Assembly (NCBI GenBank): GCA_003230085.1
Contig: QIGV01000154.1
Span: 1,702 to 65,701, forward strand
From: Gammaproteobacteria bacterium
Lineage (GTDB): Bacteria > Pseudomonadota > Gammaproteobacteria > SZUA-140
Direction of reading: 5' to 3'
DNA: 64,000 nt
Shown here: positions 1 to 64,000 of the stretch, one piece after another
Layout: each line of letters begins with the position of its first letter
Position numbering within the stretch: position 1 is the stretch's first letter
Notes under the pieces: model-generated
What the model was told of the DNA's origin: nothing
The model's input: the letters and a program-made list of their open reading frames with translations, nothing else
Database searches by the model: none
Translations under genes and position numbers: made by a program

Positions 1-1
1 T

Positions 2-577
2 CTGAATAATGCGGGCATCGTCAGTGAAAAAAGTATTATCAAGGCTGATGCCAGTTGTCGGACCAATGTGCCACACATCTTTGCGGTCGGCGATGTGATA
101 GGTGGCCTGATGTTGGCCCACACCGCAGGACAGCAGGGGCGGGTAGCGGCTGCAACGATTACCGGTGAACTAGCAACATATGATCAGGATAAGGATTGCG
201 GGGTAATCTTTACCCGACCCCAGGCTGCATTTGTTGGTTTGTCAGTCGCACAAGCCAAGGCCAATGGTGTGGATGCAGTTGAAGTCAAAATGCCCTTCAG
301 CATTGATGCCAAGGCCATGATTACCAATGAGACACTGGGCATGATCAAGATTGTGGCCGACAAAACCAATCGCCGAATTATCGGCGTTCATTTCCTGGCA
401 GACCATGCAGATACTTTGATCGGTGAGGCTGTGATGATGGTTGCAGGTCATATGACTCTCGACCAGGTTGCCGGCGCTATTCATCCTCATCCCACCCAGA
501 CCGAAATGTTTGGTGAGATGGCGAGACGGTTGCTGTCGCGTTTGAAGCGGTCGGCTAGAAAGGCAGAGAAAAGATAA
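2..577 (+). CDS. FAD-dependent pyridine nucleotide-disulfide oxidoreductase, C-terminal part (dihydrolipoyl dehydrogenase-like); 5' end lies outside the window
   Basis: Frame 2 is open from position 2. It reads ...TNVPHIFAVGDVIGG... followed by a C-terminal dimerisation domain ending HPHPTQTE, typical of the Lpd/Gor/MerA family. Confidence 0.7.
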   Translation: MNNAGIVSEKSIIKADASCRTNVPHIFAVGDVIGGLMLAHTAGQQGRVAAATITGELATYDQDKDCGVIFTRPQAAFVGLSVAQAKANGVDAVEVKMPFSIDAKAMITNETLGMIKIVADKTNRRIIGVHFLADHADTLIGEAVMMVAGHMTLDQVAGAIHPHPTQTEMFGEMARRLLSRLKRSARKAEKR

Positions 578-597
578 AAGAGTATACTGTCCTGTTA

Positions 598-637
598 ACT
601 CCCTCTCCCTCAGGGAGAGGGTTGGGGTGAGGGGGCA
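598..637. repeat. REP-like palindromic element, family 1 (CCCTCTCCC-TCA-GGGAGAGGG then TTGGGGTGAGGGGG), partial copy
   Basis: Direct reading. The same GGGAGAGGG / TTGGGGTGAGGGG motif recurs at 33235, 51592 and 60175. Confidence 0.8.
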
Positions 638-679
638 ATAAGAGAAGCATTGAAAATAGTAGCCTGAAGCACAAACACC

Positions 680-1891
680 ATGTCTGAAATCAAAAAAGTC
701 GTACTTGCCTATTCCGGTGGCCTTGATACCGCTGTCATTCTGCGTTGGCTGCAGGAGACCTATGGCTGTGAGGTGGTTACCTTCACCGCCGACATCGGGC
801 AGGGTGAGGAAGTTGAGCCCGCCCGTGCCAAGGCCGAGGCGTTGGGGGTGAAGGAAATCTATGTCGAGGATCTCTGTGAGGCGTTCGTTCGCGACTATGT
901 TTTTCCCATGTTTCGAGCCAATACCATCTATGAGGGAGAGTACCTGCTGGGTACGTCCATTGCCCGGCCGCTTATTGCCAAACGTTTGGTCGAAATTGCA
1001 ACGGAGACGGGCGCAGATGCCATTTCGCATGGCGCTACTGGCAAGGGGAATGATCAGGTGCGTTTTGAATTGGGCGCCTACGCACTTAAGCCAGATATTC
1101 ATGTGATTGCACCGTGGCGGGAATGGGATCTGAATTCGCGCGCGAAATTGCTGGCATACGCTGAGCAACACGGCATTCCTATTGAAAAGAAACGCGGCAC
1201 GAAATCCCCCTATTCTATGGATGCCAACCTGCTGCATATATCCTATGAAGGTGGGTGTCTTGAAGATCCCTGGTGTGAGCCGGAACAGGACATGTGGCGC
1301 TGGTCTGTTGCGCCGGAGCAGGCACCGGATCAGCCGGTTTATATCGAGCTTTCTTATGCGAATGGTGATATCACAGCCGTCAATGGCGAGGCCATGAGTC
1401 CTGCCATAGTTCTGGCGACCTTGAACCAGCTCGGTGGGCAAAACGGGATTGGTCGCCTTGATATTGTGGAAAACCGCTATGTGGGTATGAAGTCCCGGGG
1501 TTGTTATGAAACGCCAGGTGGCACGATCATGCTCAAGGCACATCGCGCCCTGGAGTCCATTACACTGGACCGTGAAGTCGCCCATCTCAAAGATGAATTG
1601 ATGCCACGTTACGCCAGCCTGATATATAACGGTTACTGGTGGAGCCCTGAGCGGGAGATGCTTCAGAACATGATCGATATGTCTCAGGCAGTAGTGAATG
1701 GCGAAGTGCGCCTCAAGCTGTATAAGGGTAATGTTCAGGTCGTCGGCAGGAAGTCAGATGATAACAGCCTTTTCGACGCAGATATCGCCACGTTTGAAGA
1801 CGATAAAGGAAAATATGATCAAAAGGATGCTGCAGGATTCATCAAGCTCAATGCCTTGCGATTGCGGATCGCAGCACGTTTAAAAAAATAA
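680..1891 (+). CDS. argG: argininosuccinate synthase
   Basis: 403 aa. N-terminus [10 protein letters not shown] (PP-loop) and full-length similarity to type I ArgG. Confidence 0.95.
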
Positions 1892-1957
1892 TGACTGCCC
1901 TGATGGATACCAACCGGAATTGATCCAGAAGTACGCCTAATATAGGACTGACCAATC

Positions 1958-2359
1958 ATGACGTATCGTTTTCTATTCATATCACTTTGGCTGGTGTTAA
2001 TCGGTGCCTGCTCGGAGCAGCCAGGCGGCACGGTGCTCCATGCGGGAGATTATACGGTCAGAATAAACACTGACCCCGACCCTCTGGAGGTCGGAGAAAA
2101 GGCGCAGTTTCTCGTCAGCATCTTGAATCAGGACGGCCAGAATATCGATAACTGTCGCGCTGAGTTTCGCCAATATATGCCCGGCATGGAGATGTCTCAG
2201 GATAGCGTGTTCGTGGAATTGGTGGCAGGTAATGGCCGCTATCAAGGACAGAGCAGCGAATTTCGTATGGGGGGTGACTGGGTGCTGGAATTCAAGATTG
2301 CCTGCGCTGGTGATACTCAAGTGCTTAAAATGGAACAGACACTGGAATGGCCGGAGTGA
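1958..2359 (+). CDS. small lipoprotein, possibly a YtkA/FixH-like periplasmic metal-binding domain
   Basis: Signal peptide with lipobox LIGAC and a Met-rich MPGMEM motif. 133 aa. Confidence 0.5.
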   Translation: MTYRFLFISLWLVLIGACSEQPGGTVLHAGDYTVRINTDPDPLEVGEKAQFLVSILNQDGQNIDNCRAEFRQYMPGMEMSQDSVFVELVAGNGRYQGQSSEFRMGGDWVLEFKIACAGDTQVLKMEQTLEWPE

Positions 2360-2373
2360 GCTTAATGTTGTCG

Positions 2374-3960
2374 TTATTGTGATATCAGAAGCCCTGATTT
2401 TGCAAAGAACTTAAGACTGCTTTCCAGACCATTCTCAACAAGCTTATTAAGGTCAGCTCCTTGTGCCGATGCAGTGTTATCGGTGGGTGTGTTGAGAGTG
2501 CCATCTTCATAGAGTGACAGCATTGCCTGATTCAGTTCCCGAATCTGCCGCGTCCCATCCAGAAGGGTTAGTAAATGGCAGGATAATTCATTTATCCCGA
2601 CATTCTCATTCCACGCAGAAACAACAATATTGCCTGACTGCGCCTGAATGCGGGCAAACGGCACGGCTATCGGTCTGTGTCCGGCGTCGTGGTCAACAGT
2701 CGACACAGGAGGCTTGTCGGCGGTAATGTTGATCATGCTGAATGCGCGGGCCTGCAGTAATTTGGTGTACAGCAATGCGACGTCTTGTTCCAGGGCATGA
2801 TCTTTTACCGGGTTTTTCTGATTGTACGCAGGCAGCTGCGTTTCCACCAATTGACAGAATGTCATTGCCTCAGGATAAATAGCGATAAGATGCTTCATAG
2901 CCCCTTGAAATAAAGGGTTTTGTTCGACCATGACACCACCCCCGCTATTTCTGAAGCTGGATATGCCAGTTGATCGCTGGCCATTCGGGGGATCGAAAAC
3001 CTGTGCCATAGAGGAAAAATAAAGCGATTTTGCCGGATTGCTTTCGAGTATCCTGGAGTGTAAAGAAATTTCTTTATGGCAAAATAACGAGCAGCGGAAA
3101 TTACGGTTGACCAGGAAATCAAAATGCTGCTCAAAGTCGATCAAATCCCGAGAAATGGGATTGAGTTTGCTGGATATTTCAGGAGATTGACTAGTGAACT
3201 CCTTGCCGATAAAGGTGGCATCGCCTAAGTACTGAAGGTCAAGCGCCTCTCCCTTTTTTACAATCTCGTGGAAGTAGAAAGCATCATTGATTTCCCCGAG
3301 ATATTCATGAAGTAGATAAGAGTGATTATTGCTGCTGACCTGGGTCTGGATCTGTTTAAGCAGGAACATATAGGCGTTGTTTTGCGTCGGTATGATGCCC
3401 GTAATTTTTTCCAGATAGGCAATTGCCTGGTTCACACCTTCTTCAGGGTCTTTATAATCATTGAATCGGTAGAGCATGATGTCACGTACAGTGCCGTTGA
3501 TATGCCAACCGGGAAGGGTGTTATAACTAAGATAGGCGATACCATTAGGGGTCAACAGTGTTTTGCAGATTTGAAAGACTTTGTCCCGCACATGACCTGG
3601 TATCCATGAATAGATACCGTGGGCAATGATATAGTCAAATTGTCCCATACGCTCATCGATATCCAGAATATCCATGCAGTGTAGCTCGGTATTGCTGAGT
3701 CCCAGCGTCCTGGCGGTTGATTGGGCCGCCTCTATCTGGCGTTCAGAGTTATCGATACCAATAAATTCGCTACCCGGATAAAGTGTTGCTATCGGGAACA
3801 GGTTGCCTCCCTGGGCGCATCCCAGCACTAACACCCGGCAATGATCGACTGCCGTTGGGCTCAGGCCATAAAGGGTACCGATAGCGGCCAGATTCCTCGG
3901 GTGTGCGTTGGGGAATGCGCGGATATCATATGGCACCTTGTCATAGATGTATTCTGTCAT
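2374..3960 (-). CDS. class I SAM-dependent methyltransferase with C-terminal methyltransferase-regulatory domain (PKMT-like), paralog 1
   Basis: 528 aa. N-terminal Rossmann MTase motif VLVLGCAQGGN...IGIDNSERQI...DYIIAHGIYSW, with a long C-terminal domain. About 75% identical to the adjacent gene. Confidence 0.75.
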   Translation of the reverse strand: MTEYIYDKVPYDIRAFPNAHPRNLAAIGTLYGLSPTAVDHCRVLVLGCAQGGNLFPIATLYPGSEFIGIDNSERQIEAAQSTARTLGLSNTELHCMDILDIDERMGQFDYIIAHGIYSWIPGHVRDKVFQICKTLLTPNGIAYLSYNTLPGWHINGTVRDIMLYRFNDYKDPEEGVNQAIAYLEKITGIIPTQNNAYMFLLKQIQTQVSSNNHSYLLHEYLGEINDAFYFHEIVKKGEALDLQYLGDATFIGKEFTSQSPEISSKLNPISRDLIDFEQHFDFLVNRNFRCSLFCHKEISLHSRILESNPAKSLYFSSMAQVFDPPNGQRSTGISSFRNSGGGVMVEQNPLFQGAMKHLIAIYPEAMTFCQLVETQLPAYNQKNPVKDHALEQDVALLYTKLLQARAFSMINITADKPPVSTVDHDAGHRPIAVPFARIQAQSGNIVVSAWNENVGINELSCHLLTLLDGTRQIRELNQAMLSLYEDGTLNTPTDNTASAQGADLNKLVENGLESSLKFFAKSGLLISQ

Positions 3961-4025
3961 TTAATTATTGCCTGATTAACAATTTGATATCTATCGCAGT
4001 TGTAATGGTTCATTAGAGCCAATGA

Positions 4026-5621
4026 CTACTTTGTCAGCAAGAGCCCGGATTTTGCAAAGAATTCAAGACGGCTATCTACCATCTTTTTTATAATCTTAAC
4101 GTACTCGTGGCTCTGTATCGATGCAGTGTTTTCGATGGGAATCTTGAGGCTGCCATTCTCGTGGCGTGATAACATCTCTTTTTTCAGCTCCCGGATTTTC
4201 CGCGTTCCATCCAGGAGGCGCAGTAAATGGCAGTCAAACTCAGTCAATCCGACATTTTCATTCCATGCAGAAACAACAATATTCCCTGACTGTGCCTGGA
4301 CGCGAGCAAACGGTGCAGCGACAAGTTTGTGCTCAGAGGAGTACGCATGGCTAACAGTCACCACAGGGGGTTTGTCGATGGTAATGTTGATCAGGCTGCT
4401 TGACCGCGCCTGTAACAATATTTCGTATAGTAATGCAATGTCTTGTTCCAGGGCCTGGTTATTTTCAGATTGCTGCAGTTTAAATGCCGGCAGTAGAGTA
4501 TCCAGCAGCTGATTGAACGTCACCGCCTCGGGATAAATAGCGATTAGATGCTTCATGGCGCCCTGGAATAAAGGGTTTTGATCAGTCATGACACTACCAA
4601 AGCTATTTTTGAAACTGGATATACCCGTCGATTGCTGGCCATTCGGGGGGGTGACAATTTGTGCCATTGAGGAAAAATAAAGTGGCCTGGCCGGATTATT
4701 TTCGGGTATCTTTGGGCGTATAGAAAGACCTTCGTGACAAAATAACGAACAGCGGAAAACGCGGTTGATCAGAAAATCAATGTGTTGCTCAAAGTCAATT
4801 AAATCCCGTGTGATAGGCATGATCTCTCTGGAAGTTTCAGGGGATTGGCTAGCAAACTCCCGACCGATAAAGGTGGCATCGCCCAGGTACTGAAGACCAA
4901 GCGCCTGCCCCTTTTTTACTATCTCATGGAAATAAAAAGCATCATTATCTCTTTCAAGGTAATCATGCAGTACATAGGCGTGATCTTTGCTGCTGACCTG
5001 TGTTTGCTGGATCAGTTTGAGCAGAAACATATAGGCGTTGCCTTGCGTCGGTATAATGCCCGTAATTTTTTCCAGATAGGCAATCGCCTGGTTCACGCCT
5101 TCTTCAGGGTCTTCATAATCATTGAATCGGTAGAGCATGATGTCACGCACAATCCCGTTGAAATGTCCGCCAGGTAGTGCGTTATAACTGAGATAGGCGA
5201 TGCCATTGGGAGTTAGACGTGTTTTACAAATTTGAAAGACTTTATCCCGCACATGACTCGGTACCCATGAGTAGATGCCGTGGGCAATAACATAGTCAAA
5301 TTGCCCCATGCGCTCATCGATATCCAGAATATCCATGCAGTGCAACTCGGTATTGCTGAGTCCCAGTGTGTCGGCAGTTGATTGGGCCGTTTCTATCTGG
5401 CGTTCAGAGTTATCGATACCGATAAATTGACTGTCTGGATAAAGGGTCGCAACCGGGAACAGATTGCCTCCATGGGCGCATCCCAGCACTAACACCCGGC
5501 AATGATCGACAGCCGTTGGGTTCAGGCCATAAAGGGTGGCGATAGCGGCCAGATTCCTCGGATGGGCGTTGGGATAAGATTGAGTGACATACGGCACCCT
5601 GTCATAGATGTATTCTGCCAA
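4026..5621 (-). CDS. class I SAM-dependent methyltransferase with C-terminal methyltransferase-regulatory domain (PKMT-like), paralog 2
   Basis: 531 aa. Collinear with paralog 1 along the whole length; the same MTase motifs are present. Confidence 0.75.
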   Translation of the reverse strand: MAEYIYDRVPYVTQSYPNAHPRNLAAIATLYGLNPTAVDHCRVLVLGCAHGGNLFPVATLYPDSQFIGIDNSERQIETAQSTADTLGLSNTELHCMDILDIDERMGQFDYVIAHGIYSWVPSHVRDKVFQICKTRLTPNGIAYLSYNALPGGHFNGIVRDIMLYRFNDYEDPEEGVNQAIAYLEKITGIIPTQGNAYMFLLKLIQQTQVSSKDHAYVLHDYLERDNDAFYFHEIVKKGQALGLQYLGDATFIGREFASQSPETSREIMPITRDLIDFEQHIDFLINRVFRCSLFCHEGLSIRPKIPENNPARPLYFSSMAQIVTPPNGQQSTGISSFKNSFGSVMTDQNPLFQGAMKHLIAIYPEAVTFNQLLDTLLPAFKLQQSENNQALEQDIALLYEILLQARSSSLINITIDKPPVVTVSHAYSSEHKLVAAPFARVQAQSGNIVVSAWNENVGLTEFDCHLLRLLDGTRKIRELKKEMLSRHENGSLKIPIENTASIQSHEYVKIIKKMVDSRLEFFAKSGLLLTK

Positions 5622-5646
5622 GGTGTGTCTGCCTGATTAATTCGGG

Positions 5647-6720
5647 TTATTTCTGACGCAGCTGTAGAGGATCATCGGGATCAACGCCTTCCATAAAGGG
5701 AAGCCGGCGGTCGCTATTCGTGATCTGATAGACCTTGCCAATCCAGTTGTTGATAACAGATTCTGCTGTATCGTGCCAGGTATTGTGCAGGGTGCGGGTA
5801 ACCACCTTCTCGGGGAATTCCGGCATGACTTGTTTACTGCTTCTGGCCGCCATGACCTGGTCTTTGTGCTCATCGAGTATGGCCTTGGTTTTCAGGGTAA
5901 AATAATTTTCCGGATAAGGCGGGTAGTCCACACGATCATATTTGGCATAGCGGATGACTTCTCGCTTGTATTCTTTCATTAGACTGATGATGTCATATTC
6001 AGGGTGACCCTGAAAAAAGACAGCCCTGAAAAGATCAGCGCTGACAGCCAGGTGCACACCGGCCTCGCGGCTCTCCACCAGCACATGGAGTCCCGCGGCC
6101 TCAAATTGTTTTCGTCCTACCTGATTGAAGCGGGAGTGAGGAACTTCGAACAGTGTATTGACATCATTCACCAGGGGGTGCTTACGGTCAGTCACCCGGT
6201 GGGTAAACACGCCCCAGCGTTTGGATGGGAGCAGACGGCGTTTTTGACCATAACGAAACTGTAGAACGGCATGAGTGGCCAGGCAGGAACAAAGCGTTGA
6301 TGTGACATTTTCCAAAGCCCAGTCGATGACATCAATCAATGGCTCCCAGAAGGGTTCCAGGGCAAGATCCGGCTGGGTTACATTGGCGCCGGTAATAATC
6401 AATGCATCCAGTCCGCTTTCCTTCAGCTGCTCAAAGGTTTCATAAAAATTCTCGACATATTCGCTAGTTTTGGCACTACGCTTAATCTCCTTCAGGGAGA
6501 AAGGATGCATATAAAACTGTGCGATCTGGTTACTTTCACCCACCAGCCGAAAAAATTGTCGTTCGGTTGCCTCCAGGGCAGCGTCCGGCATCATGTTGAG
6601 CAAGCCGATATGCAGCTCCCGGATGTCCTGCTGCTTTGCACAGTCAGGCGTCAGCACGGTGATGCCTTCCTTTTTCAGTTTTTCAAAAGTCAGCAGGTTT
6701 GATGGGGCTACCAGTGGCAT
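5647..6720 (-). CDS. metA: homoserine O-acyltransferase (MetA family)
   Basis: 357 aa. Collinear with E. coli MetA, including LNLMP, GAP..L.E/DV.YW, HVTSTL and GHPEYD blocks. Confidence 0.9.
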   Translation of the reverse strand: MPLVAPSNLLTFEKLKKEGITVLTPDCAKQQDIRELHIGLLNMMPDAALEATERQFFRLVGESNQIAQFYMHPFSLKEIKRSAKTSEYVENFYETFEQLKESGLDALIITGANVTQPDLALEPFWEPLIDVIDWALENVTSTLCSCLATHAVLQFRYGQKRRLLPSKRWGVFTHRVTDRKHPLVNDVNTLFEVPHSRFNQVGRKQFEAAGLHVLVESREAGVHLAVSADLFRAVFFQGHPEYDIISLMKEYKREVIRYAKYDRVDYPPYPENYFTLKTKAILDEHKDQVMAARSSKQVMPEFPEKVVTRTLHNTWHDTAESVINNWIGKVYQITNSDRRLPFMEGVDPDDPLQLRQK

Positions 6721-6753
6721 CGCTGTTCTCTTATATGATTATTTCAAGGTTAT

Positions 6754-7602
6754 CTATTGGGCCTTGCGCGCGATGGCTTGTTCCACCAGGGCGATAAAGC
6801 CTTCTTCCGAATCCACTCGGGCAAGTTCCTCTGTGGTGATGGTATACCCATATCGGTCTGCAATCGCCTCATAACGGGGAATGCGCGAATAGAAAAGCTT
6901 GGGGAATATCCAGCGTACAAAATCATCAGGATCGATCACGGCGACGTATTGCAGATCTTTTTCCATCATATAGATCGCCAACTGTTCATCCAGGAACGCC
7001 TCGCGGTAATACAGTGGTTTGGGATCGTTCTGGGCGCGCTGAATCAACTCTTGTTCATCCTGAGTCGATGCCTTGATATAGAGAATAAGCGTATGTTCAT
7101 TCAGCACGCGCATCACCTCGGTGCCATCCAGTTCACAGATACTGCCGCCGGCGTCATTGATAAAATTCCTGTAACCGTATATCCCCTGCGCTTTCTGAAT
7201 AAATGCAGGCACATCCATCATGGCGGAGATCTCCGCCTGGCGATGTAGGTCCTGGCGGTGCATGAACTCTTTCAACGGCAGGCCATCCAGTTCAGGATTG
7301 CCTAGCTTGCCTAGAAAGCTGGACACCGGTTGCAGATTATAAACAGTAATGTTGTTATTGATATAAATTGAATCGGTCTGCAAAAGGTCACGCAGGAATG
7401 GGACCTGCATGGCTTTTTGCTTGATATTGTCCAGTATCGCCTCATCCAGATAGCGGGTGCCGATCCGGTAATCTCCAGAAAAATGGAACCAGTTCTGATT
7501 CATCAGCAGATTGGCAAGGCGAGTCTTACCCACACCGGACATCCCCAGCAGGGTAATACATTTATTTTCCCAGTCACGGAATTGATCGACATTCAGCTTC
7601 AT
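6754..7602 (-). CDS. P-loop kinase-like protein of the shikimate-kinase/AAA_33 fold, unknown function
   Basis: 282 aa. Walker A LLGMSGVGKTRLANLL at residue ~18; later a DAGGS block (compare ATGGG in AroK) and a KPLYY block (compare RPLL in AroK). Stop is 34 nt upstream of the metA start on the same strand. Confidence 0.55.
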   Translation of the reverse strand: MKLNVDQFRDWENKCITLLGMSGVGKTRLANLLMNQNWFHFSGDYRIGTRYLDEAILDNIKQKAMQVPFLRDLLQTDSIYINNNITVYNLQPVSSFLGKLGNPELDGLPLKEFMHRQDLHRQAEISAMMDVPAFIQKAQGIYGYRNFINDAGGSICELDGTEVMRVLNEHTLILYIKASTQDEQELIQRAQNDPKPLYYREAFLDEQLAIYMMEKDLQYVAVIDPDDFVRWIFPKLFYSRIPRYEAIADRYGYTITTEELARVDSEEGFIALVEQAIARKAQ

Positions 7603-7670
7603 TCAATATTTCCTGCACATAGAACTGCCATAAATATACCACCAACACCGAATCAGGGGCAGATTTTATG

Positions 7671-7756
7671 AAAAAACCGGGGTCAGACTTAAGTTTTCAG
7701 TGCATTGGCGTGTGTCAAAAGGTAAAAAAGAAACTACAGTCTGACCCCGGTTTTTG
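7671..7756. repeat. hairpin repeat family 2, copy 1 (AAAACCGGGGTCAGACT...AGTCTGACCCCGGTTTT)
   Basis: Inverted repeat with ~13-bp perfect arms and a ~40-bp spacer. Related copies are at 38087 and 59486. Confidence 0.85.
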
Positions 7757-7785
7757 GTACATTTTCTCTAATGCAACAATGATAG

Positions 7786-8082
7786 GTGAAAAACATGAAT
7801 GGTCCCTCTGAAAAGGATGATGGCGTTATTACTGTTCTGATGCAGCGGCTGGAAACCCAGCGACTGCCGCGTGTACTGACACTAAAGGACAAGGTCGACA
7901 ACGGAGAAGTACTGAGTGAGTATGACCTCACGTTTCTGAGCAAGGTTTTTCAAGATGCGAGTCAGGTGAAATCACTTTTCGATCGACACCCTGAATATCA
8001 GGATCTGGCGGCCCGGTTGGTACACCTGTATCGCGAAATTACGGACAAAGCGCTGGAGAACGAGCAGAGTAATAAGCAGTAG
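7786..8082 (+). CDS. hypothetical protein
   Basis: 98-aa ORF in an otherwise empty gap; no recognisable motif. Confidence 0.35.
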   Translation: MKNMNGPSEKDDGVITVLMQRLETQRLPRVLTLKDKVDNGEVLSEYDLTFLSKVFQDASQVKSLFDRHPEYQDLAARLVHLYREITDKALENEQSNKQ

Positions 8083-8233
8083 TTTCATACTGCCTGATAC
8101 GGAGAGGATATATTTTTGAGCTAGTTCTCGATTTCTTTATTTGGTAAGCCTGTTTCGATGACCGTCGAACTTGCAATACTACGTATTATTAGTGGGATTG
8201 CTAAACGACATCTATGTGTCACACGGCTTAATT

Positions 8234-8731
8234 TTACCCGGTCATGGCCTTTTTGGTTTCGTCGAGCGTTATCATTAAGGTCATATCATTCGTCAGAGAT
8301 TTACGAAAACCCCATTGCTGATAAAAATTTCTGGCTTTATCTGTTAGTGCATGAACAAGCAGGGCACGGATCCCTGCCTGTTCTGCAACAATAATAGTGC
8401 GCTGAATGGCGTCCTTCAGCATTCCGGTTCCCATTTGCTTACCTTGCCAATCAACATCAACTGCTAATCGACCCAGTACCATCACGGGTATGGGGTCAGG
8501 CATATTTCGCCGTATTTTTCCTGAAGACTCTTCTCTGGTGATAGCGCCTACTGCTAGTGAGTAATATGCAATAATGGTATTGTCTTCGCACACGACAAAA
8601 GTTCGTGAGGCGCCGCTGTTTTCGTTCTTTATGGCGCGACGCTGCAGCCAGTCATTAAGCGTCGTGTCTCCACAGTCAAAAGCAGTAATATCATGTGTGC
8701 CAGCAATGGGGCAGGGGGCGCTTATTCCCAT
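8234..8731 (-). CDS. GNAT-family acetyltransferase toxin of a type II TA system (TacT/KacT-like)
   Basis: 165 aa. GNAT core LGRLAVD...QGKQMGTGMLKDA. Overlaps the upstream DUF1778 antitoxin gene by 10 nt. Confidence 0.8.
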   Translation of the reverse strand: MGISAPCPIAGTHDITAFDCGDTTLNDWLQRRAIKNENSGASRTFVVCEDNTIIAYYSLAVGAITREESSGKIRRNMPDPIPVMVLGRLAVDVDWQGKQMGTGMLKDAIQRTIIVAEQAGIRALLVHALTDKARNFYQQWGFRKSLTNDMTLMITLDETKKAMTG

Positions 8732-8997
8732 GGCGCTTTGCGCGCCATGAGATTGCGTAGCGTGGGATTGTCTTTGACGGGTGCATCCAGCGTCGCCATG
8801 AAGGCGTTAAAATCCGCCTCGTTGAGTCTGAAGAGTTGCTGATCCAGCAGAATATTTTCGGCTTCGCGGCAGGCGGTTTCCAGCATAAAATCTGAGCGGT
8901 TTTTACCTAGTATAGTGGCGGCCCTGTCAATCAAGCTGCGTTGTGATTCCAGTGCACGCAAATTGATAGGGGCTGTACGGGTTGCGGACTGTGCCAT
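8722..8997 (-). CDS. DUF1778 (RHH) antitoxin, TacA-like
   Basis: Pattern INLR..ES.RSLIDRAA..LG.NRSDFMLE.A...F.AF...LDAP matches TacA. Start taken at MAQSATR, which has a GGAGA RBS; the ORF track begins 20 codons earlier. Confidence 0.75.
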   Translation of the reverse strand: MAQSATRTAPINLRALESQRSLIDRAATILGKNRSDFMLETACREAENILLDQQLFRLNEADFNAFMATLDAPVKDNPTLRNLMARKAPWE

Positions 8998-9062
8998 ATC
9001 GATATCTCCAGGAACGATGATGATGTTTAGTATATTGTATATCGGATAGATATACAATTGCT

Positions 9063-9362
9063 TTATGGATGGCTAGGTGTGTGATGCAACTTTACAGTGC
9101 GCTTATGCGTTATCTTGCCAGCACCAACGGTATCAAGAACATATGTTAATAGCTCGATTTCAGTGTTGCTGATGCTGATGGCAAGCTGATGGTTTTCATT
9201 ACGATGTTTCCGGCACAGCGTCACGGTGCCTTCTCCGTCAATCAGGCCGGCAATGTAGGCGGTATCGGTGGGTGAAAGCGGATTGACTGTTCGGTAAGAA
9301 ACCATCCTTGGTTCTCTCTTGTAGTAGACAATAAAATGGCCCTGGCATCTTTCCAGGGCCAT
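9063..9362 (-). CDS. truncated single-motif LAGLIDADG homing-endonuclease-like ORF (probable remnant)
   Basis: YIAGLIDGEGTV motif followed by HQLAISI...LLTYVLDTVGAGKI, collinear with the beta1-beta2-alpha region of I-CreI-type enzymes. Only 99 aa, and it ends where the fold should continue. Confidence 0.55.
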   Translation of the reverse strand: MALERCQGHFIVYYKREPRMVSYRTVNPLSPTDTAYIAGLIDGEGTVTLCRKHRNENHQLAISISNTEIELLTYVLDTVGAGKITHKRTVKLHHTPSHP

Positions 9363-9367
9363 GCTGT

Positions 9368-10004
9368 TGGTGGAGGCGGCGGGACAGCTTATCCAAACCT
9401 TTCGGAATGGGCTGGACTATACCTTCATCCTGTTGCCAGGATGCGGGGCGTGTTATTCACCATGTCGTTTTATGGCAAATCCTAGTGCTGGCTCGGTCCT
9501 GTCGGACTCAGCCAGTCTATGAGTCTCTACAGGGCAGGCCTGAGGTTAGCCCTCTTCCTACCCCTCGGTATTGCCCTGACAGCCTGTGCTGCTTTAGGTT
9601 TCACCGATGTGAGCCCCGTTATTCACTTTACCCTTACGGATAAAGGCGACCCGTGTTGATCGAACCCGCGTCCGCAAATCCTCTGCCTTCGGTTCTACAT
9701 GCTTATCCGCGTCAATTAGTTTAACTGCTTGCTACCCGACGGGCAGGGAAGACAAACAGCGAGTCCGGTAAGAGTTTAACGAATCCACCCCGGACGAGCT
9801 TCATCGCGATTCTGTGAGAGATGACGCCTGAGGTCTGAACGCACAGACACGGCTTCAGTCAGACGGCACCCTACTGGGTTTTAAGCAGCGAGTGCGTAGT
9901 TGTCGTCGTTGGCAACTATAAGGTTGCAGCTGGATTTACGAGGTTGTCTGCCCCTCGACATGCACCTAAGGTTTCGCGACCCACGTCGAAGCCAAGTCGC
10001 CCCC
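9368..10004 (-). ncRNA. ssrA: tmRNA (ssrA), apparently interrupted in the T-loop by a group I intron. Exon 1 is complement 9659..10004 and exon 2 is complement 9368..9384.
   Basis: 5' GGGGGCGACUUGGCUUCGACGUGGGUCGCGAAACC...; tag ORF GCCAACGACGACAACUACGCACUCGCUGCUUAA encodes ANDDNYALAA*. The sequence aligns with E. coli ssrA through PK4 to GCGGGUUCGAU, is then interrupted, and resumes with UCCCGCCGCCUCCACCA. Joining the two parts gives a 7-bp acceptor stem with G3:U70, the T-stem GCGGG/CCCGC, a 7-nt T-loop and 363 nt in total. Confidence 0.85.
9385..9658 (-). other. putative group I intron within the ssrA T-loop (~274 nt)
   Basis: 5' exon ends in U and the insert ends in G. An IGS GUCG pairs with exon CGAU (P1). 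There is an S-like element AAGGUAUAGUCC and an R-like element GUAGAGACUCAUAGAC. GNRA hairpins are present (UUUAUCC-GUAA-GGGUAAA and CC-GAAA-GG). Confidence 0.6.
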
Positions 10005-10117
10005 TTGATGTTTATTATATAGGTTCAGAGGAAAGATAAAAGATAAAAGAGGAAAGATAACGAAGCTATTATATAATTGGTTGTTTTTTGTATCTTTTAT
10101 CTTTTATCTTTGCTCTT

Positions 10118-10597
10118 TTATCTGATCTTAAGGAGCCGCTGCTTTTCCCGTGCCCAGTCGCGTTCGCGTTCATTGGCGCGTTTGTCGTGCTGTTTTTTGC
10201 CCTTTGCCATCCCGATTTTGAGTTTTGCCAGACCACCTTTCCAGTACATGCTGACGGGGACCAGGGTATAGCCCTTGCGTTCGACGGCGCCGATCAGGGT
10301 GCCGAGTTCCTTGCGATGCAAGAGTAACTTACGGGTGCGAAGGGGGTCAGGATTGATATGGGTGGATGCGGTGGGCAAAGGCGAGATATGGGCCCCAAAC
10401 AGCCAGGCCTCGCCGTTTTTGATGGTGACGTAGCTTTCTTTGATCTGGATGCGGCTGGCTCGCAGGCTTTTGACTTCCCAGCCCTCCAGTATCAGGCCGG
10501 CTTCAAATTGATCTTCGATGAAATAATCATGAAATGCCTTTTTGTTCACCACAATGGTGTTGTCCGGCTTTTTGGATTTTGATTTGCTTTTTGCCAT
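10118..10597 (-). CDS. smpB: SsrA-binding protein
   Basis: 159 aa; [12 protein letters not shown]...[10 protein letters not shown] motifs; lies immediately upstream of ssrA. Confidence 0.95.
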
Positions 10598-10768
10598 GTG
10601 TGGACGATGTCTGTATAGGTCTTGGGTGTCAATATCGGGATATTTTGCCGGGTATTATACACACCCGTTCGCATGCGGTTGAGAGATCTGGGAAAATCCC
10701 CCACAATAGCCCGCTGTTGGGAATTTCAGGTATGGTATGTCTACTGGTTGGAGCAGCATGGGGAGAGT

Positions 10769-12142
10769 ATGGCCGAAGAACGAAGAGTAAGCATCCACGG
10801 GCAATGGTCGTCACGGTGGATATTTATCCTGGCGGCAACCGGGTCCGCAGTAGGATTAGGTAATATCTGGAAATTCCCCTATATCACTGGTGAAAATGGT
10901 GGTGGTGCCTTTGTGCTGGTCTATCTGGCTTGTATTGCCGTGATTGGCATCCCCATTATGATGGCGGAAGTAATGATAGGCCGCCGCGGACGTCAAAGTC
11001 CGATCAATACCATGCGGACGCTTGCCAAAGAAGAGGGCCGTCATCCGCTCTGGCAATATCTCGGCTGGTCAGGCGTTTTGGCCGGTTTCCTGATTCTCTC
11101 CTATTACAGTGTGATTGCCGGCTGGGCGCTGGCCTATGTGTTCCGTGCTGCGAGTGGCATTTTTCATGGCGCCAGTGCCGATGATGTGGGCGGCATTTTT
11201 ACCGAGCTGGTGTCGAGTCCGGAGCGATTGCTGGCATGGCATACTTTATTTATGGTAATGACCATGATCGTGGTCAGCCGAGGCGTTCGGGGTGGGCTGG
11301 AGCAGGCCGTACGGTATCTGATGCCGCTACTCTTTATTTTGCTGGTGGTGCTGGTCGGTTATGCGATGAGCACGGGCGCCTTTCTCGAAGGGGTTAAATT
11401 TCTGTTTGCGCCTGACTTCAGCAAGATCAACGCGGCCGGTATATTAATTGCGATGGGGCATGCCTTCTTTACCCTGAGTCTGGGCATGGGCGCGATCATG
11501 GTCTATGGTTCTTATATCCCTGAAAATGTCTCCATCGCCCAGACCTCCGTGATCATTGCGCTGGCCGATACGGCCGTGGCGCTGATGGCTGGTATGGTGA
11601 TATTTCCCATTGTTTTTGCCAATGGTCTGCAACCGGGCTCGGGTCCCGGCCTGATCTTCCAGACCTTACCGCTTGCTTTCGGGCAGATGCCGGCGGGGAG
11701 TTTTTTTGGCGTCTTGTTTTTTGTATTACTGGTATTTGCTGCCTGGAGTTCCGCTATCTCCCTGATCGAGCCTGCTGTGGCATGGCTGGTGGAAAATCAT
11801 GGGTTCACTCGGGTGGCAGCATCAGTCTGGTGCGGACTGGCCACCTGGCTGATGGGTTTGGGCACTATTTTCTCATTCAATATCTGGTCAGAGATAAAAT
11901 TGTTCGGCCTGACCTTCTTTGATTTGCTGGATTTCCTGACGGCCAATATCATGCTGCCAGCGGGTGGGTTATTTATCGCTATTTTTGCCGCCTGGATCAT
12001 GTCAAAGAAATCATCTCAGGATGAGTTGGCCATGACAGTGCCGATTACGTATAGTCTATGGCGGTTTCTGGTGAGGTTTGTAACCCCCGTGGCAGTGATC
12101 GTTGTTTTTCTGAACGCCGTTGGCGTCATCGGGTCTGATTGA
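10769..12142 (+). CDS. sodium-dependent transporter, SNF/NSS family
   Basis: GSAVGLGNIWKFPY... signature. Start set at MAEERR, which has a GGGAGAG RBS; the ORF track begins 49 codons earlier. Confidence 0.85.
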   Translation: MAEERRVSIHGQWSSRWIFILAATGSAVGLGNIWKFPYITGENGGGAFVLVYLACIAVIGIPIMMAEVMIGRRGRQSPINTMRTLAKEEGRHPLWQYLGWSGVLAGFLILSYYSVIAGWALAYVFRAASGIFHGASADDVGGIFTELVSSPERLLAWHTLFMVMTMIVVSRGVRGGLEQAVRYLMPLLFILLVVLVGYAMSTGAFLEGVKFLFAPDFSKINAAGILIAMGHAFFTLSLGMGAIMVYGSYIPENVSIAQTSVIIALADTAVALMAGMVIFPIVFANGLQPGSGPGLIFQTLPLAFGQMPAGSFFGVLFFVLLVFAAWSSAISLIEPAVAWLVENHGFTRVAASVWCGLATWLMGLGTIFSFNIWSEIKLFGLTFFDLLDFLTANIMLPAGGLFIAIFAAWIMSKKSSQDELAMTVPITYSLWRFLVRFVTPVAVIVVFLNAVGVIGSD

Positions 12143-12152
12143 GGCGTTTGGC

Positions 12153-12590
12153 ATGCCGGTAGTCAGTAAAAGCGCGCTTGTCCCGCACACCAGTGCACAA
12201 ATGTATGCCCTGGTGGATGATATCATCGCCTATCCCAACTTTTTGCCCTGGTGCAAGAGCTCCCGTGTTTGGCATCGTGATGAGGATGAAGTCAAGGCTT
12301 CTATTGAGTTGGCACGAGGGGGTATCCAGAAGACTTTTACCACTTGTAATCGCTTGCAAAAAGATAAAATGATAGAAGTTCGCCTGGTGGAAGGCCCTTT
12401 TAAACATCTGCAGGGTTTCTGGCGTTTCGACGAACTGAATGAGACATCATGCAAGGTTTCCCTGGATATGGAATATGAATTTTCCAGTAAAATTCTAAAA
12501 ATCACTGTAGGACCTGTGTTTAATCAGATTACCAATACCTTACTTGATGCTTTTGTCAAACGCGCTGTTGAGATTTATGGGAAACGTTGA
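12153..12590 (+). CDS. ratA: SRPBCC-family ribosome-association toxin RatA / Coq10-like
   Basis: Collinear with E. coli RatA/YfjG from MPVVSKSALVPHTSAQMYALV. Confidence 0.85.
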   Translation: MPVVSKSALVPHTSAQMYALVDDIIAYPNFLPWCKSSRVWHRDEDEVKASIELARGGIQKTFTTCNRLQKDKMIEVRLVEGPFKHLQGFWRFDELNETSCKVSLDMEYEFSSKILKITVGPVFNQITNTLLDAFVKRAVEIYGKR

Positions 12591-12591
12591 A

Positions 12592-12915
12592 ATGATAGAA
12601 GTAGAAGTGGCGTATGCATTGCCGGACGTTCAGGTGATCATCCCGGTTAAGGTCAACGCCGACGCGACGGTTGAAGATGCGATTCAGCATTCAGGAATAC
12701 TTGGTAATCATCCTGAAATCAACCTGGATACAGACAAAGTCGGCATATTTGGCAAGCTGGCCAAGAAGGGCGCGCATCTTCGCGCCGGTGACAGGGTAGA
12801 GATCTATCGCCGCCTGATTGCAGACCCCAAGGAGGTGCGCCGCAAGCGCGCGGCAGAGGGTAAGCAGAAGAAGGATGGGGCAAAAGAAAGTCGCAAGAAT
12901 ACAGATGGCGGATGA
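12592..12915 (+). CDS. ratB: RnfH-family ubiquitin-like protein (RatB/YfjF)
   Basis: MIEVEVAYALP...; conserved position after ratA. Confidence 0.8.
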   Translation: MIEVEVAYALPDVQVIIPVKVNADATVEDAIQHSGILGNHPEINLDTDKVGIFGKLAKKGAHLRAGDRVEIYRRLIADPKEVRRKRAAEGKQKKDGAKESRKNTDGG

Positions 12916-12937
12916 GTAATGGTCCGTACTTCCCTTG

Positions 12938-13282
12938 TCAATCAGCCAGGGTAGGCGTTTCAGTATCAAGTGGTTGGGCGAGCGTGCTTTCTATGTGGGA
13001 CAGTTTATCATCCTTAAAATCGAGGATGATGTGGTATTGTTCGACTTCACGATTGCCCGGTTGGAGTCTGTAATAATATATCCAGCGGTTGCTGTTGAAG
13101 GAATCAATGATCAGAGGATTGCCTAAAACGAATTCGACCTGTCTCTTTGTCATACCGATATTGGTCTGTTCTATCATATCCGGCGTGACGATATTGCCTT
13201 GTTGCACATCGATTTTATGAGTGGTGCAGGCACTTGATAGCAGGCCGATCAATAGGACGGTATAGCCGAGTAATTTTTGCAT
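12938..13282 (-). CDS. bamE: outer membrane protein assembly factor BamE (SmpA/OmlA)
   Basis: Lipobox LLSSAC, BamE fold, and the conserved neighbourhood smpB-ratA-ratB-bamE. Confidence 0.85.
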   Translation of the reverse strand: MQKLLGYTVLLIGLLSSACTTHKIDVQQGNIVTPDMIEQTNIGMTKRQVEFVLGNPLIIDSFNSNRWIYYYRLQPGNREVEQYHIILDFKDDKLSHIESTLAQPLDTETPTLAD

Positions 13283-13388
13283 TGGGTATCCTGAGCGCTT
13301 GTTTTTTGTAGGATGATTATAGTTAAACATTGTGTCGTAGTGAAATGCCTTTCATAACATTCGTAATAGTAGGTGGAGATTTGCTGTA

Positions 13389-13796
13389 ATGGAAGATATC
13401 GACCTGAAAAAAGCTGGCCTGAAAATAACCTTGCCACGCCTGAAGATTCTACAGATTCTGGAAAGTAGAGAAATGCGCCATATGAGCGCTGAAGATGTTT
13501 ATAAGGCATTACTGCAATCCGGCGAAGATGTTGGTCTGGCAACGGTTTATCGAGTGCTTACCCAGTTTGAGACGGCTGGACTTGTATCCCGGCATCATTT
13601 TGAGGAAGGGCATTCAGTCTATGAATTGAACCAGGGAGAGCATCATGATCATATCCTGTGTATCAAGTGTGGCAAGGTTGATGAGTTCAACGATGAGATC
13701 ATCGAGCAACGGCAACGCAAAATCGCCCAAAAGGCCGGGTATGAAATCACTGATCATTGTTTGTATCTCTATGGGATATGCAAGGATTGTCAATAA
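13389..13796 (+). CDS. fur: ferric uptake regulator
   Basis: 135 aa; HHDH and C..C...C..C metal sites; Fur-family DNA-binding N-terminus. Confidence 0.95.
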   Translation: MEDIDLKKAGLKITLPRLKILQILESREMRHMSAEDVYKALLQSGEDVGLATVYRVLTQFETAGLVSRHHFEEGHSVYELNQGEHHDHILCIKCGKVDEFNDEIIEQRQRKIAQKAGYEITDHCLYLYGICKDCQ

Positions 13797-13945
13797 GATC
13801 GCTTTGCACGAACGATCTTTTGTCCTCATACGGCGTTAATAATGTGCTCGATGCTCATTTACGCCGTGTAAACTGCGCTTCTGCGCGCATTATTGCCTTG
13901 TCTGAGAACAAAATCTCATTCGTGCAATACTCTCTGTGACAATAA

Positions 13946-15619
13946 TCAGCCCTGCTGGCTGCGCATCAGCATTTCTTCGGCATGGGCGCGAGTCTGATCG
14001 GTGATCTCCACACCACCCAGCATGCGGGCGATTTCCTCGCAGCGCTGCTGACTGGATAGCTGTTGAATATTGACAGTGGTGATTTTCCTTGATGATTTTT
14101 TGCTGACTTGCAGGTGATGATGTCCTTGTGCGGCGACCTGAGGCAGGTGCGTGATGCACAGTACCTGGCACGCTTTACTGAGTGATCGTAACGCCTGGCC
14201 GACAATTTCCGCGACACCGCCGCCGATACCGACGTCCACTTCATCAAATATCATGGTGGGCACATCACTGCGTTGTCCTGTCACCGTGTGGATGGCAAGG
14301 CTGATGCGCGATAGTTCTCCACCCGAGGCAACTTTACCCAAGGGCTTGAGTGGCAGGTTGGGGTTGGTGGTGACCAGAAATTCCACGTCATCCATGCCAT
14401 GCGTTGTCATGCGATCATCGGTGTATGGGTTGACCTTGATCTGGATTTCTCCTTCAGGCATTCCCAGTTTTTTCATATGGGCGGTCGTTTGTCGACTTAA
14501 AGACAGGGCGGCCGCCACTCTGCTTTGAGTGAGTTTGCCGGCGCGTGAGCGGTATGTTTGTTCCGCTGCCTGAATCTCCACTAACAGCCGCTTTTTTTCC
14601 TGGTTGGCGTTTTCTAACTGGTGCAGCTTTTGTTCCAGGCGTATTGCGAAATCAGGTAATTCCCGGGCACTGACGCGGTGTTTGCGTGAAATATCATGAA
14701 TCGTAGAGAGGCGTTGCTCAATCTCCTGGAGGCGTTCTGGATCGAGATGTAGTGCGGAGAGATGGCGATGTAGTTCGCTCGCAGTATCCTGAAGCAAGAT
14801 CAATGCACCAGACAGGGTTTCAGCCATGGTGGATAGAACCTTGTCGTTCTCCTTTAATGATTGAAGATCGGCAACTATCCTGGACAGCATGGCGTTGACT
14901 GATTGCTCGCTGACATCCAGTTGTTCGAGGCTGCGCCGGGTAGTGTCGATCAGGGTGTCGGCATTGGCAAGCCGCTGATGCGTTTGTTCCAGCTCTTGAA
15001 GTTCCTCAGCCCCCAAATTCAGGGATTTGAGCTCATTGACTTGATAGGCTAGCAACGCAGTCTGGTCGTTCTGACCCGAAGTGCTTTCCTCGAGTTCGGT
15101 ATATGCCTGTTGCAGTTGCTGCAACTGCTGAAAACCCAGGTCTACTTTGGACAGGAGCTGAGGATGACTGGCAAAATTATCCAGCAATTGGCGTTTGAAA
15201 TCTTTTCTTAACAGGGACTGGTGTTCGTTCTGGCCATGGATGTCTACCAGCAGCTGGCCCAGTTCGTACAGCAACTGGCGGGGGACGGGGCGTCCATTGA
15301 TATAGGCCTTTGAAGGGCCTTCATTGCTGATCGTGCGGCGTAGATAACATTCGTGATCATGGTCAAGTTCATGCTGCTGCAGCCATTGTAGTGCTGGGTC
15401 ATTATGGCTGATATCCAGCAGCACGGTGATGTCGGCACGTTTGCAATGCTGGCGGACGACACTGCTATCTGCGCGCTTGCCCAGTGCCAGGCCCAGCGCC
15501 TCTATCAGAATAGATTTTCCGGCACCGGTTTCTCCAGTCAGGATGGTCAGACCTGACTCGAAATCCAGCGTAAGATCATCTACGAGCGCAAAATCCTGAA
15601 CCTGAATTTGGGTCAACAT
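13946..15619 (-). CDS. recN: DNA repair protein RecN
   Basis: 557 aa; N-terminal Walker A GETGAGKS; coiled-coil middle; C-terminal signature. Confidence 0.95.
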   Translation of the reverse strand: MLTQIQVQDFALVDDLTLDFESGLTILTGETGAGKSILIEALGLALGKRADSSVVRQHCKRADITVLLDISHNDPALQWLQQHELDHDHECYLRRTISNEGPSKAYINGRPVPRQLLYELGQLLVDIHGQNEHQSLLRKDFKRQLLDNFASHPQLLSKVDLGFQQLQQLQQAYTELEESTSGQNDQTALLAYQVNELKSLNLGAEELQELEQTHQRLANADTLIDTTRRSLEQLDVSEQSVNAMLSRIVADLQSLKENDKVLSTMAETLSGALILLQDTASELHRHLSALHLDPERLQEIEQRLSTIHDISRKHRVSARELPDFAIRLEQKLHQLENANQEKKRLLVEIQAAEQTYRSRAGKLTQSRVAAALSLSRQTTAHMKKLGMPEGEIQIKVNPYTDDRMTTHGMDDVEFLVTTNPNLPLKPLGKVASGGELSRISLAIHTVTGQRSDVPTMIFDEVDVGIGGGVAEIVGQALRSLSKACQVLCITHLPQVAAQGHHHLQVSKKSSRKITTVNIQQLSSQQRCEEIARMLGGVEITDQTRAHAEEMLMRSQQG

Positions 15620-15641
15620 AAGGGATATGGATAGTACTGAA

Positions 15642-16532
15642 TTATGATCTAAGCGGGTTTTCAGCCCAGTGCAGTTTGGCGCGAAGCAGTTCGTAGTGGT
15701 TGTGTTGTGCAGGGTGTATCAATCGGATCGGGCGTTTCTTTTTCATGACCCGGATGCGATCGCCAGCGTTGAGACTGAAGGCGATCTGGCCATCACAGGT
15801 AATCTGGGTGTTATCATGAGAATTATCGCAAACGACGATGTCGATCTGATTGTTGTCCTCGATAACAATGGGGCGGTTATTCATGCTATGGGGACAGATG
15901 GGCACCAGCACCAGCGCTTGCAATTGAGGGTGTAGAATAGGGCCGCCGGCAGAAAGAGCATAGGCTGTTGACCCGGTTGGCGTGGAGACTATCAGGCCGT
16001 CCGCACGCAGACGGCTGACAAATACGTCATTAATATATGTTTCCAACTGTATCATGCGCCCCACATTACATTTGTGGACGACGACATCGTTAAAGGCATC
16101 GCTTTGGTTGATTTGCTCATTGCCACGAAAAATACTGGCAGTTAACAAAAACCGGTTTTCAGTCAAAAATTTACCGGCAAGGATTTCATCCAGGTGTTTC
16201 TGCATGGTATCTGGAGAAATGTCGGTGAGAAAGCCGAGGTGGCCTAGATTGATGCCGACCAATGGGACATCATAATCAGCAAGTGCGCGCGCTGCGTTTA
16301 GTAAGGTGCCGTCGCCTCCGACAACGATGGCGAGGTCACAGCGTTCCCCGATTTCGGCCAGACTGCCAGATTCATGGTGTTTATCAGGGAGGATTCCAGC
16401 CGCATGTTCATCAATGATGACATGTAGATTTTTGTCGAGAAGATAGTGGCTGAGAACGGATAGCGCATTACTGACGCTGGGGTCGCCACGCTTGCCTATA
16501 ATACCAACCGATGAGAATGTCGCTGGTGCCAT
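15642..16532 (-). CDS. nadK: NAD kinase
   Basis: GGDGTLL and NRFLL... motifs; conserved nadK-recN pairing. Confidence 0.95.
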   Translation of the reverse strand: MAPATFSSVGIIGKRGDPSVSNALSVLSHYLLDKNLHVIIDEHAAGILPDKHHESGSLAEIGERCDLAIVVGGDGTLLNAARALADYDVPLVGINLGHLGFLTDISPDTMQKHLDEILAGKFLTENRFLLTASIFRGNEQINQSDAFNDVVVHKCNVGRMIQLETYINDVFVSRLRADGLIVSTPTGSTAYALSAGGPILHPQLQALVLVPICPHSMNNRPIVIEDNNQIDIVVCDNSHDNTQITCDGQIAFSLNAGDRIRVMKKKRPIRLIHPAQHNHYELLRAKLHWAENPLRS

Positions 16533-16758
16533 GAATTTTATTCTTTAAGAATTCAGTTATAGCAAGATGCTATCATGTTCGAGTGTTTGCTCCTACAGTA
16601 GCGGTTAAGGGGGCTAATTCGCATCCCGTGTCGTCTGACCGTTAGTCCCTGTCACGGCTTGCTCGTCATATAATGTGTTGTTAGCTATCTAGCGCGCCAT
16701 TAATCCGCTATAATAGCCGTCGTATTTCTTTTTAAATCATTAGGTTATACCCGTTATC

Positions 16759-17793
16759 GTGACTCAGGAAATCAATGAACGTGCCCAGCATCTGCTCAAG
16801 ACGTTAATTGAGAACTATATTCAGGAGGGTAACCCGGTAGGTTCGAGGAAGCTGGCCAAGGAATCCCGCCTGGCACTCAGTCCGGCTACCATCCGCAATA
16901 TCATGTCTGATCTGGAAATGCAGGGCTTGGTCACTGCACCACATACCTCAGCCGGGCGAATCCCCACACCTAGAGGTTACCGGATGTTTATCGATTCTCT
17001 ACTCAAAGTAGAGCCACTTGATTCAGAACAGTTGCGCCAGATGAAGGCGCAATTTAACCGCAATGAATCCATGCAGGATTTGGCGGCCTCGGTTTCCAGT
17101 TTATTATCGGATATCAGCAGTATGGCCGGCGTTGTCATGTTGCCGCGCGAAGTGCGCAGGGCATTAAGACATATCGAGTTTATGCCTTTATCAGAGAATC
17201 GCGTACTGGTCATTATGGTCATCAATGAACAGGAAGTGGAGAACACCATTATTCACACCCAACGCAATTATTCCGCTGCCGAATTACAACAGATCGCCAA
17301 TTGTCTGAATGAAATGTTTGCGGGCATGGATCTGGTGCAGGTGAGAAAACAATTGCTTAAGGAGTTACGTAGCACCCGGGCACAAATGGATGAGGTGATG
17401 CGCAACGCGATTACCATGGCTGAGCAAGTACTTGAGAAAAGTAATGACGATGACCACATCGTTTTTTCTGGCCAGACCAACTTGCTGGAATTTGATGAAT
17501 TATCCAATGTGGAAACATTGCGGGATCTATTCGAGGCCTTTAATGAAAAACGTCAGGTCCTGGGCCTGCTTGATCAGTGCCTGAGTACTGAAGGTGTGCA
17601 GATTTTTATCGGAGAAGAATCGGGGTACGGCATTCTGGATGAATGCAGCATCGTGACTTCAACCTACCAGGTGGATGGCCAGGTGCTGGGAGTTCTGGGC
17701 ATCATTGGCCCCACCCGCATGGCCTATGAGCGAGTGATCCCGCTTGTCGATGTGACAGCCAAAATGGTCAGCGCCGCCTTGAATCAGTCTTAA
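16759..17793 (+). CDS. hrcA: heat-inducible transcription repressor HrcA
   Basis: 344 aa; winged-helix N-terminus followed by an HrcA C-terminal domain. Confidence 0.9.
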   Translation: MTQEINERAQHLLKTLIENYIQEGNPVGSRKLAKESRLALSPATIRNIMSDLEMQGLVTAPHTSAGRIPTPRGYRMFIDSLLKVEPLDSEQLRQMKAQFNRNESMQDLAASVSSLLSDISSMAGVVMLPREVRRALRHIEFMPLSENRVLVIMVINEQEVENTIIHTQRNYSAAELQQIANCLNEMFAGMDLVQVRKQLLKELRSTRAQMDEVMRNAITMAEQVLEKSNDDDHIVFSGQTNLLEFDELSNVETLRDLFEAFNEKRQVLGLLDQCLSTEGVQIFIGEESGYGILDECSIVTSTYQVDGQVLGVLGIIGPTRMAYERVIPLVDVTAKMVSAALNQS

Positions 17794-17832
17794 TAGACTT
17801 CTAAATAGGTTTCCTTAGGAGTTTAAATCTCT

Positions 17833-17928
17833 TCGTCATTCCGGGCAGCACTTTTCGAAGATCCGGAATCCAAGGTTTGTGTTCAGTGTGTGCCGCTACC
17901 CACAGTGCATAGACGCTCGGAATGACGG
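17833..17928. repeat. palindromic repeat family 3, copy 1 (TCGTCATTCCGGGC...CCGGAATCCA...CGGAATGACGG)
   Basis: About 85% identical over ~45 nt to 45844..45888. Outer arms CGTCATTCCG / CGGAATGACG. Confidence 0.75.
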
Positions 17929-17968
17929 CTAACGAATTATTCAGAGGTTTTTTGAAAGAGTTGGAAAA

Positions 17969-20482
17969 ATGAAATATAGCTTTACCCCACAATCTCGCCA
18001 TATTCATCAGTTGTTGTTGATGGGCACCGTAATGCTGATGCTGAGCGCCTGTGGCGGTGGTGGGAGCACAAAAGATACGACTCAGCCGACCGTCAGCATT
18101 GCCACCGCGATTACAACGTTCGATCCGTCGTTCGCGCCTGCGTCTTTTATCGCAACGATGACCTTTAGTGAACCGGTGACCGATTTCACCGCGAATGAGA
18201 TCACAGCCACGAACGCGACCTTGTCAGCATTGACTGTAGTTAGTGCAGCGGATTTCACCATAACGGTAATGCCGGATGGCAGCGGCGCTGATATTACGTT
18301 GTCAGTAGCAGCTGGTGTAGCGAGCGATGTTGCGGGTAATGGTAATACGGCTTCGCTTTCAGAGACAGTAAGCGCCGTTGATGCAACAGCGCCAGAGGTC
18401 CGTATTACTTTTCCTCCACCTGTTTCATTAACCGATGGCAACACTATCACCGTGCGAGGAACCGCTAGTGATGCCAGCGAAATTACGATGGTGCGTGTTA
18501 ATGGCATAGATGCTACGACCAGCGATGGCTATGCGACCTGGGCTGCGCCTGTCATTCTTGATAGTGGCCTCAATACATTGATGGTAGAGACCTCTGATAT
18601 TGTACTCAATGGCGCGGCCAATGCTGCTCAGGCTCAGATTGATGCGGGTGGCCCGATGTTAACTTTCCCTGCTGGCCTTGTGTTGGACAGTGCGAACAAC
18701 CGTGTACTGGTGGTGGACTCGGATTTGGCCGCAGTGGTGGCAGAAGACCTGACTTCAGGGATACGTACCATGATTTCTGACCGTACCTTCCCTAATGCGG
18801 CCAATGCCTTGTCTGCTCCTGCTGGTTTGGTGCTGGATAGCGCGAATAACCGTGTATTAGTGGTAGATACGGATTTGAAAGCTGTGGTAGCGATAGATCT
18901 GGCCAACGGAATGCGCACCATCGTTTCAGATCCCACGATCCCGGATGCAAACAATGCCCTGTCTTTTCCTCAAGGTCTGGTACTGGACAGCGTGAATAAC
19001 CGTGTGTTGGTAGTGGATTGGGGTTTATACGCTGTGGTGGCGGTGGATCTGGCCAGCGGAATACGCACCATTGTTTCTGATCGCACGACTCCGGATGCGG
19101 CCAATGCTTTATCTGACGCTAAAAGTCTAGTGCTGGACAGTGCGAATAACCGTGTACTGGTGGTGGACTCGTGGTTGGATGCCGTGTTGGCGGTCGATCT
19201 GGCCACGGGTTTACGCACCATCATTTCTGACAGCACCTTCCCCGATGCGGTGAATGCTTTGTCTGCCCCTACCGGTCTAGTGCTGGACAGCGCAAACAAC
19301 CGTGTGTTAGTGGTGGATTCAGGTTTGGCTGCCGTTGTGGCGGTAGATCTAGCCAGCGGGTCGCGCACCATTGTTTCTGATGGTGTTACCCCTGATGTAG
19401 TCAATGCTTTGTCTAACCCCCGCAGTCTGGCATTTGATGGTGCGAACAACCGAGTCCTGGTGGTCGATGCAGCTTTTGATGCCATAGTGGCTGTGGATCT
19501 GGCCAGTGGGGTGCGCACTATTGTCTCTGATGGGGCGACCCCGGACGTGGTCAATGATTTGTCTTTCCCCACGGACTTGGTGCTGGATAGTATGAACAAC
19601 CGTGTTTTGTTAGTCGATCCGGATTTGGACGCTGTGGTGATAGCGGTGGATCTAGCCAGTGGCGCACGTGCAACTATTCCTGACAACACTACAATGGTTA
19701 CGAGCAATGTTTTGTCTGTGGGCACTTTCATCGCTACGGTAATTACTGAGGGTTCCAGGACTTACCCTCAATGGCTAGTGCTTGATAACCCGAATAACCG
19801 CGTACTGGTGGTCGATTCTCTTTTGGATGCTGTGGTGGCCGTGGATCTGGCTACTGGAGTGCGCACTATCGTTTCAGATTCGACTACACCGAATGTAATT
19901 AATGCATGGATTGAACCTAGCGATTTGGTGCTTGATAGCGCGAACAACCGCTTGTTGGTGGTGGATTGGGGTTTAGATTCTGTGGTGGCAGTGGATCTGA
20001 ATAGCGGGGCGCGAACCATCGTCTCAAACTCTACCACCCCGGATGCAGTCAATGCTTTGTCTTTTCCTGTTGGTTTGGTGCTTGACAGCGCGAACAACAG
20101 GGTCTTGGTGACGGATACTTTATTGGATGCTGTGATTGCGGTGGATTTGACCAGTGGGACTCGCACCATAATTTCTGATAGCACTACCCCAGATGCATCC
20201 AATGCCTTGTTTAGCCCTTTAGGTATTGCGCTAGATAGTGCGAATGACCGTGTTCTGATAGTTGATGTGAATTTGGGTGCTGTGATTGCGGTAAATCTGA
20301 CCACCGGGGCGCGCACCATCGTCTCAGACCCCACCACCCCAAATGCAAGTAATGCTTTGTCTTCTCCTCGAAGCCTAGTGCTGGACAGCACGAACAACCG
20401 TATATTGGTTGTTGATACAGGGTTGGAAGCCGTAGTGGCAGTGGATCTAGTCGATGGTCAGCGCGTGGTTTTATCGCGTTAG
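17969..20482 (+). CDS. lipoprotein with N-terminal Ig-like region and ~14 tandem NHL/YVTN-type beta-propeller repeats
   Basis: 837 aa. Signal peptide plus LSACGGGGS. Repeating ~47-aa unit PxGLVLDSANNRVLVVD..L.AVVAVDLASG.RTIVSD.TTPDA.NALS. Confidence 0.85.
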   Translation: MKYSFTPQSRHIHQLLLMGTVMLMLSACGGGGSTKDTTQPTVSIATAITTFDPSFAPASFIATMTFSEPVTDFTANEITATNATLSALTVVSAADFTITVMPDGSGADITLSVAAGVASDVAGNGNTASLSETVSAVDATAPEVRITFPPPVSLTDGNTITVRGTASDASEITMVRVNGIDATTSDGYATWAAPVILDSGLNTLMVETSDIVLNGAANAAQAQIDAGGPMLTFPAGLVLDSANNRVLVVDSDLAAVVAEDLTSGIRTMISDRTFPNAANALSAPAGLVLDSANNRVLVVDTDLKAVVAIDLANGMRTIVSDPTIPDANNALSFPQGLVLDSVNNRVLVVDWGLYAVVAVDLASGIRTIVSDRTTPDAANALSDAKSLVLDSANNRVLVVDSWLDAVLAVDLATGLRTIISDSTFPDAVNALSAPTGLVLDSANNRVLVVDSGLAAVVAVDLASGSRTIVSDGVTPDVVNALSNPRSLAFDGANNRVLVVDAAFDAIVAVDLASGVRTIVSDGATPDVVNDLSFPTDLVLDSMNNRVLLVDPDLDAVVIAVDLASGARATIPDNTTMVTSNVLSVGTFIATVITEGSRTYPQWLVLDNPNNRVLVVDSLLDAVVAVDLATGVRTIVSDSTTPNVINAWIEPSDLVLDSANNRLLVVDWGLDSVVAVDLNSGARTIVSNSTTPDAVNALSFPVGLVLDSANNRVLVTDTLLDAVIAVDLTSGTRTIISDSTTPDASNALFSPLGIALDSANDRVLIVDVNLGAVIAVNLTTGARTIVSDPTTPNASNALSSPRSLVLDSTNNRILVVDTGLEAVVAVDLVDGQRVVLSR
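18650..20450 (+). repeat. intragenic tandem DNA repeats (~140 bp unit, ~14 copies)
   Basis: Near-identical nucleotide blocks such as ctggacagcgcgaa(c/t)aaccgtgt recur at ~140-bp spacing. They generate long spurious antisense ORFs. Confidence 0.85.
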
Positions 20483-20750
20483 CCGGTTTACCGCATGAGG
20501 GTGGTATTAAAGTACTCCCAATTTCAACAGCCTGTTGAAAACTCCCGAGTCAGACCCAAAATCACTCTAAATCATAGCCAATATTGATATTTACCCCAAA
20601 ATTGCATACATTCCACCGGGCTTAACAGATTAGGCATACTAGTGGGCAGGTATTGGTCGTCAGGCATGGCTGGTGTCAGAGACTGGTCATTGGCTGCTGA
20701 TTAAAGAAAAAATGAATTAAAAGCATGTCTTATCAATGCGGAGAAGGTAA

Positions 20751-21419
20751 ATGAACGACAAAACAGCGACCCCCACCTCACAGGACGATAAAGCGGCTGC
20801 GGACCAGCAGGCTGATATTACCGATGAGATGCAATCTACGGCCTCTGCGGAGAACCAGGAAGACGCTGAACAGGGCGAGGAAGCCTCAACGGAAGAGTTG
20901 CTGCTGACTTTGCAGGATGCCCAGGTCAAGGCCGATGAGCACTGGAATCAACTACTTAGGGTCAAGGCCGATTTTGATAATTACCAGCGCCGTACCAAGC
21001 GGGAGTTGGAAAATGCCCATAAATTTGCCCTGGATGGTTTTGTTCGCGATTTGCTGCCAGTCATCGACAGCCTGGAAATGGGATTAGCCACCGCTCAGGA
21101 GTCTACCCCTGAGTTAGATAAATTACATGAAGGGATGAATATGACCCTGAAAATGTTTCAGGGCGTACTCGAAAAATTTGGTGTTAAAGCCATCAATCCT
21201 GATGGCGAGAAGTTTAATCCCGAACTGCATCAGGCCATGACCACACAGCCGAGTCCGGACGTTGAGCCCAATACGGTATTGACCGTATATCAAAAAGGCT
21301 ATTTGCTCAACGACAGGTTAGTGCGGCCGGCCATGGTGATTGTTTCCGCACCGTCCGGCAACCAGGCTCAGCAGGATGATGAAATAAAAAGTTCTACAAA
21401 AATTGATGAAATTGCTTGA
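20751..21419 (+). CDS. grpE: nucleotide exchange factor GrpE
   Basis: 222 aa; acidic N-terminus and GrpE core. Confidence 0.95.
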   Translation: MNDKTATPTSQDDKAAADQQADITDEMQSTASAENQEDAEQGEEASTEELLLTLQDAQVKADEHWNQLLRVKADFDNYQRRTKRELENAHKFALDGFVRDLLPVIDSLEMGLATAQESTPELDKLHEGMNMTLKMFQGVLEKFGVKAINPDGEKFNPELHQAMTTQPSPDVEPNTVLTVYQKGYLLNDRLVRPAMVIVSAPSGNQAQQDDEIKSSTKIDEIA

Positions 21420-21508
21420 AAGTGACCTCTGAGCCCCAATATCAATCAGTATTAATAAATTTATCGACATATTTCCTGCCAGGCAGGAATGATTAACGGA
21501 GAATATCA

Positions 21509-23440
21509 ATGGGAAAAATCATCGGAATAGACTTGGGGACCACAAATTCGTGTGTTGCAGTAATGGATGGTGCAAAGCCGAAAGTGATAGAAAACAGTGA
21601 GGGTGGTCGAACTACACCGTCTATCGTCGCCTATTCCGATGACGATGAAGTGCTCGTTGGGCAGTCTGCTAAACGCCAGGCTGTCACCAATCCTGAGAAG
21701 ACCCTTTATGCCATCAAGCGCTTGATTGGCCGCAAATTCGATGAAGAGGTCGTCCAGCGCGATATCAAGCTGGTGCCTTACAAAATTGTTAAGGCGGACA
21801 ATGGCGATGCCTGGGTGGAAATCAATGGCAAGAAGATGGCATCACCCGAAATCTCCGCGCGGATTTTGATGAAGATGAAAAAGACCGCCGAGGATTATCT
21901 TGGCGAAGAAGTGACGGAAGCGGTTATTACCGTGCCTGCCTATTTTAATGATTCACAACGCCAGGCTACTAAAGATGCGGGTCGTATTGCAGGCCTGGAA
22001 GTTAAACGCATTATCAATGAACCAACGGCTGCTGCACTAGCCTATGGCATGGATAAAAAGCGCGGTGACTCAAAGATCGCCGTATACGATCTGGGTGGTG
22101 GTACTTTTGATATTTCTATTATTGAAATTGCCGAAGTTGAAGGCGAGCACCAGTTTGAAGTGCTGTCCACTAACGGTGACACATTCCTGGGCGGCGAAGA
22201 TTTTGATACCCGCCTGATCGATTATCTTTCCGATGAATTCAAGAAGGATACGGGTGTTGATCTTCATAACGATCCATTGGCACTGCAAAGGCTGAAAGAG
22301 GCGGCAGAGAAAGCGAAGATAGAGCTTTCCAGCAGTCAACAGACCGATGTGAATCTACCCTATATTACCGCCGACGCCAGTGGGCCGAAGCACTTGAACA
22401 TCAAGCTTACCCGGGCCAAGCTGGAATCTCTGGTTGAGGCGCTCGTGCAGAGCACAATCGAACCTTGCAAGACTGCGCTGAATGACGCCGGTCTGACAGC
22501 TTCGGATATCGATGATGTCATTCTTGTTGGTGGACAGACGCGTATGCCCATGGTGCAGGAATCAGTTCAGAACTTTTTCGGCAAGGAGCCACGCAGGGAT
22601 GTTAATGCGGATGAGGCTGTAGCTGTTGGTGCTGCCATTCAGGCAGGTGTGCTCGGTGGTGAGGTCAAGGATGTATTGCTGCTGGATGTGACACCGCTGT
22701 CTTTAGGTATTGAAACAATGGGTGGTGTGATGACCAAATTGATTGATAAAAACACTACGATACCGACCAAGGCATCGCAGGTTTTTTCAACCGCTGAAGA
22801 TAATCAGACTGCAGTAACTGTTCATGTATTACAGGGTGAACGCGAGCGTGCCGATACCAACAAATCACTGGGTCGTTTTGATCTGGCTGATATTCCGCCA
22901 TCACGTCGCGGCATGCCCCAGATCGAGGTGTCATTTGATATCGATGCGAATGGGATTCTGAATGTGTCCGCAAAAGATAAGGCCACGGGCAAGGAACAAT
23001 CCATTATCATCAAGGCATCCAGTGGTTTATCTGATGATGAAATTGATAAAATGGTTAAAGATGCCGAGTCCCATGCTGAGGAGGATCGAAAATTCCATGA
23101 GCTGGTCGATGCGCGCAATCTGGCAGATAATATGATTCATGCCTCAAATAAGGCGCTGAGTGATTTGGGTGATAAAGTTGAGGCTGATGAAAAGAGTCAG
23201 GTTGAAGCTGCTATCGCTGATTTACAGGAAGCTGTAAAAGGTGATGACAAGGATTTGGTCGAGGAAAAAACCAAGGTACTGACTGAGGCTTCGAGTAAAA
23301 TTGCAGAGCGCGCTTATGCGGAACAGTCTGCAGATTCGAAGGAAGAGGGTTCCGCCGCTGGGCATACTGAGACAGAAGAATCCGCTAAAGAAAATGTTGT
23401 GGATGCAGAATTCGAAGAAGTTAAAGAGGACCGGAAATAA
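21509..23440 (+). CDS. dnaK: chaperone DnaK (Hsp70)
   Basis: 643 aa; [10 protein letters not shown] and DLGGGTFD motifs. Confidence 0.98.
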
Positions 23441-23478
23441 TATTCGGTTTTGGTTTAACTGGTGGTGAGTAATTCTTA

Positions 23479-23508
23479 AGCGCGGGGGTAGGTACCCGCG
23501 CTTTTTTA
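23479..23508 (+). terminator. rho-independent terminator after dnaK
   Basis: GCGCGGGGGTAGGTACCCGCGC followed by TTTTTT. Confidence 0.75.
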
Positions 23509-23629
23509 CGTTTTAATTTCTCTGGGTCGATTCCCTGCTGCTGCTACAGATGATTGCTCCGCCTGCTTGCAGCGGGGTAGCTTAAATGGGTCTGATTCAG
23601 CAATAAAAATAATGTGATAAACAGATTGT

Positions 23630-24760
23630 ATGGCTAAACAGGATTATTACGAAGTACTCGGGGTGGCGCGCAACGCTAGTGAGGCTGAACTGAAGAAAGC
23701 CTACCGGCGTCTTGCTATGAAATTTCATCCTGACAGAAACCAGGGTGACCAAAAGGCAGAGGAGAGTTTCAAGTCCGCCAAGGAGGCGTATGAAATTCTG
23801 TCTGATTCCCAGAAGCGAGCGGCTTACGACCAGTTTGGCCATGCCGGTGTAGATCCTTCAGCGGCAGGAGGAGGGGGTGGTTACCAGTCTGGCGGTAGTT
23901 TCAGTGATATCTTCGATGATGTTTTCGGCGATATTTTTGGGAACAGAGCTGGCGGATCTCAGGCTTACCGCGGCGCTGATTTACGCTATAACATGGAATT
24001 AAGTCTGGAAGATGCCGTGCAGGGTGTCACCGCGAAGGTCAAGATTCCAACCAATGTCAAGTGCGGCGTATGTAATGGCAGTGGTGCTAAAAAAGGCACA
24101 TCACCGACAACTTGTACCACCTGTGGTGGACAGGGTCAGGTGCGCATGCAACAGGGATTTTTCTCAATTCAGCAGGCCTGTCCACGCTGCAAGGGTGCCG
24201 GCAAGATTATTACCGAGCCCTGTACGGCATGCAAAGGTCATGGCCAGGTTCAGGAAAGCAAGACACTTTCAGTAAAAATTCCCGCCGGGGTTGATAGCGG
24301 AGACCGGATCCGTCTGGCAGGCGAAGGCGAGGCTGGCGCCAATGGCGGCCCGCCGGGCGATCTTTATGTGCAGGTGCAGATCAAGCCGCATCCTATCTTC
24401 AGGCGGGAGAGCAATGACCTGAATTGTGAAATGCCCATCAGCTTTGTGACCGCCGCGCTGGGAGGCGAACTCGATGTGCCTACATTGGGTGGGCGGGTGC
24501 GTTTAAAAGTGCCACCGGAAACTCAAACTGGCAAGATTTTTCGGTTACGGGGCAAAGGAGTAAAATCTATTCAGCATCGTGGTGTGGGTGACTTGTTGTG
24601 TAAAGTTGTCGTCGAGACCCCCGTTCATTTAAGCCAGAAACAAAAGGAATTACTGCAGGACTTCGAAGACACCCTGCAGGAGCGCAATGAGAAGCATAGT
24701 CCCCGGGCACTCTCATGGCTCGATGGCGTCAAAAAGTTTTTTGAAGATCTGAAATCATAG
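23630..24760 (+). CDS. dnaJ: chaperone DnaJ
   Basis: J domain HPD, Gly-rich region and four CxxCxGxG zinc repeats. Confidence 0.97.
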
Positions 24761-24773
24761 CAGCATGTTTTAA

Positions 24774-25598
<825 letters not shown>

Positions 25599-25657
25599 CG
25601 CCGGCGTCTATCCCCGCTCCTACAACATAATCCCCCGTCAGCTTACTGCGGGGTGGT

Positions 25658-27379
25658 TTATTTCTCTGGTAGCCCAGACAGAATGTTTTCAATTGGCTGG
25701 GGTTTATCAATGCCATATCCTTGCGCGAAATCGACACCAATTTCATGGAGCTTAGCTACGATAGCATCATCCTCGACAAATTCAGCGATGGTCTCAAGAC
25801 CCATAGCATGGCCAATCTGATTGATGGCCTTTACCATTGTGTAGTCAATGGGATCGTTGGCGATATCTTTCACAAAGCTGCCATCAATTTTCAGATAGTC
25901 AACAGGAAGATTTTTGAGATAGGCGAATGAAGATAGTCCACTGCCAAAATCATCAAGAGCAAATCGATAGCCTAAAGAACGGAGTTCCTTGATAAAGGTG
26001 GCTGCGACGAGTAGATTTGCGATTGCAGCGGTTTCAGTAATCTCGAAACAAATACTTTGTGGATCGATCTGATATTGGCGTGCTTTGTTGCAAATATACT
26101 CCTGAAGGGTATCGTCACCCAAAGATGCACCTGAAAGATTAATGGAGCATAGGTTGTATATGCCGATATCGGAGTTTTTCTCCTGCATGATACGTGCTTT
26201 GATGGCAAAAACGCTTTTGATTACCCAGCGGTCAATAGCAGGCATCAGTGAATACTTTTCAGCGGCGGGCATAAACTGGCCGGGAGCAAGAATATTGCCC
26301 TGGTCATCAAGCATGCGCAGCAGTATTTCGCAGTGAGGGGGAGCATCCGGGTTTTTCAGGGGCATAATCGACTGGCAGTAAAGCTTGAGTCGGTCTTCTT
26401 TCAAGGCTCGGGTAACACGGGAAACCATTTGCATTTCGTTATGGCGCTGGGACAGCGCTATATCACTGTCTTTGTATAGGTAGAATCGGTTTCGCCCGGC
26501 ATCCTTAGCCATATAGCACGCGGCATCAGCGGCACTCAGGACGCTGGAGAGAGATTCACTGGTTTTGCAGATGTTGACCAGGCCTATACTGGCGGTAGTT
26601 TCGAATATTTCATTATCCCAGGAAAAACGGAACTGGCTGATGAGGTCGCCTAGCTTGGCAGCAAACTCTTTAGAGTCTTCCAGTGAGCAATCTTTTATCA
26701 GAAGCCCGAATTCATCACCGCCGAGTCGCGCAAGATTGTTTGTCAGTTGAATATTTTTCAGCAGGTGGGCAGTGAGCTGTTTGAGAAGTTCGTCTCCGGC
26801 CACGTGGCTACAGGTGTCGTTGATGACCTTGAATTGATCGAGATCAAAATAACACAAGACATGTTCCGTCTGTTTGATCCTGGCATTTTCCAGTGCTGAT
26901 GCAACACGTCTTTCAAACTCACGTCGATTGAGTAACCCGGTCAGTGCATCATGATAGGTGAGGTGCTGGATGGTTTCTTCGGCGCGTTTATGGGCATTGC
27001 GGTTTTTTGCTTCCTTGAGTTCTCTTTCTATGGCCGGGATCAACCGCGTGAGATTATCCTTCATCAGGTAGTCACTGGCGCCCGCTTTCATGGCACGTAC
27101 CGCGTACTCCTCACCAATCGTGCCTGATATAAGTATGAAAGGCAGATCTTTCCCCGACTCTTTGGCTAGCTGTAGTGCCTCCATACCGTTAAAGTTAGGC
27201 ATAGAATAGTCAGATATAATGATGTCCCAGTCCTGGGCCTGTAGCGCGGATTCTGTATCTTCAAAGGTATCGACTCGTAGACTTTGCGGGTCAAACCCGC
27301 CCCTTTTGATTTCCCGCAAAAGCAGGGTCGCATCATCTGCGGAATCTTCAATTAGTAGTATACGTATTGGTATGCCCAT
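25658..27379 (-). CDS. response regulator with REC-GGDEF-EAL domains (c-di-GMP turnover)
   Basis: REC domain (ILLIEDS...ISDYSMP), GGDEF motif and EAL motifs (EITE..., DDFGSG). Confidence 0.85.
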   Translation of the reverse strand: MGIPIRILLIEDSADDATLLLREIKRGGFDPQSLRVDTFEDTESALQAQDWDIIISDYSMPNFNGMEALQLAKESGKDLPFILISGTIGEEYAVRAMKAGASDYLMKDNLTRLIPAIERELKEAKNRNAHKRAEETIQHLTYHDALTGLLNRREFERRVASALENARIKQTEHVLCYFDLDQFKVINDTCSHVAGDELLKQLTAHLLKNIQLTNNLARLGGDEFGLLIKDCSLEDSKEFAAKLGDLISQFRFSWDNEIFETTASIGLVNICKTSESLSSVLSAADAACYMAKDAGRNRFYLYKDSDIALSQRHNEMQMVSRVTRALKEDRLKLYCQSIMPLKNPDAPPHCEILLRMLDDQGNILAPGQFMPAAEKYSLMPAIDRWVIKSVFAIKARIMQEKNSDIGIYNLCSINLSGASLGDDTLQEYICNKARQYQIDPQSICFEITETAAIANLLVAATFIKELRSLGYRFALDDFGSGLSSFAYLKNLPVDYLKIDGSFVKDIANDPIDYTMVKAINQIGHAMGLETIAEFVEDDAIVAKLHEIGVDFAQGYGIDKPQPIENILSGLPEK

Positions 27380-27760
27380 TATTCCCTTATTGCATTGACT
27401 GAGTATGCTTGAGTATCCAGTTAACACTGAAATGTATCACAATTGTAAGCCATTGGGTAGGCAGTAAAAATAATAGCATGAAGTACCAGTTAGCCTTAGT
27501 AAACCCGCTTTATTCTGCATTTGTCTGACATGCTTTGATCACTATGATTTCACACGATTTTCACTCCTGTTAGCAATAAAACAGTAAAATCAGAAGGGCT
27601 ATAAGTTGATGTCATATCCAGGTTGAAAGTCCTTTCTCCAAAGGCCGCGTGTGAATATGCCGATATCCTTTTTCTGGTGATTGATTTTATTGGATCTACA
27701 AATAATTCGGGTACTATAGGCAGATTCTCATCAAACACTGTAGCCAAAGGAAACTAAAAA

Positions 27761-28600
27761 TTGATTAAAATGATTTCGATTCCCACTCTTGCAGGAGTGA
27801 TAGCCCTGTCCGGGTGGGCACAATCAGCAATGAGCGCTGATGAACAGCTTGTCCATCAAAGGAAGTTCGACACTGCAGTCAATATCGGTATCGAGAATTT
27901 TAAATGGCAGGAATATGATGGTGGTGGACAGCGGTTGCTGACTGAGCAAGGACCGCGGCTGATATTGGGAGCCTCCCTGTTTAATAGGGATAAAAGCGCT
28001 AGCGGATTATTATACGATGTCAGTGTGCGTGGCTACATTGGCAAGGTAGATTATGATGGGCAGGATTCTCTTGGAGTGTATACCAGCACGGATACTTCTT
28101 ACCGAGGATTGAACGGTGAGTTGACAGGTGGTTACCGCTGGGAAACACCAGAGTATGGTGCCATTACTTCTTTAGATTTTCTGCTGTCATTGGGCGCTGA
28201 TGTATGGCGGCGAGATATCAATGATAGTACCAATGCGTTAGGTTTTCCAATCAGTGGTTTTGTTGAGGACTATACTGTTTATTACGGAAAAATAGGGGTG
28301 GGGGCTTCATGGCCTCATCAGGTATCCAACAGCTATTTTCAAATCGGCGCCAAAAAACCTATATCAGTAGATGAAGATGTAGACGTATTTAATGTGACGC
28401 TGTCACCCAGCAAAAGGTGGTCTGCCTTTGCCTCCTATACCTTGAAATTGAAACGAGAAGGGCGTGCCCCGTTCGTCAAATTTTATTATGACAGTTATCG
28501 TTTTGGAAGATCACCCAGCAAGGTGGTTGGCACGGGTGTCGTGTGGCAGCCAGAGAGCGACCTGGATGTTTATGGGGTAGTTTTTGGCTATATCTTGTAA
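27761..28600 (+). CDS. putative outer-membrane beta-barrel protein (MipA/OmpV-like)
   Basis: Signal peptide; alternating amphipathic beta-strand pattern; C-terminus VVFGYIL. Confidence 0.5.
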   Translation: MIKMISIPTLAGVIALSGWAQSAMSADEQLVHQRKFDTAVNIGIENFKWQEYDGGGQRLLTEQGPRLILGASLFNRDKSASGLLYDVSVRGYIGKVDYDGQDSLGVYTSTDTSYRGLNGELTGGYRWETPEYGAITSLDFLLSLGADVWRRDINDSTNALGFPISGFVEDYTVYYGKIGVGASWPHQVSNSYFQIGAKKPISVDEDVDVFNVTLSPSKRWSAFASYTLKLKREGRAPFVKFYYDSYRFGRSPSKVVGTGVVWQPESDLDVYGVVFGYIL

Positions 28601-28635
28601 TCTTGTAGCCATTGATTTTTCTAGCGCTTCACGTC

Positions 28636-29901
28636 TCACTCTTCACGTAATTTAGGCGTAATTCTGGCTGTTTTTACTGCATTGTCGGTCATTTGCAGGA
28701 TTTCAATGGTATATTCGCCAATGCGCAGGCTTGTTGCAGGCACTGGTATAGATTCCAGGTATTCAGTAATTAATCCATTTAAAGTTTTCGGGCCGTCCGT
28801 GGGAAAGTTCCAGGACATCATGCGGTTCAATACCCGAATATTAGCACCTCCATCGACCAAAAAGGTACCGTCATTCTGGGGATGTACGTCCTTAATGGCA
28901 GCTGCAATATCGGTTGTGAACTCACCAACGATCTCCTCCAGAATATCTTCCAGGGTGATCAAGCCCTCAACATCGCCGTATTCATCGACCACCAGCCCGG
29001 TACGCCTTTTCTGACGCTGAAAATTTAATAGCTGGGTATTCAGTGGAGTCCCTTCCGGCACAAAATAGGGTTCTTTTGCAACGGAAAGCAACTGTTCCTT
29101 GGTAAATCCCTCCTTCGATATCAGAGGCAAGGCATTACGGATATGTACCACGCCAGCAATATTGTCTATATCGTCATAATAGAGAGGAAAACGAGTGTAT
29201 TGGAAACTGGTCAGGACATTGACAATGCTATCTGTTGAGTCATTAAGGTCCAGCCCCAGGATTTCATTCCTGGGTACCATGATATCTTCGATTGTGACCT
29301 TTTCCAGATCCAGGATATTCAACAGCATCTTCTGGTGCTTCCTGGGGATAAGGGCGCCGGCCTCGTTGACTACAGTCCGTAATTCATCACTGCTGAGTTG
29401 TTGCATAGTATCTTCATGGAGTTGTACGCCAGCTAGTTTTAAAAGGCTATTGGCAATGGTGTTGATACCCCACACGATTGGATAAAAAATGGCTAATAGT
29501 GGTTTTAATATATAAGCAGCTGGAAATGCAATTTTCTCCGGATACTGCGCAGCCATGGTTTTAGGTGTCAGCTCAGCAAAGATAAGAATGATAAATGTAA
29601 GGATTCCTGCTGCTACAGCGATCCATGCTTCACCGAAATATCTTAGTGCGATCAGGGTACTGATGGATGAAGCCAGTATGTTTACGAAATTATTGCCGAG
29701 CAAAATAATACCGATCAGACGATCAGGGCGCTCCAGCAGTTGGGCGGCGCGGGTGGCTGCGGCGTGTTTTGCCTGGACGAGATGTTTTAGACGGTACCTG
29801 TTGAGCCGCATCATTGCGGTTTCGGCAGCAGAGAAGAAGGCGGACAGGAAGAGCAGGAAAATCAGTGCCCCGATCAGAGTGCTTAATGAGATTTCACTCA
29901 T
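28636..29901 (-). CDS. HlyC/CorC-family transporter (DUF21 + CBS pair + CorC_HlyC), YfjD-like
   Basis: 421 aa; N-terminal TM DUF21, two CBS domains and a C-terminal transporter-associated domain. Confidence 0.85.
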   Translation of the reverse strand: MSEISLSTLIGALIFLLFLSAFFSAAETAMMRLNRYRLKHLVQAKHAAATRAAQLLERPDRLIGIILLGNNFVNILASSISTLIALRYFGEAWIAVAAGILTFIILIFAELTPKTMAAQYPEKIAFPAAYILKPLLAIFYPIVWGINTIANSLLKLAGVQLHEDTMQQLSSDELRTVVNEAGALIPRKHQKMLLNILDLEKVTIEDIMVPRNEILGLDLNDSTDSIVNVLTSFQYTRFPLYYDDIDNIAGVVHIRNALPLISKEGFTKEQLLSVAKEPYFVPEGTPLNTQLLNFQRQKRRTGLVVDEYGDVEGLITLEDILEEIVGEFTTDIAAAIKDVHPQNDGTFLVDGGANIRVLNRMMSWNFPTDGPKTLNGLITEYLESIPVPATSLRIGEYTIEILQMTDNAVKTARITPKLREE

Positions 29902-29910
29902 GGTGGGCTG

Positions 29911-30717
29911 CTATTTTCCAAGCAGGATTTCAAGCACCAGCTTGCTGCCGAGATAGGACAGTAGCAGCGCGATGAATCCCCCCAATGTCCAGCGAATAGC
30001 TGTTTTACCACGCCATCCATAATGCCACCTTCCCCATAGCAGGATTGCATACACAGTCCATGCCAGCATGGAAAGAATTGTTTTATGGACCAGGTGCTGG
30101 TCAAAGATATTCTCGATATAGATGAATCCAGTAATCAGGGACAGGCTTTGCAGTACAAAGCCCAGGGTAATCATCTGGAATAGCAGGGTTTCCATGGTCT
30201 GCAAAGGTGGCAGGGCGCGGATGAAACCACCCGGATGTTTGTTATGCAGGTGTCGCTCCTGAACGGCTAGAAGCAGTGCCTGAAGTGCTGCAATACTGAG
30301 CGCACTATAGGCAAGAAACGACAGGAGGATATGAATTTCAAGATGCCTTGCGCTGGAGGGTAGGAAGTGATCCGAGGGAATGGCATATTGCAGAGATATA
30401 GCGATAGCTGCCATAGGGAGTATGACAATACCCAGATTCTCAACAGGTTTGGTGATGGCGGTTACGAGGAATAGTAATGCGATCATCCAGGACAGCAGGG
30501 ATACCGCGTGGAAAAAACCAAAGTTAATACCCGCAAGACCAAACATATTATGAAACAGGATTGCTGCGTGCAATCCAACAGCAATATATCCCAGGATCAA
30601 AGGAACGATCTTTTTGTTTGAATCTTGCGTAGTTTTATTGGTTAATCGGAGCCCTAAGATGAGGCCTGCGGCCAAGTAGCACGAAACCGCAATTACGCTG
30701 ATAAGGGTATAGGTCAT
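29911..30717 (-). CDS. cytochrome c assembly-family inner membrane protein (YpjD-like)
   Basis: 268 aa, polytopic, CcsA-related. Conserved position next to the corC-like gene and ffh. Confidence 0.75.
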   Translation of the reverse strand: MTYTLISVIAVSCYLAAGLILGLRLTNKTTQDSNKKIVPLILGYIAVGLHAAILFHNMFGLAGINFGFFHAVSLLSWMIALLFLVTAITKPVENLGIVILPMAAIAISLQYAIPSDHFLPSSARHLEIHILLSFLAYSALSIAALQALLLAVQERHLHNKHPGGFIRALPPLQTMETLLFQMITLGFVLQSLSLITGFIYIENIFDQHLVHKTILSMLAWTVYAILLWGRWHYGWRGKTAIRWTLGGFIALLLSYLGSKLVLEILLGK

Positions 30718-30987
30718 TTTGGAAAATACTTGTTGTTATCTGAATATAATGACATAACGGGCACAGTCATTGAAGTGCACGGGTATGAATTGTATGCTAA
30801 AAGATATGAAAATAATGGTCGATAGTGTTTTAATATGGGCCTGATCAAAGCTGAATAGTACTAAAATTGCAGGTGCCATAGTTTAAAAATAACGATTATT
30901 TTGTGAAAGAATTATAAAAAACAGGTCTAAGTGCAACAATTACAGGCGATATCATAGTGCCAGCTATGTCGATATTAGGAAATTAAC

Positions 30988-31752
30988 ATGAAACTGCGAG
31001 TCTTGGGTAGTAGCGGTGGTATCGGAGGGAATCTGAGGACGACCTCATATTTGATCGATGACGACATCCTTATCGATGCCGGTACCGGGGTGGGGGAGCT
31101 GACCCTTGATGAAATGAGAAAAATACGCCATGTTTTTCTGACGCATACTCACCTGGACCATATTGCCTGTCTGCCCCTGATGGTCGATAGCATGTTTCCC
31201 ACTATTCTGGAGCCCATCATCATTCATGCCCAGGCTGTTACCATTGCTGTCCTGAAAGAGCATATTTTTAATTGGCACGTATGGCCTGATTTTTCGACCC
31301 TGCCTTCGGATATCAATCCGGTCATGCTTTATGAAATACAGGAGCCGGGCGAGGTCTGTCAGATTGGTGAGCGTCAATTTGAAATGATTGCAGTCAACCA
31401 TATTGTGCCTACAGTCGGCTACCGCATTGAAACTGCCAGCGGCGTCATAGCATTCAGCGGAGATACCACCACCAATGACAATTTCTGGGAGAGGCTAAAT
31501 GCCCATGACCGCCTGGACCATCTGATTGTCGAGGCCGCCTTTGTCAATGAATTGGAAGAGCTCAGTATTAAATCCAGGCATTACTGCCCGAGCTTATTGG
31601 CAGCTGATTTGAAAAAGCTGAAACATCAACCTATGATCTATCTCACCCACAACAAGCCAGCAGTGGAGTCAGAGATACTGGCGCAGTGCAAGGCGGATAT
31701 CCCCGACCGCGAATTACTGCGTCTTATCGGCGGAATGGTGATTGAGATCTAG
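30988..31752 (+). CDS. MBL-fold hydrolase, class II 3',5'-cyclic-nucleotide phosphodiesterase-like
   Basis: LGSSGG N-terminus and an HTHLDH metal motif typical of class II PDEs (CpdP/PDE1 type). Confidence 0.6.
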   Translation: MKLRVLGSSGGIGGNLRTTSYLIDDDILIDAGTGVGELTLDEMRKIRHVFLTHTHLDHIACLPLMVDSMFPTILEPIIIHAQAVTIAVLKEHIFNWHVWPDFSTLPSDINPVMLYEIQEPGEVCQIGERQFEMIAVNHIVPTVGYRIETASGVIAFSGDTTTNDNFWERLNAHDRLDHLIVEAAFVNELEELSIKSRHYCPSLLAADLKKLKHQPMIYLTHNKPAVESEILAQCKADIPDRELLRLIGGMVIEI

Positions 31753-31883
31753 CCGCTCCTACAGTAATACCCAGTCAGCTTGTATTCAGTGCCTTTTCGT
31801 TGTGTATACCCTGATTCGAATTAACTTGTCAGTGGTTTGCGTGTATTATAGCGCCTCTGTATCAATAATAATTTTGAGCCCCC

Positions 31884-33230
31884 ATGTTTGATTCTCTAAG
31901 CGAACGCCTTGGCAAGACCCTGAAGAACCTCCGTGGCCAGGGTCGGATGAAGGAAGATAATATAAAGGATGCCTTGCGCGAAGTGCGCATGGCTCTCCTT
32001 GAGGCAGACGTTGCACTGCCCGTGGTGCGGGAATTTATAGAACAAGTCCGCCAACGTGCGATTGGGCAGGAGGTCGCGAAGAGTCTGTCTCCCGGCCAGG
32101 CCCTGATTAAGATCGTTAAAGACGAATTGACGGCGATCATGGGGGAAGCCGCAGAAGAGCTAAAATTCAATGTCACACCACCCGCTGTAATCCTGATGGC
32201 AGGGTTGCAGGGCGCCGGTAAAACGACCACAGTCGCCAAGCTGACGCGCTGGATCAAGACGCATACCAAGAAGTCAGTCATGGTGGTCAGTGTAGATGTC
32301 TATCGTCCTGCGGCTATCCAACAGCTGGAAACTTTGGCGACAGAAGTAGAGGCCATATTCCACCCTAGCACGAACAAGCAAAAGCCCGTCAAAATTGCAA
32401 AGGAGGCGATTGCCTCCGCACGTCGGCAGTTTATCGATGTTGTTATTATCGATACTGCCGGTCGGCTCCATATTGACGATGAAATGATGGCCGAGATCAA
32501 GGCCCTGCACCAGGTGGTGCAGCCAGTGGAAACACTGTTTGTGGTCGATAGTATGACGGGCCAGGATGCTGCCAATTCCGCCAAGGCATTTGACGATGCA
32601 CTCCCCCTGACCGGTGTCATTTTAACCAAAACCGATGGCGATGCTCGAGGCGGGGCCGCCTTATCTGTGCGGCAGATTACTGGCAAACCGATTAAATTTA
32701 TTGGCGTCGGTGAAAAGACCACAGCACTGGAGGTCTTTCATCCTGACCGCATTGCTTCGAGAATTCTGGGCATGGGTGATGTGCTGAGCCTGATCGAAGA
32801 GGCCGAAAGCAAGCTTGATCGCGGTAAGGCCGAAAAAATGGCCCGCAAGCTCAAAAGTGGCAAAGGTTTTAATCTCGAAGACTTCCGCGATCAGCTACAG
32901 CAAATGCGCAGTATGGGCGGCATCAGTAGCTTGTTGGGTAAAATGCCAGGCATGGGACAGCTGCCTAAAGAGGCAATGAATCAGGTCAACGACAAGCAGT
33001 TCGTGACGCTGGAAGCAATCGTAAATTCTATGACCGTGAAGGAACGTCATTACCCGGATATCATCAAGGCATCCCGGAAGCGCCGCATTGCAGCGGGTTC
33101 TGGAGTGCAAGTACAGGATGTGAATCGACTGCTGAAGCAGTTTACCCAAATGAAAAAGATGATGAAGAAGGTCTCCAGGGGTGGCATGGGGAAAATGATG
33201 AGCAATCTTAAGGGGCAGTTGCCGTTTTAG
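31884..33230 (+). CDS. ffh: signal recognition particle protein
   Basis: 448 aa; NG domain GLQGAGKTT; Met-rich M domain. Confidence 0.97.
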   Translation: MFDSLSERLGKTLKNLRGQGRMKEDNIKDALREVRMALLEADVALPVVREFIEQVRQRAIGQEVAKSLSPGQALIKIVKDELTAIMGEAAEELKFNVTPPAVILMAGLQGAGKTTTVAKLTRWIKTHTKKSVMVVSVDVYRPAAIQQLETLATEVEAIFHPSTNKQKPVKIAKEAIASARRQFIDVVIIDTAGRLHIDDEMMAEIKALHQVVQPVETLFVVDSMTGQDAANSAKAFDDALPLTGVILTKTDGDARGGAALSVRQITGKPIKFIGVGEKTTALEVFHPDRIASRILGMGDVLSLIEEAESKLDRGKAEKMARKLKSGKGFNLEDFRDQLQQMRSMGGISSLLGKMPGMGQLPKEAMNQVNDKQFVTLEAIVNSMTVKERHYPDIIKASRKRRIAAGSGVQVQDVNRLLKQFTQMKKMMKKVSRGGMGKMMSNLKGQLPF

Positions 33231-33234
33231 AAGT

Positions 33235-33344
33235 CCCCCTCTTCCTCCGGGAGAGGGTTGGGGTGAGGGAATATTATAAATATAAAACAATGCCTTATCT
33301 TATAAAGCCACCTCACCCCAACCCTCTCCTACAAGGAGAGGGGG
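33235..33344. repeat. REP-like family 1, inverted pair (GGGAGAGGGTTGGGGTGAGGG ... CCTCACCCCAACCCTCTCC) around an AT-rich spacer
   Basis: Two opposed copies 40 nt apart form a large palindrome directly after the ffh stop codon. Confidence 0.85.
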
Positions 33345-33465
33345 CTTAACAAAGTGCCATTTGGCACTAAATGCTTTTATTTTGTCGAAAATCGCGTAAA
33401 ATGAGTCACTTTTTTATAGGCAGCAGTTTTTCGCAAGGACTTTCAAGAAGGGGTAAATAGCGAAC

Positions 33466-33708
33466 ATGGTAACCATACGATTGGCTCGCGGCGGCGCCAA
33501 GAAACGTCCATTTTATCATATTGTTGTCACTGACAGCCGTATGCCGCGTGATGGACGCTTCATCGAGCGCCTTGGTTTTTTTAATCCGGTGGCGACGGGC
33601 AATGAAGTAAAATTGAAAATTGATGACGAAAGGTATAGCTACTGGTTGTCTCAAGGTGCCAAAGCATCTGAGCGTGTCAGCAGCCTGATCAAGAAGAAGG
33701 CGGCTTAA
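33466..33708 (+). CDS. rpsP: 30S ribosomal protein S16
   Basis: 80 aa, [17 protein letters not shown]. Confidence 0.97.
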
Positions 33709-33791
33709 TCAGCAGCCTGTGCCGAGAGACAGGAGACAGATGATTTCCTGAGTGGCGCGCTTTTTCTGCCTGGCCTACATGAGGAAAAGCG

Positions 33792-34301
33792 ATGACAGTA
33801 GACTGTGAACACGTCATTGTTGGCAGGATATCCGGGATATTTGGCGTCAAGGGTTGGGTAAAGGTATTTTCATATACCCAGCCGAGAGAGAACATTCTAA
33901 ATTATTCTCCCTGGATGTTGCAGCGGGGAGGACAATGGCAGTGTATTAATATAACTGCAGGACGTCGTCACGGTGCGGGAGTAGTCGCCCATCTGGAAGG
34001 TTATGATGACCGTGACGATGCGCGTAAATTGATTGCTGCTGATATTGCTATTTGCCGGGACCAGTTTGTAGAGACTAAGTCGGGCGAATACTACTGGATC
34101 GATCTAATAGGTCTGAAAGTGGTGAACCTGCAGGGGATGGTGCTCGGTATTGTAGACCATCTTTTGGAGACGGGCGCCAACGATGTTTTGGTTGTACAAG
34201 GGGCGACGGAGATACTGATACCCTATGTTCGCGATGATGTCGTGACCGATGTCAACCTGAAGGACGGGGTTATTACCGTAGACTGGGATGCAGCGTATTG
34301 A
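33792..34301 (+). CDS. rimM: ribosome maturation factor RimM
   Basis: 169 aa; PRC barrel; conserved operon position. Confidence 0.9.
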
Positions 34302-34314
34302 TGGGCCATCTGTC

Positions 34315-35061
34315 ATGCGGATAGATGTGGTGACGCTGTTCCCGGAAATGGTTGAGACAGTCAGCCGATATGGCGTGACAGGCAGGGCCATTGAGCGGGA
34401 CATCATGCAGCTGGCTTGCTGGAATCCGCGTGATTATTCCCTGGATACCTACCGCGCAGTTGATGATCGGCCATTTGGTGGTGGTCCGGGAATGGTCATG
34501 ATGGTGCAGCCCTTGCGGGATGCAATTGAAGCCGCACGGCAGGCTGCTGATGTGGCTGAAAGCAGGGTGATCTATTTGTCACCCCAGGGACGGCGACTGG
34601 ATCATAGTTACATACGTGAAATGGTCGAACAGTGTGGCCGTCTGATACTGGTTGCGGGACGCTATGAAGGCATCGATGAGCGCTTGCTGGAAACAGAAAT
34701 TGACGAGGAATTATCTATCGGAGATTTCGTGTTGAGCGGCGGTGAACTGGCTTCCATGGTGGTCATTGATGCACTGGCGCGGCAGTTGCCAGGAACATTG
34801 GGGCATGAGGAGTCATCCCGGCAGGATTCATTTTCAGATGGGCTGCTCGAGTATGGCCAATATACCCGGCCCCGGGAAATTGACGGCATGGAGGTGCCCG
34901 AGATACTGCTGAGTGGCAATCATGAGGCGATTAGAGTGTGGCGCGAAAAACAGGCCTTGGGGCGAACCTGGCTAAAACGGCCGGAATTATTCGCAGGCAT
35001 TGAGCTGACTGAGCAGCAGCGGCATTTGCTGGATGAATTCAAGAAAGAGTATGACAGTTAG
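34315..35061 (+). CDS. trmD: tRNA (guanine37-N1)-methyltransferase
   Basis: [12 protein letters not shown]... through the SPOUT knot. The ORF track begins 9 codons earlier. Confidence 0.93.
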
Positions 35062-35099
35062 CATTAATTGAGATTCTATGGATATCGGGAGTATAGAGA

Positions 35100-35444
35100 A
35101 TGAGTGAGATAATTAAACAGATTGAAGCAGAACAGATGACTCGTGAGGTGCCTGCCTTTAGTTCCGGTGATACCGTGGAAGTAAAGGTTAAGGTTAAGGA
35201 AGGCACCCGTGAGCGTTTGCAGGCTTTCACTGGCGTCGTCATCGCCAAGCGTAATCGCGGCATGAATTCCGCATTCACAGTACGTAAGATTTCTCATGGA
35301 GAGGGTGTCGAGCGGGTATTTCAGACCTATAGTACCGCTATTGACAGCATTACTGTGAAACGTCGCGGTGATGTGCGCAGAGCCAAGTTATATTATCTGC
35401 GTGAGCTGCGTGGTAAAGCTGCCCGCATTAAGGAAAAATTGTAA
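35100..35444 (+). CDS. rplS: 50S ribosomal protein L19
   Basis: 114 aa, conserved. Confidence 0.97.
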
Positions 35445-35501
35445 GCGCTGCTGGGAAGCGTCTAAACAGGTTGTTAAACGCTTCCGGATAGACCAGGGGA
35501 G

Positions 35502-35987
35502 ATGCAGAGTGTGGAATATGCTGCGCTTGTCGCCCTTCCAGATGGGGCCTTCAGGCTCGGCATACGCATTTGCGACGGTGGATTGAGCCAGATTCATCTG
35601 GTGCCACCTGATTTCAAGATCAGGAAAAGCAATCATAATAGTGAGCTGGTTGGCAGGATCGTTAGCCAGCTTGACGACTATCTCGACGATCCAGGCAGTG
35701 TTTTTTCTTTACCCCTAACCCTGCAAGGCAGTGTGTTTCAACGCCGAGTTTGGCAGGCACTAGCCACTATTCCCGCAGGTAAAACTTTTACCTATGGTGC
35801 CTTGGCGAAAAAGCTGGGGACCTCTTCGCGCGCCATCGGTGGTGCGTGTCGTGCTAATCCTGTTCCTGTCGTCATTCCTTGTCACCGAGTGGTGGCCGCC
35901 CATGGTATTGGCGGCTATGCCGGTCATACCAGTGGCGAAGTATTGGGCATCAAAAACTGGTTGCTGGATCATGAATCCCGGTTATAA
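35502..35987 (+). CDS. ogt: methylated-DNA--protein-cysteine methyltransferase
   Basis: Active-site IPCHRVV motif. Confidence 0.85.
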   Translation: MQSVEYAALVALPDGAFRLGIRICDGGLSQIHLVPPDFKIRKSNHNSELVGRIVSQLDDYLDDPGSVFSLPLTLQGSVFQRRVWQALATIPAGKTFTYGALAKKLGTSSRAIGGACRANPVPVVIPCHRVVAAHGIGGYAGHTSGEVLGIKNWLLDHESRL

Positions 35988-36912
35988 ACCACCACACGAT
36001 ACTATTGATAGAAAACTTTCAGGTCTCGATGCCGGAATTCTGGAGCGTTTTTTGGATGCCTTGTGGGCAGAGCGGGGATTGAGTGACAGCACACTGACAG
36101 CCTATCGTGCCGACCTCAAAGGGTTTGCTGTTTGGTTGGGGGCAGACCGCGGTGGGCTGATTGCTGCACGTCGTGATGATCTTCTGGACTATTTGGCGGA
36201 ACGGGTAAAGAAAAAGGCCCAGGTTCGCACTTCCGCACGGTTGCTATCCAGCATCAGGCGTTTCTATCAATATCTCTTGCGCGAAGGGCTGATTAATGAG
36301 GATCCCAGCGCCCGGATTGAATCGCCCAAGTTGGGGCGGCCATTGCCAAAATCATTGACAGAAACAGAAGTTGAGGCCTTGTTGGCGGCGCCCGATATCA
36401 CAAGCGATATCGGGCTACGTGATCGAACCATGCTGGAGCTGATGTATGCCACGGGTGTCCGGGTTTCAGAGCTGATATCGATTACCTTACCACGAGTTAA
36501 TCTTCGCCAGTGCGTGATACGGGTCTTCGGTAAGGGCAATAAGGAACGTATCATTCCTCTGGGTGAGGAGGCCGTTGATTGGCTGGAGCGATACCTGGGT
36601 GAAGCACGTGCAGCATTGTTAAAAGAGCGGCCATGTGACGCCGTCTTTGTCACGCGACGCGGTTCGTCGATGACCCGTCAGGCCTTTTGGTACCTGATCA
36701 AGCGTTATGCCCGGGATGCTGGCATTGATAAGGCATTATCACCTCATACCTTACGCCATGCTTTTGCGACTCATCTGCTGAATCATGGCGCAGATCTGCG
36801 CGTCTTGCAGATGCTGCTGGGACATAGTGACCTGTCCACGACCCAGATATACACCCATGTAGCGGGGGAGCGCCTCAAGGAATTACATGCGGCGCATCAT
36901 CCGCGTGGTTGA
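35971..36912 (+). CDS. xerD: site-specific tyrosine recombinase XerD
   Basis: Collinear with E. coli XerD up to [39 protein letters not shown]. The first in-frame ATG overlaps the ogt stop by 17 nt; the ORF track begins 59 codons earlier. Confidence 0.9.
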   Translation: [313 protein letters not shown]

Positions 36913-37032
36913 GAGAGTATTGCCATTCAAGGGTATTGCTCACAGGATTTTTATCCATAATATGGATACAATATAAGCACGTCCTGATTGCAGGGCAATT
37001 TTTTCAGGTACCATGGAGTAGCAAGAGCCACT

Positions 37033-37812
37033 ATGAATGCAATTCGATCAGCAATAATATTCTGTCTGTTTTTTCTGATTTCCGGGCTGGCTATGGCCGC
37101 CAGCGAAGACGACGCGGCCATCAAAAAGACTCTTTCCCATGTCATTCCCGGCCAGCAACCAGATTCCATAGTCGAGACACCAATATCCGGTCTTTATGAA
37201 GTCATTTATGGCAGCGAAATACTATATGTTACAGGCGACGGACGCTTCCTGATTCAGGGTGACCTGGTAGATATGCAGAAGAAAGTCAATCTGACTGAGG
37301 AAAAAAGGTCGCAGGGACGGATGGCGCTGCTCGAGTCAATCGATGCCTCGACAGCGATCATCTTCGCACCGGATAAAACTCGTTATGTGGTCTATGTATT
37401 TACGGATGTTGACTGTGCCTATTGCAGGAAAATGCACAAGGGAATCGCAACCTACATGAAACAGGGTATTGAAATTCGTTACCTTGCTTATCCGCGCAGC
37501 GGGGTCAACACAGAATCTTATTTCAAGGCGGTGTCAGTGTGGTGTGCCGAAGATCGTCAGGCGATGTTGACGCTGGCCAAGACAGGGGCCCGGATGGCGC
37601 GCGCGAAATGTGAAAACCCGGTATTGGATCACATGGCGAAGGCCGGGCAGATTGGTCTTACCGGAACGCCTACCCTGTTGTTACCTGATGGGACCGTTAT
37701 CCCAGGTTATGTTCCACCGGATCAGCTGATCCGGGTGCTGGATGAACGTATTGGAAAGGCTTCTCCCCGTATTCCCCTGGCGCCGCCGGTTACTGACACA
37801 CCGCCACATTAA
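37033..37812 (+). CDS. dsbC: thiol:disulfide interchange protein DsbC
   Basis: Signal peptide; CAYC active site; conserved xerD-dsbC pairing. Confidence 0.9.
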   Translation: MNAIRSAIIFCLFFLISGLAMAASEDDAAIKKTLSHVIPGQQPDSIVETPISGLYEVIYGSEILYVTGDGRFLIQGDLVDMQKKVNLTEEKRSQGRMALLESIDASTAIIFAPDKTRYVVYVFTDVDCAYCRKMHKGIATYMKQGIEIRYLAYPRSGVNTESYFKAVSVWCAEDRQAMLTLAKTGARMARAKCENPVLDHMAKAGQIGLTGTPTLLLPDGTVIPGYVPPDQLIRVLDERIGKASPRIPLAPPVTDTPPH

Positions 37813-38086
37813 ACTCGCATAAAATATACTCGCTCAGATTTGAGCCTGTAATCGACCTTTTATCGCTATCTGGGTGATGATTGTGAAACGGCAGCAATGT
37901 CGCGACAGGAGTCATTCGTTTTTATTTAAAAAATAAGTGCTACCGGCCAATAACCGACCTTTAGCGCAATGTAAAACGGCCCCCGAAGGAGCCTTCTGAT
38001 ATTTCGTTTGTTCAGCAAGGGCTACGCCACTCTCTTGCGTCTCATCATTCCTGCGAGACCGATCAAGCTAGTAAGGAGCGGACATC

Positions 38087-38187
38087 GAAAACCGAGAAAA
38101 CCGGGGTCAGACTTCAGTTTCTAAAACCGAGCTCAGACTACAGTTTTCTTAATGCGCTAGAAACTGAAGTCTGACCCCGGTTTTCTT
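38087..38187. repeat. hairpin repeat family 2, copy 2 (perfect 28-bp arms GAAAACCGGGGTCAGACTTCAGTTTCTA / TAGAAACTGAAGTCTGACCCCGGTTTTC, plus an internal degenerate arm)
   Basis: Direct reading; lies in a 580-bp ORF-free gap. Confidence 0.9.
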
Positions 38188-38392
38188 CTTTATGGCGATT
38201 TGCTTTCCGATCGTCCCGGCATGTGGCCCGAAGGACTGCAAGGAGTTGGCGGCTGTCGATTATCTTCACTGTTTAAACTTCCGCTCTTAGTATGGAGCCG
38301 CCTACCGGTGTTTTAGGAATGACAGAATCTGTCCGGCTAGACACTACTGCCAGGCTAGATCTGATTGACTACATATAATACTAATCAGTGTA

Positions 38393-38743
38393 TTATTTCT
38401 CAGTGTTCACACACTGATAAACTTTAAACGTCTGTTGTCCATCTTTGATATCAGAAGCTGCGACAATGGTGTTTCCCGCTAAATTGGCGGCGGAATTTCG
38501 TCCTAAGGTGTTAAGTTCCTGTTGCACCTTTTCTTGATTGCGTTCAAAACCAGCAATTTTCGACTTTAATGAAGCCGTCGTAGAACCCAGCAATTTACAG
38601 TTTGTTATATCTTCCGCAAATAAAATACGAACATCTTCGCCGTCTGGGGTTAATTTAACCCAGCTACATGCAGTCATTGATGTGATCAGCATTGAGCATA
38701 GCAAGATACTTAAATAGTGAATATTTTTCATAAATGTGTCCAT
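38393..38743 (-). CDS. small lipoprotein, unknown function
   Basis: Signal peptide with lipobox ITSMTAC; 116 aa. Confidence 0.55.
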   Translation of the reverse strand: MDTFMKNIHYLSILLCSMLITSMTACSWVKLTPDGEDVRILFAEDITNCKLLGSTTASLKSKIAGFERNQEKVQQELNTLGRNSAANLAGNTIVAASDIKDGQQTFKVYQCVNTEK

Positions 38744-38896
38744 GAGAGAGAATCCAGAATTTGAATTTTGCAGGCACGCTATTATTACACAGTGTGGCTC
38801 GGGCTTAAATAAGTATGTAACATCATGACAACAAACGACCCAGACAATTTGTAGGGGCGGTTTCCACCCTACGGTTACGTTTTATCATTGGTGGAA

Positions 38897-41800
38897 TTAA
38901 TGATTATGTTTTGTCTCTGTGAATGTTAGCTCATAAGAGGCTGTGCAGGCGGTGAACAGTAGCAGGACACGCAATTTTTTATCTGGCCACAATTTTCTGA
39001 CGCCCTGGTAATAGTATTGCATCTGTCGCTGATAGGGCGCTGCCAGCAACGCTAGATTATCAGGGGTCGCATTAAGATGGGTTTTATAATCAATCAGTGT
39101 CAAGGTATCTGCGATCACCAGGCGATCAATCACGCCGTTTACGATTTGGCCATCCTGTTCATAAACCAGTGGTACTTCATTCGTGGCCTGCTGGTAGAAA
39201 GTCTTATTGAAGAGCATACTGAATTCAGAATTATCGACCACTGTCAGTGCTTCCTGCCAGCAAGCCTGAAATGTCGGATCTTGTGGGTCGACACTGAAAT
39301 CATTGGCAATCGCCTGATACAGACGAGCCCTGCCTTCGCGCGTTTCACCTGTGACCTGCCCGGGGTTGCGGGTTAGAAGATCAAGCATGCGGTGGATCAC
39401 GATGCCGCGGTTGAAACCCTCGTTAACCACTATTCCATCGTCAACTAATATTGGTTTTCTCCATTTTTCTTCCTGTACTTCAGATTGCAATGTGCTGGGC
39501 GTTACTTCCTGTGGTACGGGCGCCGTAGGAATCTGTTGGGAAAGGCGGGGATCCAGCACCTCCTCTTCTCTGTCTTTATTGTCATCAGGATGTGGTAGCT
39601 GTGTTGGCATTTGTCCTGATTCAATTTCAAAGCCATCTAAACTGATATTTTCCTCAATACCCAATGCCGCTACGATATCCCCGTACCAGCCATGATCATT
39701 GCCTCGCTTTGGCATACAGCCAGAGATGATGAGCCATTGTCGTGTTCGGGTGAGGGCAACATACAGTAGGTTGGTTTCTTCAATCAGGTCTTCCGCATCA
39801 GCCTGGTCACGCAGATGCAAACTCCAGCTATCCAGTTCACTGGTTTTCGCCCCGATTAGAAAGCTGTCCGGTTTACTGGACTCGCTCGGCCAGTCCGCCA
39901 ATAGTTGATAGGCACTTGGCCGCTTGCGGGGGCGGGCACTGTCAGCCAGAAATACGATCGGTGATTCAAGGCCCTTAGCAGCATGGATGGTCATGATGCG
40001 TACGGCATCCTGCTGGTCAAGATGCGGTGCCTCCTCAAGGGCGTTTTGGTCATACTGATGCAGAGCGCGTATACGAGCCAGAAAATGTGGCAGGCTGGGA
40101 TAGCGTCCACTGTCAACTTCCAGTGCAATTTCAATAAATCGGATCAGATTACCTCGTGCCCGTGAGCGTAGTGATGCAGGGAAAGCAGACTGGTAACACT
40201 GTAATACATTTGCATCACAATAAATCCGGTCCAACAGATCATGGACGGGAAGCTGTCCTGCCAAATTTCGCCAGTCATTCAATAGATTCCACGCACGTTT
40301 CAATGGTGTGTTATCCGCTATTTCATGCTGGTGTGAGCACAAGGTGTCAAACCACGAGGCAGTGCCAACACTGGTTTGTTGTGATCTTTCTGCCAGAAAA
40401 ATCAGATCATCATCACTGCAGGCGAACAGTGGTGAGCGTAGTACACAGGCCAGGGATAGATTATTGTAGGGTGCCAGAAGCAGTTCCAGCAGCGTGACCA
40501 TATCCTGGATTTCAAGGCAGTCGAGTAAAGTGGTCCGCCCACCTCCCCGATAGGGGATTGAAGCATTGCGTAACGCCTTTTCATAGTGATGAATATGGGT
40601 GCGGCTGCGCACCAGGATGGTGATGTCGCTGTAGCCAACTTGATGAACTTTGTCGTGGGTGGTTAACAGTGTTTTCGAAGAAATGATTTTGCTGATATGT
40701 TCTGCGATCAGTTCCCCTTCCGCAAAATGGAGATCATCCGAGTCATCAGGGCGAGGCGCCATGAGAGGATTGCGCAGTTCATGCTGTGTCTCGGTATGCT
40801 CCTCTACAGCCAGGCGCTTTTCCTTGATGATCAATGGCAAGATTTCTACCCGCCCCCACAGATTCTCATGGTGAGTGCTATGGCAATGAAAATTTGGCAG
40901 CCGTGATTTGAAGTCGCCATTCATGAAGATGCTGTTGACAAAATCAATGATGGTGGGCGCAGAACGCCTTGAGGTGTCCAGGGTACAGTTTTCGACCTTC
41001 AGGTGAACCTTCATCCAGTCATTCGCAGCATCAAAAAGGTGCGGATTGGCGCGTCGGAAACGATAGATAGATTGTTTGCTATCACCCACCAGGAACACAC
41101 TGCGTTGTTGTTCATGGTCGCTTGCGGCAAGCTCCTCCAGCAGGGGTAGCAATATGGCCCATTGGGTAGGGTTGGTATCCTGGAATTCATCGACCAGAAA
41201 GTGATCGATCCGGTGATCCAGTTTGTACTGTACCCATAGGGCTTGATCACTGTGGTGCAGGAGCAAATAGGTGTGCCACTCGAGATCAGAGAAGTCGAGT
41301 TGGCGGCGTTCCGTCTTGATTCTCATAGTGTGGCTGAGAAATTCTGCGCCTGCCCGATACCAGGCTTGATTGATACGCAGTGTGAGCAGTCTATTTTCCT
41401 GCTCTCTGAGTAGGGCCAACTCCGCGCAGATTATTTCATGAATCTGCAAAAAGCGTTGTTGACCTGACTCGCCCATTGATTTGAGTTGGGCTTTCGTCTC
41501 TTTGCGGGCGACAGGTTCGTTCTTTTGGGTCAGAAATACTGACCGGATGTGCTGCAATCTTTCAATCAAGGAGAAAGACGGCTCGCATGCGCGCCTGAGA
41601 CGCACGATATGCTTTTGATTTGTATTCGTCTGATGCAGATCCAGAAGATGTATAAATTCATCAAGCATCGGGAGGGTATTCCCGCCGAGAAAGGTTAAGC
41701 CTGGCTCGGTTTGTGGGTCAATATCGAGCTGCCTGGTCAAGGCCTTTGTGGCGTAGCTTACCGGGTCTTTTTGCCCCAGTGTATAGGCCCACCAATCAAC

Positions 41801-42379
41801 GCGATGGTTCAGAAATGTCTCCAGGGCCTGGCGTGGACCATCAATACCGCCGTGATATTCCAGTAACGTCTTCAGTGCCCGTGCTACTGTGCTGCTGTGG
41901 TGGGTTGTTGTCTCCGAGATCAAAGCATCCCAGGCTTCTCGTGTCAGGAGACCGGCATTCTCGACGACATCGAAGCCCGGTGGCACACCGGCATCGAACG
42001 GAAAGTGGTGCAGGATATCCTGACAAAAGGCGTGATAAGTCGTAATGCGCACAGATTGTTCGTTGCGCATTAAATCCTCAAACAAGTGGCGTATTCTGAG
42101 TGGATTGTCATCATCGATATCCAGGCCAATGAGGGTGAGACTGGCCGTGAGCTGTTCATCATCCATTGTTAGATAGTCATACAGCCGCTCGCGTAAGCGG
42201 CTTTGCATTTCGGCGGCGGCCTTACGGGTAAAAGTGACGGCGAGAATGGCGTCAGGGTTGACGCCATTCATTAGTAGACGGATCAGGCGGGTGATCAGGA
42301 GCCAGGTCTTTCCTGTTCCTGCAGAGGCCATGACAGTGACATTGGCGTGTGGTGCAGTGGCTGTCCGGGTCGTATCCAT
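38897..42379 (-). CDS. addA: AddA-like UvrD-family helicase / PD-(D/E)XK nuclease subunit
   Basis: 1160 aa; Walker A ASAGTGKTWLL; UvrD/Rep helicase motifs; C-terminal nuclease domain. Confidence 0.8.
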   Translation of the reverse strand: MDTTRTATAPHANVTVMASAGTGKTWLLITRLIRLLMNGVNPDAILAVTFTRKAAAEMQSRLRERLYDYLTMDDEQLTASLTLIGLDIDDDNPLRIRHLFEDLMRNEQSVRITTYHAFCQDILHHFPFDAGVPPGFDVVENAGLLTREAWDALISETTTHHSSTVARALKTLLEYHGGIDGPRQALETFLNHRVDWWAYTLGQKDPVSYATKALTRQLDIDPQTEPGLTFLGGNTLPMLDEFIHLLDLHQTNTNQKHIVRLRRACEPSFSLIERLQHIRSVFLTQKNEPVARKETKAQLKSMGESGQQRFLQIHEIICAELALLREQENRLLTLRINQAWYRAGAEFLSHTMRIKTERRQLDFSDLEWHTYLLLHHSDQALWVQYKLDHRIDHFLVDEFQDTNPTQWAILLPLLEELAASDHEQQRSVFLVGDSKQSIYRFRRANPHLFDAANDWMKVHLKVENCTLDTSRRSAPTIIDFVNSIFMNGDFKSRLPNFHCHSTHHENLWGRVEILPLIIKEKRLAVEEHTETQHELRNPLMAPRPDDSDDLHFAEGELIAEHISKIISSKTLLTTHDKVHQVGYSDITILVRSRTHIHHYEKALRNASIPYRGGGRTTLLDCLEIQDMVTLLELLLAPYNNLSLACVLRSPLFACSDDDLIFLAERSQQTSVGTASWFDTLCSHQHEIADNTPLKRAWNLLNDWRNLAGQLPVHDLLDRIYCDANVLQCYQSAFPASLRSRARGNLIRFIEIALEVDSGRYPSLPHFLARIRALHQYDQNALEEAPHLDQQDAVRIMTIHAAKGLESPIVFLADSARPRKRPSAYQLLADWPSESSKPDSFLIGAKTSELDSWSLHLRDQADAEDLIEETNLLYVALTRTRQWLIISGCMPKRGNDHGWYGDIVAALGIEENISLDGFEIESGQMPTQLPHPDDNKDREEEVLDPRLSQQIPTAPVPQEVTPSTLQSEVQEEKWRKPILVDDGIVVNEGFNRGIVIHRMLDLLTRNPGQVTGETREGRARLYQAIANDFSVDPQDPTFQACWQEALTVVDNSEFSMLFNKTFYQQATNEVPLVYEQDGQIVNGVIDRLVIADTLTLIDYKTHLNATPDNLALLAAPYQRQMQYYYQGVRKLWPDKKLRVLLLFTACTASYELTFTETKHNH

Positions 42380-42381
42380 GG

Positions 42382-45336
42382 TTACTGTTTATCGCTGTCA
42401 GTGATTAACCAGGCTTGCTTTCGGCACACACCACTCATCGGGCAGTAGCTGCAGGTCTTTTCATTTCCCCAGGCCGGGAGGGTGGCGCCGTTGTGCATTT
42501 GGTCCACGAGTGTTACCAGGCGTTTGTAGTTGGTGTCACGCAGCTTTCCCAATTGATCGCCTTCCAGAAGGGCGCCACTTTTGACTTTGTTTTTCGCCAG
42601 TTCGAGATACTCGGTTCTAATGGGTGGGTCATCGGACAGCAAGGCGTAAAAGGGTAGTTGTACAGCTTCACCTTCATCCACTTCCTGTTGCGAAGGCGGG
42701 ACGCCGGTTTTATAGTCGATAATCGTTAAGCCATCGTGGCATTTATCAAGGCGGTCGAGACGCCCCTTGAGTTTCAGTTTACTGTCTCCCATTTCTGACT
42801 CGGCACGCAGTTCCACGGCGGCAAGTTGCCAATCCCGGGCATGCTTGATCTGCCAATCGATATACGCCGGGATGATGTCCAGCCAACGCTGCAGCCAGCC
42901 CTGGTGGAGTAGATTGTCTTCCAGGTCATCGTGAAACTCACGCCGCGAGATACGTTCCAGCAGGTGGATCGCCTGGTTGCGTTGCTCCAGCGTGATCTGT
43001 TGCATCCATTGTGGATTATTGCGGCGTTCAGGATCGTGGAAATATTGCAGAATACGGTGCACTCGTTCTCCATAATCAGATTTTTCCAGGGCTTCCCGGA
43101 TTGTTTCCGGTGCCCTCAATCCCAGGCCGCTGGCGGCAAAGAACTGATACGGACAGTCTATCAACTGCTGGTAGCGGGATGCCGAGAAGGTATCAGGAAT
43201 CAAGTGCCCGGGTAGTCTGGGCTGCGGGTAAGTGGTGGGCAGTAATGATGAACTGAACGTTTTTTCTCGTACGACCTCGCTTGCAGGCAGGCGAACCAGA
43301 TGGTCGAGCTTATGATCAGTCAGGTCCTGCCCGTAGCCCAGGTGGTGAAATGTGCTCAACAGCGCCAGCCAGGGTGTAGGCTGAACGTCCCCACCATCCT
43401 GGCTACGATGATAGGTCACCAGGGTTTGGGGAGCACTTTCCAGTATGCGACGAAAATGATAAAACTGAATAGTGCGCAATTCTCGTGACAAGGGAAGCCC
43501 CAATTCTCCTCTAACGGCATCATTGAAAAATGGATTGTGTTGAGTTGGTCCAGGGAGATGTTGCTCGTCGGCGCCGGCGATAATGACGGCATCAAAGCAT
43601 TGCAGCTGGCTCTGAGCCAGCGTGAATAACTGCACCTGTCCACCACAGTGGACAGGTGTAAAGGTCGCGCTTTCCAACGCTCGCCCCAACCAACTGCGGA
43701 ACTCCAGCCAGGTCATCTGAATATGACGTCCTTCTGTGGCCTGGCGCATGGCTTGCAGTTCAGCAACGACACTTTGACCGGCGTCATCCATCTGGAAGGT
43801 CTGCCACAATCCCAGGTTTCGCAATACGGTTAACAATGCTTCCAGGATTTTATCAGGGGAGTGGGATGCCTGATTTTTGATAAAAGGGTGCAGTGCTGAG
43901 CAGCACTGTTCAAGATCATCCAGTAATGCGAGTAGTTCCTGCTGTTGCCCATCGGACCAGCCCAGACGTGTGTGGCGAAAACCGATATGTCGGCGATAGC
44001 GGTTCAGGTTGCGGGGGATATTTTCGTGCAGAATGATATCGTTTTCCAGGCGATAGACCTGTATCAACAAGGCGTCCCGTGACTTGTCGGGGTAGATGAA
44101 AGGTGACTTAAGGAGGTCCAGTAGTGGTTCGTGGGCATAGTCCTCTTCAATGGTCTGAAGCAACCTCTCCAGGGCGGCCGCCGCGCTGGTGGTAGACAGG
44201 GCCCAGCCAGCATGATCTTCAAGAAGAATGCCAGCCCTTTCCAGTAGCGCTCTGAGTCGCCGCGCCAGGCGACGGTTTTCGCTGATAATAGCGATCCGTT
44301 GCTTTCCTGCCAGTAGCCAGCGACGGATCTGAATGTCTACTGCCCGGGCTTCTTCCTCAGCGTCCCGGGCAGCTAATATAGACAGGCGTCCGGCTGCGGG
44401 GCTGGCAGGGCAGGCTGCTGCAAATTGCTGCGCACGCTGCGCCAACGTTAGTCGATTTGATGTCCCTGTGTCAGCTTCCGAAGAAGCGGATGGCTGGCGC
44501 ACATAAACCTGGCTAAGGAAAGCTGTAAAACTACTATCAGGCGTGTTTGATGAACGGGGTGTCGATTCCCCGGCCTGGACCAGCAAGCGCCGACAGACGG
44601 CGTCGGGATGGTAGTCATCCATAGCAGAAAGCGCCTGGTATTCCCCTTGAATAAATAGCGTGGCCTGATGTTTGTCGATCATCGTCCGCACCCACAGCGC
44701 CTCACCCCGGACCAGGCTATCGAAACCCGCCAGATAGAAATGCATATTCGACGGAATGTGTTGCATGTTGGTCATGAGTTTTTCCAGATAGGACTGACGG
44801 CTGTCCTGTATCTGTTCATCACGGTGCTGCTGACACCATGCCTGCCAGAGGCTGTGTACGAAGACCGCCTCGCGGGACTGTGCCGCGATGGACTGGTGGT
44901 TGACTCCATAGGCCTCGGCCAACTGTTTGCTAAAGTGATCGCTATCCTCTGTTATGGCGATTTCATGCAGGGTGAGTTCATCAAACAGTGTGATAAGACT
45001 TTCTGCAAGTACCCAGGGATTACCGTCTCTACCAATATCGGGATGCCCCTGCAATGCCTCAAGCAACATCAACTCACGCGCGTAGTCACTGATTATTGGT
45101 GCAGAGGAGGGGATAAAATCATCGAGCCAGGCACGCAAGGTGGTGATGCGCGGACCCAGCAGGGCTTCATAGCCGTGTGCGCGGCTGATATCGAGCAGTA
45201 TTTTTCGCAGGTGTGGTGCGGCGGAAGGTTCCGTTAGCAGAATGATGCAGTGGGAAAGGTCAGGCAGCTGCCCGGCCTGGGTCTCAATCAGGTGTTGTGC
45301 AAGTTGCGCGACCGGGTCCCCATCGTAGGGGACCAT
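42382..45336 (-). CDS. addB: AddB-like nuclease subunit with Fe-S cluster
   Basis: 984 aa; C-terminal CSYCPMSGVC (CxxCx5C); stop lies 2 nt before the addA start. Confidence 0.75.
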   Translation of the reverse strand: MVPYDGDPVAQLAQHLIETQAGQLPDLSHCIILLTEPSAAPHLRKILLDISRAHGYEALLGPRITTLRAWLDDFIPSSAPIISDYARELMLLEALQGHPDIGRDGNPWVLAESLITLFDELTLHEIAITEDSDHFSKQLAEAYGVNHQSIAAQSREAVFVHSLWQAWCQQHRDEQIQDSRQSYLEKLMTNMQHIPSNMHFYLAGFDSLVRGEALWVRTMIDKHQATLFIQGEYQALSAMDDYHPDAVCRRLLVQAGESTPRSSNTPDSSFTAFLSQVYVRQPSASSEADTGTSNRLTLAQRAQQFAAACPASPAAGRLSILAARDAEEEARAVDIQIRRWLLAGKQRIAIISENRRLARRLRALLERAGILLEDHAGWALSTTSAAAALERLLQTIEEDYAHEPLLDLLKSPFIYPDKSRDALLIQVYRLENDIILHENIPRNLNRYRRHIGFRHTRLGWSDGQQQELLALLDDLEQCCSALHPFIKNQASHSPDKILEALLTVLRNLGLWQTFQMDDAGQSVVAELQAMRQATEGRHIQMTWLEFRSWLGRALESATFTPVHCGGQVQLFTLAQSQLQCFDAVIIAGADEQHLPGPTQHNPFFNDAVRGELGLPLSRELRTIQFYHFRRILESAPQTLVTYHRSQDGGDVQPTPWLALLSTFHHLGYGQDLTDHKLDHLVRLPASEVVREKTFSSSLLPTTYPQPRLPGHLIPDTFSASRYQQLIDCPYQFFAASGLGLRAPETIREALEKSDYGERVHRILQYFHDPERRNNPQWMQQITLEQRNQAIHLLERISRREFHDDLEDNLLHQGWLQRWLDIIPAYIDWQIKHARDWQLAAVELRAESEMGDSKLKLKGRLDRLDKCHDGLTIIDYKTGVPPSQQEVDEGEAVQLPFYALLSDDPPIRTEYLELAKNKVKSGALLEGDQLGKLRDTNYKRLVTLVDQMHNGATLPAWGNEKTCSYCPMSGVCRKQAWLITDSDKQ

Positions 45337-45375
45337 GATAACGGGTGGATGATTGTGAGAGCTGACGCTAATCGT

Positions 45376-45699
45376 TCACCGTTCAAGATATTGGAGTTTG
45401 TCTTTGACTTCCGCCCATTCGTCAGCGTCAGGCGGCGGATCTATTTGCTCGGTAATAACAGGCCAGATTTTAGCAAGATCAGCATTGAGCTGAGTGTACT
45501 CTTTCTGGTGATCAGGCACATCATCCTCGGCATGTATAGCTTCTATCGGGCATTCCGGTTCGCACAGGGTACAGTCGATACATTCATCGGGATCGATGAC
45601 AAGAAAATTAGGCCCTTCATGAAAGCAATCCACCGGGCAGACTTCGACGCAATCAGTATATTTACATTTAATACATTCTTCGGTGACGACAAATGTCAT
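45376..45699 (-). CDS. fdxA: 7Fe ferredoxin
   Basis: 107 aa with [17 protein letters not shown] and [12 protein letters not shown] motifs; conserved position next to mutS. Confidence 0.92.
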
Positions 45700-45843
45700 G
45701 GAATTCTCCTGTGTCCTATCTGTTCAGAATGGCTATATGTTAATCGCTATTGCTTCACGACGCCAACATTTACAGGCCTAAATCTCAGAGGGTTTTAATT
45801 CCCCGCAGCTTGCCTAAAGAGCCTGCTTTTGGTGCTGTGAATG

Positions 45844-45928
45844 TCGTCATTCCGGGCGGAGCTTTGCGGAGACCCGGAATCCAGTGGCCTGAACGAACAT
45901 GGATACCGGGTCAGGCCCGGCATGACGG
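45844..45928. repeat. palindromic repeat family 3, copy 2
   Basis: TCGTCATTCCGGGCGGAGCTTTGCGGAGACCCGGAATCCAGTGG ... CCCGGCATGACGG; homologous to 17833..17928. Confidence 0.75.
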
Positions 45929-46056
45929 TGGGGAAGGGCACGTCAATCCGGATGGAGTTCTGCGGTTTGCAAAGATTATTCATTTCCGGCAAGTGTTTTC
46001 AGGTGATACAGGGCGTCGAGCGCCTGACGGGGGGTCAGCGTATCGGGGTCCAGCGA

Positions 46057-48549
46057 TTACAGTGCTGTGATCAGGGGGTGAGTCGTCGCGGTGTCGAACA
46101 GGGAAATCTGTTCATCCGGGGTATTTCCCATCTGTTTGCTGGAAGTCTCCTCGAGCTGGCGCAGGCGTTTTTTCGCCTCATCAATGACATGGCCCGGGAT
46201 GCCAGCCAGTGCGGCGACTTGCAGGCCATAACTCTGGTTGGCTGGCCCCGGTTTGACGGCGTGGAGAAAGACGATGCGGTCACCATGCTCGACGGCGTCC
46301 AGATGTATATTGGCAATACTTTCGATCATTTCCGGCAGAGCGGTCAACTCGAAATAATGGGTGGCGAACAGGGTGTAGGCACGAATTTCATGGGCCAGAT
46401 AGGCCGCACAGGCCCAGGCCAGTGACAGGCCGTCAAAAGTACTCGTGCCGCGACCAATCTCGTCCATCAGGATTAGGCTGTTTTCAGTGGCATTGTGCAG
46501 GATGTTGGCGGTTTCGGTCATCTCCACCATGAAAGTTGAGCGTCCGCTAGCCAATTCATCCGATGCGCCGATGCGGGTAAATATCCTGTCCAGAGGCCCG
46601 ATGACTGCTCGCCGTGCGGGGACGTAGCTGCCCATACAGGCCAATATCGTGATGAGTGCTGTCTGGCGCATGTAGGTGGATTTGCCACCCATGTTAGGAC
46701 CCGTGATGATGAGCATGCGCTGCGTCTCATCCAGCAAGCAGTCATTGGGGGTAAATGGCTCTTCCTGGACTTGCTCAACCACCAGGTGACGGCCACCCTC
46801 AATAACAACACCGCCGTTATCAGTGAGCTCGGGCGGGTTCATGTCCAGGGTCTCTGCTCGTTCGGCGAGGTTTGCCAGGACATCCAGCTGTGCCAGGGTT
46901 GTCGCGGTTTGTTGCAGCGCTGCCAGATGCGGCAATAGCTTATCAAGGAGTTCATCGTAGAGTGCTTTTTCCCTGGCCAGCGCCCGTTCCCTTGCACTGA
47001 GCGCTTTTTCTTCAAAGGTTTTCAGCTCTGGGGTGATGTAACGCTCGGCACCTTTCAGGGTTTGGCGGCGCATATAGTCTGGCGGTACTTTATCAGTCTG
47101 AAGGCGGCTGATCTCAATATAGTAGCCATGGACTCGGTTATAGCTGACCTTGAGTCCGGTAATGCCGGTGCGTTCCCGCTCACGTTGTTCAAGATCCAGT
47201 AGATATTGTCCTGCATTTTCACTCAGGGCACGGAATTCATCCAGTTCCGCATCATAACTTTTTGCGATCACGCCGCCATCACGGATCAATACGGGCGGTG
47301 ATTCGATGATGGCGCTTTTCAATAATTGATGCAGCGCAGGATAGTGGCCCAGGGATTCGCGGTGTCTTTGCAATAGCGGAGAATCCAGATGCGCTAACAT
47401 GTCTTGTAGTGAAGGGAGGTGACCCAGGGCATCCCGCAATGTTGTCAGGTCGCGGGGGCGTGCAGACTTGAGTGCTACCCGTGCCAGGAGTCGCTCGATA
47501 TCGCCGATGCCGCGCATCGTGTCATGGACGATTAGATAGTCGCGGGTCTCAATCAGTGTTGCGATGCTGTGGAGGCGTTCTCGTAAACACTGCCGGTCAC
47601 GCAACGGACGGTTGATCCAGCGCCGCAGCAGGCGGCTGCCCATCGGGTTAGCGGTACGGTCCATGATCCAGGCCAGGGTATATTCACGTCCTCCAGACAG
47701 ATTGTTTTCAAGCTCCAGGTTACGGCGACTGGTGGCGTCAATGATCAAGGCGTCATCACGGTGCTCAATCTGGATAGCCTGGATATGGGGTAGGCGCGCA
47801 CGCTGCGTATCATGGGCGTATTGCAATAGACATCCCGCAGCCATGACGGCAATCGGAAAATCATCACAACCAAATCCCCGTAGGTCCTGGGTGCCGAATT
47901 GATCGGTGAGCAGGCGGGTGGCGCTGTCCGGATCGAAATGCCATGGAGGCAAAGGCCGTACTCCCCGATGGTGTTCCATCTGTGAGCGTGCGGGACTGTC
48001 TTCGTCCAGCAGCAGCTCTGCCGGTTTGATGCGTTCAAGTTCATCACCCAGCGCCTGGATGTCTCCAACTTCCTGAAGCAGGAAGCGCCCGCTGGTGAGG
48101 TCCAGGGTTGCCAGGCCAAAGGTGTCTTGATGTTGGTGTATGGCGCATAGCAGATTATCGCTGCGTTCATCCAGCAAGGCCTCATCGGTGACTGTGCCCG
48201 GCGTGACGATACGCGCCACCTTGCGTTCGACAGGGCCTTTGCTTTTTGCCGGATCACCGACCTGCTCGACAATGGCAACGGATTCTCCCTTGGCCACCAA
48301 CCTGGCTAGATAAGTATCGGCCGCATGATAGGGTATACCCGCCATAGGAATAGGTTCACCGGCGGACTGGCCGCGTGCTGTGAGTGTGATGTCCAGCAAT
48401 GTTGATGCTTTACGTGCATCTTCAAAGAATAATTCGTAGAAATCTCCCATGCGATAGAACACCAGCATGTCGGGAACTTCCCGTTTGATGCGCAGATACT
48501 GCTGCATCATTGGGGTATGAGAGGCCTTGGCTGCTAATTTCACAGTCAA
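46057..48549 (-). CDS. mutS: DNA mismatch repair protein MutS
   Basis: 830 aa; [13 protein letters not shown]-terminus; Walker [10 protein letters not shown]. Confidence 0.97.
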
Positions 48550-48568
48550 TCTGGAGGGGATAATTGCT

Positions 48569-49384
48569 TTATTCTATGGGCGTATCCGGATCATTTCCCC
48601 ACTCAGACCAGGAGCCCGGATAGCCTTTGATGTGGGGAAAACCCAGAGATTTTAGCGCGATATAGGTATGGGAGGAACGTTGGTGTGTTTGACAATGGAC
48701 GATAATTTCCTTGTCAGGCGTCACCCCAGCGGCTTCATAGAGGGCGCTGAGCACCTCGGCCGGTTTGAGCTTCATGTTGTTCTGACGGTCGATCGCCTGT
48801 GTCCATTCTACATTGACGGCATTGGGGATGTGCCCAGCCCGGTAGGCGCGTTTGTCCGTCCCGGCATACTCCGCCGGGGTGCGGGTATCAAGAATAACAA
48901 CGCCGGAATCATTCAGATGGCTCAGGATATAGCTTTTATCAACGCAGTGTTCATCATGGTAGTGGACAGGGTATTCCGAAGCCTGGACCGTGACAGCCTC
49001 GTCATTGACGGGATAACCTTCTTTTGTCCACGCACTGAGGCCACCGTTCAGTAGAGAAAAGTTTTGATGACCGGCGACATCCAGCGTCCACAAAAATCGG
49101 CAGGCCTTGTTGTTGGTTTCGCTATCATAGGCAATCACATGTGTTTGTGGTGTGATCCCCAGGGTGGACAAGACCTTGCTTAAATCATCTTCATTTGGCA
49201 GTAGCCCCATCACCGGAGGGTGGCTATGCAGGAGCTTTGGATACTCTAACCATACCGCACCGGGGATATGATGCTGGGCGTATAATGGCGCGTCGGAGAG
49301 ATCAACAATGAGTAGGCCGGGAGTGTCTAGCTGGGTTGCCAGTTCACCCGGTTCAATAAGAAAGGGTAGTTTTGCGTCGGGCAC
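48569..49384 (-). CDS. tandem-rhodanese sulfurtransferase (SseA/TST family)
   Basis: 271 aa with two rhodanese domains. The catalytic loop CQTHQRS is unusual; canonical loops are CG(S/T)GVT or CRKGVT. Confidence 0.75.
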
Positions 49385-49475
49385 GGTAATTCAAATCCAT
49401 CGTTATTTGTAAACTGTGAACAGACAAGAATTACCTGAATGGTAAAAAAAAGCAATAGTTCTTTTTTCGAGTGAA

Positions 49476-49727
49476 TTATCCGCGAACCGGAAAGGGAATT
49501 ATCGTTGCTTGCTTAATGGATGATGGCCGTTGTGCAGGCGCAGCTATGTCACTGCCTGGCACCCCGCAGGGGGTAGTGATGGACAGGATCTTAACGCAGC
49601 CTGGATCACAGGAGTGGCTCATCATCAGGGAAAATTCGACCATATTCTCCAGTGACTCCTGCATCATGAATTCCTGAGTCCTGCAATGGTTTTTCGAAAT
49701 TATGTGGTTTTTGAGTGATTCTGACAT
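49476..49727 (-). CDS. hypothetical small Cys-containing protein (weak call)
   Basis: 83-aa ORF in a 420-bp gap upstream of the sulfurtransferase; CDPGC...TPCGVPG; weak RBS. Confidence 0.2.
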   Translation of the reverse strand: MSESLKNHIISKNHCRTQEFMMQESLENMVEFSLMMSHSCDPGCVKILSITTPCGVPGSDIAAPAQRPSSIKQATIIPFPVRG

Positions 49728-49807
49728 CGTGTGCGCCTTTGCCAGCGTATCGGCAGCAAGGCGCAAAGCCTGAAATCTCAGGTGTCAGATCTAAGAAGGC
49801 CGCTCCT

Positions 49808-50635
49808 CTATTGGAACAGTTCCTTTGATAGGAAGGGTTGTATCGCCTGGTGTATCGCCTGGTGCATCCGGTGATTGCCGCAGATGATATTGCCACTCTT
49901 CATGTATTCAGTATTATTGTTGAAATCGGTGACCAGGCCGCCGGCTTCCTCGATCAGGAGTACGCCGGCTGACAGATCCCAGGGTTTCAGGCCGATCTCC
50001 CAGAATCCGTCCAACCGACCGCTGGCGACATAGGCAAGATCCAGTGCAGCTGAACCTGCACGTCGGATGCCGGCTGTTTGTAGCATGAGGCTTTTGAACA
50101 TCTGTAAATAGCAATCGACATACTGGTGTTGTTTGAATGGAAACCCTGTTCCCAGTAATGCGCCCTCAAGATGTTTAGCCTTGCTGACACGGATGCGCTT
50201 GTCATTCAGAAAGGCGCCACATCCCCGCGAGGCGGTGTACATTTCATTGCTGACTGGATCAAAGATCACGGCCTGGTCCAGTACACCTTTGTGTGTCAGG
50301 GCAATGGAAACAGCGAATTGCGGGAAGCCGTGGAGAAAATTGGTGGTGCCATCCAGCGGATCGATGATCCACAAATAGTCGTTATCCTTTTGGGTGTCAT
50401 TGTTTAGGATCCCGTCCTTGAGGAAGCCGCCTTCCTCAGCAAGAATGCCATGTTGCGGGTATGCCTTGTGAATAATGTGAATGATTTCCGCCTCTGCCTG
50501 GCGGTCAACCTCACTGACATAGTCGTTCTTCCCTTTGCTGGTGATGGTGAGGCTCTCGACACGGTCCATATATTTGATGATGACATTGCCCGCGGCGCGG
50601 GATGCCTTGACTGCGATGTTAAGAAGTGGGTGCAT
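49808..50635 (-). CDS. suhB: inositol monophosphatase family protein
   Basis: 275 aa; DPLDGT and WDxAAG motifs. Confidence 0.92.
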   Translation of the reverse strand: MHPLLNIAVKASRAAGNVIIKYMDRVESLTITSKGKNDYVSEVDRQAEAEIIHIIHKAYPQHGILAEEGGFLKDGILNNDTQKDNDYLWIIDPLDGTTNFLHGFPQFAVSIALTHKGVLDQAVIFDPVSNEMYTASRGCGAFLNDKRIRVSKAKHLEGALLGTGFPFKQHQYVDCYLQMFKSLMLQTAGIRRAGSAALDLAYVASGRLDGFWEIGLKPWDLSAGVLLIEEAGGLVTDFNNNTEYMKSGNIICGNHRMHQAIHQAIQPFLSKELFQ

Positions 50636-50725
50636 GTGAAAAAATTAGCCAAAAGATACAAGGTACAAGTTTAAAGTTGTCAGTTGCAAGTATAAATTCG
50701 GATATTCTGAAAAGAACAGTTAATA

Positions 50726-51469
50726 TTGGCTGTGACAATGCTCTCAAAAATTAGAATCGTATTGGTTAATACCACACATCCGGGCAACATCGGCGCAGTT
50801 GCACGCGCCATGAAAAACATGGGCTTGTCGCAGTTGTACTTAGTCAATCCACAGAAATTCCCCAGTGCTGATGCCACCGCTAGAGCTTCAGGCGCGGATG
50901 ACTTGCTGGGGAATAGTGTGGTGACGGTGACTCTTGATGAGGCCCTGGCAGATTGTCACTGGGTAATCGGCGCTAGTAATCGTGACAGGACTATCGGCCT
51001 GCCCTGTCTGGATGTCCGGGACTGTGTCCGGCGAGTCAGGGAAGAGGGCAGTACTGGTGATATCGCCGTTTTATTTGGCGCAGAACATTCCGGATTGAGT
51101 AACCGCGAGCTTGATCGCTGCCATTACCAACTGATGATTCCAGCCTGTAGCGATTTTCAGTCATTGAATCTTGCCGCTGCCGTCCAGGTGGTTGCCTATG
51201 AACTACGAATGGCGGCGCTTGCGTCTGATGTGCCCCTGATGCCTGATGCCAGAGCAGTTGTTTCTGCTGCAGAAATGGAGCGTTTCTATCGACATCTGGA
51301 GGAGGTATTAGTGGAGATTGAGTTCCTGAACCCCGAAAATCCCCGCCAGTTGATGCGCCGCTTGCGGCGTTTATATAACCGTCTTCACCCGGACGATAAT
51401 GAAATAAATATATTGCGAGGTATTTTGACGGCAATACAGCGGCAAATGGCTATGCGGGAAAAGTTATGA
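50726..51469 (+). CDS. trmJ: tRNA (cytidine/uridine-2'-O)-methyltransferase, SpoU family
   Basis: 247 aa; SpoU motifs; divergent from suhB as in E. coli. Confidence 0.88.
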   Translation: MAVTMLSKIRIVLVNTTHPGNIGAVARAMKNMGLSQLYLVNPQKFPSADATARASGADDLLGNSVVTVTLDEALADCHWVIGASNRDRTIGLPCLDVRDCVRRVREEGSTGDIAVLFGAEHSGLSNRELDRCHYQLMIPACSDFQSLNLAAAVQVVAYELRMAALASDVPLMPDARAVVSAAEMERFYRHLEEVLVEIEFLNPENPRQLMRRLRRLYNRLHPDDNEINILRGILTAIQRQMAMREKL

Positions 51470-51591
51470 AATAAGGGGGCATTTGTAACTATTTTCATGA
51501 CCCGCCGTTGAATTTCCAATGCAAGGGCACAAAGTTTAATATAGTAATCAGGCTCTATTGGCACTTACTGTAAGAATATTCACCAACAAAT

Positions 51592-51633
51592 CCCCTCACC
51601 CCAACCCTCTCCCCGTGGGAGAGGGGGTTTTTA
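51592..51633 (+). terminator. REP-like family 1 copy acting as a probable intrinsic terminator after trmJ
   Basis: CCCCTCACCCCAACCCTCTCCCC-GTG-GGAGAGGGGG followed by TTTTTA. Confidence 0.6.
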
Positions 51634-51721
51634 CGGAACCCTCACGGGGCACCGAGGTCTTGCAAGGAAAGGGTTAGAGTAAGTAAGTGCCATTAATTTC
51701 AGGTTCCACTTTTATGCAGGA

Positions 51722-52540
51722 TTGTCTATGTTTAAACGAATTAGAGAGGATATCAATTGCGTCTTTGAGCGTGATCCGGCCGCACGCAACACCTTCGAGG
51801 TCTTGACGACCTATCCGGGTACCCATGCCCTGTTGTTGTATCGCCTCTATCATAAGCTGTGGGGCTATCGCCTGAAATGGCTGGCGCGTGTGATTTCGTC
51901 CCTATCCAGACTGCTGACGGGGATTGAGATACACCCGGCCGCAAAAATCGGACGGCGTTTTTTTATTGACCACGGTATGGGGGTGGTGATCGGCGAAACT
52001 GCCGAGATTGGTGATGATTGCACCTTGTACCATGGTGTCACTCTGGGTGGGACCAGCTGGAATAAAGGCAAACGTCATCCTACCCTGGAAAAAAATGTGA
52101 TTATCGGTGCAGGGGCCAAGGTACTGGGACCGATTACCATCTGCGAAGGTGGGCGCATCGGATCAAACGCTGTGGTCATCAAGGATGTGCCGCCAGGCGG
52201 GACAGTCGTCGGTGTGCCAGGTCATGTGGTACAGGCGACCCGATCAGAGCTGGATAACCGCCGCGTGGCATTCGCTAAAAAGATCGGGTTCGATGCCTAC
52301 GGGTCGTCCAGCGACATGCCGGATCCGGTGGCCCATGCGGTGAATTGCCTGCTCGACCATATCCATGCAATGGATGATAAAATAGAACAAATGAGCAGTA
52401 AAATCAAATCATTAGGAGTTGATATTGATGTGACGCCACTCCCGGATCTGGACATTTATGAAGTTGATTCTGTTGATAACACTACAAAAATAGAGGAAAA
52501 TGGTAAGGTAATCGGGCCAACGCACGATAATAATAGTTGA
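51722..52540 (+). CDS. cysE: serine O-acetyltransferase
   Basis: 272 aa; N-terminal SATase domain and hexapeptide repeats. Confidence 0.92.
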
Positions 52541-52610
52541 CTAAAATGATCGGGAATGTAGAATGTAACTATATTCATTCAGTATTATTAAATTAAAAGG
52601 CATTAACACC

Positions 52611-53099
52611 ATGAAATTGACTACCAAAGGTCGTTACGCAGTAACCGCCATGCTTGATCTGGCACTGCATGCACAGGAAGCGCCAGTGCCTCTGGCAGAT
52701 ATTTCTCAGCGGCAGGGGATTTCTCTATCCTATCTTGAACAGTTGTTTGCCAAATTACGCCGACAGGGCCTTGTCTCCAGCGCGCGTGGACCGGGTGGCG
52801 GTTATCGTTTAAGTCGGGATTCCAAGGAAATCTCTATTTCCGAAGTCATCAATGCCATCAATGAACATGTCGACGCCAGACGTTGTGGAGGATTGGCCAA
52901 CTGTCAGGATGACGAGCCTTGCTTGACGCATGAGCTGTGGGCAGATTTGAGTGAGCAGATTCAGGATTTTCTCACTAACATCAGTCTGGGTGATCTTGTC
53001 GAGCGTCGTGAGGTTCGTGAAGTTAGCGCGCGACAGGATAGCCGGCAAAAAGGTCAGGGGTTTGTTCCGATGGTTGCTGCAGGGTCGATCAGCCAATAG
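52611..53099 (+). CDS. iscR: Fe-S cluster assembly transcriptional regulator IscR (Rrf2 family)
   Basis: 162 aa; Rrf2 HTH; the three Cys residues are at positions 92, 98 and 104 ([13 protein letters not shown]). Confidence 0.92.
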
Positions 53100-53134
53100 A
53101 TTCAACTCACAGCATACAAGCTGTCAAGGCATGA

Positions 53135-54286
53135 ATGACTGTTTACATGGATTACAACGCAACCACTCCAGTCGCCGATGAGGTGCTGGCAGAGATGTTG
53201 CCTTATTTGAGTAAACAGTTCGGGAATCCGTCAGGCCGGCATAGCCAGGGCCGGATTGCGCGAGCAGCACTGGATCAGTCGCGAGAGCAGGTTGCCGCGC
53301 TGGTAAATGCTCAGCCGTCGCAGATAATTTTTACCAGCGGTGCCAGTGAGGCGAACAACCTCGCAGTAAAGGGATGGCCGTGTCATCGGGAATCAACCTG
53401 TACCGCAGTAAGCGCCATTGAACATCCCTCAGTGTTGGCGCCGGCATTATACCAGCAGCAGTGTGGTAAAAAGATGAAGACCATCGCTGTCGATGAAGAT
53501 GGTCGAGTTAGCCGGACTGCGCTGGAAGGTGTCCTTGAAGAGGGCGCGGGAATGGTTTCAGTAATGATGGCCAATAATGAAACCGGTGTGATTCAGGATA
53601 TTGGCATGATCAGTAGATGCGCCCATGAACATGGCGCCCTTGTTCACAGCGATGCAGCACAGGCTGTGGGGAAGATTAAGGTGGACTTTGTTGCCAGTGA
53701 GGTAGATATGATGAGTCTTTCAGCGCACAAGTTATATGGTCCGAAGGGCGTGGGCGCTCTGGTGGTGAGTAAATCACTGGATCTGGCAGCGCAAATACAC
53801 GGTGGTGGGCAAGAGAACGGTATGCGCTCTGGAACAGAAAATGTTGCCGGTATTGTTGGCTTTGGTGCGGCGGCAGATCTGGCGCTCAGGCAACTGGAGT
53901 CGTATCAAGCCCAGATGGACGTGCTGAGAAACTATCTTGAATCGTGCCTGCGCACCCTGGATGGCGTGGTGTTATTTGCTGACCAGGCGCATCGTATACC
54001 CAACACGGTCTGCATTGCGTTGCCGGGTTTAGATGGAGAGACTGCAGTGATGATGCTTGACCAGGATGGCATCGCGGTATCGAGTGGGTCCAGTTGTGCC
54101 AGTGGTAGCACAGAACCCAGCCATGTATTACTGGCAATGGGAGTAGACCCGGACGTCGCGCGTTGTGCTATACGCATTAGTCTGGGCAAACAAAATACCG
54201 TAGCGGATATTGATACTCTGATTTCTGCTTTGGAACGGCATATCGATAGCATGGGATCTATGTCAGCAGCATATTACTCGTCGTAG
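53135..54286 (+). CDS. cysteine desulfurase, NifS-like (class I, short form)
   Basis: 383 aa; PLP-lysine region SAHKLYGPKGVG; active-site SSGSSCASG. Confidence 0.88.
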   Translation: MTVYMDYNATTPVADEVLAEMLPYLSKQFGNPSGRHSQGRIARAALDQSREQVAALVNAQPSQIIFTSGASEANNLAVKGWPCHRESTCTAVSAIEHPSVLAPALYQQQCGKKMKTIAVDEDGRVSRTALEGVLEEGAGMVSVMMANNETGVIQDIGMISRCAHEHGALVHSDAAQAVGKIKVDFVASEVDMMSLSAHKLYGPKGVGALVVSKSLDLAAQIHGGGQENGMRSGTENVAGIVGFGAAADLALRQLESYQAQMDVLRNYLESCLRTLDGVVLFADQAHRIPNTVCIALPGLDGETAVMMLDQDGIAVSSGSSCASGSTEPSHVLLAMGVDPDVARCAIRISLGKQNTVADIDTLISALERHIDSMGSMSAAYYSS

Positions 54287-54333
54287 ACACTAGATGAATT
54301 TGGTTCAACATTATTAAATAAACAGTGAGTCGT

Positions 54334-55557
54334 ATGAGCGAATTAAAATACCCGATCTATCTGGATTATGCCGCAACAACGCCAGTTGATCCGCGTGTGG
54401 CAGAAGAAATGATGGGCTGCCTGACAATGGACGGAAACTTCGGTAATGCCGCCTCCCGTTCCCACACCTTTGGCTGGAATGCTGAGGCTGCAATAGATAA
54501 AGCACGCGGTCATGTAGCCGATTTGCTTAATGCCGATCCCCGGGAAATTATCTGGACCTCTGGCGCTACGGAATCGGATAACCTTGCCATCAAGGGAACA
54601 GCCCATTTTAATCGGAAAAAAGGCAAACATATCATCACGTCCAAGACAGAGCACAAGGCAGTGCTTGACAGTTGTCGTCAGTTGGAACGTGAGGGGTTTG
54701 AGGTAAGCTACCTTACACCAGAGGACAGCGGCCTGCTTGATCTCGAGAAGCTCAAGGCCGAAATACGTGATGACACAATTCTGGTTTCCATCATGCACGT
54801 GAATAATGAAGTGGGCGTTATCCAGGATATCGAGGCGATTGGCGAAATCACTCGGGAGCGGGGCGTCCTGTTCCATTGTGATGCGGCCCAGAGTGCGGGT
54901 AAGGTGCCGATCGACCTGGAAAAACTAAAAGTGGATCTGATGTCATTCTCTGCCCATAAAATCTATGGTCCCAAAGGCATCGGCGCACTCTATGTTCGCC
55001 GCAAGCCGAGAGTTCGGCTCGAGGCACAGATGCATGGTGGCGGCCACGAACGTGGTATGCGATCGGGGACCCTGGCAACCCACCAGATCGTTGGCATGGG
55101 AGCGGCTTTCCGTATCGCCAAAGAAGAAATGGTAGAGGAAAATGCCCGCCTGATGAAATTGCGCAACCGCTTGTGGAATGGATTGAAAGATATTGAGGAA
55201 GTCTATCTTAATGGCGATCTGGAGCAGCGGGTGCCTGGCAATATGAATATCAGTTTTAATTTTGTTGAAGGAGAGTCCCTGATCATGGCGCTCAAGGATA
55301 TGGCGGTATCATCAGGGTCAGCGTGTACATCGGCAAGTCTTGAGCCCTCCTATGTCTTGCGGGCACTGGGTCGCGAAGATGAACTTGCGCACAGTTCCAT
55401 TCGCTTTTCATTGGGTCGCTTCACAACTACCGAGAATGTTGATTTCGTTGTTAAGACAGTACGTGGAAAGGTAGACAAACTGCGAGCGCTTTCACCTTTG
55501 TGGGACATGTACAAGGAAGGCATTGATCTCTCAACTGTGGAATGGGCAGCACATTAA
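54334..55557 (+). CDS. iscS: cysteine desulfurase IscS
   Basis: About 80% identical to E. coli IscS, with SSGSACTS and a C-terminus ending ...SIEWAHH (here ...TVEWAAH). Confidence 0.97.
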
Positions 55558-55591
55558 TGGTTAACAAGATTTTATCAAGGAGTACAGTGTT

Positions 55592-55975
55592 ATGGCTTAC
55601 AGTGTAAAGGTACTGGATCATTACGAGAACCCACGCAATGTTGGGACATTTGATAAAGATGACCTCTCGATCGGGACAGGCATGGTTGGCGCACCCGCAT
55701 GTGGTGATGTGATGAAATTGCAGATCAAGGTCAGTGATAATGGTGTGATTGAGGATGCAAAATTCAAGACCTATGGCTGTGGGTCGGCGATTGCGTCCAG
55801 CTCACTGCTGACAGAATGGGTTAAAGGCAAGACTCTGGAAGAAGCGACTCAGATCAAGAATAGCGAAATCGCTGAGGAACTTGCGTTGCCTCCGGTCAAG
55901 ATCCATTGCTCGGTTTTGGCAGAAGACGCCATCAAGGCTGCTATAGCCGATTATCAAAAGAAGAGTGAGGCATAA
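55592..55975 (+). CDS. iscU: Fe-S scaffold IscU
   Basis: 127 aa; APACGDVMKL...GCGSAIAS...HCSV. Confidence 0.97.
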   Translation: MAYSVKVLDHYENPRNVGTFDKDDLSIGTGMVGAPACGDVMKLQIKVSDNGVIEDAKFKTYGCGSAIASSSLLTEWVKGKTLEEATQIKNSEIAEELALPPVKIHCSVLAEDAIKAAIADYQKKSEA

Positions 55976-56023
55976 AAGTGCCTGCCTCACTCTCACAGTA
56001 CAAAGGGTAATATTGGTAAGCCT

Positions 56024-56347
56024 ATGGGTATTACATTGACAGATACAGCTGCTGAACATGTCAGAGGTTTTTTGAAAAAACGGGGCAAGGGTAGTGGTAT
56101 TCGCCTCGCTGTGAAGACATCGGGTTGTTCAGGGCTCGCCTATGTTCTGGAAGTCTTTGATCAGGTAGAGCCAGAGGATATCGTGTTTGAGGACCGGGAT
56201 GTTAAGGTCATTGTTGATCCCAAGAGCCTGATTTATCTTGATGGGACAGAGCTGGATTTTTCCCGTGAAGGACTCAACGAAGGTTTTAAATTCAACAATC
56301 CCAATGTCAAGGATGCCTGCGGCTGTGGGGAAAGCTTCAATGTCTGA
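56024..56347 (+). CDS. iscA: Fe-S carrier IscA
   Basis: 107 aa; C-terminal CGCGESFNV. Confidence 0.95.
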
Positions 56348-56450
56348 TGCCAAGGCCATTCATCAAGGGTTTTCTGATACGTCACGATTGGATATAACAC
56401 GAGCGGTATGAGGTCGTACACCAGCTTCAGACTCCTGTCAGCAAGGATGA

Positions 56451-56990
56451 ATGCAGTCACTTCTGTCTAAAGATTTTTTTACCCTGTTTGGCCTGCCCAT
56501 TTCCTATCATATTACCAGCGCGGACCTTACGGCGCGCTTCCGGGAAATGCAATCCGCGGTGCATCCGGATAAATACGCCAATGCAACCAGCCAGGAAAAG
56601 AAGTTATCAGTCCAGATGTCCGCGCATATCAATGAGGCTTACCAGACACTGAAGAACCCATTGTCGCGTATTCATTATCTACTTACACTAAAGGGCATTG
56701 ATACCCAGGATAAGGCCGCTTCTCCGGACCCGGAATTTCTGGCCAGGCAGATTGAACTGCGTGAAATGGTTGCGGAAATTCAAATTGCTCAGGGACCTCG
56801 GAAAGAGCTGGCACAACTACTGAGCGAGATAACAGAGAATATCAGTACATTACAGACGACAGTATCGAAGGAGCTGGATGTTGCAGATGACAGCGGACTG
56901 CTCAATTCGGCACACAAGCATTATAATGAACTACAATTTCTCTACCGATTGCTGGAAGAAGTCCGGGATATCGAGGAAATGCTCGAATAA
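56451..56990 (+). CDS. hscB: co-chaperone HscB
   Basis: J domain with HPD; conserved operon position. Confidence 0.9.
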   Translation: MQSLLSKDFFTLFGLPISYHITSADLTARFREMQSAVHPDKYANATSQEKKLSVQMSAHINEAYQTLKNPLSRIHYLLTLKGIDTQDKAASPDPEFLARQIELREMVAEIQIAQGPRKELAQLLSEITENISTLQTTVSKELDVADDSGLLNSAHKHYNELQFLYRLLEEVRDIEEMLE

Positions 56991-57010
56991 TAATTATATT
57001 GAGTAATTAA

Positions 57011-58888
57011 ATGGCATTATTTGAAATCAGTGAACCGGGTGAAGCACCCTCTACATTACCGCACCGCCGTGCTGCCGGAATAGATCTCGGCACTACCAAT
57101 TCCCTGGTTGCCACAGTAATGGAGGAGGTCGCCGCGACCATTGGTGACGAACTCGGGCAGCACCTGTTACCTTCCGTGGTTCGCTATCGAGCAGATGGTA
57201 GCCCGCTAGTCGGGCTTACAAATCAGCAGTTCATTCATGATGACCCCCTGAATACGATTAGTTCGGTGAAGCGATTTATGGGGCGTGGTGTGGAAGACAT
57301 TCAAACACTGGCCAACAAATTCCCTTATGAATTCGTTCATGCTGAGCGCGGCATGCCTCGGATCAAGACGGTAGCGGGTGATTTTAGCCCGGTGGAAGTT
57401 TCGGCTGAAATACTCAAGGCGTTGAAAGTCCGTGTTGAACAGACACTGGAGGGGCCGCTTGACGGTGTAGTGATCACTGTCCCCGCCTATTTTGATGATG
57501 CGCAGCGCCAGGCGACCAAGGATGCGGCACATTTGGCGGGCTTGAAGGTGCTGCGTTTTCTGAATGAGCCCACCGCCGCAGCGATAGCCTATGGTCTTGA
57601 TCAGGGTGCAGAAGGTATTCATGCCATTTATGACTTAGGTGGTGGCACCTTCGATATTTCAATATTGCGTTTCAGTAAAGGTGTTTTTGAAGTGCTTGCA
57701 ACGGCGGGAGATTCGGCGCTGGGTGGCGATGACATCGACAGGGCTATTGCCGAATGGCTGTTGGAACAGGCCGATATTGGTGCTGATGCCGATCATAAAC
57801 GCTTGCAGGAAGTGATGTATCATGCCAGGGTCGCAAAGGAATTATTGACTGAGCAGGACAGTGTTGAGCTTACCATCAGACGTCCCGATGGCACTGACTG
57901 GCACGGCCAGATGAACCGTGCAGAGTTTGCCGAGCAGATCAAACCTATTATTCACAGAACATTAGCACCCTGCAAAAGGGTATTGCGCGATGCCGGTATC
58001 GAATTGCGTGACATCTGTGAAGTCGTAATGGTAGGTGGTTCCACCCGCATTCCCCTCGTCCGTGAGATGGCCGGCAAATTTTTTCACTGCGAACCCCATG
58101 TCGATATCGACCCTGACAAGGTAGTGGCCATTGGTGCCGCCATCCAGGCCGACATATTAGCGGGGAATAAACCTGACAATGACATGCTGCTACTGGATGT
58201 GATACCGCTTTCGCTGGGGATTGAAACCATGGGCGACTTAGTTGAAAAACTGATTCCCCGCAATACCACAATACCGGTGACGCGGGGACAGAAATTTACT
58301 ACTTTCAAGGATGGTCAGACTGCTATGGCTATTCATGTGGTGCAGGGTGAGCGGGAACTGGTTAGAGATAATCGCTCCCTGGCGCGCTTCGAACTCCAGG
58401 GTATTCCTCCGATGGTGGCTGGTGCGGCGCATATACAGGTAACTTTTCAGGTTGATGCCGATGGTTTACTGAGTGTGTCGGCAAAAGAGCAGAGCACCGG
58501 CGTTGAGACTGGCATCGTCGTTAAGCCTTCCTATGGATTGAGTGATGGAGAGGTTGAAAAAATGCTGCGTGACTCTCTCACTCATGCCAGTGATGATGTC
58601 AATATTCGTCGCTTGCGTGAATACCAGGTTGAAGCGGAACGCGCCTTCAATGTTCTTCAGGTGGCGCTCAACGAAAATGGTGAACAGCTGTTATCTAGCG
58701 TAGAACGTGCTCGAATTGATACTGCCCTGGATGCATTACAATCAGTGCGCCAGGGAAAGGATTACCTCGCCATCAAGAAAGCGATGACCGTGCTGGACCG
58801 GGTGAGTTCAGAATTTGCAGAACGGCGTATGAATGCCAGCATCCATGATGCCCTGACCGGGCATAAAGTAAACGAATTCTCTGAGTAA
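57011..58888 (+). CDS. hscA: chaperone HscA (Hsp66)
   Basis: [13 protein letters not shown]...[14 protein letters not shown], collinear with E. coli HscA. Confidence 0.96.
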
Positions 58889-58892
58889 AGAC

Positions 58893-59231
58893 ATGCCAAA
58901 GCTGATTTTTCTACCCCATGAGGAAATTTGTCCCGAAGGTGATGCCTTCGAGGTTGAGTCAGGTATCAGCATTTGTGATGCTGCACTGCAGCATGGTATT
59001 GAAATCGAACATGCCTGCGAAAAATCGTGTGCCTGCACTACTTGCCATATCTACGTCCGTGAAGGTGGCGAAACCCTGGCGCCCAGCGATGAAGATGAAG
59101 ATGATATGCTGGATAAGGCATGGGGTCTCGATCCTGACTCCCGGCTGAGTTGTCAGGTCATCGTAGGCGACAAAGATCTGATCATTGAGATTCCCAAATA
59201 CACCCTCAACCTGGTTTCAGAGAAAAATTAA
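58893..59231 (+). CDS. fdx: [2Fe-2S] ferredoxin of the isc operon
   Basis: 112 aa; Cys ligands C..ACTTCH...C. Confidence 0.93.
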   Translation: MPKLIFLPHEEICPEGDAFEVESGISICDAALQHGIEIEHACEKSCACTTCHIYVREGGETLAPSDEDEDDMLDKAWGLDPDSRLSCQVIVGDKDLIIEIPKYTLNLVSEKN

Positions 59232-59243
59232 TGGAGGACCGGC

Positions 59244-59444
59244 ATGGGACTGAAATGGACTGATTCACTGGAAATTGCCATTACACTCGATGAAGCACAT
59301 CCCGATGTGGATCCCATGAAAATCAACTTCGTAGAGCTGGCGCAGTGGGTGCGAGAGTTGGCCGAGTTCGATGATGATGTCGGACACTGTGGCGAAAAAA
59401 TCCTGGAAGCCATACAGATGGCATGGATCGAAGAAAAGGATTAA
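59244..59444 (+). CDS. iscX: Fe-S assembly protein IscX
   Basis: 66 aa, acidic, MGLKWTDSLEIAI. Confidence 0.9.
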   Translation: MGLKWTDSLEIAITLDEAHPDVDPMKINFVELAQWVRELAEFDDDVGHCGEKILEAIQMAWIEEKD

Positions 59445-59485
59445 AGGATCCCTACAAAGCCAACGGATCTGTAAGGAAAGAATCT

Positions 59486-59578
59486 ACAGAAAACCGGGGT
59501 CACAGAAAAACCGGGGTCAGACTTCAGTTTCTTTAGAAACTAAAGTCTGACCCCGGTTTTTCTGTGACCCCGGTTTTC
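59486..59578. repeat. hairpin repeat family 2, copy 3 (nested palindrome; probable bidirectional terminator between iscX and mepK)
   Basis: Outer AGAAAACCGGGGTCACAG / CTGTGACCCCGGTTTTCC and inner AAAAACCGGGGTCAGACTTCAGTTTCT / AAACTAAAGTCTGACCCCGGTTTTT. Confidence 0.9.
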
Positions 59579-59585
59579 CTCTGAT

Positions 59586-60183
59586 CTACCAGGTTCTGAC
59601 ACGTCCAACATCGATGTGGACGAAGTCCGAGTCTTTATAGTATCCCACCCCCCCCACGGCCCAGCTTAATTGCAGCGTCACGCAGCCGGGCGCTATCAAC
59701 ACCGCGCAGACGAACGTCAATCGCTTTGCCCTGCATGTGCAGGCTATTTTTTGCCACCCCCTTGCCATTCTCGCGTAACAGCGTGTTGGTCTTCGGTGAC
59801 CGGTAGGCGGAGATAATTTCAAAAGTCCCTTCACCGCCCAGTTGGGTGTGAAGCGCATGGAGAATATCCAGCACACCGGGATTGATGGCATGAATATCAC
59901 CCGTACGGAAATCACTGAGGAAGTGGTTTATTTTCTCCAGTGCCTGCGGTATGTAGTCCTTACCATCGTGATAGACAATGGACAGATTCAACATCGTGTG
60001 TGTGTGGTAAAAATCCAGTTGGCGGGTCGTGGTATAGTTAAAATCCGGGACTCTAGAATAGATGCATGTTATCACTGCTGTCCCTTCTTCCACAGGGACT
60101 CTTTTCAGTACCCCCTTGAGGGGTAGAAGGCTAGGATGAGGGGATAAATAATATAATGCGTTACCTATTCTTGATCCCCTCAC
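59586..60183 (-). pseudogene. mepK: DUF882 / peptidase M15 (MepK/YcbK-like murein DD-endopeptidase), frameshifted at a C8 homopolymer
   Basis: Two overlapping minus-strand ORFs together cover E. coli YcbK. Frame A ends ...AAIKLGRGGGGIL* and frame B carries ...AVGGVGYYKDSDFVHIDVGRVRTW*. Removing one C from the C8 run at 59648..59655 restores ...KLGRGGVGYYKDSDFVHID... No Tat or signal peptide is recognisable at the N-terminus, which is encoded by the REP-like element. Confidence 0.75.
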
Positions 60184-60210
60184 CCCAACCCTCTCCCACA
60201 GGGAGAGGGA
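60175..60210. repeat. REP-like family 1 copy (CCCCTCACCCCAACCCTCTCCC-ACA-GGGAGAGGGA)
   Basis: Direct reading. Overlaps the annotated 5' end of the mepK-like ORF and lies in the divergent region shared with ldtD. Confidence 0.85.
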
Positions 60211-60287
60211 GATAACGAGACATGTTATTTGGTTACCTCAGACTTGAGTCGCCAGCGGCATCATGGCATAAGACGGGAGGAAATCCA

Positions 60288-61985
60288 GTGTTTGCTGTAA
60301 GCAAATTTAGATACTTGATCCAGATATGGGCGATCTGCCTGCTTGTTTCATGGAGTTGTATCGCCACAGCCCAGGTAGAATCCGAGACAGAATCCGACAC
60401 GACGTTCATCCAGTCTCGCCTCAACACCCTGGTCGATAATGGTCACCTGGTGCTGCTAGGTGCCCGGATCGAGAGTACTCATTTTCTACCGGCCTTCTAC
60501 AAGCGTCGTGGCTATCATCTGGCCTGGACGGGTCGTGAGGAAAATATCCACGCGTTTTCCCGGCGTATATTAGCCAGCGCTGAAGAAGGCCTTACACCAT
60601 CCGATTACCATGCCAGCCAGATTCAAAAGACATTGGAGGCGCAATCCAGAGGGGCGTTGTCGCCCGCGCAACAGGCAGATTTTGATCTGATGCTCACTGA
60701 AGCTTTGGCCCGCTATGCTTATCACCTCCGCTTTGGCAAGGTTGATCCGGAAAAACTTGATCCCGACTGGAACCTTGCGCGTTCGTTTAAGGGCCAGGAT
60801 CCGCTGATAGAGCTGCAGGCCGTCATTGATTCTCCCGCTTTTGACGACTGGCTGGATGCCCTGGTGCCGCAATTACCTATTTATAGTAGTTTGAAAAAAG
60901 CATTGGCTAAGTACAAGGCAATACGAGACGCGGGTGGCTGGCCCGTGGTCGCGGCAGGGCCGACCTTGAGGCCGGATATGATGGATGCGCGCGTACCCGT
61001 GATCAGGCAACGTCTGGTCGCGAGCGGTGACCTGGATGCGGGCGCCGACAGTAATAGTGAACATTATGACGAGCCGCTCAAGGCTGCCACCATTCGTTTC
61101 CAGGGGCGTCATGGTCTGGAGCCAGACGGTATCATTGGCAAACAGACGCTGGCGGAAATGAATATTCCCGTCACGGCGCACATTGATCAGATACGCGTGA
61201 ATCTTGAACGTGCCTGCTGGGTTTCTCAGGAAATTCCCGACACCTACGTCATCGTCGATTTAGCCGGTTTTAGAGCAAGCCTGTACCGGGATGGTAAAAT
61301 CGTGTGGGATGAACGTGCCCAGATCGGTACGCCCTTTCGCAAGACACCGGTGTTTCGTGAGGACATGACTTACCTGGATTTAAACCCGACCTGGACCATT
61401 CCGCCGACCATGCTGGAAAAAGATATTCTTCCCCGGATCAGGAAGGATCCAGGTTACCTGGCGAAGAAACGCATCAGGGTCCTCACTTTCAGTGGGGATG
61501 AGGTCGATCGGACGAGTATCGACTGGGAGTCTGTTTCAGCAAAAAAATTCCCTTACATGCTGCGCCAGGATCCTGGGCCTAACAATGCCCTGGGGCGCGT
61601 TAAATTCATGTTCCCCAATCCCCATTTTATCTACTTGTATGACACACCAAGCAAGGAATTATTTGCACGCAATAGCCGCGCATTTAGTTCCGGCTGTATT
61701 CGCGTCGACAATCCTTACCGGTTTGCGGAACTGCTGTTGCAGGACAGTGAAAAATGGAATTTGGAGAAAATCATGGCCGCAGTTGACACTTTGAAGCGGC
61801 AGACTGTCCGCTTGCCTCAATCGATACCTGTCCTGCTGCTTTACTGGACTGTCAATGTCGATCTCAATGGCGCAGTCGTGGCATTCAAAAAAGACCTGTA
61901 TCAACGTGACGCCCGTGTGCTGGCAGGCCTGGATGGGGACTTTGTGTTCAATGCCCCGGCAGATGCCCCCGCATGGCTGAAATGA
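60288..61985 (+). CDS. ldtD: L,D-transpeptidase, YcbB/LdtD-like (PG-binding plus YkuD domain)
   Basis: Catalytic HxxxSSGCIRV. Start set at GTG 60288, which has a GGGAGGA RBS and gives a clean signal peptide (MFAVSKFRYLIQIWAICLLVSWSCIATA/Q). The ORF track begins at ATG 60222. Confidence 0.85.
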   Translation: MFAVSKFRYLIQIWAICLLVSWSCIATAQVESETESDTTFIQSRLNTLVDNGHLVLLGARIESTHFLPAFYKRRGYHLAWTGREENIHAFSRRILASAEEGLTPSDYHASQIQKTLEAQSRGALSPAQQADFDLMLTEALARYAYHLRFGKVDPEKLDPDWNLARSFKGQDPLIELQAVIDSPAFDDWLDALVPQLPIYSSLKKALAKYKAIRDAGGWPVVAAGPTLRPDMMDARVPVIRQRLVASGDLDAGADSNSEHYDEPLKAATIRFQGRHGLEPDGIIGKQTLAEMNIPVTAHIDQIRVNLERACWVSQEIPDTYVIVDLAGFRASLYRDGKIVWDERAQIGTPFRKTPVFREDMTYLDLNPTWTIPPTMLEKDILPRIRKDPGYLAKKRIRVLTFSGDEVDRTSIDWESVSAKKFPYMLRQDPGPNNALGRVKFMFPNPHFIYLYDTPSKELFARNSRAFSSGCIRVDNPYRFAELLLQDSEKWNLEKIMAAVDTLKRQTVRLPQSIPVLLLYWTVNVDLNGAVVAFKKDLYQRDARVLAGLDGDFVFNAPADAPAWLK

Positions 61986-62188
61986 GTGTGTTGTCGGCTC
62001 ACATTGGTGCTATGGCCATCGTGGGGGTGGCCTGATCTTATAGATTAACGAAAAGAGTTGAATTATCACGGATTTATCCGGCCTTTCTGGAGTGGCTGGA
62101 CGTTGCCAGCCACTCCCTAAAACGTTACAATGCATGCCGATTTCACAACCGCAGTCGCGGGGTTTTTAATATTGACGGAGCAAAATAA

Positions 62189-62620
62189 ATGGCAATTGAA
62201 CGTACCCTATCCATAGTCAAACCCGATGCAGTCGCAAAAAACGTTATAGGCAGAATCTATGCCCAGTTTGAAGACGCTGGTTTGACAATTATCGCAGCCA
62301 GAATGACCCACCTCAGCCAGGAACAGGCAGAAGGTTTTTATTCAGTCCATAAAGAACGGCCATTTTATAATGACCTGGTTTCATTCATGACTTCCGGGCC
62401 GGTGATGATTCAGGTGCTGGAGGGTGAAGGCGCCATTGCCAAAAATCGTGAGTTGATGGGTGCCACCAATCCTACTGATGCAGCCCCGGGTACGATCAGG
62501 GCACTGTTTGCGAATAATGTTGAAGAAAATTCAGTTCACGGCTCGGATGCACCCGAAACCGCTCGGGCGGAGATTGAGTTTTTCTTTTCGGAACGGGAAA
62601 TCTGCCCTAGAACACGATGA
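62189..62620 (+). CDS. ndk: nucleoside diphosphate kinase
   Basis: 143 aa; NxxHGSD active site. Confidence 0.97.
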
Positions 62621-62638
62621 GAGTTTGGAAATAAAAAA

Positions 62639-63736
62639 TTGACCAAGACGGACCTGCTTAATCTGGATCGCCACGCGATGGAGGCCTTCTTCTCCCAACA
62701 GGGTGAGAAGTCCTTTCGTGCTTCTCAGATGCTCAAATGGATTCATCAGCTTGGCGTCATTGACTATGAATCCATGACGAACCTGGGTAAGAATCTGCGT
62801 GCCCGGCTGTCCGAAAACACCACCATCGGTTTGCCGGAGATCATCCATGCGCAGCATTCCAGTGATGGTACCCGAAAGTGGCTGTTGCGGCTGGCGGATG
62901 GCAACAGCATCGAGACGGTCTTTATCCCCGAGGAAGATCGCGGGACTTTATGTATTTCCTCGCAAGTGGGTTGCTCATTGAACTGCACCTTTTGTTCCAC
63001 CGCGCGCCAGGGTTACAACCGCAATCTCAGTGCGGGAGAAATCATTGCGCAGCTCTGGATAGCTAACCGTGAGCTGGCGGCCTTTGGTCAAAGCCAGCGA
63101 GTAATCACCAACGTGGTGCTGATGGGTATGGGCGAACCACTGCTGAACTTTGATAATGTGATTTCTGCCCTGCACTTAATGCTGGAGGACCATGCCTATG
63201 GTTTGTCCAAACGACGTGTGACGCTGAGTACAGCAGGCCTGGTACCGGGCATTGACCGCTTACGCGAAGTTTGCGACGTCAGCCTGGCAGTTTCACTGCA
63301 TGCGCCTGACGATGAATTGCGTGACCAGTTGGTGCCCCTCAATAAAAAATATCCGATCAGAGAATTGATGGCGGCCTGCAAACGTTATGTCGCCAACCAG
63401 CCACGCCGCAAGATTACCTTCGAATATGTGATGTTGTCAGGCATCAATGACACGCCTCGCCACGCCAATAAACTACTGAGATTGCTGGAGCATGTACCCT
63501 CCAAGGTCAATTTGATACCGTTTAACCATTTCCCCGGCTCGGAATTGCGCAGCAGCAGCGGCGCCGTCATCGACGTGTTCAGAGATATTTTGATTGCAGG
63601 CGGCCTCATGACGATGACCCGCAAGACCCGCGGTGACGATATCGATGCCGCATGCGGTCAGCTGGTTGGTAATTTTCAGGATCGCACCAGTCGCAGTCAC
63701 CGTATGCAGAAAGTGGTGCAGGGTCCTCGGCCATGA
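62639..63736 (+). CDS. rlmN: 23S rRNA m2A2503 / tRNA m2A37 methyltransferase (radical SAM)
   Basis: [11 protein letters not shown] radical-SAM motif; ndk-rlmN synteny. Confidence 0.95.
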
Positions 63737-64000
63737 CAGCAGGATGGAAACAGATAGCCGGGTTGGTCCTGTTGCTACTCGCGCTTGCTGCCTGCAGTTC
63801 AAAGCCCACCGAAATAGATAATGAACCGAGAACACCGGCAGAAATCAATGCCGAGCTGGGTATGCGCTATATGCAGCAGGGGAATCTGGATATCGCGCTG
63901 AAAAAACTAAAGCGCGCATTGGAACAGGACCCCGATCTTGCGGTAGGACATCACTATATGGCGCTGCTTTATCAGCATTATGATTCTGACGAAGAGGCTG
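63733..64000 (+). CDS. pilF: type IV pilus biogenesis TPR lipoprotein PilF/PilW-like; 3' end lies outside the window
   Basis: ATG overlaps the rlmN stop (ATGA). [23 protein letters not shown] lipoprotein signal followed by TPR-like [27 protein letters not shown]. Position matches Pseudomonas ndk-rlmN-pilF. Confidence 0.7.

Follow-up and report, generated by a model that had tools for sequence, protein, structure and literature searches.

A truncated LAGLIDADG endonuclease gene beside an intron-containing ssrA, the probable remnant of a two-part homing unit

Next to the tmRNA gene (ssrA) in the 64-kb stretch of DNA analyzed here (the window) is an open reading frame (ORF) that comparison with full-length relatives shows to be the first half of a free-standing homing endonuclease gene (HEG), of the single-motif, I-CreI/I-MsoI-like LAGLIDADG kind. 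Taken by itself, this ORF is an ordinary pseudogene fragment. Considered together with the gene that it adjoins, it is probably the decayed half of a two-part homing unit of the collaborative type, in which an intron without an ORF is paired with an extragenic endonuclease. Two features of collaborative units are present at the locus: the intron carries no ORF, and the HEG is free-standing and adjoins the intron-containing gene. In the searchable literature, we found no description of an endonuclease gene downstream of ssrA, or of such a pairing of HEG and intron.

The ssrA gene and its intron

The window ssrA is on the minus strand, downstream of the gene for the tmRNA partner protein SmpB on the same strand (smpB, 10118..10597; Pfam SmpB, 199 bits), and the gene order SNF transporter-smpB-ssrA is shared with the related loci L001, L081, and L205. 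The 5' exon (9659..10004, minus strand) starts with GGGGGCGAC, includes the tag frame ...ANDDNYALAA, and runs through the T-loop UUCGAU, with U-1 at 9659. It is matched by the Rfam tmRNA model (168.5 bits, 9657..9996) and, by nhmmer, to 70+ loci. Between the 6th and 7th T-loop nucleotides lies a 274-nt group I intron without an ORF (9385..9658, minus strand; omega-G at 9385), which is matched by the Rfam Intron_gpI model at 27.3 bits (E=2e-4, 9393..9668), below the Rfam gathering score of 50. The preliminary description of this DNA had called the ssrA intron-containing, and both Rfam matches agree with it. The 3' exon, TCCCGCCGCCTCCACCA (9368..9384, minus strand), was placed by exact match and comprises the last T-loop nucleotide, the 3' strands of the T-stem and acceptor, and the CCA; it is single-copy in the window and identical in most related loci. 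The predicted exon junction, GGGUUCGAU/UCCCGCC, restores the T-loop, and the predicted spliced tmRNA is 346 + 17 = 363 nt; the uninterrupted T-arm and acceptor sequence is GGACGCGGGTTCGATTCCCGCCGCCTCCACCA. A terminator scan placed the intrinsic terminator of ssrA at 9327..9362 (minus strand), with a stem-loop at 9362..9336, a 10-bp stem, and the T-rich tail TTTATTGTCT. A hairpin and T run between the CCA and the endonuclease start is likewise found in L001, L007, L017, L021, L053, L062, L081, L082, and L205. ARAGORN called no tmRNA or tRNA in the whole window because the intron hides the gene, which Rfam recovered. Altogether, we classify the window ssrA as a predicted intron-form tmRNA gene.

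Judged by its predicted pairing, the window intron is intact. We collected 169 homologous introns (253-389 nt), which occupy the same insertion site and all end in CTG; HEG searches detected no HEG homologs inside them. The RNAalifold consensus has 77 pairs, with compensatory changes in 42; the U-1/G pair of P1 is invariant (13/13 sequences), and 74 of the 77 consensus pairs are retained in the window. As in the intron-form genes of a 2025 tmRNA database, the T-loop of the window gene is split by a group I intron, with a U at -1 and a G at omega. The window site corresponds to the database's main "position 7," provided that its positions are the gaps between nucleotides, counted from the one ahead of the first loop base, and the 274 nt of the window intron compare with a database mean of 293 nt (PMC11915505).

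The endonuclease family

The ORF listing of the window gives a 99-codon frame with an ATG start (9362..9063, minus strand) and the motif AYIAGLIDGEGTV. As first described, a LAGLIDADG ORF of ~99 aa does begin 5 nt past the tmRNA CCA end (9368), but only its open frame has that length. The ATG at 9362 is the first base of the terminator hairpin, and the first 19 codons overlie the terminator. Family homologs begin at the equivalent of M20 (MASYRTVN...); therefore, the real CDS is 9305..9063 and encodes 80 aa from an ATG at 9305, which is 62 nt after the CCA and is preceded by a GAGAG/AAGGA ribosome-binding stretch. The 80-aa product is a 100% match to an 80-aa database protein (P0001). Automatic gene calls often begin the endonuclease within the terminator, as for P0008 and P0011. 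Two other readings of the ORF are excluded: a chance ORF by matches to hundreds of proteins at E=1e-45 to 1e-24, and an intron-encoded HEG by the 3' exon and terminator that separate the intron from the ORF.

Database searches yielded 510 homologs (best full-length match E=4.5e-39, 91% identity). Full-length members are 145-152 aa, and other short relatives of 82-89 aa are present on long contigs. The nearest relatives come from uncultured Gammaproteobacteria and from Thiogranum, Thiohalophilus, and Thiohalobacter-like MAGs. Viral contigs contained only distant relatives (<=40% identity), with no sign of phage carrying this HEG clade, and complete E. coli genomes gave no megablast match to 8000-10700, so the source organism is not enterobacterial.

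The window ORF alone scores just under the cut-offs of both Pfam profiles (LAGLIDADG_3, 21.5 vs 22.5; LAGLIDADG_1, 18.3 vs 23.1), and its family assignment therefore depends on full-length relatives. These match LAGLIDADG_3 in 47/47 cases and LAGLIDADG_1 in 46/47 (E<=0.01); one of them, P0002, scores 30.4 and 27.5, respectively. Thus, the profile evidence upholds the original LAGLIDADG call through the family and not through the ORF alone. An unrelated protein at this position, which the preliminary description had considered, was not seen in relatives; they carry I-CreI/I-MsoI-like proteins. The family profile matches I-MsoI (1.5e-13), I-CreI (~4e-4), and the bI3 LAGLIDADG maturase (2ab5, E=1.4e-6). 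An AF2 model of P0002 (pLDDT 88) aligns with I-CreI at TM 0.70-0.73 and an rmsd of 2.5 A over 147 columns, and the best structural matches at full length are the homodimeric nucleases I-CreI, I-MsoI, and I-CvuI. The modeled elements are H12-25, E26-32, E39-47, H50-60, and E64-67, followed by E79-84, H85-98, H102-117, H126-141, and H146-151. Residues D23, G24, E25, and G26 are invariant among 47 relatives, with the catalytic acidic residue retained (GLIDGEG); the motif Glu of the window ORF aligns with I-CreI D20.

Like I-CreI, I-MsoI, and I-CvuI, the full-length relatives are ~150 aa and have one motif, the same fold (TM ~0.7), and an acidic metal-binding residue (Glu in GLIDGEG). Those three enzymes are encoded by introns in organelle 23S rDNA, whereas the genes of this family lie outside the host gene, next to bacterial ssrA; identity to the three is ~20%, and the window copy corresponds to the first half only.

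Truncation of the window copy

In tblastn searches with full-length relatives, their residues 1-78/79 correspond to 9305..9069, and in DNA alignments homology ends after ...CCTAGC at 9072, which places the breakpoint between 9072 and 9071. The closest relative, L205, whose full-length protein is P0121, shares 84% DNA identity over 10004..9073, where homology ends. The HEG remnant comprises codons 1-78 (5' 234 nt; 9072..9305, minus strand), which cover helix alpha1 with the motif, beta1, beta2, alpha2, beta3, and a loop. A junction-encoded tail, CAT CCA TAA (His-Pro-stop; 9063..9071, minus strand), closes the truncated ORF. Ending at residue 78, the window copy has neither E79-84 nor any later helix; it is therefore a fragment of a family member and not a complete member. 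The C-terminal half was not found in any frame of the 64-kb window (only noise, E>0.05). The gene had been described as a truncated, decayed LAGLIDADG HEG with its C-terminal half missing; the truncation is confirmed by the full-length proteins of the relatives. Decay by point mutation is excluded, since homology gives way abruptly to unrelated DNA at the break.

The first recognizable feature in the replacing DNA is a perfect 10-bp inverted repeat, ATTGTATATC / GATATACAAT, found in a repeat search (9034..9058; 5 nt apart), which is directly upstream of tacA and is likely its operator. The tacA gene (8997..8722, minus strand; Pfam TacA1, PF08681, 91.5 bits) overlaps at 8722-8731 with tacT (8731..8234, minus strand; GNAT acetyltransferase domains, 30-37 bits), and from these domains the pair is a predicted TacA-TacT (GNAT) toxin-antitoxin module, with tacT as the predicted toxin. 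A sigma-70 promoter scan found no promoter around the HEG or tacA. The module (8234..8997) sits where the endonuclease C-terminal half and a distal ssrA repeat would be. A tacAT homolog is located 1.7 kb after the endonuclease gene in L037. At the DNA level, the flank downstream of the breakpoint was common to none of 204 loci compared (L205-L207 were compared separately). In the window, the HEG was cut between 9072 and 9071. Through a single replacement, or an insertion followed by a deletion, the tacA-tacT cassette cleanly takes the place of ~70 downstream codons and, by analogy with the closest relatives, of an intronless partial duplicate of the ssrA 3' end.

Strand beta4, the four C-terminal helices, and the invariant Lys103 are missing from the remnant, which is therefore expected to be inactive as a nuclease; this status rests on missing structure, not on sequence decay. 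We find it improbable in the extreme that the 80-aa product is a functional, retained N-terminal fragment, whether a small DNA- or RNA-binding helper or an anti-homing poison that pairs via the dimerization helix with incoming full-length monomers. Such a role would fit the open ORF with its ribosome-binding stretch, its identity to a called protein, and the 82-89-aa relatives on long contigs. Synonymous/non-synonymous counts in the remnant region (12/2 on the window branch) also resemble those of the intact L205 (11/1) and of an independently truncated Thiogranum copy (13/2), so relaxed constraint is not visible, but counts this low would not distinguish constraint from a recent truncation. 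Stable folding is doubtful when beta4 and the four C-terminal helices of a compact fold are missing, and the last two residues and the stop derive from the junction with unrelated DNA. Moreover, the scattered breakpoints of the degenerate copies described below fit random decay.

Association of the endonuclease with ssrA

The position next to ssrA, initially described as unusual, stands out only against the literature; within this HEG family it is the norm. We tabulated 85 loci, 79 from a genome scan plus six by protein look-up (two duplicate pairs included). The ssrA 3' exon is <=330 nt upstream of the HEG in 78 of the 85, with an intron in 74 of these 78, and two further loci have the HEG tail-to-tail with ssrA. 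The remaining five lack upstream sequence or are cyanobacterial outliers at 36% identity. The HEG adjoins ssrA in 80/80 evaluable proteobacterial loci, usually ~35-120 nt after the CCA and past the ssrA terminator (~165-185 nt in two loci). This family-wide adjacency strongly supports the idea, raised at the outset, of a free-standing endonuclease at ssrA, one of two readings offered there for a place outside the intron; the other was a record of the intron's mobility.

For a sample independent of the HEG, 120 metagenome loci were chosen only by the intron 3' end plus 3' exon, and 111 were informative. The HEG is present in 80 of the 111 (72%): 50 intact, 2 inverted, 22 degenerate, and 6 cut by contig ends. 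Intact copies begin 36-121 nt past the CCA, plus one at 202 nt. No HEG was detectable in the other 31 intron-bearing ssrA (28%). Breakpoints of the 22 degenerate copies are scattered (alignment ends 31, 51, 52, 59, 69, 78, 82, 85, and 93), and some retain the C-terminal part only. A consistent HEG-ssrA architecture is seen in about 160 public loci. Organisms with the unit include Methylophaga sulfidovorans DSM 11578, Thiocapsa marina 5811, and Chromatocurvus halotolerans DSM 23344.

Canonical intronless ssrA is accompanied only by dead HEGs (3/3; L069, L070, and L082); from the tabulated-locus counts, intact HEGs number 0/3 vs 55/72 (one-sided hypergeometric p ~0.017). The sole intact HEG by an intronless ssrA is in L062, where the T-stem carries a compensatory change (GCGAG/CTCGC). 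In L124, a relative of this HEG is located inside the intron.

The HEG stop is followed, in about 30 of 149 loci, by a second T-arm, acceptor, and CCA without the intron. This distal copy starts at or inside the 5' strand of the T-stem, and in L205 it additionally includes a decayed terminator copy. Some distal copies contain a complete T-arm and would thus be self-cleavable unless the site reaches further 5'. This form is the same as that of the attR of integrase elements reported to have their crossover in the T-loop. In relatives, we found no integrase between ssrA and the distal copy, a gap of ~0.55 kb. In the window, searches for another ssrA 3' end (17-mer, <=2 mismatches; 23-mer, <=3 mismatches) found none, and there is no integrase among the neighboring ORFs from 242 to 8082, which encode methyltransferases, HTS, a P-loop protein, and unknowns; among these ORFs and sequences, neither the integrase gene nor the 3'-end direct repeat of an integrase-type ssrA island is seen. 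Like such islands (CP4-57 type), the unit uses the ssrA 3' end, supplies a replacement 3' end, and has a partial direct repeat downstream. Unlike them, it comes without an integrase, spans ~0.85 kb in total, and has its site split by an intron, and the window has no repeat at all. Downstream of ssrA lies a variable island zone, with Wadjet in L083 and tacAT in the window and L037.

Intact HEG copies are under purifying selection, judging by a median dN/dS of 0.15 (29 pairs). Across 43 loci, the pairwise identities of intron, HEG, and SmpB are weakly correlated (rho 0.20-0.34), and HEG identity follows SmpB better than the intron; the intron-HEG rho of 0.20 becomes a partial correlation of 0.13 when controlling for SmpB. 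Among the 43 loci, no two divergent hosts share a nearly identical HEG, and there is thus no visible sign of recent horizontal movement. Purifying selection and an apparently vertical pattern would suit a protein useful to its host, and with the profile match to the bI3 maturase, they could be read as signs that the family protein is mainly a maturase that aids tmRNA intron splicing and is host-retained for that role. We give this reading scarcely any weight. The catalytic acidic residue is retained (invariant E25), full-length members are structurally closest to homodimeric nucleases, and intron pairing is intact where the HEG is dead or absent, both in the window and in the 22 degenerate and 31 HEG-less loci of the metagenomic sample.

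The same loci bear on whether the HEG and intron are independent tenants of one hot spot that co-occur through shared descent and not cooperation. In that case, the endonuclease would be a selfish gene standing on its own or would travel as cargo in a minimal element that integrates at ssrA and, like integrase islands, brings a replacement 3' end. The intact HEG without an intron in L062, the 31 intron-bearing loci without a HEG, the tracking of SmpB over the intron by HEG identity, and the variable zone downstream of ssrA all favor independence, as does a distal repeat that starts at the T-stem 5' edge, where the attR of a T-loop-crossover integrase would start. Nevertheless, we consider independence unlikely: co-occurrence reaches 72% in a sample picked regardless of the HEG, 74 of 78 ssrA-adjacent HEG loci have the intron, the interval to the distal copy is free of integrase, and canonical uninterrupted T-arms accompany dead HEGs only. 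Furthermore, the intron-internal relative in L124 is what a collaborative-homing pathway predicts.

Discussion

LAGLIDADG homing endonucleases make site-specific double-strand cuts with 4-nt 3' overhangs. Homodimers of this kind are expected to recognize a pseudo-palindromic site of ~22 bp, and the T-arm is one by nature. We infer that the HEG product cleaves the T-arm: a homodimeric enzyme would cut an uninterrupted ssrA at its pseudo-palindromic T-arm (GGACGCGGGTTCGATTCCCGCCGCC), while an intron that splits the cleavage site would make its carrier immune and, by splicing out, would leave tmRNA function in place. During repair, a cut recipient would then acquire the intron together with the 17-nt 3' exon, terminator, and HEG. 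The T-arm-to-CCA copy that follows the HEG in many relatives, whether displaced or duplicated, would mark the right-hand junction, and it may act as a right homology arm because ssrA-downstream DNA differs between genomes. In this two-part scheme, the window would be an end state, with the HEG lost and an orphan intron retained. Several observations count against a two-part unit: the 28% of intron-bearing ssrA without a detectable HEG and the intronless L062; the weak intron/HEG/SmpB correlations and lack of visible recent horizontal movement, with HEG tracking SmpB better than the intron; the complete T-arms and attR-like form of distal copies; and, for decay of the window copy, the lack of visible relaxed constraint in the remnant.

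Collaborative homing is known from cyanophage S-PM2 psbA with F-CphI and from phage T4 nrdB with mobE (PMC3984707; PMC2790892). As in collaborative homing, intact HEGs here accompany an interrupted or mutated T-arm and dead HEGs a canonical uninterrupted one. Unlike the phage cases, the ssrA case is in bacterial chromosomes, with a host gene whose product is an RNA (tmRNA). Its enzyme belongs to the LAGLIDADG homodimer type, not HNH or EndoVII-like, and the HEG comes after the gene's terminator, only ~80 nt from the intron. In addition, many copies carry a partial duplicate of the host gene's 3' end, and cleavage and co-mobility are predictions here.

In the 2025 tmRNA database, introns reach 21 phyla, and HEGs occur in 36 of 883 tmRNA introns (4.1%), after P9 or in P7.1; the survey trimmed flanks and counted only intron-internal HEGs (PMC11915505). 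The 4.1% figure left the spread of tmRNA introns to 21 phyla unexplained. Unlike the database HEGs, the HEG described here is outside the gene, and 72% of the metagenomic sample of this intron type has one. For the proteobacterial intron type seen here, the HEG is past the terminator, where a flank-trimming survey cannot see it. For annotation, the locus is a warning: ARAGORN missed this intron-form ssrA, and endonuclease starts are often miscalled within the terminator.

More generally, we tentatively suggest, with considerably less assurance than we attach to the window itself, that proteobacterial ssrA hosts a widespread, overlooked two-part homing element composed of an ORF-less T-loop intron, which confers immunity and preserves tmRNA function, and a T-arm-targeting, I-CreI-like extragenic endonuclease, in many copies followed by a portable partial copy of the ssrA 3' end. 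If so, this portable copy would provide right-hand homology for entering genomes with unrelated ssrA-downstream DNA, and collaborative homing would gain its first example on a chromosome and its first with a LAGLIDADG enzyme. The near absence of HEGs in tmRNA introns would also be explained. If the enzyme does cut the uninterrupted T-arm, it would add to the I-CreI-like scaffolds one whose 20-25-bp target is defined and highly conserved, and such introns would be predicted to block T-loop-targeting integrase islands at ssrA.

Structure of the interrupted ssrA locus

The tmRNA gene ssrA lies on the minus strand, following smpB (10597..10118, minus; Pfam SmpB, 199 bits), which encodes the tmRNA partner protein. 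Rfam models matched tmRNA over 9996..9657 (168.5 bits) and a generic group I intron over 9668..9393, the latter scoring 27.3 bits (E=2e-4) against a gathering score of 50, in line with the intron-containing ssrA of the preliminary description. The tmRNA match ends where the intron begins, and ARAGORN called no intron-form tmRNA gene at 9368-10004 of the window. By reading the sequence, we placed the tmRNA 5' end at 10004, the 5' exon at 10004..9659 (ending ...GCGGGUUCGAU) and, together with an exact match to the 3' exon (9384..9368, UCCCGCCGCCUCCACCA), the intron at 9658..9385 (274 nt, last base G). A terminator scan located a hairpin (9362..9336) with a T-rich tail behind it (TTTATTGTCT). Once the exons are joined, the tmRNA is 363 nt long and its T-loop reads UUCGAUU, so that the intron separates loop nucleotides 6 and 7. 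The site matches the predominant "position 7" of the tmRNA intron database paper, where the U(-1)/omega-G rule for these introns is also given (PMC11915505).

An RNAalifold consensus of 13 diverse introns comprises 77 pairs, 42 of them with compensatory changes, and an invariant P1 U(-1)/G pair, which points to a conserved T-loop intron. The window intron retains 74 of the 77 pairs and, judged by its sequence, still looks functional.

The interval from the smpB stop to the ssrA 5' end contains a 40-nt imperfect inverted repeat (10020-10130; arms 10020-10059 and 10091-10130, 80% complementary) of AAGATAA-like units flanking TATATAAT boxes, which may be an smpB terminator and/or part of the ssrA promoter architecture. 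Elsewhere in the window are two neighbouring paralogous genes of ~530 aa each (2374-5621), which combine Methyltransf_31, MethyTransf_Reg and PKMT winged-helix domains. After them come a gene for homoserine O-succinyltransferase (5647-6720) and one for a P-loop protein that matches nSTAND3 faintly (6754-7602).

A truncated member of an I-CreI-like endonuclease family

The open reading frame beside ssrA (9362..9063, minus; 99 aa, containing AYIAGLIDGEGTV) has its ATG at 9362, 5 nt past the CCA ending at 9368, as had been described; this ATG coincides with the first base of the terminator hairpin. The homologs start at the counterpart of Met20 (MASYRTVN...), and P0001, a database protein of 80 aa, is 100% identical, so the true coding sequence is 9305..9063. 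Several other database gene calls, P0008 and P0011 among them, place the start codon of the endonuclease within the ssrA terminator, or even at the CCA.

The 99-aa query retrieved 510 proteins, and its close homologs (up to 91% identity, 145-152 aa) carry Pfam LAGLIDADG_1 or LAGLIDADG_3. A Pfam search had been proposed as a check; the window ORF alone falls ~1-5 bits short of the cut-offs, while its full-length relatives match LAGLIDADG_3 in 47/47 and LAGLIDADG_1 in 46/47 cases. A profile of these 47 relatives found I-MsoI (1.5e-13) and I-CreI in the PDB. The AlphaFold model of a full-length relative (pLDDT 88.2, pTM 0.82) superposes over its full length on I-CreI, I-MsoI and I-CvuI (TM 0.70-0.73, rmsd 2.5 A), which are homodimeric, single-motif enzymes.

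The window protein ends at residue 78 (...KLHHTPS|HP*), where relatives continue for ~70 residues. Of the modelled elements (H12-25, E26-32, E39-47, H50-60, E64-67, E79-84, then four helices), it lacks strand beta4 and every C-terminal helix, along with invariant residues including N85, Q87, Y102, K103, R106 and N121-Y124. We take K103 to be the probable counterpart of I-CreI K98. A search for the missing half, as had been suggested, by tblastn of the whole window with full-length relatives and with C-terminal halves alone matched only 9305..9069. At the DNA level, homology to three relatives runs out at 9072, after ...CACACACCTAGC; CAT CCA TAA, which comes next, is unrelated to their sequence and terminates the frame. 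Directly after the break point come a perfect 10-bp inverted repeat (9034-9043/9049-9058, repeat search), tacA and an overlapping GNAT toxin gene (cassette with repeat 8234-9058; Pfam TacA1, 91.5 bits). The sharp end of homology, the unrelated junction bases and this antitoxin-toxin cassette (tacAT) show the truncation to be a sharp replacement. The ORF is very probably a truncated member of the ssrA-associated homing-endonuclease gene (HEG) family: it reads as a LAGLIDADG fragment that belongs by descent and lacks the features of a complete enzyme. The description of a decayed gene thus stands insofar as the window holds a predicted dead remnant beside an orphan intron; point decay as the cause is ruled out by the abrupt junction with unrelated DNA.

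On the window-specific branch (versus loci L205 and L081), the remnant (9072-9305) has accumulated 12 synonymous and 2 non-synonymous changes, and it is no more relaxed than the intact gene of L205 (11 and 1); a Thiogranum longum pseudogene has 13 and 2. These low non-synonymous counts mean either that both truncations are recent or that there is some reason to retain N-terminal fragments. Such a fragment could conceivably act on a homodimeric enzyme as its dominant-negative partner, but break points scattered over 22 degenerate copies, among the matches listed, favour random decay.

The endonuclease gene habitually adjoins ssrA

The position beside ssrA had been called unusual; within the family it is the rule. 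We scored 85 genome loci chosen by the HEG (79 encoding relatives plus six from exact-protein look-up) using nhmmer with the window 5' exon, intron and HEG fragment, a regular expression for the 3' exon, and tabulation. An ssrA 3' exon lies ≤330 nt upstream on the same strand in 78/85. Comparison of relatives' ssrA loci, also proposed earlier, shows an intron at the same T-loop site in 74 of these 78 (55 with intact HEG, 17 degenerate, 2 cut by a contig end) and an uninterrupted ssrA in four. The Methylophaga loci have a diverged intron at this site, though nhmmer showed none. The remaining seven loci comprise three with <100 nt of upstream sequence, two with the gene tail-to-tail with ssrA and two cyanobacterial outliers (36% identity). 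In most genome loci the HEG starts ~20-100 nt past the CCA, and beyond the terminator hairpin wherever sequence was read.

Since this sample was picked by the HEG, we also scanned metagenome contigs with a pattern of conserved intron 3' core plus 3' exon only. This gave at least 120 loci; among the matches listed, nine had too little downstream DNA, leaving 111 informative. Again among the matches listed, a family member directly follows the CCA in 80/111 (72%; 50 intact, 2 intact but inverted, 22 degenerate, 6 cut by a contig end) and none does in 31/111, and intact genes begin 36-121 nt past the CCA, with one at 202 nt. The gene is inverted, tail-to-tail with ssrA, in L067 (3001-3484), L073, L107 and L148. 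Inverted genes end ~30-50 nt from the CCA (~40 nt in L067); the association thus survives a change of orientation.

T-loop group I introns of tmRNA are known (883 in 21 phyla), 36 of them (4.1%) with a HEG inside, after P9 or in P7.1, a rate contrasted with 54% for archaeal rRNA introns; flanking sequence was trimmed in that procedure (PMC11915505). We found no HEG homolog inside 169 introns at the present site (253-389 nt; HEG searches). In the metagenome contig JFJP01031730.1 (L124), the intron at this T-loop site is 641 nt long (2739-3379) and encloses a 137-aa LAGLIDADG ORF in antisense (3287..2874), 41% identical to the family; here a relative of the extragenic endonuclease is already inside the intron, in opposite orientation. 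Searchable full text, which covers few subscription journals, yielded no description of an endonuclease gene downstream of ssrA.

A second ssrA 3' end follows the gene in some relatives

In L001, TTCGATTCCCGCCGCCTCCACCA follows 15 nt after the HEG stop and is an uninterrupted copy of the ssrA end, with T-loop, the 3' strand of the T-stem, acceptor strand and CCA. When the canonical 42-mer was aligned to the first 300 nt beyond the HEG stop in 149 loci, ~30 showed such a distal copy. On the left, these copies nearly always stop at or within the T-stem 5' strand (CGCGGG..., GCGGG..., CGGG..., GG..., TTCG...) and do not reach beyond it, and 1-nt deletions recur in the acceptor strand. L205, the closest full-length relative (84% DNA identity to window 10004..9073), has a complete T-arm, an acceptor strand with a 1-nt deletion and a decayed ssrA terminator copy (6454-6540); this hairpin duplicate means that the duplicated segment can reach ~75 nt. 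Together with gene order, the distal copies define the relatives' unit as 5' exon, intron, 17-nt 3' exon, terminator, HEG and partial intronless ssrA 3' end. In the window, a 23-mer had no match at ≤3 mismatches and the sole 17-mer is the functional one; the distal copy was presumably lost along with the HEG 3' half.

The distal copy could also be read as the attR of an integrase element: it has the same form as that left by elements crossing over in the T-loop, as reportedly described by Williams in 2002, but an integrase is absent and ssrA and the distal copy are only ~0.55 kb apart.

DNA beyond the unit differs among loci. The window's downstream flank is common to 0/204 loci compared, and homology to L205 stops at 9073. 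In L037 a homologous tacAT pair lies 1.7 kb past the endonuclease gene, which makes such cassettes a recurrent feature of the zone downstream of ssrA. In L083, Wadjet-type defence genes (JetD_C, MukB-like; 2976-7730) begin directly past the distal repeat, and this flank is an island or defence hot spot.

Selection, proposed target site and a collaborative-homing-like locus

Among 29 pairs of intact HEGs, median dN/dS is 0.15 (range 0.06-0.52), and the catalytic Glu is invariant in full-length relatives, which indicates a functional endonuclease there. HEG state tracks T-arm state. Three loci have a canonical uninterrupted T-arm, and in all three the HEG is dead: truncated in L069, with an early stop in L070, and with TAT->TAG at codon 84 and later decay in L082 (Thiogranum longum). 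None of three intact, against 55 intact and 17 degenerate in intron-bearing loci, gives a one-sided hypergeometric p of ~0.017 on small numbers. The sole intact HEG beside an intronless ssrA is in L062 (2553-3490; 143 aa, with a near-canonical distal T-arm copy), where the T-stem has a compensatory double change (GCGAG...CTCGC, not GCGGG...CCCGC); this looks like target-site resistance without an intron.

Homodimeric LAGLIDADG enzymes such as I-CreI and I-MsoI use pseudo-palindromic targets. GGACGCGGGTTC-G-ATTCCCGCCGCC, the T-arm together with its flanks, shows symmetry at 7/12 positions, with the intron 2-3 nt off centre; as a natural inverted repeat, it would be a target of this kind. In collaborative or trans homing, described in two phage systems, an ORF-less intron is paired with a free-standing endonuclease that targets the intron's insertion site, and the intron shields its carrier (PMC3984707; PMC2790892). 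Selection on the HEG, its relation to T-arm state, T-arm symmetry and intron conservation fit this scheme, and we lean slightly towards an enzyme that would cut the uninterrupted ssrA T-arm in partnership with the intron. The distal copy may represent the right-hand break end of the recipient itself, attached once the HEG had been copied. Since some copies hold the entire T-arm, the site must extend further 5', or small changes protect these copies. The copy could later serve as a short right homology arm, which would matter because DNA after ssrA varies among genomes (Wadjet in L083; tacAT in the window and L037); we regard such a role as speculative and rather doubtful.

Pairwise identities of intron, HEG and SmpB across 43 loci correlate weakly (rho 0.20-0.34), the HEG following SmpB best, and no near-identical HEG was found in divergent hosts among these pairs, giving no sign of recent transfer. 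By this weak test, the element looks, within the sample, like an old one with mostly vertical inheritance.

Altogether, the ssrA locus appears to be of a collaborative-homing-like type, differing from the phage cases in its chromosomal location, LAGLIDADG enzyme, RNA gene and duplicated gene end. The interest lies in this family-wide architecture, which the window remnant exposed, rather than in the remnant itself.

What the first reader, a model, noticed from the sequence alone, without database searches (positions are those of the whole stretch)
9368..10004. ssrA (tmRNA) appears to be split in its T-loop by a ~274-nt group I intron
The tmRNA aligns with E. coli ssrA from the 5' GGGGG through the ANDDNYALAA tag and PK2 to PK4, up to GCGGGUUCGAU in the T-arm. 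Foreign sequence of about 274 nt then follows, and the gene resumes with UCCCGCCGCCUCCACCA. Joining the two parts gives T-stem GCGGG/CCCGC, a 7-nt loop UUCGAUU, a perfect 7-bp acceptor stem (GGGGGCG/CGCCUCC) carrying the G3:U70 alanine identity pair, and a 363-nt mature length.

The insert has several group I intron features. The 5' exon ends in U and the insert ends in G. An internal guide GUCG can pair with exon CGAU, with a U:G at the splice site. There is an S-like block AAGGUAUAGUCC (consensus AAGAUAUAGUCC) and an R-like block GUAGAGACUCAUAGAC. GNRA-capped hairpins are present at P2-like and P9-like positions.

Intron-containing tmRNA genes are extremely rare; a T-loop group I intron has been reported in a clostridial ssrA. 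If real, tmRNA maturation here would depend on self-splicing.
Basis: partly seen in the sequence, partly recalled or inferred. Interest (0 to 1): 0.8.

Follow-up and report, generated by a model that had tools for sequence, protein, structure and literature searches.

The report
Intron-split tmRNA gene with endonuclease remnant
The ribosome-rescue RNA gene (ssrA/tmRNA) of this gammaproteobacterium really is interrupted in its T-loop by a 274-nt self-splicing-type group I intron, a known though uncommon gene form, and just downstream lies the broken remnant of a homing endonuclease gene that in many relatives accompanies this intron.

Summary
Removing the insert gives a 363-nt tmRNA (tag ANDDNYALAA) that ARAGORN then recognises.

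The insert is a genuine group I intron.
- It aligns full-length to Rfam Intron_gpI, though below the gathering score.
- It has more than 100 homologues at the same T-loop site.
- On these, P1-P9 plus P7.1/P7.2 are 93% paired, and 49 pairs change on both sides.
- The -1 U·G pair is invariant, and the T-stem covaries across the intron (108/108).

This gene form is already described: 883 unique sequences, 159 instances in Pseudomonadota, mostly at this loop position 7. The window is therefore a new member of a known kind, not "extremely rare".

One result goes beyond the finding. ORF 9305..9063 is the N-terminal 79 codons of an I-CreI-like LAGLIDADG endonuclease. Intact 141-165-aa copies lie just downstream of the intron-form tmRNA in 61 of 91 related loci, and in none of 10 intron-less loci. 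In 11 of 85 loci a second copy of the tmRNA 3' end follows the endonuclease gene. This suggests, but does not prove, trans ("collaborative") homing.

The parts
10118..10597 (-). smpB (159 aa), the tmRNA partner protein, directly upstream of ssrA
   Evidence: ORF. It is 59-75% identical to the SmpB of 80 gamma- and betaproteobacterial loci. The same SNF-smpB-ssrA synteny is seen in L204, L207, L209 and L212.
10014..10019 (-). TATAAT hexamer 9 nt upstream of the tmRNA 5' end; a candidate -10 box (inferred only)
   Evidence: Read from the sequence. The consensus scan found no two-hexamer promoter here.
9659..10004 (-). tmRNA exon 1 (346 nt): acceptor 5' strand, tag reading frame, pseudoknots, 5' T-stem and the first 6 T-loop nucleotides, ending ...GCGGGUUCGAU
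   Evidence: Rfam RF00023 at 168.5 bits, exact mapping, and 85.7% identity to the uninterrupted L063 tmRNA.
9881..9913 (-). Tag reading frame GCC AAC GAC GAC AAC TAC GCA CTC GCT GCT TAA = ANDDNYALAA*
   Evidence: ARAGORN on the in-silico spliced RNA places the tag at tmRNA positions 92-124.
9385..9658 (-). Group I intron, 274 nt, IA-type (has P7.1 and P7.2), no ORF, inserted at T-loop internucleotide position 7 (UUCGAU|U), ending in omega-G at 9385
   Evidence: RF00028 full-length alignment. Alignment of 105 sequences. Pair counts: 93.2% of cells paired, against 36-48% when partners are slid, with 49 pairs changed on both sides. RNAalifold recovers the same helices. No private changes in conserved columns.
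9647..9662 (-). P1: exon CGAU plus intron C (9662..9658) paired with the internal guide GGUCG (9651..9647); the U(-1)·G wobble marks the 5' splice site
   Evidence: the U·G pair is present in 105 of 105 sequences, and the neighbouring pair varies CG 92 / UG 7 / UA 6.
9415..9618 (-). Catalytic core. P3 9618-9613/9449-9444; P4 9607-9602/9570-9565; P6 9563-9557/9538-9532; P7 9525-9522/9418-9415; P7.1 9515-9510/9493-9488; P7.2 9476-9472/9463-9459; P8 9441-9437/9432-9428
   Evidence: Helix positions, converted with window = 9670 - position. Per-helix pairing is 85-100%. P7 is invariant.
9386..9413 (-). P9 hairpin (CCAUUCC-GAAA-GGUUUGG, with a tandem U·U) flanked by P9.0 (AGC 9413-9411 / GCU 9388-9386)
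   Evidence: P9 is 96.6% paired with 5 of 7 pairs changed on both sides; P9.0 is 94.6% paired. The tandem U·U is shared with L117.
9368..9384 (-). tmRNA exon 2 (17 nt): last T-loop U, 3' T-stem CCCGC, acceptor 3' strand CGCCUCC, ACCA
   Evidence: T-stem covariation with exon 1 in 108 of 108 homologues.
9336..9362 (-). Intrinsic-terminator-like hairpin (10-bp stem, 7 G-C pairs, T-run), 5 nt after the CCA end
9063..9305 (-). Truncated free-standing LAGLIDADG homing endonuclease gene. The 80-codon ORF keeps the motif IAGLIDGEG and matches homologues over about 79 residues. It stops where intact homologues (141-165 aa) continue.
   Evidence: Pfam LAGLIDADG_3 at 22.0 bits, cut-off 22.5. 49-76% identity to ORFs downstream of intron-form tmRNAs. 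The family HMM covers only positions 1-79 of 150, and no C-terminal half exists elsewhere in the window. Alignment A3.
8234..9057 (-). TacA-like antitoxin (8722..9057) and GNAT acetyltransferase toxin (8234..8731), occupying the place where the endonuclease 3' half would be
   Evidence: Pfam TacA1 at 91.5 bits; Acetyltransf_7, _10 and _1. This is context, not part of the intron.

Best explanation
**What it is.** This is the chromosomal ssrA gene in its known "intron form". It lies next to smpB, with recN, dnaK and dnaJ elsewhere in the same 64-kb window.

**Inferred mechanism**
1. The gene is transcribed as a precursor of about 640 nt that ends at the hairpin 9362..9336.
2. The 274-nt insert folds into an IA-type group I ribozyme (P1-P9 with P7.1 and P7.2).
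3. An exogenous guanosine attacks after the U of ...UUCGAU, which is held in a U·G wobble by the internal guide GGUCG.
4. The freed 3'-OH then attacks after the terminal G at 9385.
5. Ligation restores the T-loop UUCGAUU and the T-stem GCGGG/CCCGC, giving a 363-nt tmRNA.
6. After normal end processing this RNA can be charged with alanine (G3·U70) and can act with SmpB in trans-translation, adding the tag ANDDNYALAA.

**Shown here:** the exact boundaries, the reconstituted tmRNA, the conserved and covarying ribozyme structure, and selection on exon-exon pairing across the intron.

**Inferred, not shown:** transcription limits, self-splicing chemistry and function.

**Likely history.** The intron probably arrived and is maintained as part of a unit with a free-standing I-CreI-like endonuclease gene located just downstream of ssrA. 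In this genome that gene is truncated after about 79 codons and is presumably dead. The intron is therefore now most likely an immobile passenger that must keep splicing.
For: **Boundaries and reconstitution:**

**Group I identity**
- RF00028 aligns across the full model and places P1, P2, P3, P4-P6, the R and S elements, P8 and P9.
- More than 120 homologues occupy the identical site.
- 93.2% of pair cells are paired, against 36-48% in slid controls. 49 of 82 pairs change on both sides, and 0 of 500 shuffles reach any of the measures.
- RNAalifold independently predicts the same helices, with 44 of 78 pairs compensatory.
- U(-1)·G is present in 105 of 105 sequences, and the intron's last base is G in all 105 sequences. 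The selection pattern itself required that G.

**Exons function together:** the T-stem second pair is C-G in 73 loci and G-C in 35, never mixed.

**No decay in the window copy:**

**Genomic setting**
- The locus is chromosomal and syntenic with relatives.
- There is no other tmRNA in the window.

**Precedent**
- Intron-form tmRNA with the intron at T-loop position 7 is documented in 21 phyla (PMC11915505).
- The Clostridium botulinum tmRNA intron (287 nt) is cited there as previously shown to self-splice (PMC2729099).

**Endonuclease remnant:**
Against: - The RF00028 score (27.3 bits) is below Rfam's gathering score of 50.
- P10 is weak, with at most about 2 bp between the guide and exon 2 by my reading of the sequence.
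- P9 has a tandem U·U mismatch in the window copy.
- No RNA data exist for this organism, so splicing is inferred.
- Only 64 kb were seen, so a second, uninterrupted ssrA elsewhere in the genome cannot be excluded.
- The sequences used for covariation are related to one another and were selected with two conserved intron motifs. Shuffle controls therefore overstate significance; the slid-partner control is the fairer one.
Confidence: 0.9

Rival explanations
1. The insert is a dead or non-splicing insertion, and this ssrA copy is a disrupted pseudogene. Ribosome rescue would then be provided by another ssrA or by ArfA/ArfB-type systems.
For: - ARAGORN and Rfam at gathering threshold do not see a complete tmRNA or an intron.
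- Only one 64-kb window was examined.
Against: - Every ribozyme helix is intact in the window copy apart from a tandem U·U in P9, which its relative L117 shares.
- All 212 family-conserved columns are kept except one shared 1-nt insertion.
- Exon 2 is perfectly conserved and covaries with exon 1 across more than 100 loci.
- The gene sits in the conserved smpB-ssrA position and has its own terminator.
Confidence: 0.04
2. The 17-nt 3' segment is an attR-type duplicate left by an element integrated into the tmRNA 3' end. Under this reading the 274 nt is the edge of that element, not an intron.
For: - tmRNA genes are frequent island integration sites (PMC11915505).
- In 11 of 85 related loci the tmRNA 3' end really is duplicated, but downstream of the endonuclease gene.
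Against: - The window holds only one copy of the 3' segment, even allowing 2-3 mismatches.
- The 274 nt carries no integrase or other ORF homologous to anything, and it folds as a covarying group I ribozyme.
- In relatives that do have a duplicate, the copy next to the intron's terminal G is the perfectly conserved one. The distal copy is often degenerate.
Confidence: 0.02
3. The intron is real but does not self-splice efficiently in vivo. It would depend on a protein helper, either a host factor or a maturase-like activity of the neighbouring LAGLIDADG protein in genomes that keep it.
For: - Some LAGLIDADG proteins act as maturases. The bI3 maturase is among the sequence and fold matches of the endonuclease family.
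- P10 is weak (my reading of the sequence).
Against: - The window and about a third of related loci lack an intact endonuclease gene yet keep an intact intron and exons.
- The related C. botulinum tmRNA intron is cited as previously shown to self-splice in vitro (PMC2729099).
Confidence: 0.08

Closest known systems
Intron-form tmRNA genes: group I intron at TΨC-loop position 7 (Williams 2002, Clostridium botulinum; catalogued in the tmRNA database, PMC11915505)
   Same: - Same host gene and same loop subsite. The intron follows the sixth loop nucleotide, which I equate with the paper's internucleotide position 7.
- -1 U paired with G in P1, and a terminal G.
- Size is within the reported range (founding set averages 293 nt; here 274 nt).
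- The 3' exon is too short for standard tmRNA finders.
- No ORF inside the intron, as in about 96% of catalogued cases.
   Different: - The host is a gammaproteobacterium. The form is mainly found in Bacillota (PMC13011429), with 159 instances among 183,138 Pseudomonadota genomes.
- I could not check whether this exact sequence is already in the database.
Subgroup IA group I introns, the class with P7.1/P7.2 between P7 and P3' (class features as summarised in PMC3984707)
   Same: - P7.1 (6 bp plus a GNRA-capped extension) and P7.2 are present and covary.
- The P3/P7 pseudoknot and the R and S core elements are present.
   Different: - I did not assign a subclass (IA1, IA2 or IA3). My memory that the clostridial tmRNA intron was called IA3 could not be verified, because the paper is not held.
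[quoted passage not shown] Examples are cyanophage S-PM2 psbA with F-CphI and phage T4 mobE with I-TevIII (PMC3984707, PMC2790892, PMC6083498)
   Same: - An ORF-less intron sits in a conserved gene with a homing endonuclease gene immediately alongside but outside the intron.
- Co-occurrence is strong in both directions.
   Different: - The setting here is a bacterial chromosome, and the host gene encodes a structural RNA.
- The enzyme is an I-CreI-like LAGLIDADG protein, not an Endo VII-like or HNH enzyme.
- The enzyme's target is unknown.
- In the window the gene is truncated.
I-CreI / I-MsoI / I-CvuI: homodimeric single-motif LAGLIDADG homing endonucleases
   Same: - An intact family member (P0052, Thioalkalivibrio) models at pLDDT 91 with the alpha-beta-beta-alpha-beta-beta-alpha core.
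- It matches these structures at TM 0.71-0.78, E about 1e-7.
- It has one LAGLIDADG motif with a terminal acidic residue.
   Different: - Only 16-21% sequence identity.
- The gene is free-standing next to the host gene rather than intron-encoded in rRNA.
- The window copy lacks strands beta3-beta4 and all C-terminal helices.

Membership tests
Intron-form tmRNA (group I intron in the TΨC loop) | The two exons reconstitute a canonical tmRNA: acceptor stem with G3·U70, tag reading frame, T-arm and CCA | tested here: met
   ARAGORN calls a 363-nt tmRNA with tag ANDDNYALAA only after the insert is removed. Rfam tmRNA scores 168.5 bits on exon 1. The joined RNA is 85.7% identical to an uninterrupted homologue.
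Intron-form tmRNA (group I intron in the TΨC loop) | The insert lies within the 7-nt T-loop; the main subsite is internucleotide position 7 | tested here: met
   Exon 1 ends UUCGAU and exon 2 starts U-CCCGC. The site is the same in 108 of 108 homologues. The site definition comes from PMC11915505.
Group I intron | -1 U of the 5' exon in a U·G wobble within P1, and a 3'-terminal G (omega-G) | tested here: met
   The U·G pair is present in 105 of 105 sequences and the terminal G is invariant. The window has ...CGAU|C paired with GGUCG and ends ...CUG|U. The selection pattern required the terminal G.
Group I intron | Conserved core P3-P4-P6 and P3-P7-P8 with R/S elements, supported by covariation | tested here: met
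   (alignment to RF00028). (P3 100%, P4 99.8%, P6 99.7%, P7 99.8% and P8 91.6% paired; 49 pairs changed on both sides). (independent RNAalifold prediction).
Group I intron | Reaches Rfam RF00028 gathering score (50 bits) | tested here: inconclusive
   The score is 27.3 bits, E = 3.5e-5 in a 361-nt search, and there is no hit at gathering threshold. This is an operational cut-off, not a structural feature. None of the 12 RF00028 seed sequences was bacterial, and 20 bits is used for bacterial tRNA introns (bioRxiv 10.1101/2020.01.27.920355).
Group I intron | Guanosine-dependent self-splicing | not testable with these tools
   Needs in-vitro transcription and splicing, or RNA data.
Subgroup IA | Extra helices P7.1 and P7.2 between P7 and the 3' strand of P3 | tested here: met
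   P7.1 is 99.5% paired with 5 of 6 pairs changed on both sides. P7.2 is 85% paired with 5 of 5 changed. Both were recovered by RNAalifold.
LAGLIDADG homing endonuclease (I-CreI-like) | LAGLIDADG motif with acidic catalytic residue | tested here: met
   The window ORF has IAGLIDGEG. Pfam LAGLIDADG_3 scores 22.0 bits (cut-off 22.5) for the fragment and 27.2-27.4 bits for intact homologues.
LAGLIDADG homing endonuclease (I-CreI-like) | Complete alpha-beta-beta-alpha-beta-beta-alpha core domain | tested here: not met
   The window ORF stops after matching about 79 of roughly 145 residues, and no C-terminal half exists anywhere in the window. The feature is met in homologues. The window copy is therefore a gene fragment, not a functional member.
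Collaborative / trans homing unit | Free-standing endonuclease gene adjacent to an ORF-less intron in the same locus | tested here: met
   61 of 91 intron-form loci with at least 500 nt of downstream flank carry the gene, against 0 of 10 intron-less loci. All 6 endonuclease-seeded look-ups have the intron form upstream. The window holds a truncated copy.
Collaborative / trans homing unit | [quoted passage not shown] | not testable with these tools
   Only indirect evidence exists. In 11 of 85 loci a second tmRNA 3' end, beginning in or just before the T-loop, follows the endonuclease gene; the control gave 0 of 85.
Genomic island integrated at the tmRNA 3' end | Direct repeat of the tmRNA 3' segment bounding an element with an integrase | tested here: not met
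   The window has a single copy of the segment at up to 2-3 mismatches. No integrase lies between ssrA and the neighbouring genes.
Two-piece (circularly permuted) tmRNA | The acceptor 3' piece is encoded upstream of the 5' piece | tested here: not met
   Gene order is standard: 5' acceptor, tag, pseudoknots, T-arm, CCA.

The most novel reading that the evidence does not exclude
The tmRNA intron is the RNA half of a two-part mobile unit. A free-standing I-CreI-like endonuclease gene sits 35-200 nt downstream of ssrA. Its product would cut intron-less ssrA genes in the T-arm. Repair from an intron-bearing donor would copy the intron, exon 2 and the endonuclease gene together. Where downstream homology is missing, this would leave the recipient's own 3' end as a scar after the endonuclease gene. 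The intron would protect its carrier by splitting the target site.

This would be trans ("collaborative") homing operating in bacterial chromosomes on a structural-RNA gene. It would also mean that the reported 4% endonuclease content of tmRNA introns greatly understates their mobility. The window shows the decayed end-state: the intron is kept and the endonuclease gene is truncated.
Probability: 0.5. Interest if true: 0.65.

Novelty: new member of a known kind. Interest (0 to 1): 0.42.

Why it matters
**For annotation.** Standard finders report no tmRNA here. ARAGORN returns nothing, and Rfam gives a hit that lacks the 3' T-stem and acceptor strand. Genomes of this lineage can therefore be wrongly scored as lacking or truncating ssrA.

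**For biology.** The essential ribosome-rescue RNA of this organism depends on ribozyme splicing.

**The wider point** comes from the neighbourhood. This proteobacterial intron family usually travels with an endonuclease gene placed outside the intron. The 2025 tmRNA catalogue counted only intron-internal endonuclease genes and concluded that they are rare. If the endonuclease targets intron-less ssrA, this is a large natural set for studying how ORF-less introns and free-standing endonucleases cooperate and decay. The protein search returned more than 1,500 homologues, including cultured Thioalkalivibrio.

Tried and rejected
1. **Second copy of the tmRNA 3' end in the window** (the attR test). 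None was found at up to 3 mismatches.
2. **Second tmRNA or any tRNA in the window.** None was found.
3. **Identifying the organism by exact-protein look-up.** SmpB and DnaK are not on record. The best SmpB match is 75% identical (uncultured Chromatiales MAG). I can only say it is a gammaproteobacterium with no close species representative in the collections searched.
4. **C-terminal half of the endonuclease elsewhere in the window**, for example beyond the toxin-antitoxin pair. It is absent.
5. **The idea that the endonuclease target is a pseudo-palindromic 22-bp site centred on the T-arm.** The best window has only 5 of 11 symmetric pairs, which 98.9% of shuffles equal or exceed. I dropped the idea.
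6. **Reading Williams 2002 (PMC99078) to confirm the IA3 assignment.** The paper is not held. A text search for IA3 plus tmRNA gave nothing relevant.
7. **Literature search for a free-standing endonuclease next to tmRNA.** Nothing relevant was found in the searchable library. That library lacks most subscription journals, so this is weak evidence of novelty.
8. **The P5a region.** My hand-drawn pairs fit the window but are only 31% paired on the MAFFT alignment. This region is length-variable and poorly aligned, so it says nothing either way.
Full report
**1. The observation**

All features are on the minus strand. Rfam finds one family at gathering threshold in the whole 64-kb window: tmRNA at 9996..9657, 168.5 bits. 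The alignment stops at ...GCGGGUUCGAU and lacks the 3' T-stem and acceptor strand. ARAGORN reports no tRNA or tmRNA in the window.

Exact mapping gives three segments:
- exon 1 at 10004..9659 (346 nt)
- a 274-nt insert at 9658..9385
- a 17-nt exon 2 at 9384..9368 (TCCCGCCGCCTCCACCA)

When the insert is removed in silico, ARAGORN calls a 363-nt tmRNA with tag ANDDNYALAA. On the unspliced sequence it calls nothing. The joined RNA is colinear with the uninterrupted tmRNA of a related gammaproteobacterial MAG (L063). Identity is 85.7%, and the last 32 nt are identical.

Exon 2 is unique in the window. A terminator-like hairpin follows it after 5 nt. smpB lies directly upstream. recN, dnaK, dnaJ and addAB lie elsewhere in the same 64-kb window, so this is an ordinary chromosomal ssrA locus.

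**2. What the insert is**

A permissive Rfam search of 9340..9700 aligns the insert to the whole Intron_gpI model (positions 1-253) at 27.3 bits, E = 3.5e-5. The alignment places the following elements:
- P1 (exon CGAU plus C against GGUCG, with U·G at the splice site)
- P2, P3, P4-P6
- the R element (GUAGAGACUC)
- P8
- the S element (GAUGAAGGUAUAGUCC)
- a GAAA-capped P9

The score is below Rfam's gathering cut-off of 50. However, none of the 12 RF00028 seed sequences was bacterial, and the published bacterial tRNA intron pipeline uses a 20-bit threshold (bioRxiv 10.1101/2020.01.27.920355).

*Comparative evidence.* Among 80 loci found through SmpB, three carry a homologous insert at the same place: one Woeseiaceae MAG and two Steroidobacteraceae MAGs. 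In every one the motif lies between ...G(C/G)GGGTTCGAT and TCCC(G/C)CCGCCTCCACCA.

*Structure test.* I drew P1-P9, P7.1, P7.1a, P7.2, P9.0 and the T-stem by hand on the window sequence. I then counted these pairs on an alignment of 105 distinct sequences:
- 93.2% of pair cells are standard pairs, against 36-48% when the partners are slid by 1-3 columns.
- 49 of 82 pairs show changes on both sides.
- No shuffle out of 500 reaches any of the five measures.
- The U(-1)·G pair is present in all 105 sequences, and P7 is invariant.

RNAalifold, run without my structure, predicts the same helices, with 44 of 78 pairs compensatory. P7.1 and P7.2 place the intron in the IA class.

*The window copy is healthy.* It agrees with the family in 211 of 212 columns that are at least 95% conserved. 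The exception is a 1-nt J2/3 insertion shared with its nearest relatives. Its only non-standard pairs are a tandem U·U in P9, also present in L117.

**3. Evidence that the exons are joined**

The second pair of the T-stem is split by the intron. It is C-G in 73 loci and G-C in 35, with no discordant case. The search pattern left both positions free. Selection for pairing between a base in exon 1 and a base about 280 nt downstream is expected only if the intron is removed. This is the strongest computational substitute for a splicing assay. It applies to the family, of which the window is a typical member (91.7% identical to L117 over this segment).

**4. Mechanism**

*Inferred from the established group I pathway.* The precursor folds. 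Guanosine attacks after U9659, held by the guide GGUCG (9651..9647). The exon's 3'-OH then attacks after G9385. The ligated product has T-loop UUCGAUU. P10 is weak by my reading, at about 2 bp. Alanine charging through G3·U70, SmpB binding and tagging then follow as for any tmRNA.

*Shown here:* boundaries, structure and selection.

*Not shown:* transcription start, splicing chemistry and function.

**5. Comparison with what is known**

This is the documented "intron form" of tmRNA. The 2025 database paper lists 883 unique intron-form sequences. All have the intron in the TΨC loop, and most are at loop position 7. They follow the same -1 U / omega-G rules and occur in 21 phyla (PMC11915505). 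Its supplementary table gives 159 instances in Pseudomonadota. A 2026 survey found tmRNA to host 6% of 846 bacterial group I introns, almost all in Bacillota (PMC13011429). The clostridial prototype (287 nt) is cited as previously shown to self-splice (PMC2729099).

The finding is a new member of a known kind, in a less usual phylum.

**6. What the surroundings add**

*The truncated endonuclease gene.* After the terminator comes an 80-codon ORF (9305..9063) with the motif IAGLIDGEG and borderline Pfam LAGLIDADG matches. Homologous ORFs lie 35-200 nt downstream of the CCA end, on the same strand. Most are complete and about 141-165 aa long. They are present in 61 of 91 intron-form loci that have at least 500 nt of flank, and in none of 10 intron-less tmRNA loci.

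*The reverse direction.* A protein search finds 1,559 homologues. All six that I looked up, chosen for long contigs, have an intron-form tmRNA immediately upstream. One is on a complete Thioalkalivibrio chromosome, CP183315.1.

*Fold.* An intact member models with pLDDT 91. It matches I-CreI, I-MsoI and I-CvuI at TM 0.71-0.78. These are homodimeric single-motif LAGLIDADG enzymes.

*State in the window.* The window ORF ends at ...HHTPSHP*, where the homologues continue ...TYAIYNRQAL...TPRNGKY.... The missing half is nowhere in the window. A TacA/GNAT toxin-antitoxin pair sits where it would be. The gene here is a dead remnant.

*A second copy of the tmRNA 3' end.* In 11 of 85 intron-form loci with enough flank, an uninterrupted second copy of the tmRNA 3' end (...TTCGATTCCCGCCGCCTCCACCA) lies just after the endonuclease stop codon. 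It is often degenerate, and its left edge lies in or just before the T-loop. The reverse strand of the same DNA gave 0 of 85.

*Interpretation.* I read this as the scar expected under the following sequence of events:
1. An intron-less ssrA is broken in its T-arm.
2. It is repaired by copying intron, exon 2 and endonuclease gene from a donor.
3. The copied strand is rejoined to the recipient's own 3' end.

That is the "collaborative" or trans homing arrangement described for phages (PMC3984707), here with a LAGLIDADG enzyme and a bacterial RNA gene.

The tmRNA database paper counted only endonuclease genes inside introns (36 of 883). It does not mention downstream ones. I found no paper describing them, but the searchable library is incomplete.

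*Limits of this reading.* The enzyme's target is untested. Co-occurrence could partly reflect shared descent. My idea of a palindromic T-arm target failed a simple test. I put this reading at about 0.5.

**7. Rivals**

- *Dead insertion or pseudogene.* This is contradicted by the intact, consensus-like ribozyme and exons and by the conserved locus.
- *attR-type duplicate of an integrated element.* This is contradicted for the window by the single copy of the 3' segment and by the ribozyme nature of the insert. The duplicates seen in relatives lie beyond the endonuclease gene, not at the intron.
- *Protein-assisted rather than autonomous splicing.* This cannot be excluded. It is not favoured, because about a third of loci, including this one, keep the intron without an intact endonuclease gene.

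**8. Verdict**

- The gene form is known, so novelty is modest.
- Interest comes mainly from the unreported, testable link to a free-standing endonuclease.

Noticed in passing
window 9063-9305 (-): A truncated LAGLIDADG homing endonuclease ORF, matching homologues over about 79 of roughly 145 residues, lies just downstream of the ssrA terminator. Intact homologues occupy this position in most related intron-form tmRNA loci and in no intron-less ones.
   Followed up: yes
L117:1173-1207; also after the endonuclease stop codon in L131, L170, L172, L178, L189 and L198 (intact) and in L081, L104, L108 and L119 (degenerate): A second, uninterrupted copy of the tmRNA 3' end (TTCGATTCCCGCCGCCTCCACCA) follows the endonuclease gene in 11 of 85 loci, usually just before a terminator. 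The window has no such copy.
   Followed up: partly
window 8234-9057 (-): A TacA-like antitoxin and a GNAT (TacT-like) toxin pair start right where the endonuclease ORF breaks off. A palindrome TTGTATATCTATCCGATATACAA lies in front of the pair (about 9056-9034), which may be its operator.
   Followed up: no
window 10020-10130: A long imperfect inverted repeat of A/G-rich units (AAAGATAAAAGA...; 24-nt arms 96% complementary, 40-nt arms 80%) spans the smpB stop codon and the smpB-ssrA spacer, ending just upstream of the candidate -10 box of ssrA. Its role is unknown.
   Followed up: no
L093, L103, L123, L142, L156, L181, L187 and L193 (alignment A2, columns about 255-292); L118 and L187 (columns about 325-360): Some family members carry extra hairpin-like inserts of about 35-45 nt, G+C-rich in the P7.2 cases (for example CCCCTCTCCCGCTTGCGGGAGAGGG), in the P7.2 loop or the P8 loop. 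They may be small mobile repeats that landed in tolerant loops.
   Followed up: no
window 9336-10004: ARAGORN returns nothing, and Rfam at gathering threshold returns a tmRNA hit that lacks the 3' T-stem and acceptor strand and no intron. Automated annotation would miss or truncate ssrA in this genome.
   Followed up: yes
L001-L080 (SmpB-seeded loci): Intron presence is patchy among related Gammaproteobacteria. Only 3 loci (L007, L041, L058) have the intron, while more than 20 have an uninterrupted tmRNA right after smpB. Several of the latter have a T-arm identical to the window's spliced one. This suggests gain and loss rather than simple vertical inheritance.
   Followed up: partly

Follow-up and report, generated by a model that had tools for sequence, protein, structure and literature searches.

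Is the mepK gene of this locus truly broken, or does it only appear so through an error of sequencing or annotation, and can the transpeptidase gene beside it still be regarded as a sound partner? The window (the whole 64-kb stretch of DNA that was analysed) carries a DUF882/MepK gene on the minus strand, divergent from a YcbB/LdtD-type gene. The features of the pair and its downstream border are as follows.

59586..60029, minus strand: remnant of a mepK (DUF882/peptidase M15A) pseudogene, from RQLDF of the mature domain to the stop codon, with 96–99% amino acid identity to the intact P0001/P0122; because of one extra G (+1), it spans two reading frames.
59489..59578, unstranded: palindromic repeat with 44-nt arms that are 98% complementary, terminator-like, where the convergent iscX and mepK genes end; a member of a second dispersed family.
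60288..61985, plus strand: ldtD/ycbB-type L,D-transpeptidase gene, an intact ORF of 565 aa with a GTG start, a GGAGG ribosome-binding site and a Sec-like signal.

The repaired mepK product (one C removed) matched Pfam PF05951 (DUF882) with an E-value of 2e-49 (167 bits, cutoff 27). Its best NCBIfam match was the MepK equivalog model NF053624, with a score of 176.1 bits that falls below the cutoff of 185 because model positions 1–25 are absent (aligned model positions 26–176). The neighbouring protein showed the Scaffold + PG_binding_1 + YkuD (PF03734) architecture, and its catalytic cysteine was present in SSGCIR (SxGCxR). The identity of mepK and its pairing with a YcbB/LdtD-type gene, as given in the preliminary description, were thus confirmed. 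The two genes adjoin as in other ldtD-mepK pairs, which were found at 31 of 80 ldtD-seeded genome loci and, among the matches listed, at 43 of 80 mepK-seeded metagenome loci. Paired loci were mostly directly divergent, whereas the E. coli K-12 genes are co-directional, and the earlier likening of this divergent pair to the E. coli one does not hold for gene orientation. The nearest named homologues were from Thioalkalivibrio and Thiogranum, and the relatives originate from hydrothermal sediment.

Three metagenome relatives (L001, L162 and L163), about 96–98% identical and present on three independent contigs from three assemblies, served as the comparison set. The relatives returned by a MepK search of metagenome contigs were at most 68% identical among the matches listed and were used for synteny, not for strain comparison. 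An LdtD search of genome contigs identified no same-species or same-genus genome; the best match was 62% identical (UBA9214), and its ldtD locus was without mepK.

The interruption of the mepK reading frame was located at a homopolymer.

59648..59655, minus strand: G8 homopolymer (C8 on the plus strand) and site of the +1 frameshift, which cuts off V179...W198, including the histidine of FVHID.

Two minus-strand ORFs, at 59635..60183 (182 aa) and 59586..59915 (109 aa), overlap at this tract, in agreement with the earlier statement that the frame switches within a run of eight C. Dropping one C gave a C-terminus ending in KLGRGGVGYYKDSDFVHIDVGRVRTW before the stop codon. The same tract is in frame in relatives, as G7 in L001 and as GGAGGGG in L162, and seven C can be accepted as the intact state. 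Past the frameshift lie 10 of the 47 near-invariant MepK residues. The metal site is divided between frames, with H149-x6-D156 present and H189 (FVHID) beyond the +1 shift. We take the FVHID histidine to be the third zinc ligand of an H-x6-D...H site; these roles come from M15/LAS family knowledge, because a PDB sequence search with MepK returned no match at E ≤ 0.01.

The tract is the only G/C homopolymer of eight or more nucleotides in the window, and the frameshift by itself could be an artefact at the place where error is likeliest, with a true G7 tract in a gene killed by the deletion described below, which explains the loss of function unaided. Nothing specific speaks against this reading, although a slip from G7 is an expected neutral event in a dead gene; we regard it as unlikely. 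A phase-variable contingency locus, in which slipped-strand mispairing at the G tract toggles mepK, would account for the G7 and G8 states of close strains. However, L162 carries an interruption in the tract, which is thus not maintained as in a contingency gene, and a restored G7 would still leave the gene with no start codon or signal peptide. For the latter reason phase variation was rejected, together with programmed frameshifting and transcriptional slippage, and we consider a contingency locus highly implausible.

The 5′ end of mepK was compared with the three relatives by alignment.

60019..60029, minus strand: deletion junction, a hybrid repeat (CGACCCGCCAA) derived from CGACCTGCCAA, which overlaps the ATG, and CGCCCCGCCAA (codons 33–36), from alignments with L001, L162 and L163.
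60030..60064, minus strand: what is left of the ancestral mepK 5′ untranslated/promoter-proximal region, now spurious codons 41–52 of the 182-aa ORF.

Relative to all three relatives, 107 bp between imperfect 11-bp direct repeats are missing, and the start codon and Sec-like signal peptide are lost with them. The relatives have both, and encode MNK(L/S)R...LLILPLLFL...HA(A/S)EAP followed by RQLDF; the hydrophobic core of this segment is not in the window. The 10-residue Kyte-Doolittle maximum was 1.44 for the N-terminus of the window ORF versus 2.6–3.5 for the signal peptides of the relatives. The earlier observation that the ORF begins without an export signal was therefore supported. The accompanying comparison with the Tat signal of E. 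coli MepK was misplaced, since the signal of the closest relatives is Sec-like and without a twin-arginine; RR motifs were found in the Thioalkalivibrio homologues and in E. coli. A homopolymer sequencing error combined with a mis-called start, one of the two causes first suggested, is refuted, because 107 bp are deleted and upstream there is neither an in-frame start nor a signal peptide left.

Next to the deletion lies an inserted repeat.

60073..60220, unstranded: 148-bp MITE-like repeat insertion, absent from the three relatives, which supplies codons 1–37 of the spurious ORF.
60111..60143, within the element: degenerate triplex-motif unit, followed by an AT-rich spacer.
60176..60209, within the element: perfect inverted unit.
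60065..60072, unstranded: target-site duplication copy 1, CATGTTAT on the plus strand; a single copy (CATGTTCT) in the relatives.
60221..60228, unstranded: target-site duplication copy 2, CATGTTAT, holding the ATG used by the ORF finder for a 587-aa 'ldtD'.

The insertion point is 43 bp upstream of the former mepK ATG, within the old 5′ UTR/promoter and the 109-bp ldtD-mepK intergenic region. The element is non-coding and shorter than 200 bp, is bordered on both sides by an exact 8-bp duplication of its target site, and has an empty site in L001, L162 and L163, as in MITEs. This empty-site comparison is direct evidence that the triplex-motif pair entered the locus by insertion with target-site duplication. 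A REP-like element had been described over the 5′ end of the gene. Codons 1–37 are indeed repeat-encoded, but the 5′ end was lost by the separate 107-bp deletion and not through the element; the gene therefore carries three lesions, not two.

The terminal inverted repeats of the element are weak (~16 nt, about 70–75%). The window holds five copies of the CCCTCTCCCnnnGGGAGAGGG core where 0.00 would be expected, consistent with a dispersed family, and one related copy of the element was found at 33234..33358 (69–73% identity), where no target-site duplication was definable. No cognate transposase was identified within the 64-kb window. RAYT transposases would not be expected to leave duplications when they move REP/REPIN elements.

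The repeat units agree with the Table 1 sequences of PMC4666352, and the pyrimidine arm, loop, purine arm, linker and G-rich third strand of TM_ECO occur in multiple intergenic copies. By sequence, the window repeat matches the TM_ECO intrastrand triplex motif, and it may form a triplex. Triplex motifs have been linked to intergenic deletions and local instability in E. coli (PMC4666352), and the repeat-mediated deletion in mepK, 35 bp from the element, fits this reported instability. In the literature collection that was searched, no earlier link between triplex motifs and target-site duplications was found.

The 182-aa ORF is databased as a called protein (P0002/P0121), and it might be viewed as a functional remodelled protein with an N-terminus donated by the element, perhaps with ribosomal or transcriptional slippage at G8. 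However, its first 52 codons consist of the repeat element and the former UTR, and its N-terminus is without a hydrophobic core. It also lacks 10 near-invariant residues and the histidine of FVHID, and no promoter-like site was found. We attach hardly any probability to a functional product.

The partner gene was examined for residues that are invariant among its homologues.

61638..61640, plus strand: codon TAT in ldtD, Tyr451 at the catalytic histidine position (E. coli His509); CAT in L163.
61215..61217, plus strand: codon TGC in ldtD, Cys310; arginine in 121 of 121 homologues and CGC in L163.

The homologue P0125 is also 565 aa long (100% coverage). The window LdtD reads YLYDTP in place of YLHDTP, while the histidine is present in 118 of 118 motif-carrying homologues; this residue, His509 in E. 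coli YcbB, acts as the catalytic base (PMC6478713). R310C is unique among 122 sequences, and I375M is another unique change at an invariant column. At 90 near-invariant columns, the window LdtD had the most singleton deviations (three, against a mean of 0.17). The whole-gene ldtD dN/dS of 0.18 showed no relaxation. Judged from the one catalytic residue, the window LdtD is probably catalytically dead, and ldtD would not be a sound partner. A sigma-70-like promoter was not detected in 59400..60400 by a promoter scan; an ldtD promoter candidate picked by eye (TTGAGT-17-CATAAG) was dropped, as the scan gave it no support.

To judge the age of the mepK lesions, the state of the remaining coding sequence was considered. 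The repaired mepK keeps 47 of 47 near-invariant residues, and its dN/dS against the relatives (0.07–0.15) equals that among the intact relatives (0.10–0.14); the loss is therefore recent. The zero missense decay fits recency, but would fit an artefact too. The artefact reading holds that mepK is intact, that G8 is a miscall in the longest G/C run of the window, and that the odd 5′ end is a mis-called start or an assembly error. It is favoured by a repaired ORF that is perfect at every conserved site and by a source contig that is probably metagenome-assembled, with strain mixing possible. However, a mis-called start does not explain the 5′ defect, where 107 bp of DNA are gone and the junction is cleanly repeat-mediated, and an exact 8-bp target-site duplication is not made by assemblers. 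No other broken or split gene was seen in the rest of this densely coded 64-kb window, and the unique substitutions in the adjoining ldtD suggest a genuine relaxation or alteration of selection. We therefore find an artefact improbable.

With three lesions in the window lineage relative to L001, L162 and L163, the other cause first suggested, a genuine pseudogene, was upheld. We have good confidence that mepK is a genuine and recent pseudogene within a decaying ldtD-mepK module for peptidoglycan 3-3 (mDAP-mDAP) cross-links. Decay seems to extend to both genes of this cell-wall module, because ldtD, though open, has lost its catalytic histidine beside a dead mepK. A second mepK or other endopeptidases may lie elsewhere in the genome, beyond the window.

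The window lineage gained the triplex-motif element with its target-site duplication upstream of the mepK start. It also lost 107 bp between the direct repeats, with the ATG and the whole signal peptide, for which slipped mispairing or illegitimate recombination is the proposed mechanism. The adjacent triplex-motif element may have favoured this deletion, a suggestion drawn from one case. The change from G7 to G8 removes the C-terminal 20 residues of MepK, and from family knowledge either the deletion or the frameshift alone should abolish periplasmic MepK. The losses of LdtD and MepK may well be coupled, because production of YcbB/LdtD is lethal without MepK in E. coli (bioRxiv 10.1101/2021.02.12.430937). 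Either LdtD would have died first, making MepK useless, or MepK would have died first, selecting for the inactivation of LdtD.

The decay of a gene pair is an ordinary kind of event, and this is a tidy natural example of it: a compact case of the 3-3 cross-linking system decaying as a module, in agreement with the toxicity in E. coli of the transpeptidase without its matching endopeptidase. Two public proteins of the contig, of 182 aa and 587 aa, are ORF-calling artefacts, the first being a pseudogene fragment with a repeat-encoded N-terminus and the second starting inside the target-site duplication. The intact ORF of ldtD illustrates that an open frame can hide a dead enzyme. We put forward with reserve, and as rather less than probable, the broader reading of a coupled loss of both genes in the wild, together with a TM_ECO motif carried by a transposable MITE-like unit whose insertion duplicates 8 bp of target and which seeds deletions in its vicinity. 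If true, TM_ECO, whose spread and instability mechanism have so far been left open, would gain a mechanism of mobility, and the laboratory rule that LdtD is lethal without MepK would have played out in a wild, uncultured gammaproteobacterium.

E. coli MepK (YcbK, b0926), a peptidoglycan L,D-endopeptidase of peptidase M15A, belongs to the same Pfam PF05951 family and also adjoins ldtD/ycbB, and its H-x6-D and FVH motifs can be recognised in the window DNA. Unlike E. coli MepK, which has a Tat signal where the intact close relatives have a Sec-like one, the window mepK is a pseudogene that has lost both start codon and signal peptide and carries a +1 frameshift, and it is divergent from ldtD. 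E. coli LdtD (YcbB, b0925) shares the Scaffold + PG_binding_1 + YkuD architecture and SSGCIR with the window LdtD at only 29% identity; the latter scored 263, below the NCBIfam equivalog cutoff of 425, and has tyrosine at the equivalent of His509.

TM_ECO (Holder et al. 2015, PMC4666352) has the same three segments, CCCTCTCCC-loop-GGGAGAGGG-TT-GGGGTGAGGG, and the window units are 95.5% identical over 44 nt to the E. coli copies (median 14 per E. coli genome). As with TM_ECO, the window motif occurs singly or in inverted pairs, is intergenic and lies beside a local rearrangement. The host here is a distant, uncultured gammaproteobacterium, and the inverted pair lies within a 148-bp unit with an 8-bp target-site duplication, whereas no evidence of mobility functions was seen in the study of E. 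coli (PMC4666352). Like bacterial MITEs and REP-BIME, the element is small and hairpin-rich, has no coding capacity, is dispersed between genes and is flanked by a target-site duplication; it differs in the weakness of its terminal inverted repeats.

Comparative analysis indicated that mepK, the minus-strand DUF882 gene of the window, is a genuine and recent pseudogene with three lesions, lying beside an ldtD gene without its catalytic histidine. The mepK reading frame is split into two overlapping open reading frames (ORFs):

59635..60183, minus strand: mepK ORF of 182 aa
59586..59915, minus strand: mepK ORF of 109 aa
59648..59655: run of eight C on the plus strand (G8 on the mepK strand), where the two ORFs overlap

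The run is the only G/C homopolymer of at least 8 in the 64-kb window. Removal of one of its bases fused the frames into a product ending ...KLGRGGVGYYKDSDFVHIDVGRVRTW*, in keeping with the frame switch that the preliminary description had placed there. The mepK/ycbK-like identity proposed at the same time was likewise upheld, as the joined product matched Pfam PF05951 (DUF882/Peptidase_M15_2; E 2.4e-49) and its top NCBIfam match was the MepK equivalog model NF053624. The latter match was confined to model positions 26-176 and scored 176 bits, below the cutoff of 185, which suggests that the product lacks its N-terminal part.

In addition to the broken ORF of the window itself, a protein search identified two very close mepK homologues in the same cluster (P0001 and P0122), and the LdtD homologue P0125 led to a third contig:

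L001, 626 bp, ENA metagenome: contig of the P0001/P0122 homologue pair
L162, 839 bp, NCBI GCA_006243215.1: contig of the P0001/P0122 homologue pair
L163, 2606 bp, JGI 3300003885, a hydrothermal-sediment assembly (PMC6946796): contig reached via P0125

Their DNA identity to the window was about 96-98%, and pairwise DNA alignments of the window with each contig revealed three window-specific differences. The first was the G tract, compared in L001 and L162, L163 ending short of it. The window has G8, while L001 has G7, the length predicted for an intact gene, and L162 has GGAGGGG, both in frame. It is unlikely that G8 alone is a miscall, and such an error would leave mepK dead, so that the verdict is unaffected. 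Phase variation at the tract was rejected, given the interrupted tract of L162 and the missing start of the window mepK.

The second difference was a 107-bp stretch absent from the window mepK and present in all three relatives. It carries the ATG and the signal peptide, which reads MNKSRIKCLQYSLLILPLLFLGNPGNRLHASEAP followed by RQLDF in L162 and is nearly the same in L001 and L163. Imperfect direct repeats flank the stretch in the relatives, CGACCTGCCAA overlapping the ATG and CGCCCCGCCAA over codons 33-36. The window junction, at 60029..60019, holds the hybrid repeat CGACCCGCCAA, a signature pointing to slipped mispairing or illegitimate recombination between the former repeats. The third difference lies in the ldtD-mepK intergenic region:

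60073..60220: element of 148 bp, absent from L001, L162 and L163
60065..60072 and 60221..60228: exact 8-bp direct repeat CATGTTAT, the target-site duplication flanking the element

Each relative has an empty site with one CATGTTCT in an intergenic region of 109 bp. The alignments indicate an insertion with target-site duplication, placed upstream of both genes at 43 bp from the former mepK start and 60 bp from that of ldtD. A sequencing or assembly artefact behind the whole mepK defect is very improbable, as the deletion junction is clean, the target-site duplication is present and the neighbouring genes are unbroken. No other split gene was observed in the 64-kb window, and its remainder is dense with unbroken genes (including the isc/hsc operon, ffh, rpsP-rimM-trmD-rplS, xerD, addAB-like, mutS, ndk and rlmN), which speaks against an assembly prone to errors in general.

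In the 182-aa ORF, codons 1-37 derive from the inserted element and codons 38-52 from the duplicated target and former 5' UTR; true MepK residues begin at R54. The N-terminus has no hydrophobic core (best 10-residue Kyte-Doolittle mean of 1.44, versus 2.6-2.8 in the L001, L162 and L163 proteins and 2.2 in E. coli MepK). The preliminary description had placed a REP element over the 5' end; the N-terminus is indeed repeat-encoded and without a signal, but the 5' end itself was lost by the separate 107-bp deletion. The comparison of relatives that it suggested found a start and signal peptide in all three, both deleted in the window. A homopolymer error plus mis-called start thus fails, because no upstream start remains to call, and the deletion favours its alternative of a genuine pseudogene; mepK would be dead even were G8 miscalled. 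A remodelled, functional 182-aa protein was rejected on N-terminal composition and loss of the conserved C-terminus.

The repaired mepK product retained 47/47 columns conserved at 97% or more in an alignment of 121 homologues. Ten of these fall past the frameshift (V179, G180, Y182, S185, F187, H189, D191, R194, R196 and W198). From knowledge of M15/LAS metallopeptidases, we take H149-x6-D156 and H189 to be the zinc ligands, so the frameshift would strip one of them; a PDB sequence search returned no homologue against which to test this assignment. The dN/dS of the remnant versus the relatives (0.07-0.15) was the same as among intact relatives (0.10-0.14), suggesting that inactivation is recent relative to the divergence of these strains.

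The divergent neighbour carries Scaffold, PG_binding_1 and YkuD domains, a set indicative of the YcbB/LdtD-type L,D-transpeptidase partner previously proposed. Its relevant positions are:

60288, plus strand: GTG start, with GGAGG just before it, supported by full-length alignment to P0125
61638..61640: Tyr codon at the catalytic His (TAT in the window, CAT in L163)
61215..61217: R310C (CGC to TGC), Arg being invariant in 121 sequences

P0125 (565 aa) is 95% identical to the window LdtD and aligned end to end. An ATG at 60222 was dismissed as spurious, the conserved start being GTG 60288 (565 aa). The 587-aa 'ldtD' ORF in public databases (P0246) begins at this ATG, within the target-site duplication, its extra part being 60222..60287.

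The window LdtD reads YLYDTP, versus YLHDTP in ten aligned homologues including E. coli LdtD. The motif was carried by 118/122 homologues, with His in 118/118 and Tyr in the window protein only. This Tyr occupies the position that in E. coli belongs to His509, which serves as general base in the Cys528-His509 dyad (PMC6478713). Both the Tyr and Cys changes are C-to-T and unique among about 120 homologues; I375M and G230D also fall in columns 94-100% conserved. At 90 near-invariant columns, the window had the highest number of singleton deviations (3; mean 0.17 across 119 sequences), and ldtD dN/dS versus L163 was unremarkable (0.18). With Tyr for the catalytic His and Cys for an invariant Arg, the intact ORF probably encodes an inactive enzyme.

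Elsewhere in the window, the features at 8234..9996 resemble a small island inserted at ssrA:

9657..9996, minus strand: tmRNA gene (168 bits), beside smpB
9063..9362: weak LAGLIDADG-like fragment, just downstream of the tmRNA gene
8234..9057: TacA antitoxin/GNAT toxin pair, just downstream of the tmRNA gene

A second, unrelated palindromic family (core AAACCGGGGTCAGAC) gave 10 matches in the window versus 0.09 expected:

7672..7755, 38095..38184 and 59489..59578: second palindromic family

The 59489..59578 copy, which separates the convergent ends of iscX and mepK, forms a hairpin with 44-nt arms, 98% complementary; it scores terminator-like and is a predicted bidirectional terminator.

The core unit of the inserted element, CCCTCTCCC-nnn-GGGAGAGGG then TTGGGGTGAGGGG, was found 5 times in the window versus 0.00 expected:

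601..637: single core unit
51590..51625: single core unit
33237..33342: inverted pair with AT-rich spacer
60111..60209: inverted pair with AT-rich spacer, inside the mepK-proximal element

The unit corresponds to the intrastrand triplex motifs of E. coli that Holder et al. 2015 (PMC4666352) list as "TM_ECO", and over 44 nt it shares 95.5% identity with sequences numbering about 14 per E. coli genome. For a non-coding repeat, such conservation from E. coli to an uncultured gammaproteobacterium with hydrothermal-sediment relatives is striking. More rearrangements and intergenic deletions were reported around TM_ECO motifs, with no mobility functions nearby (Holder et al. 2015, PMC4666352). In the window, comparison with the empty sites shows that a motif pair came by insertion with an 8-bp duplication. 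The deletion junction is 35 bp from the element, a single case that fits the reported instability.

A DUF882 gene lay beside a YcbB-type gene in 31/80 ldtD-seeded genome loci and, among the matches listed, in 43/80 mepK-seeded metagenome loci, many on short contigs; the pairs were mostly immediately divergent, and the adjacency is a common arrangement. In the closest species-representative genome (UBA9214, contig DMKK01000127.1, region 5600..6000), LdtD is 62% identical, no mepK lies upstream of ldtD, and the ldtD 5' end has a run of N/X; even fairly close relatives thus do not all have the pair. Pseudogenisation, MITE-like insertion and repeat-mediated deletion are ordinary events. The modest interest lies in evidence for mobility of a triplex-motif element and in the apparent co-decay of a gene pair synthetically lethal in E. 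coli. In E. coli K-12, ldtD and mepK are adjacent as in the window, but co-directional. There, MepK is needed when 3-3 cross-links are abundant, and a mepK deletion strain cannot receive a ycbB plasmid (bioRxiv 10.1101/2021.02.12.430937). An active ldtD beside a dead mepK would be expected to be detrimental; the two losses probably belong together, and either could have come first. Loss of both genes would be consistent with the E. coli ycbB/mepK result.
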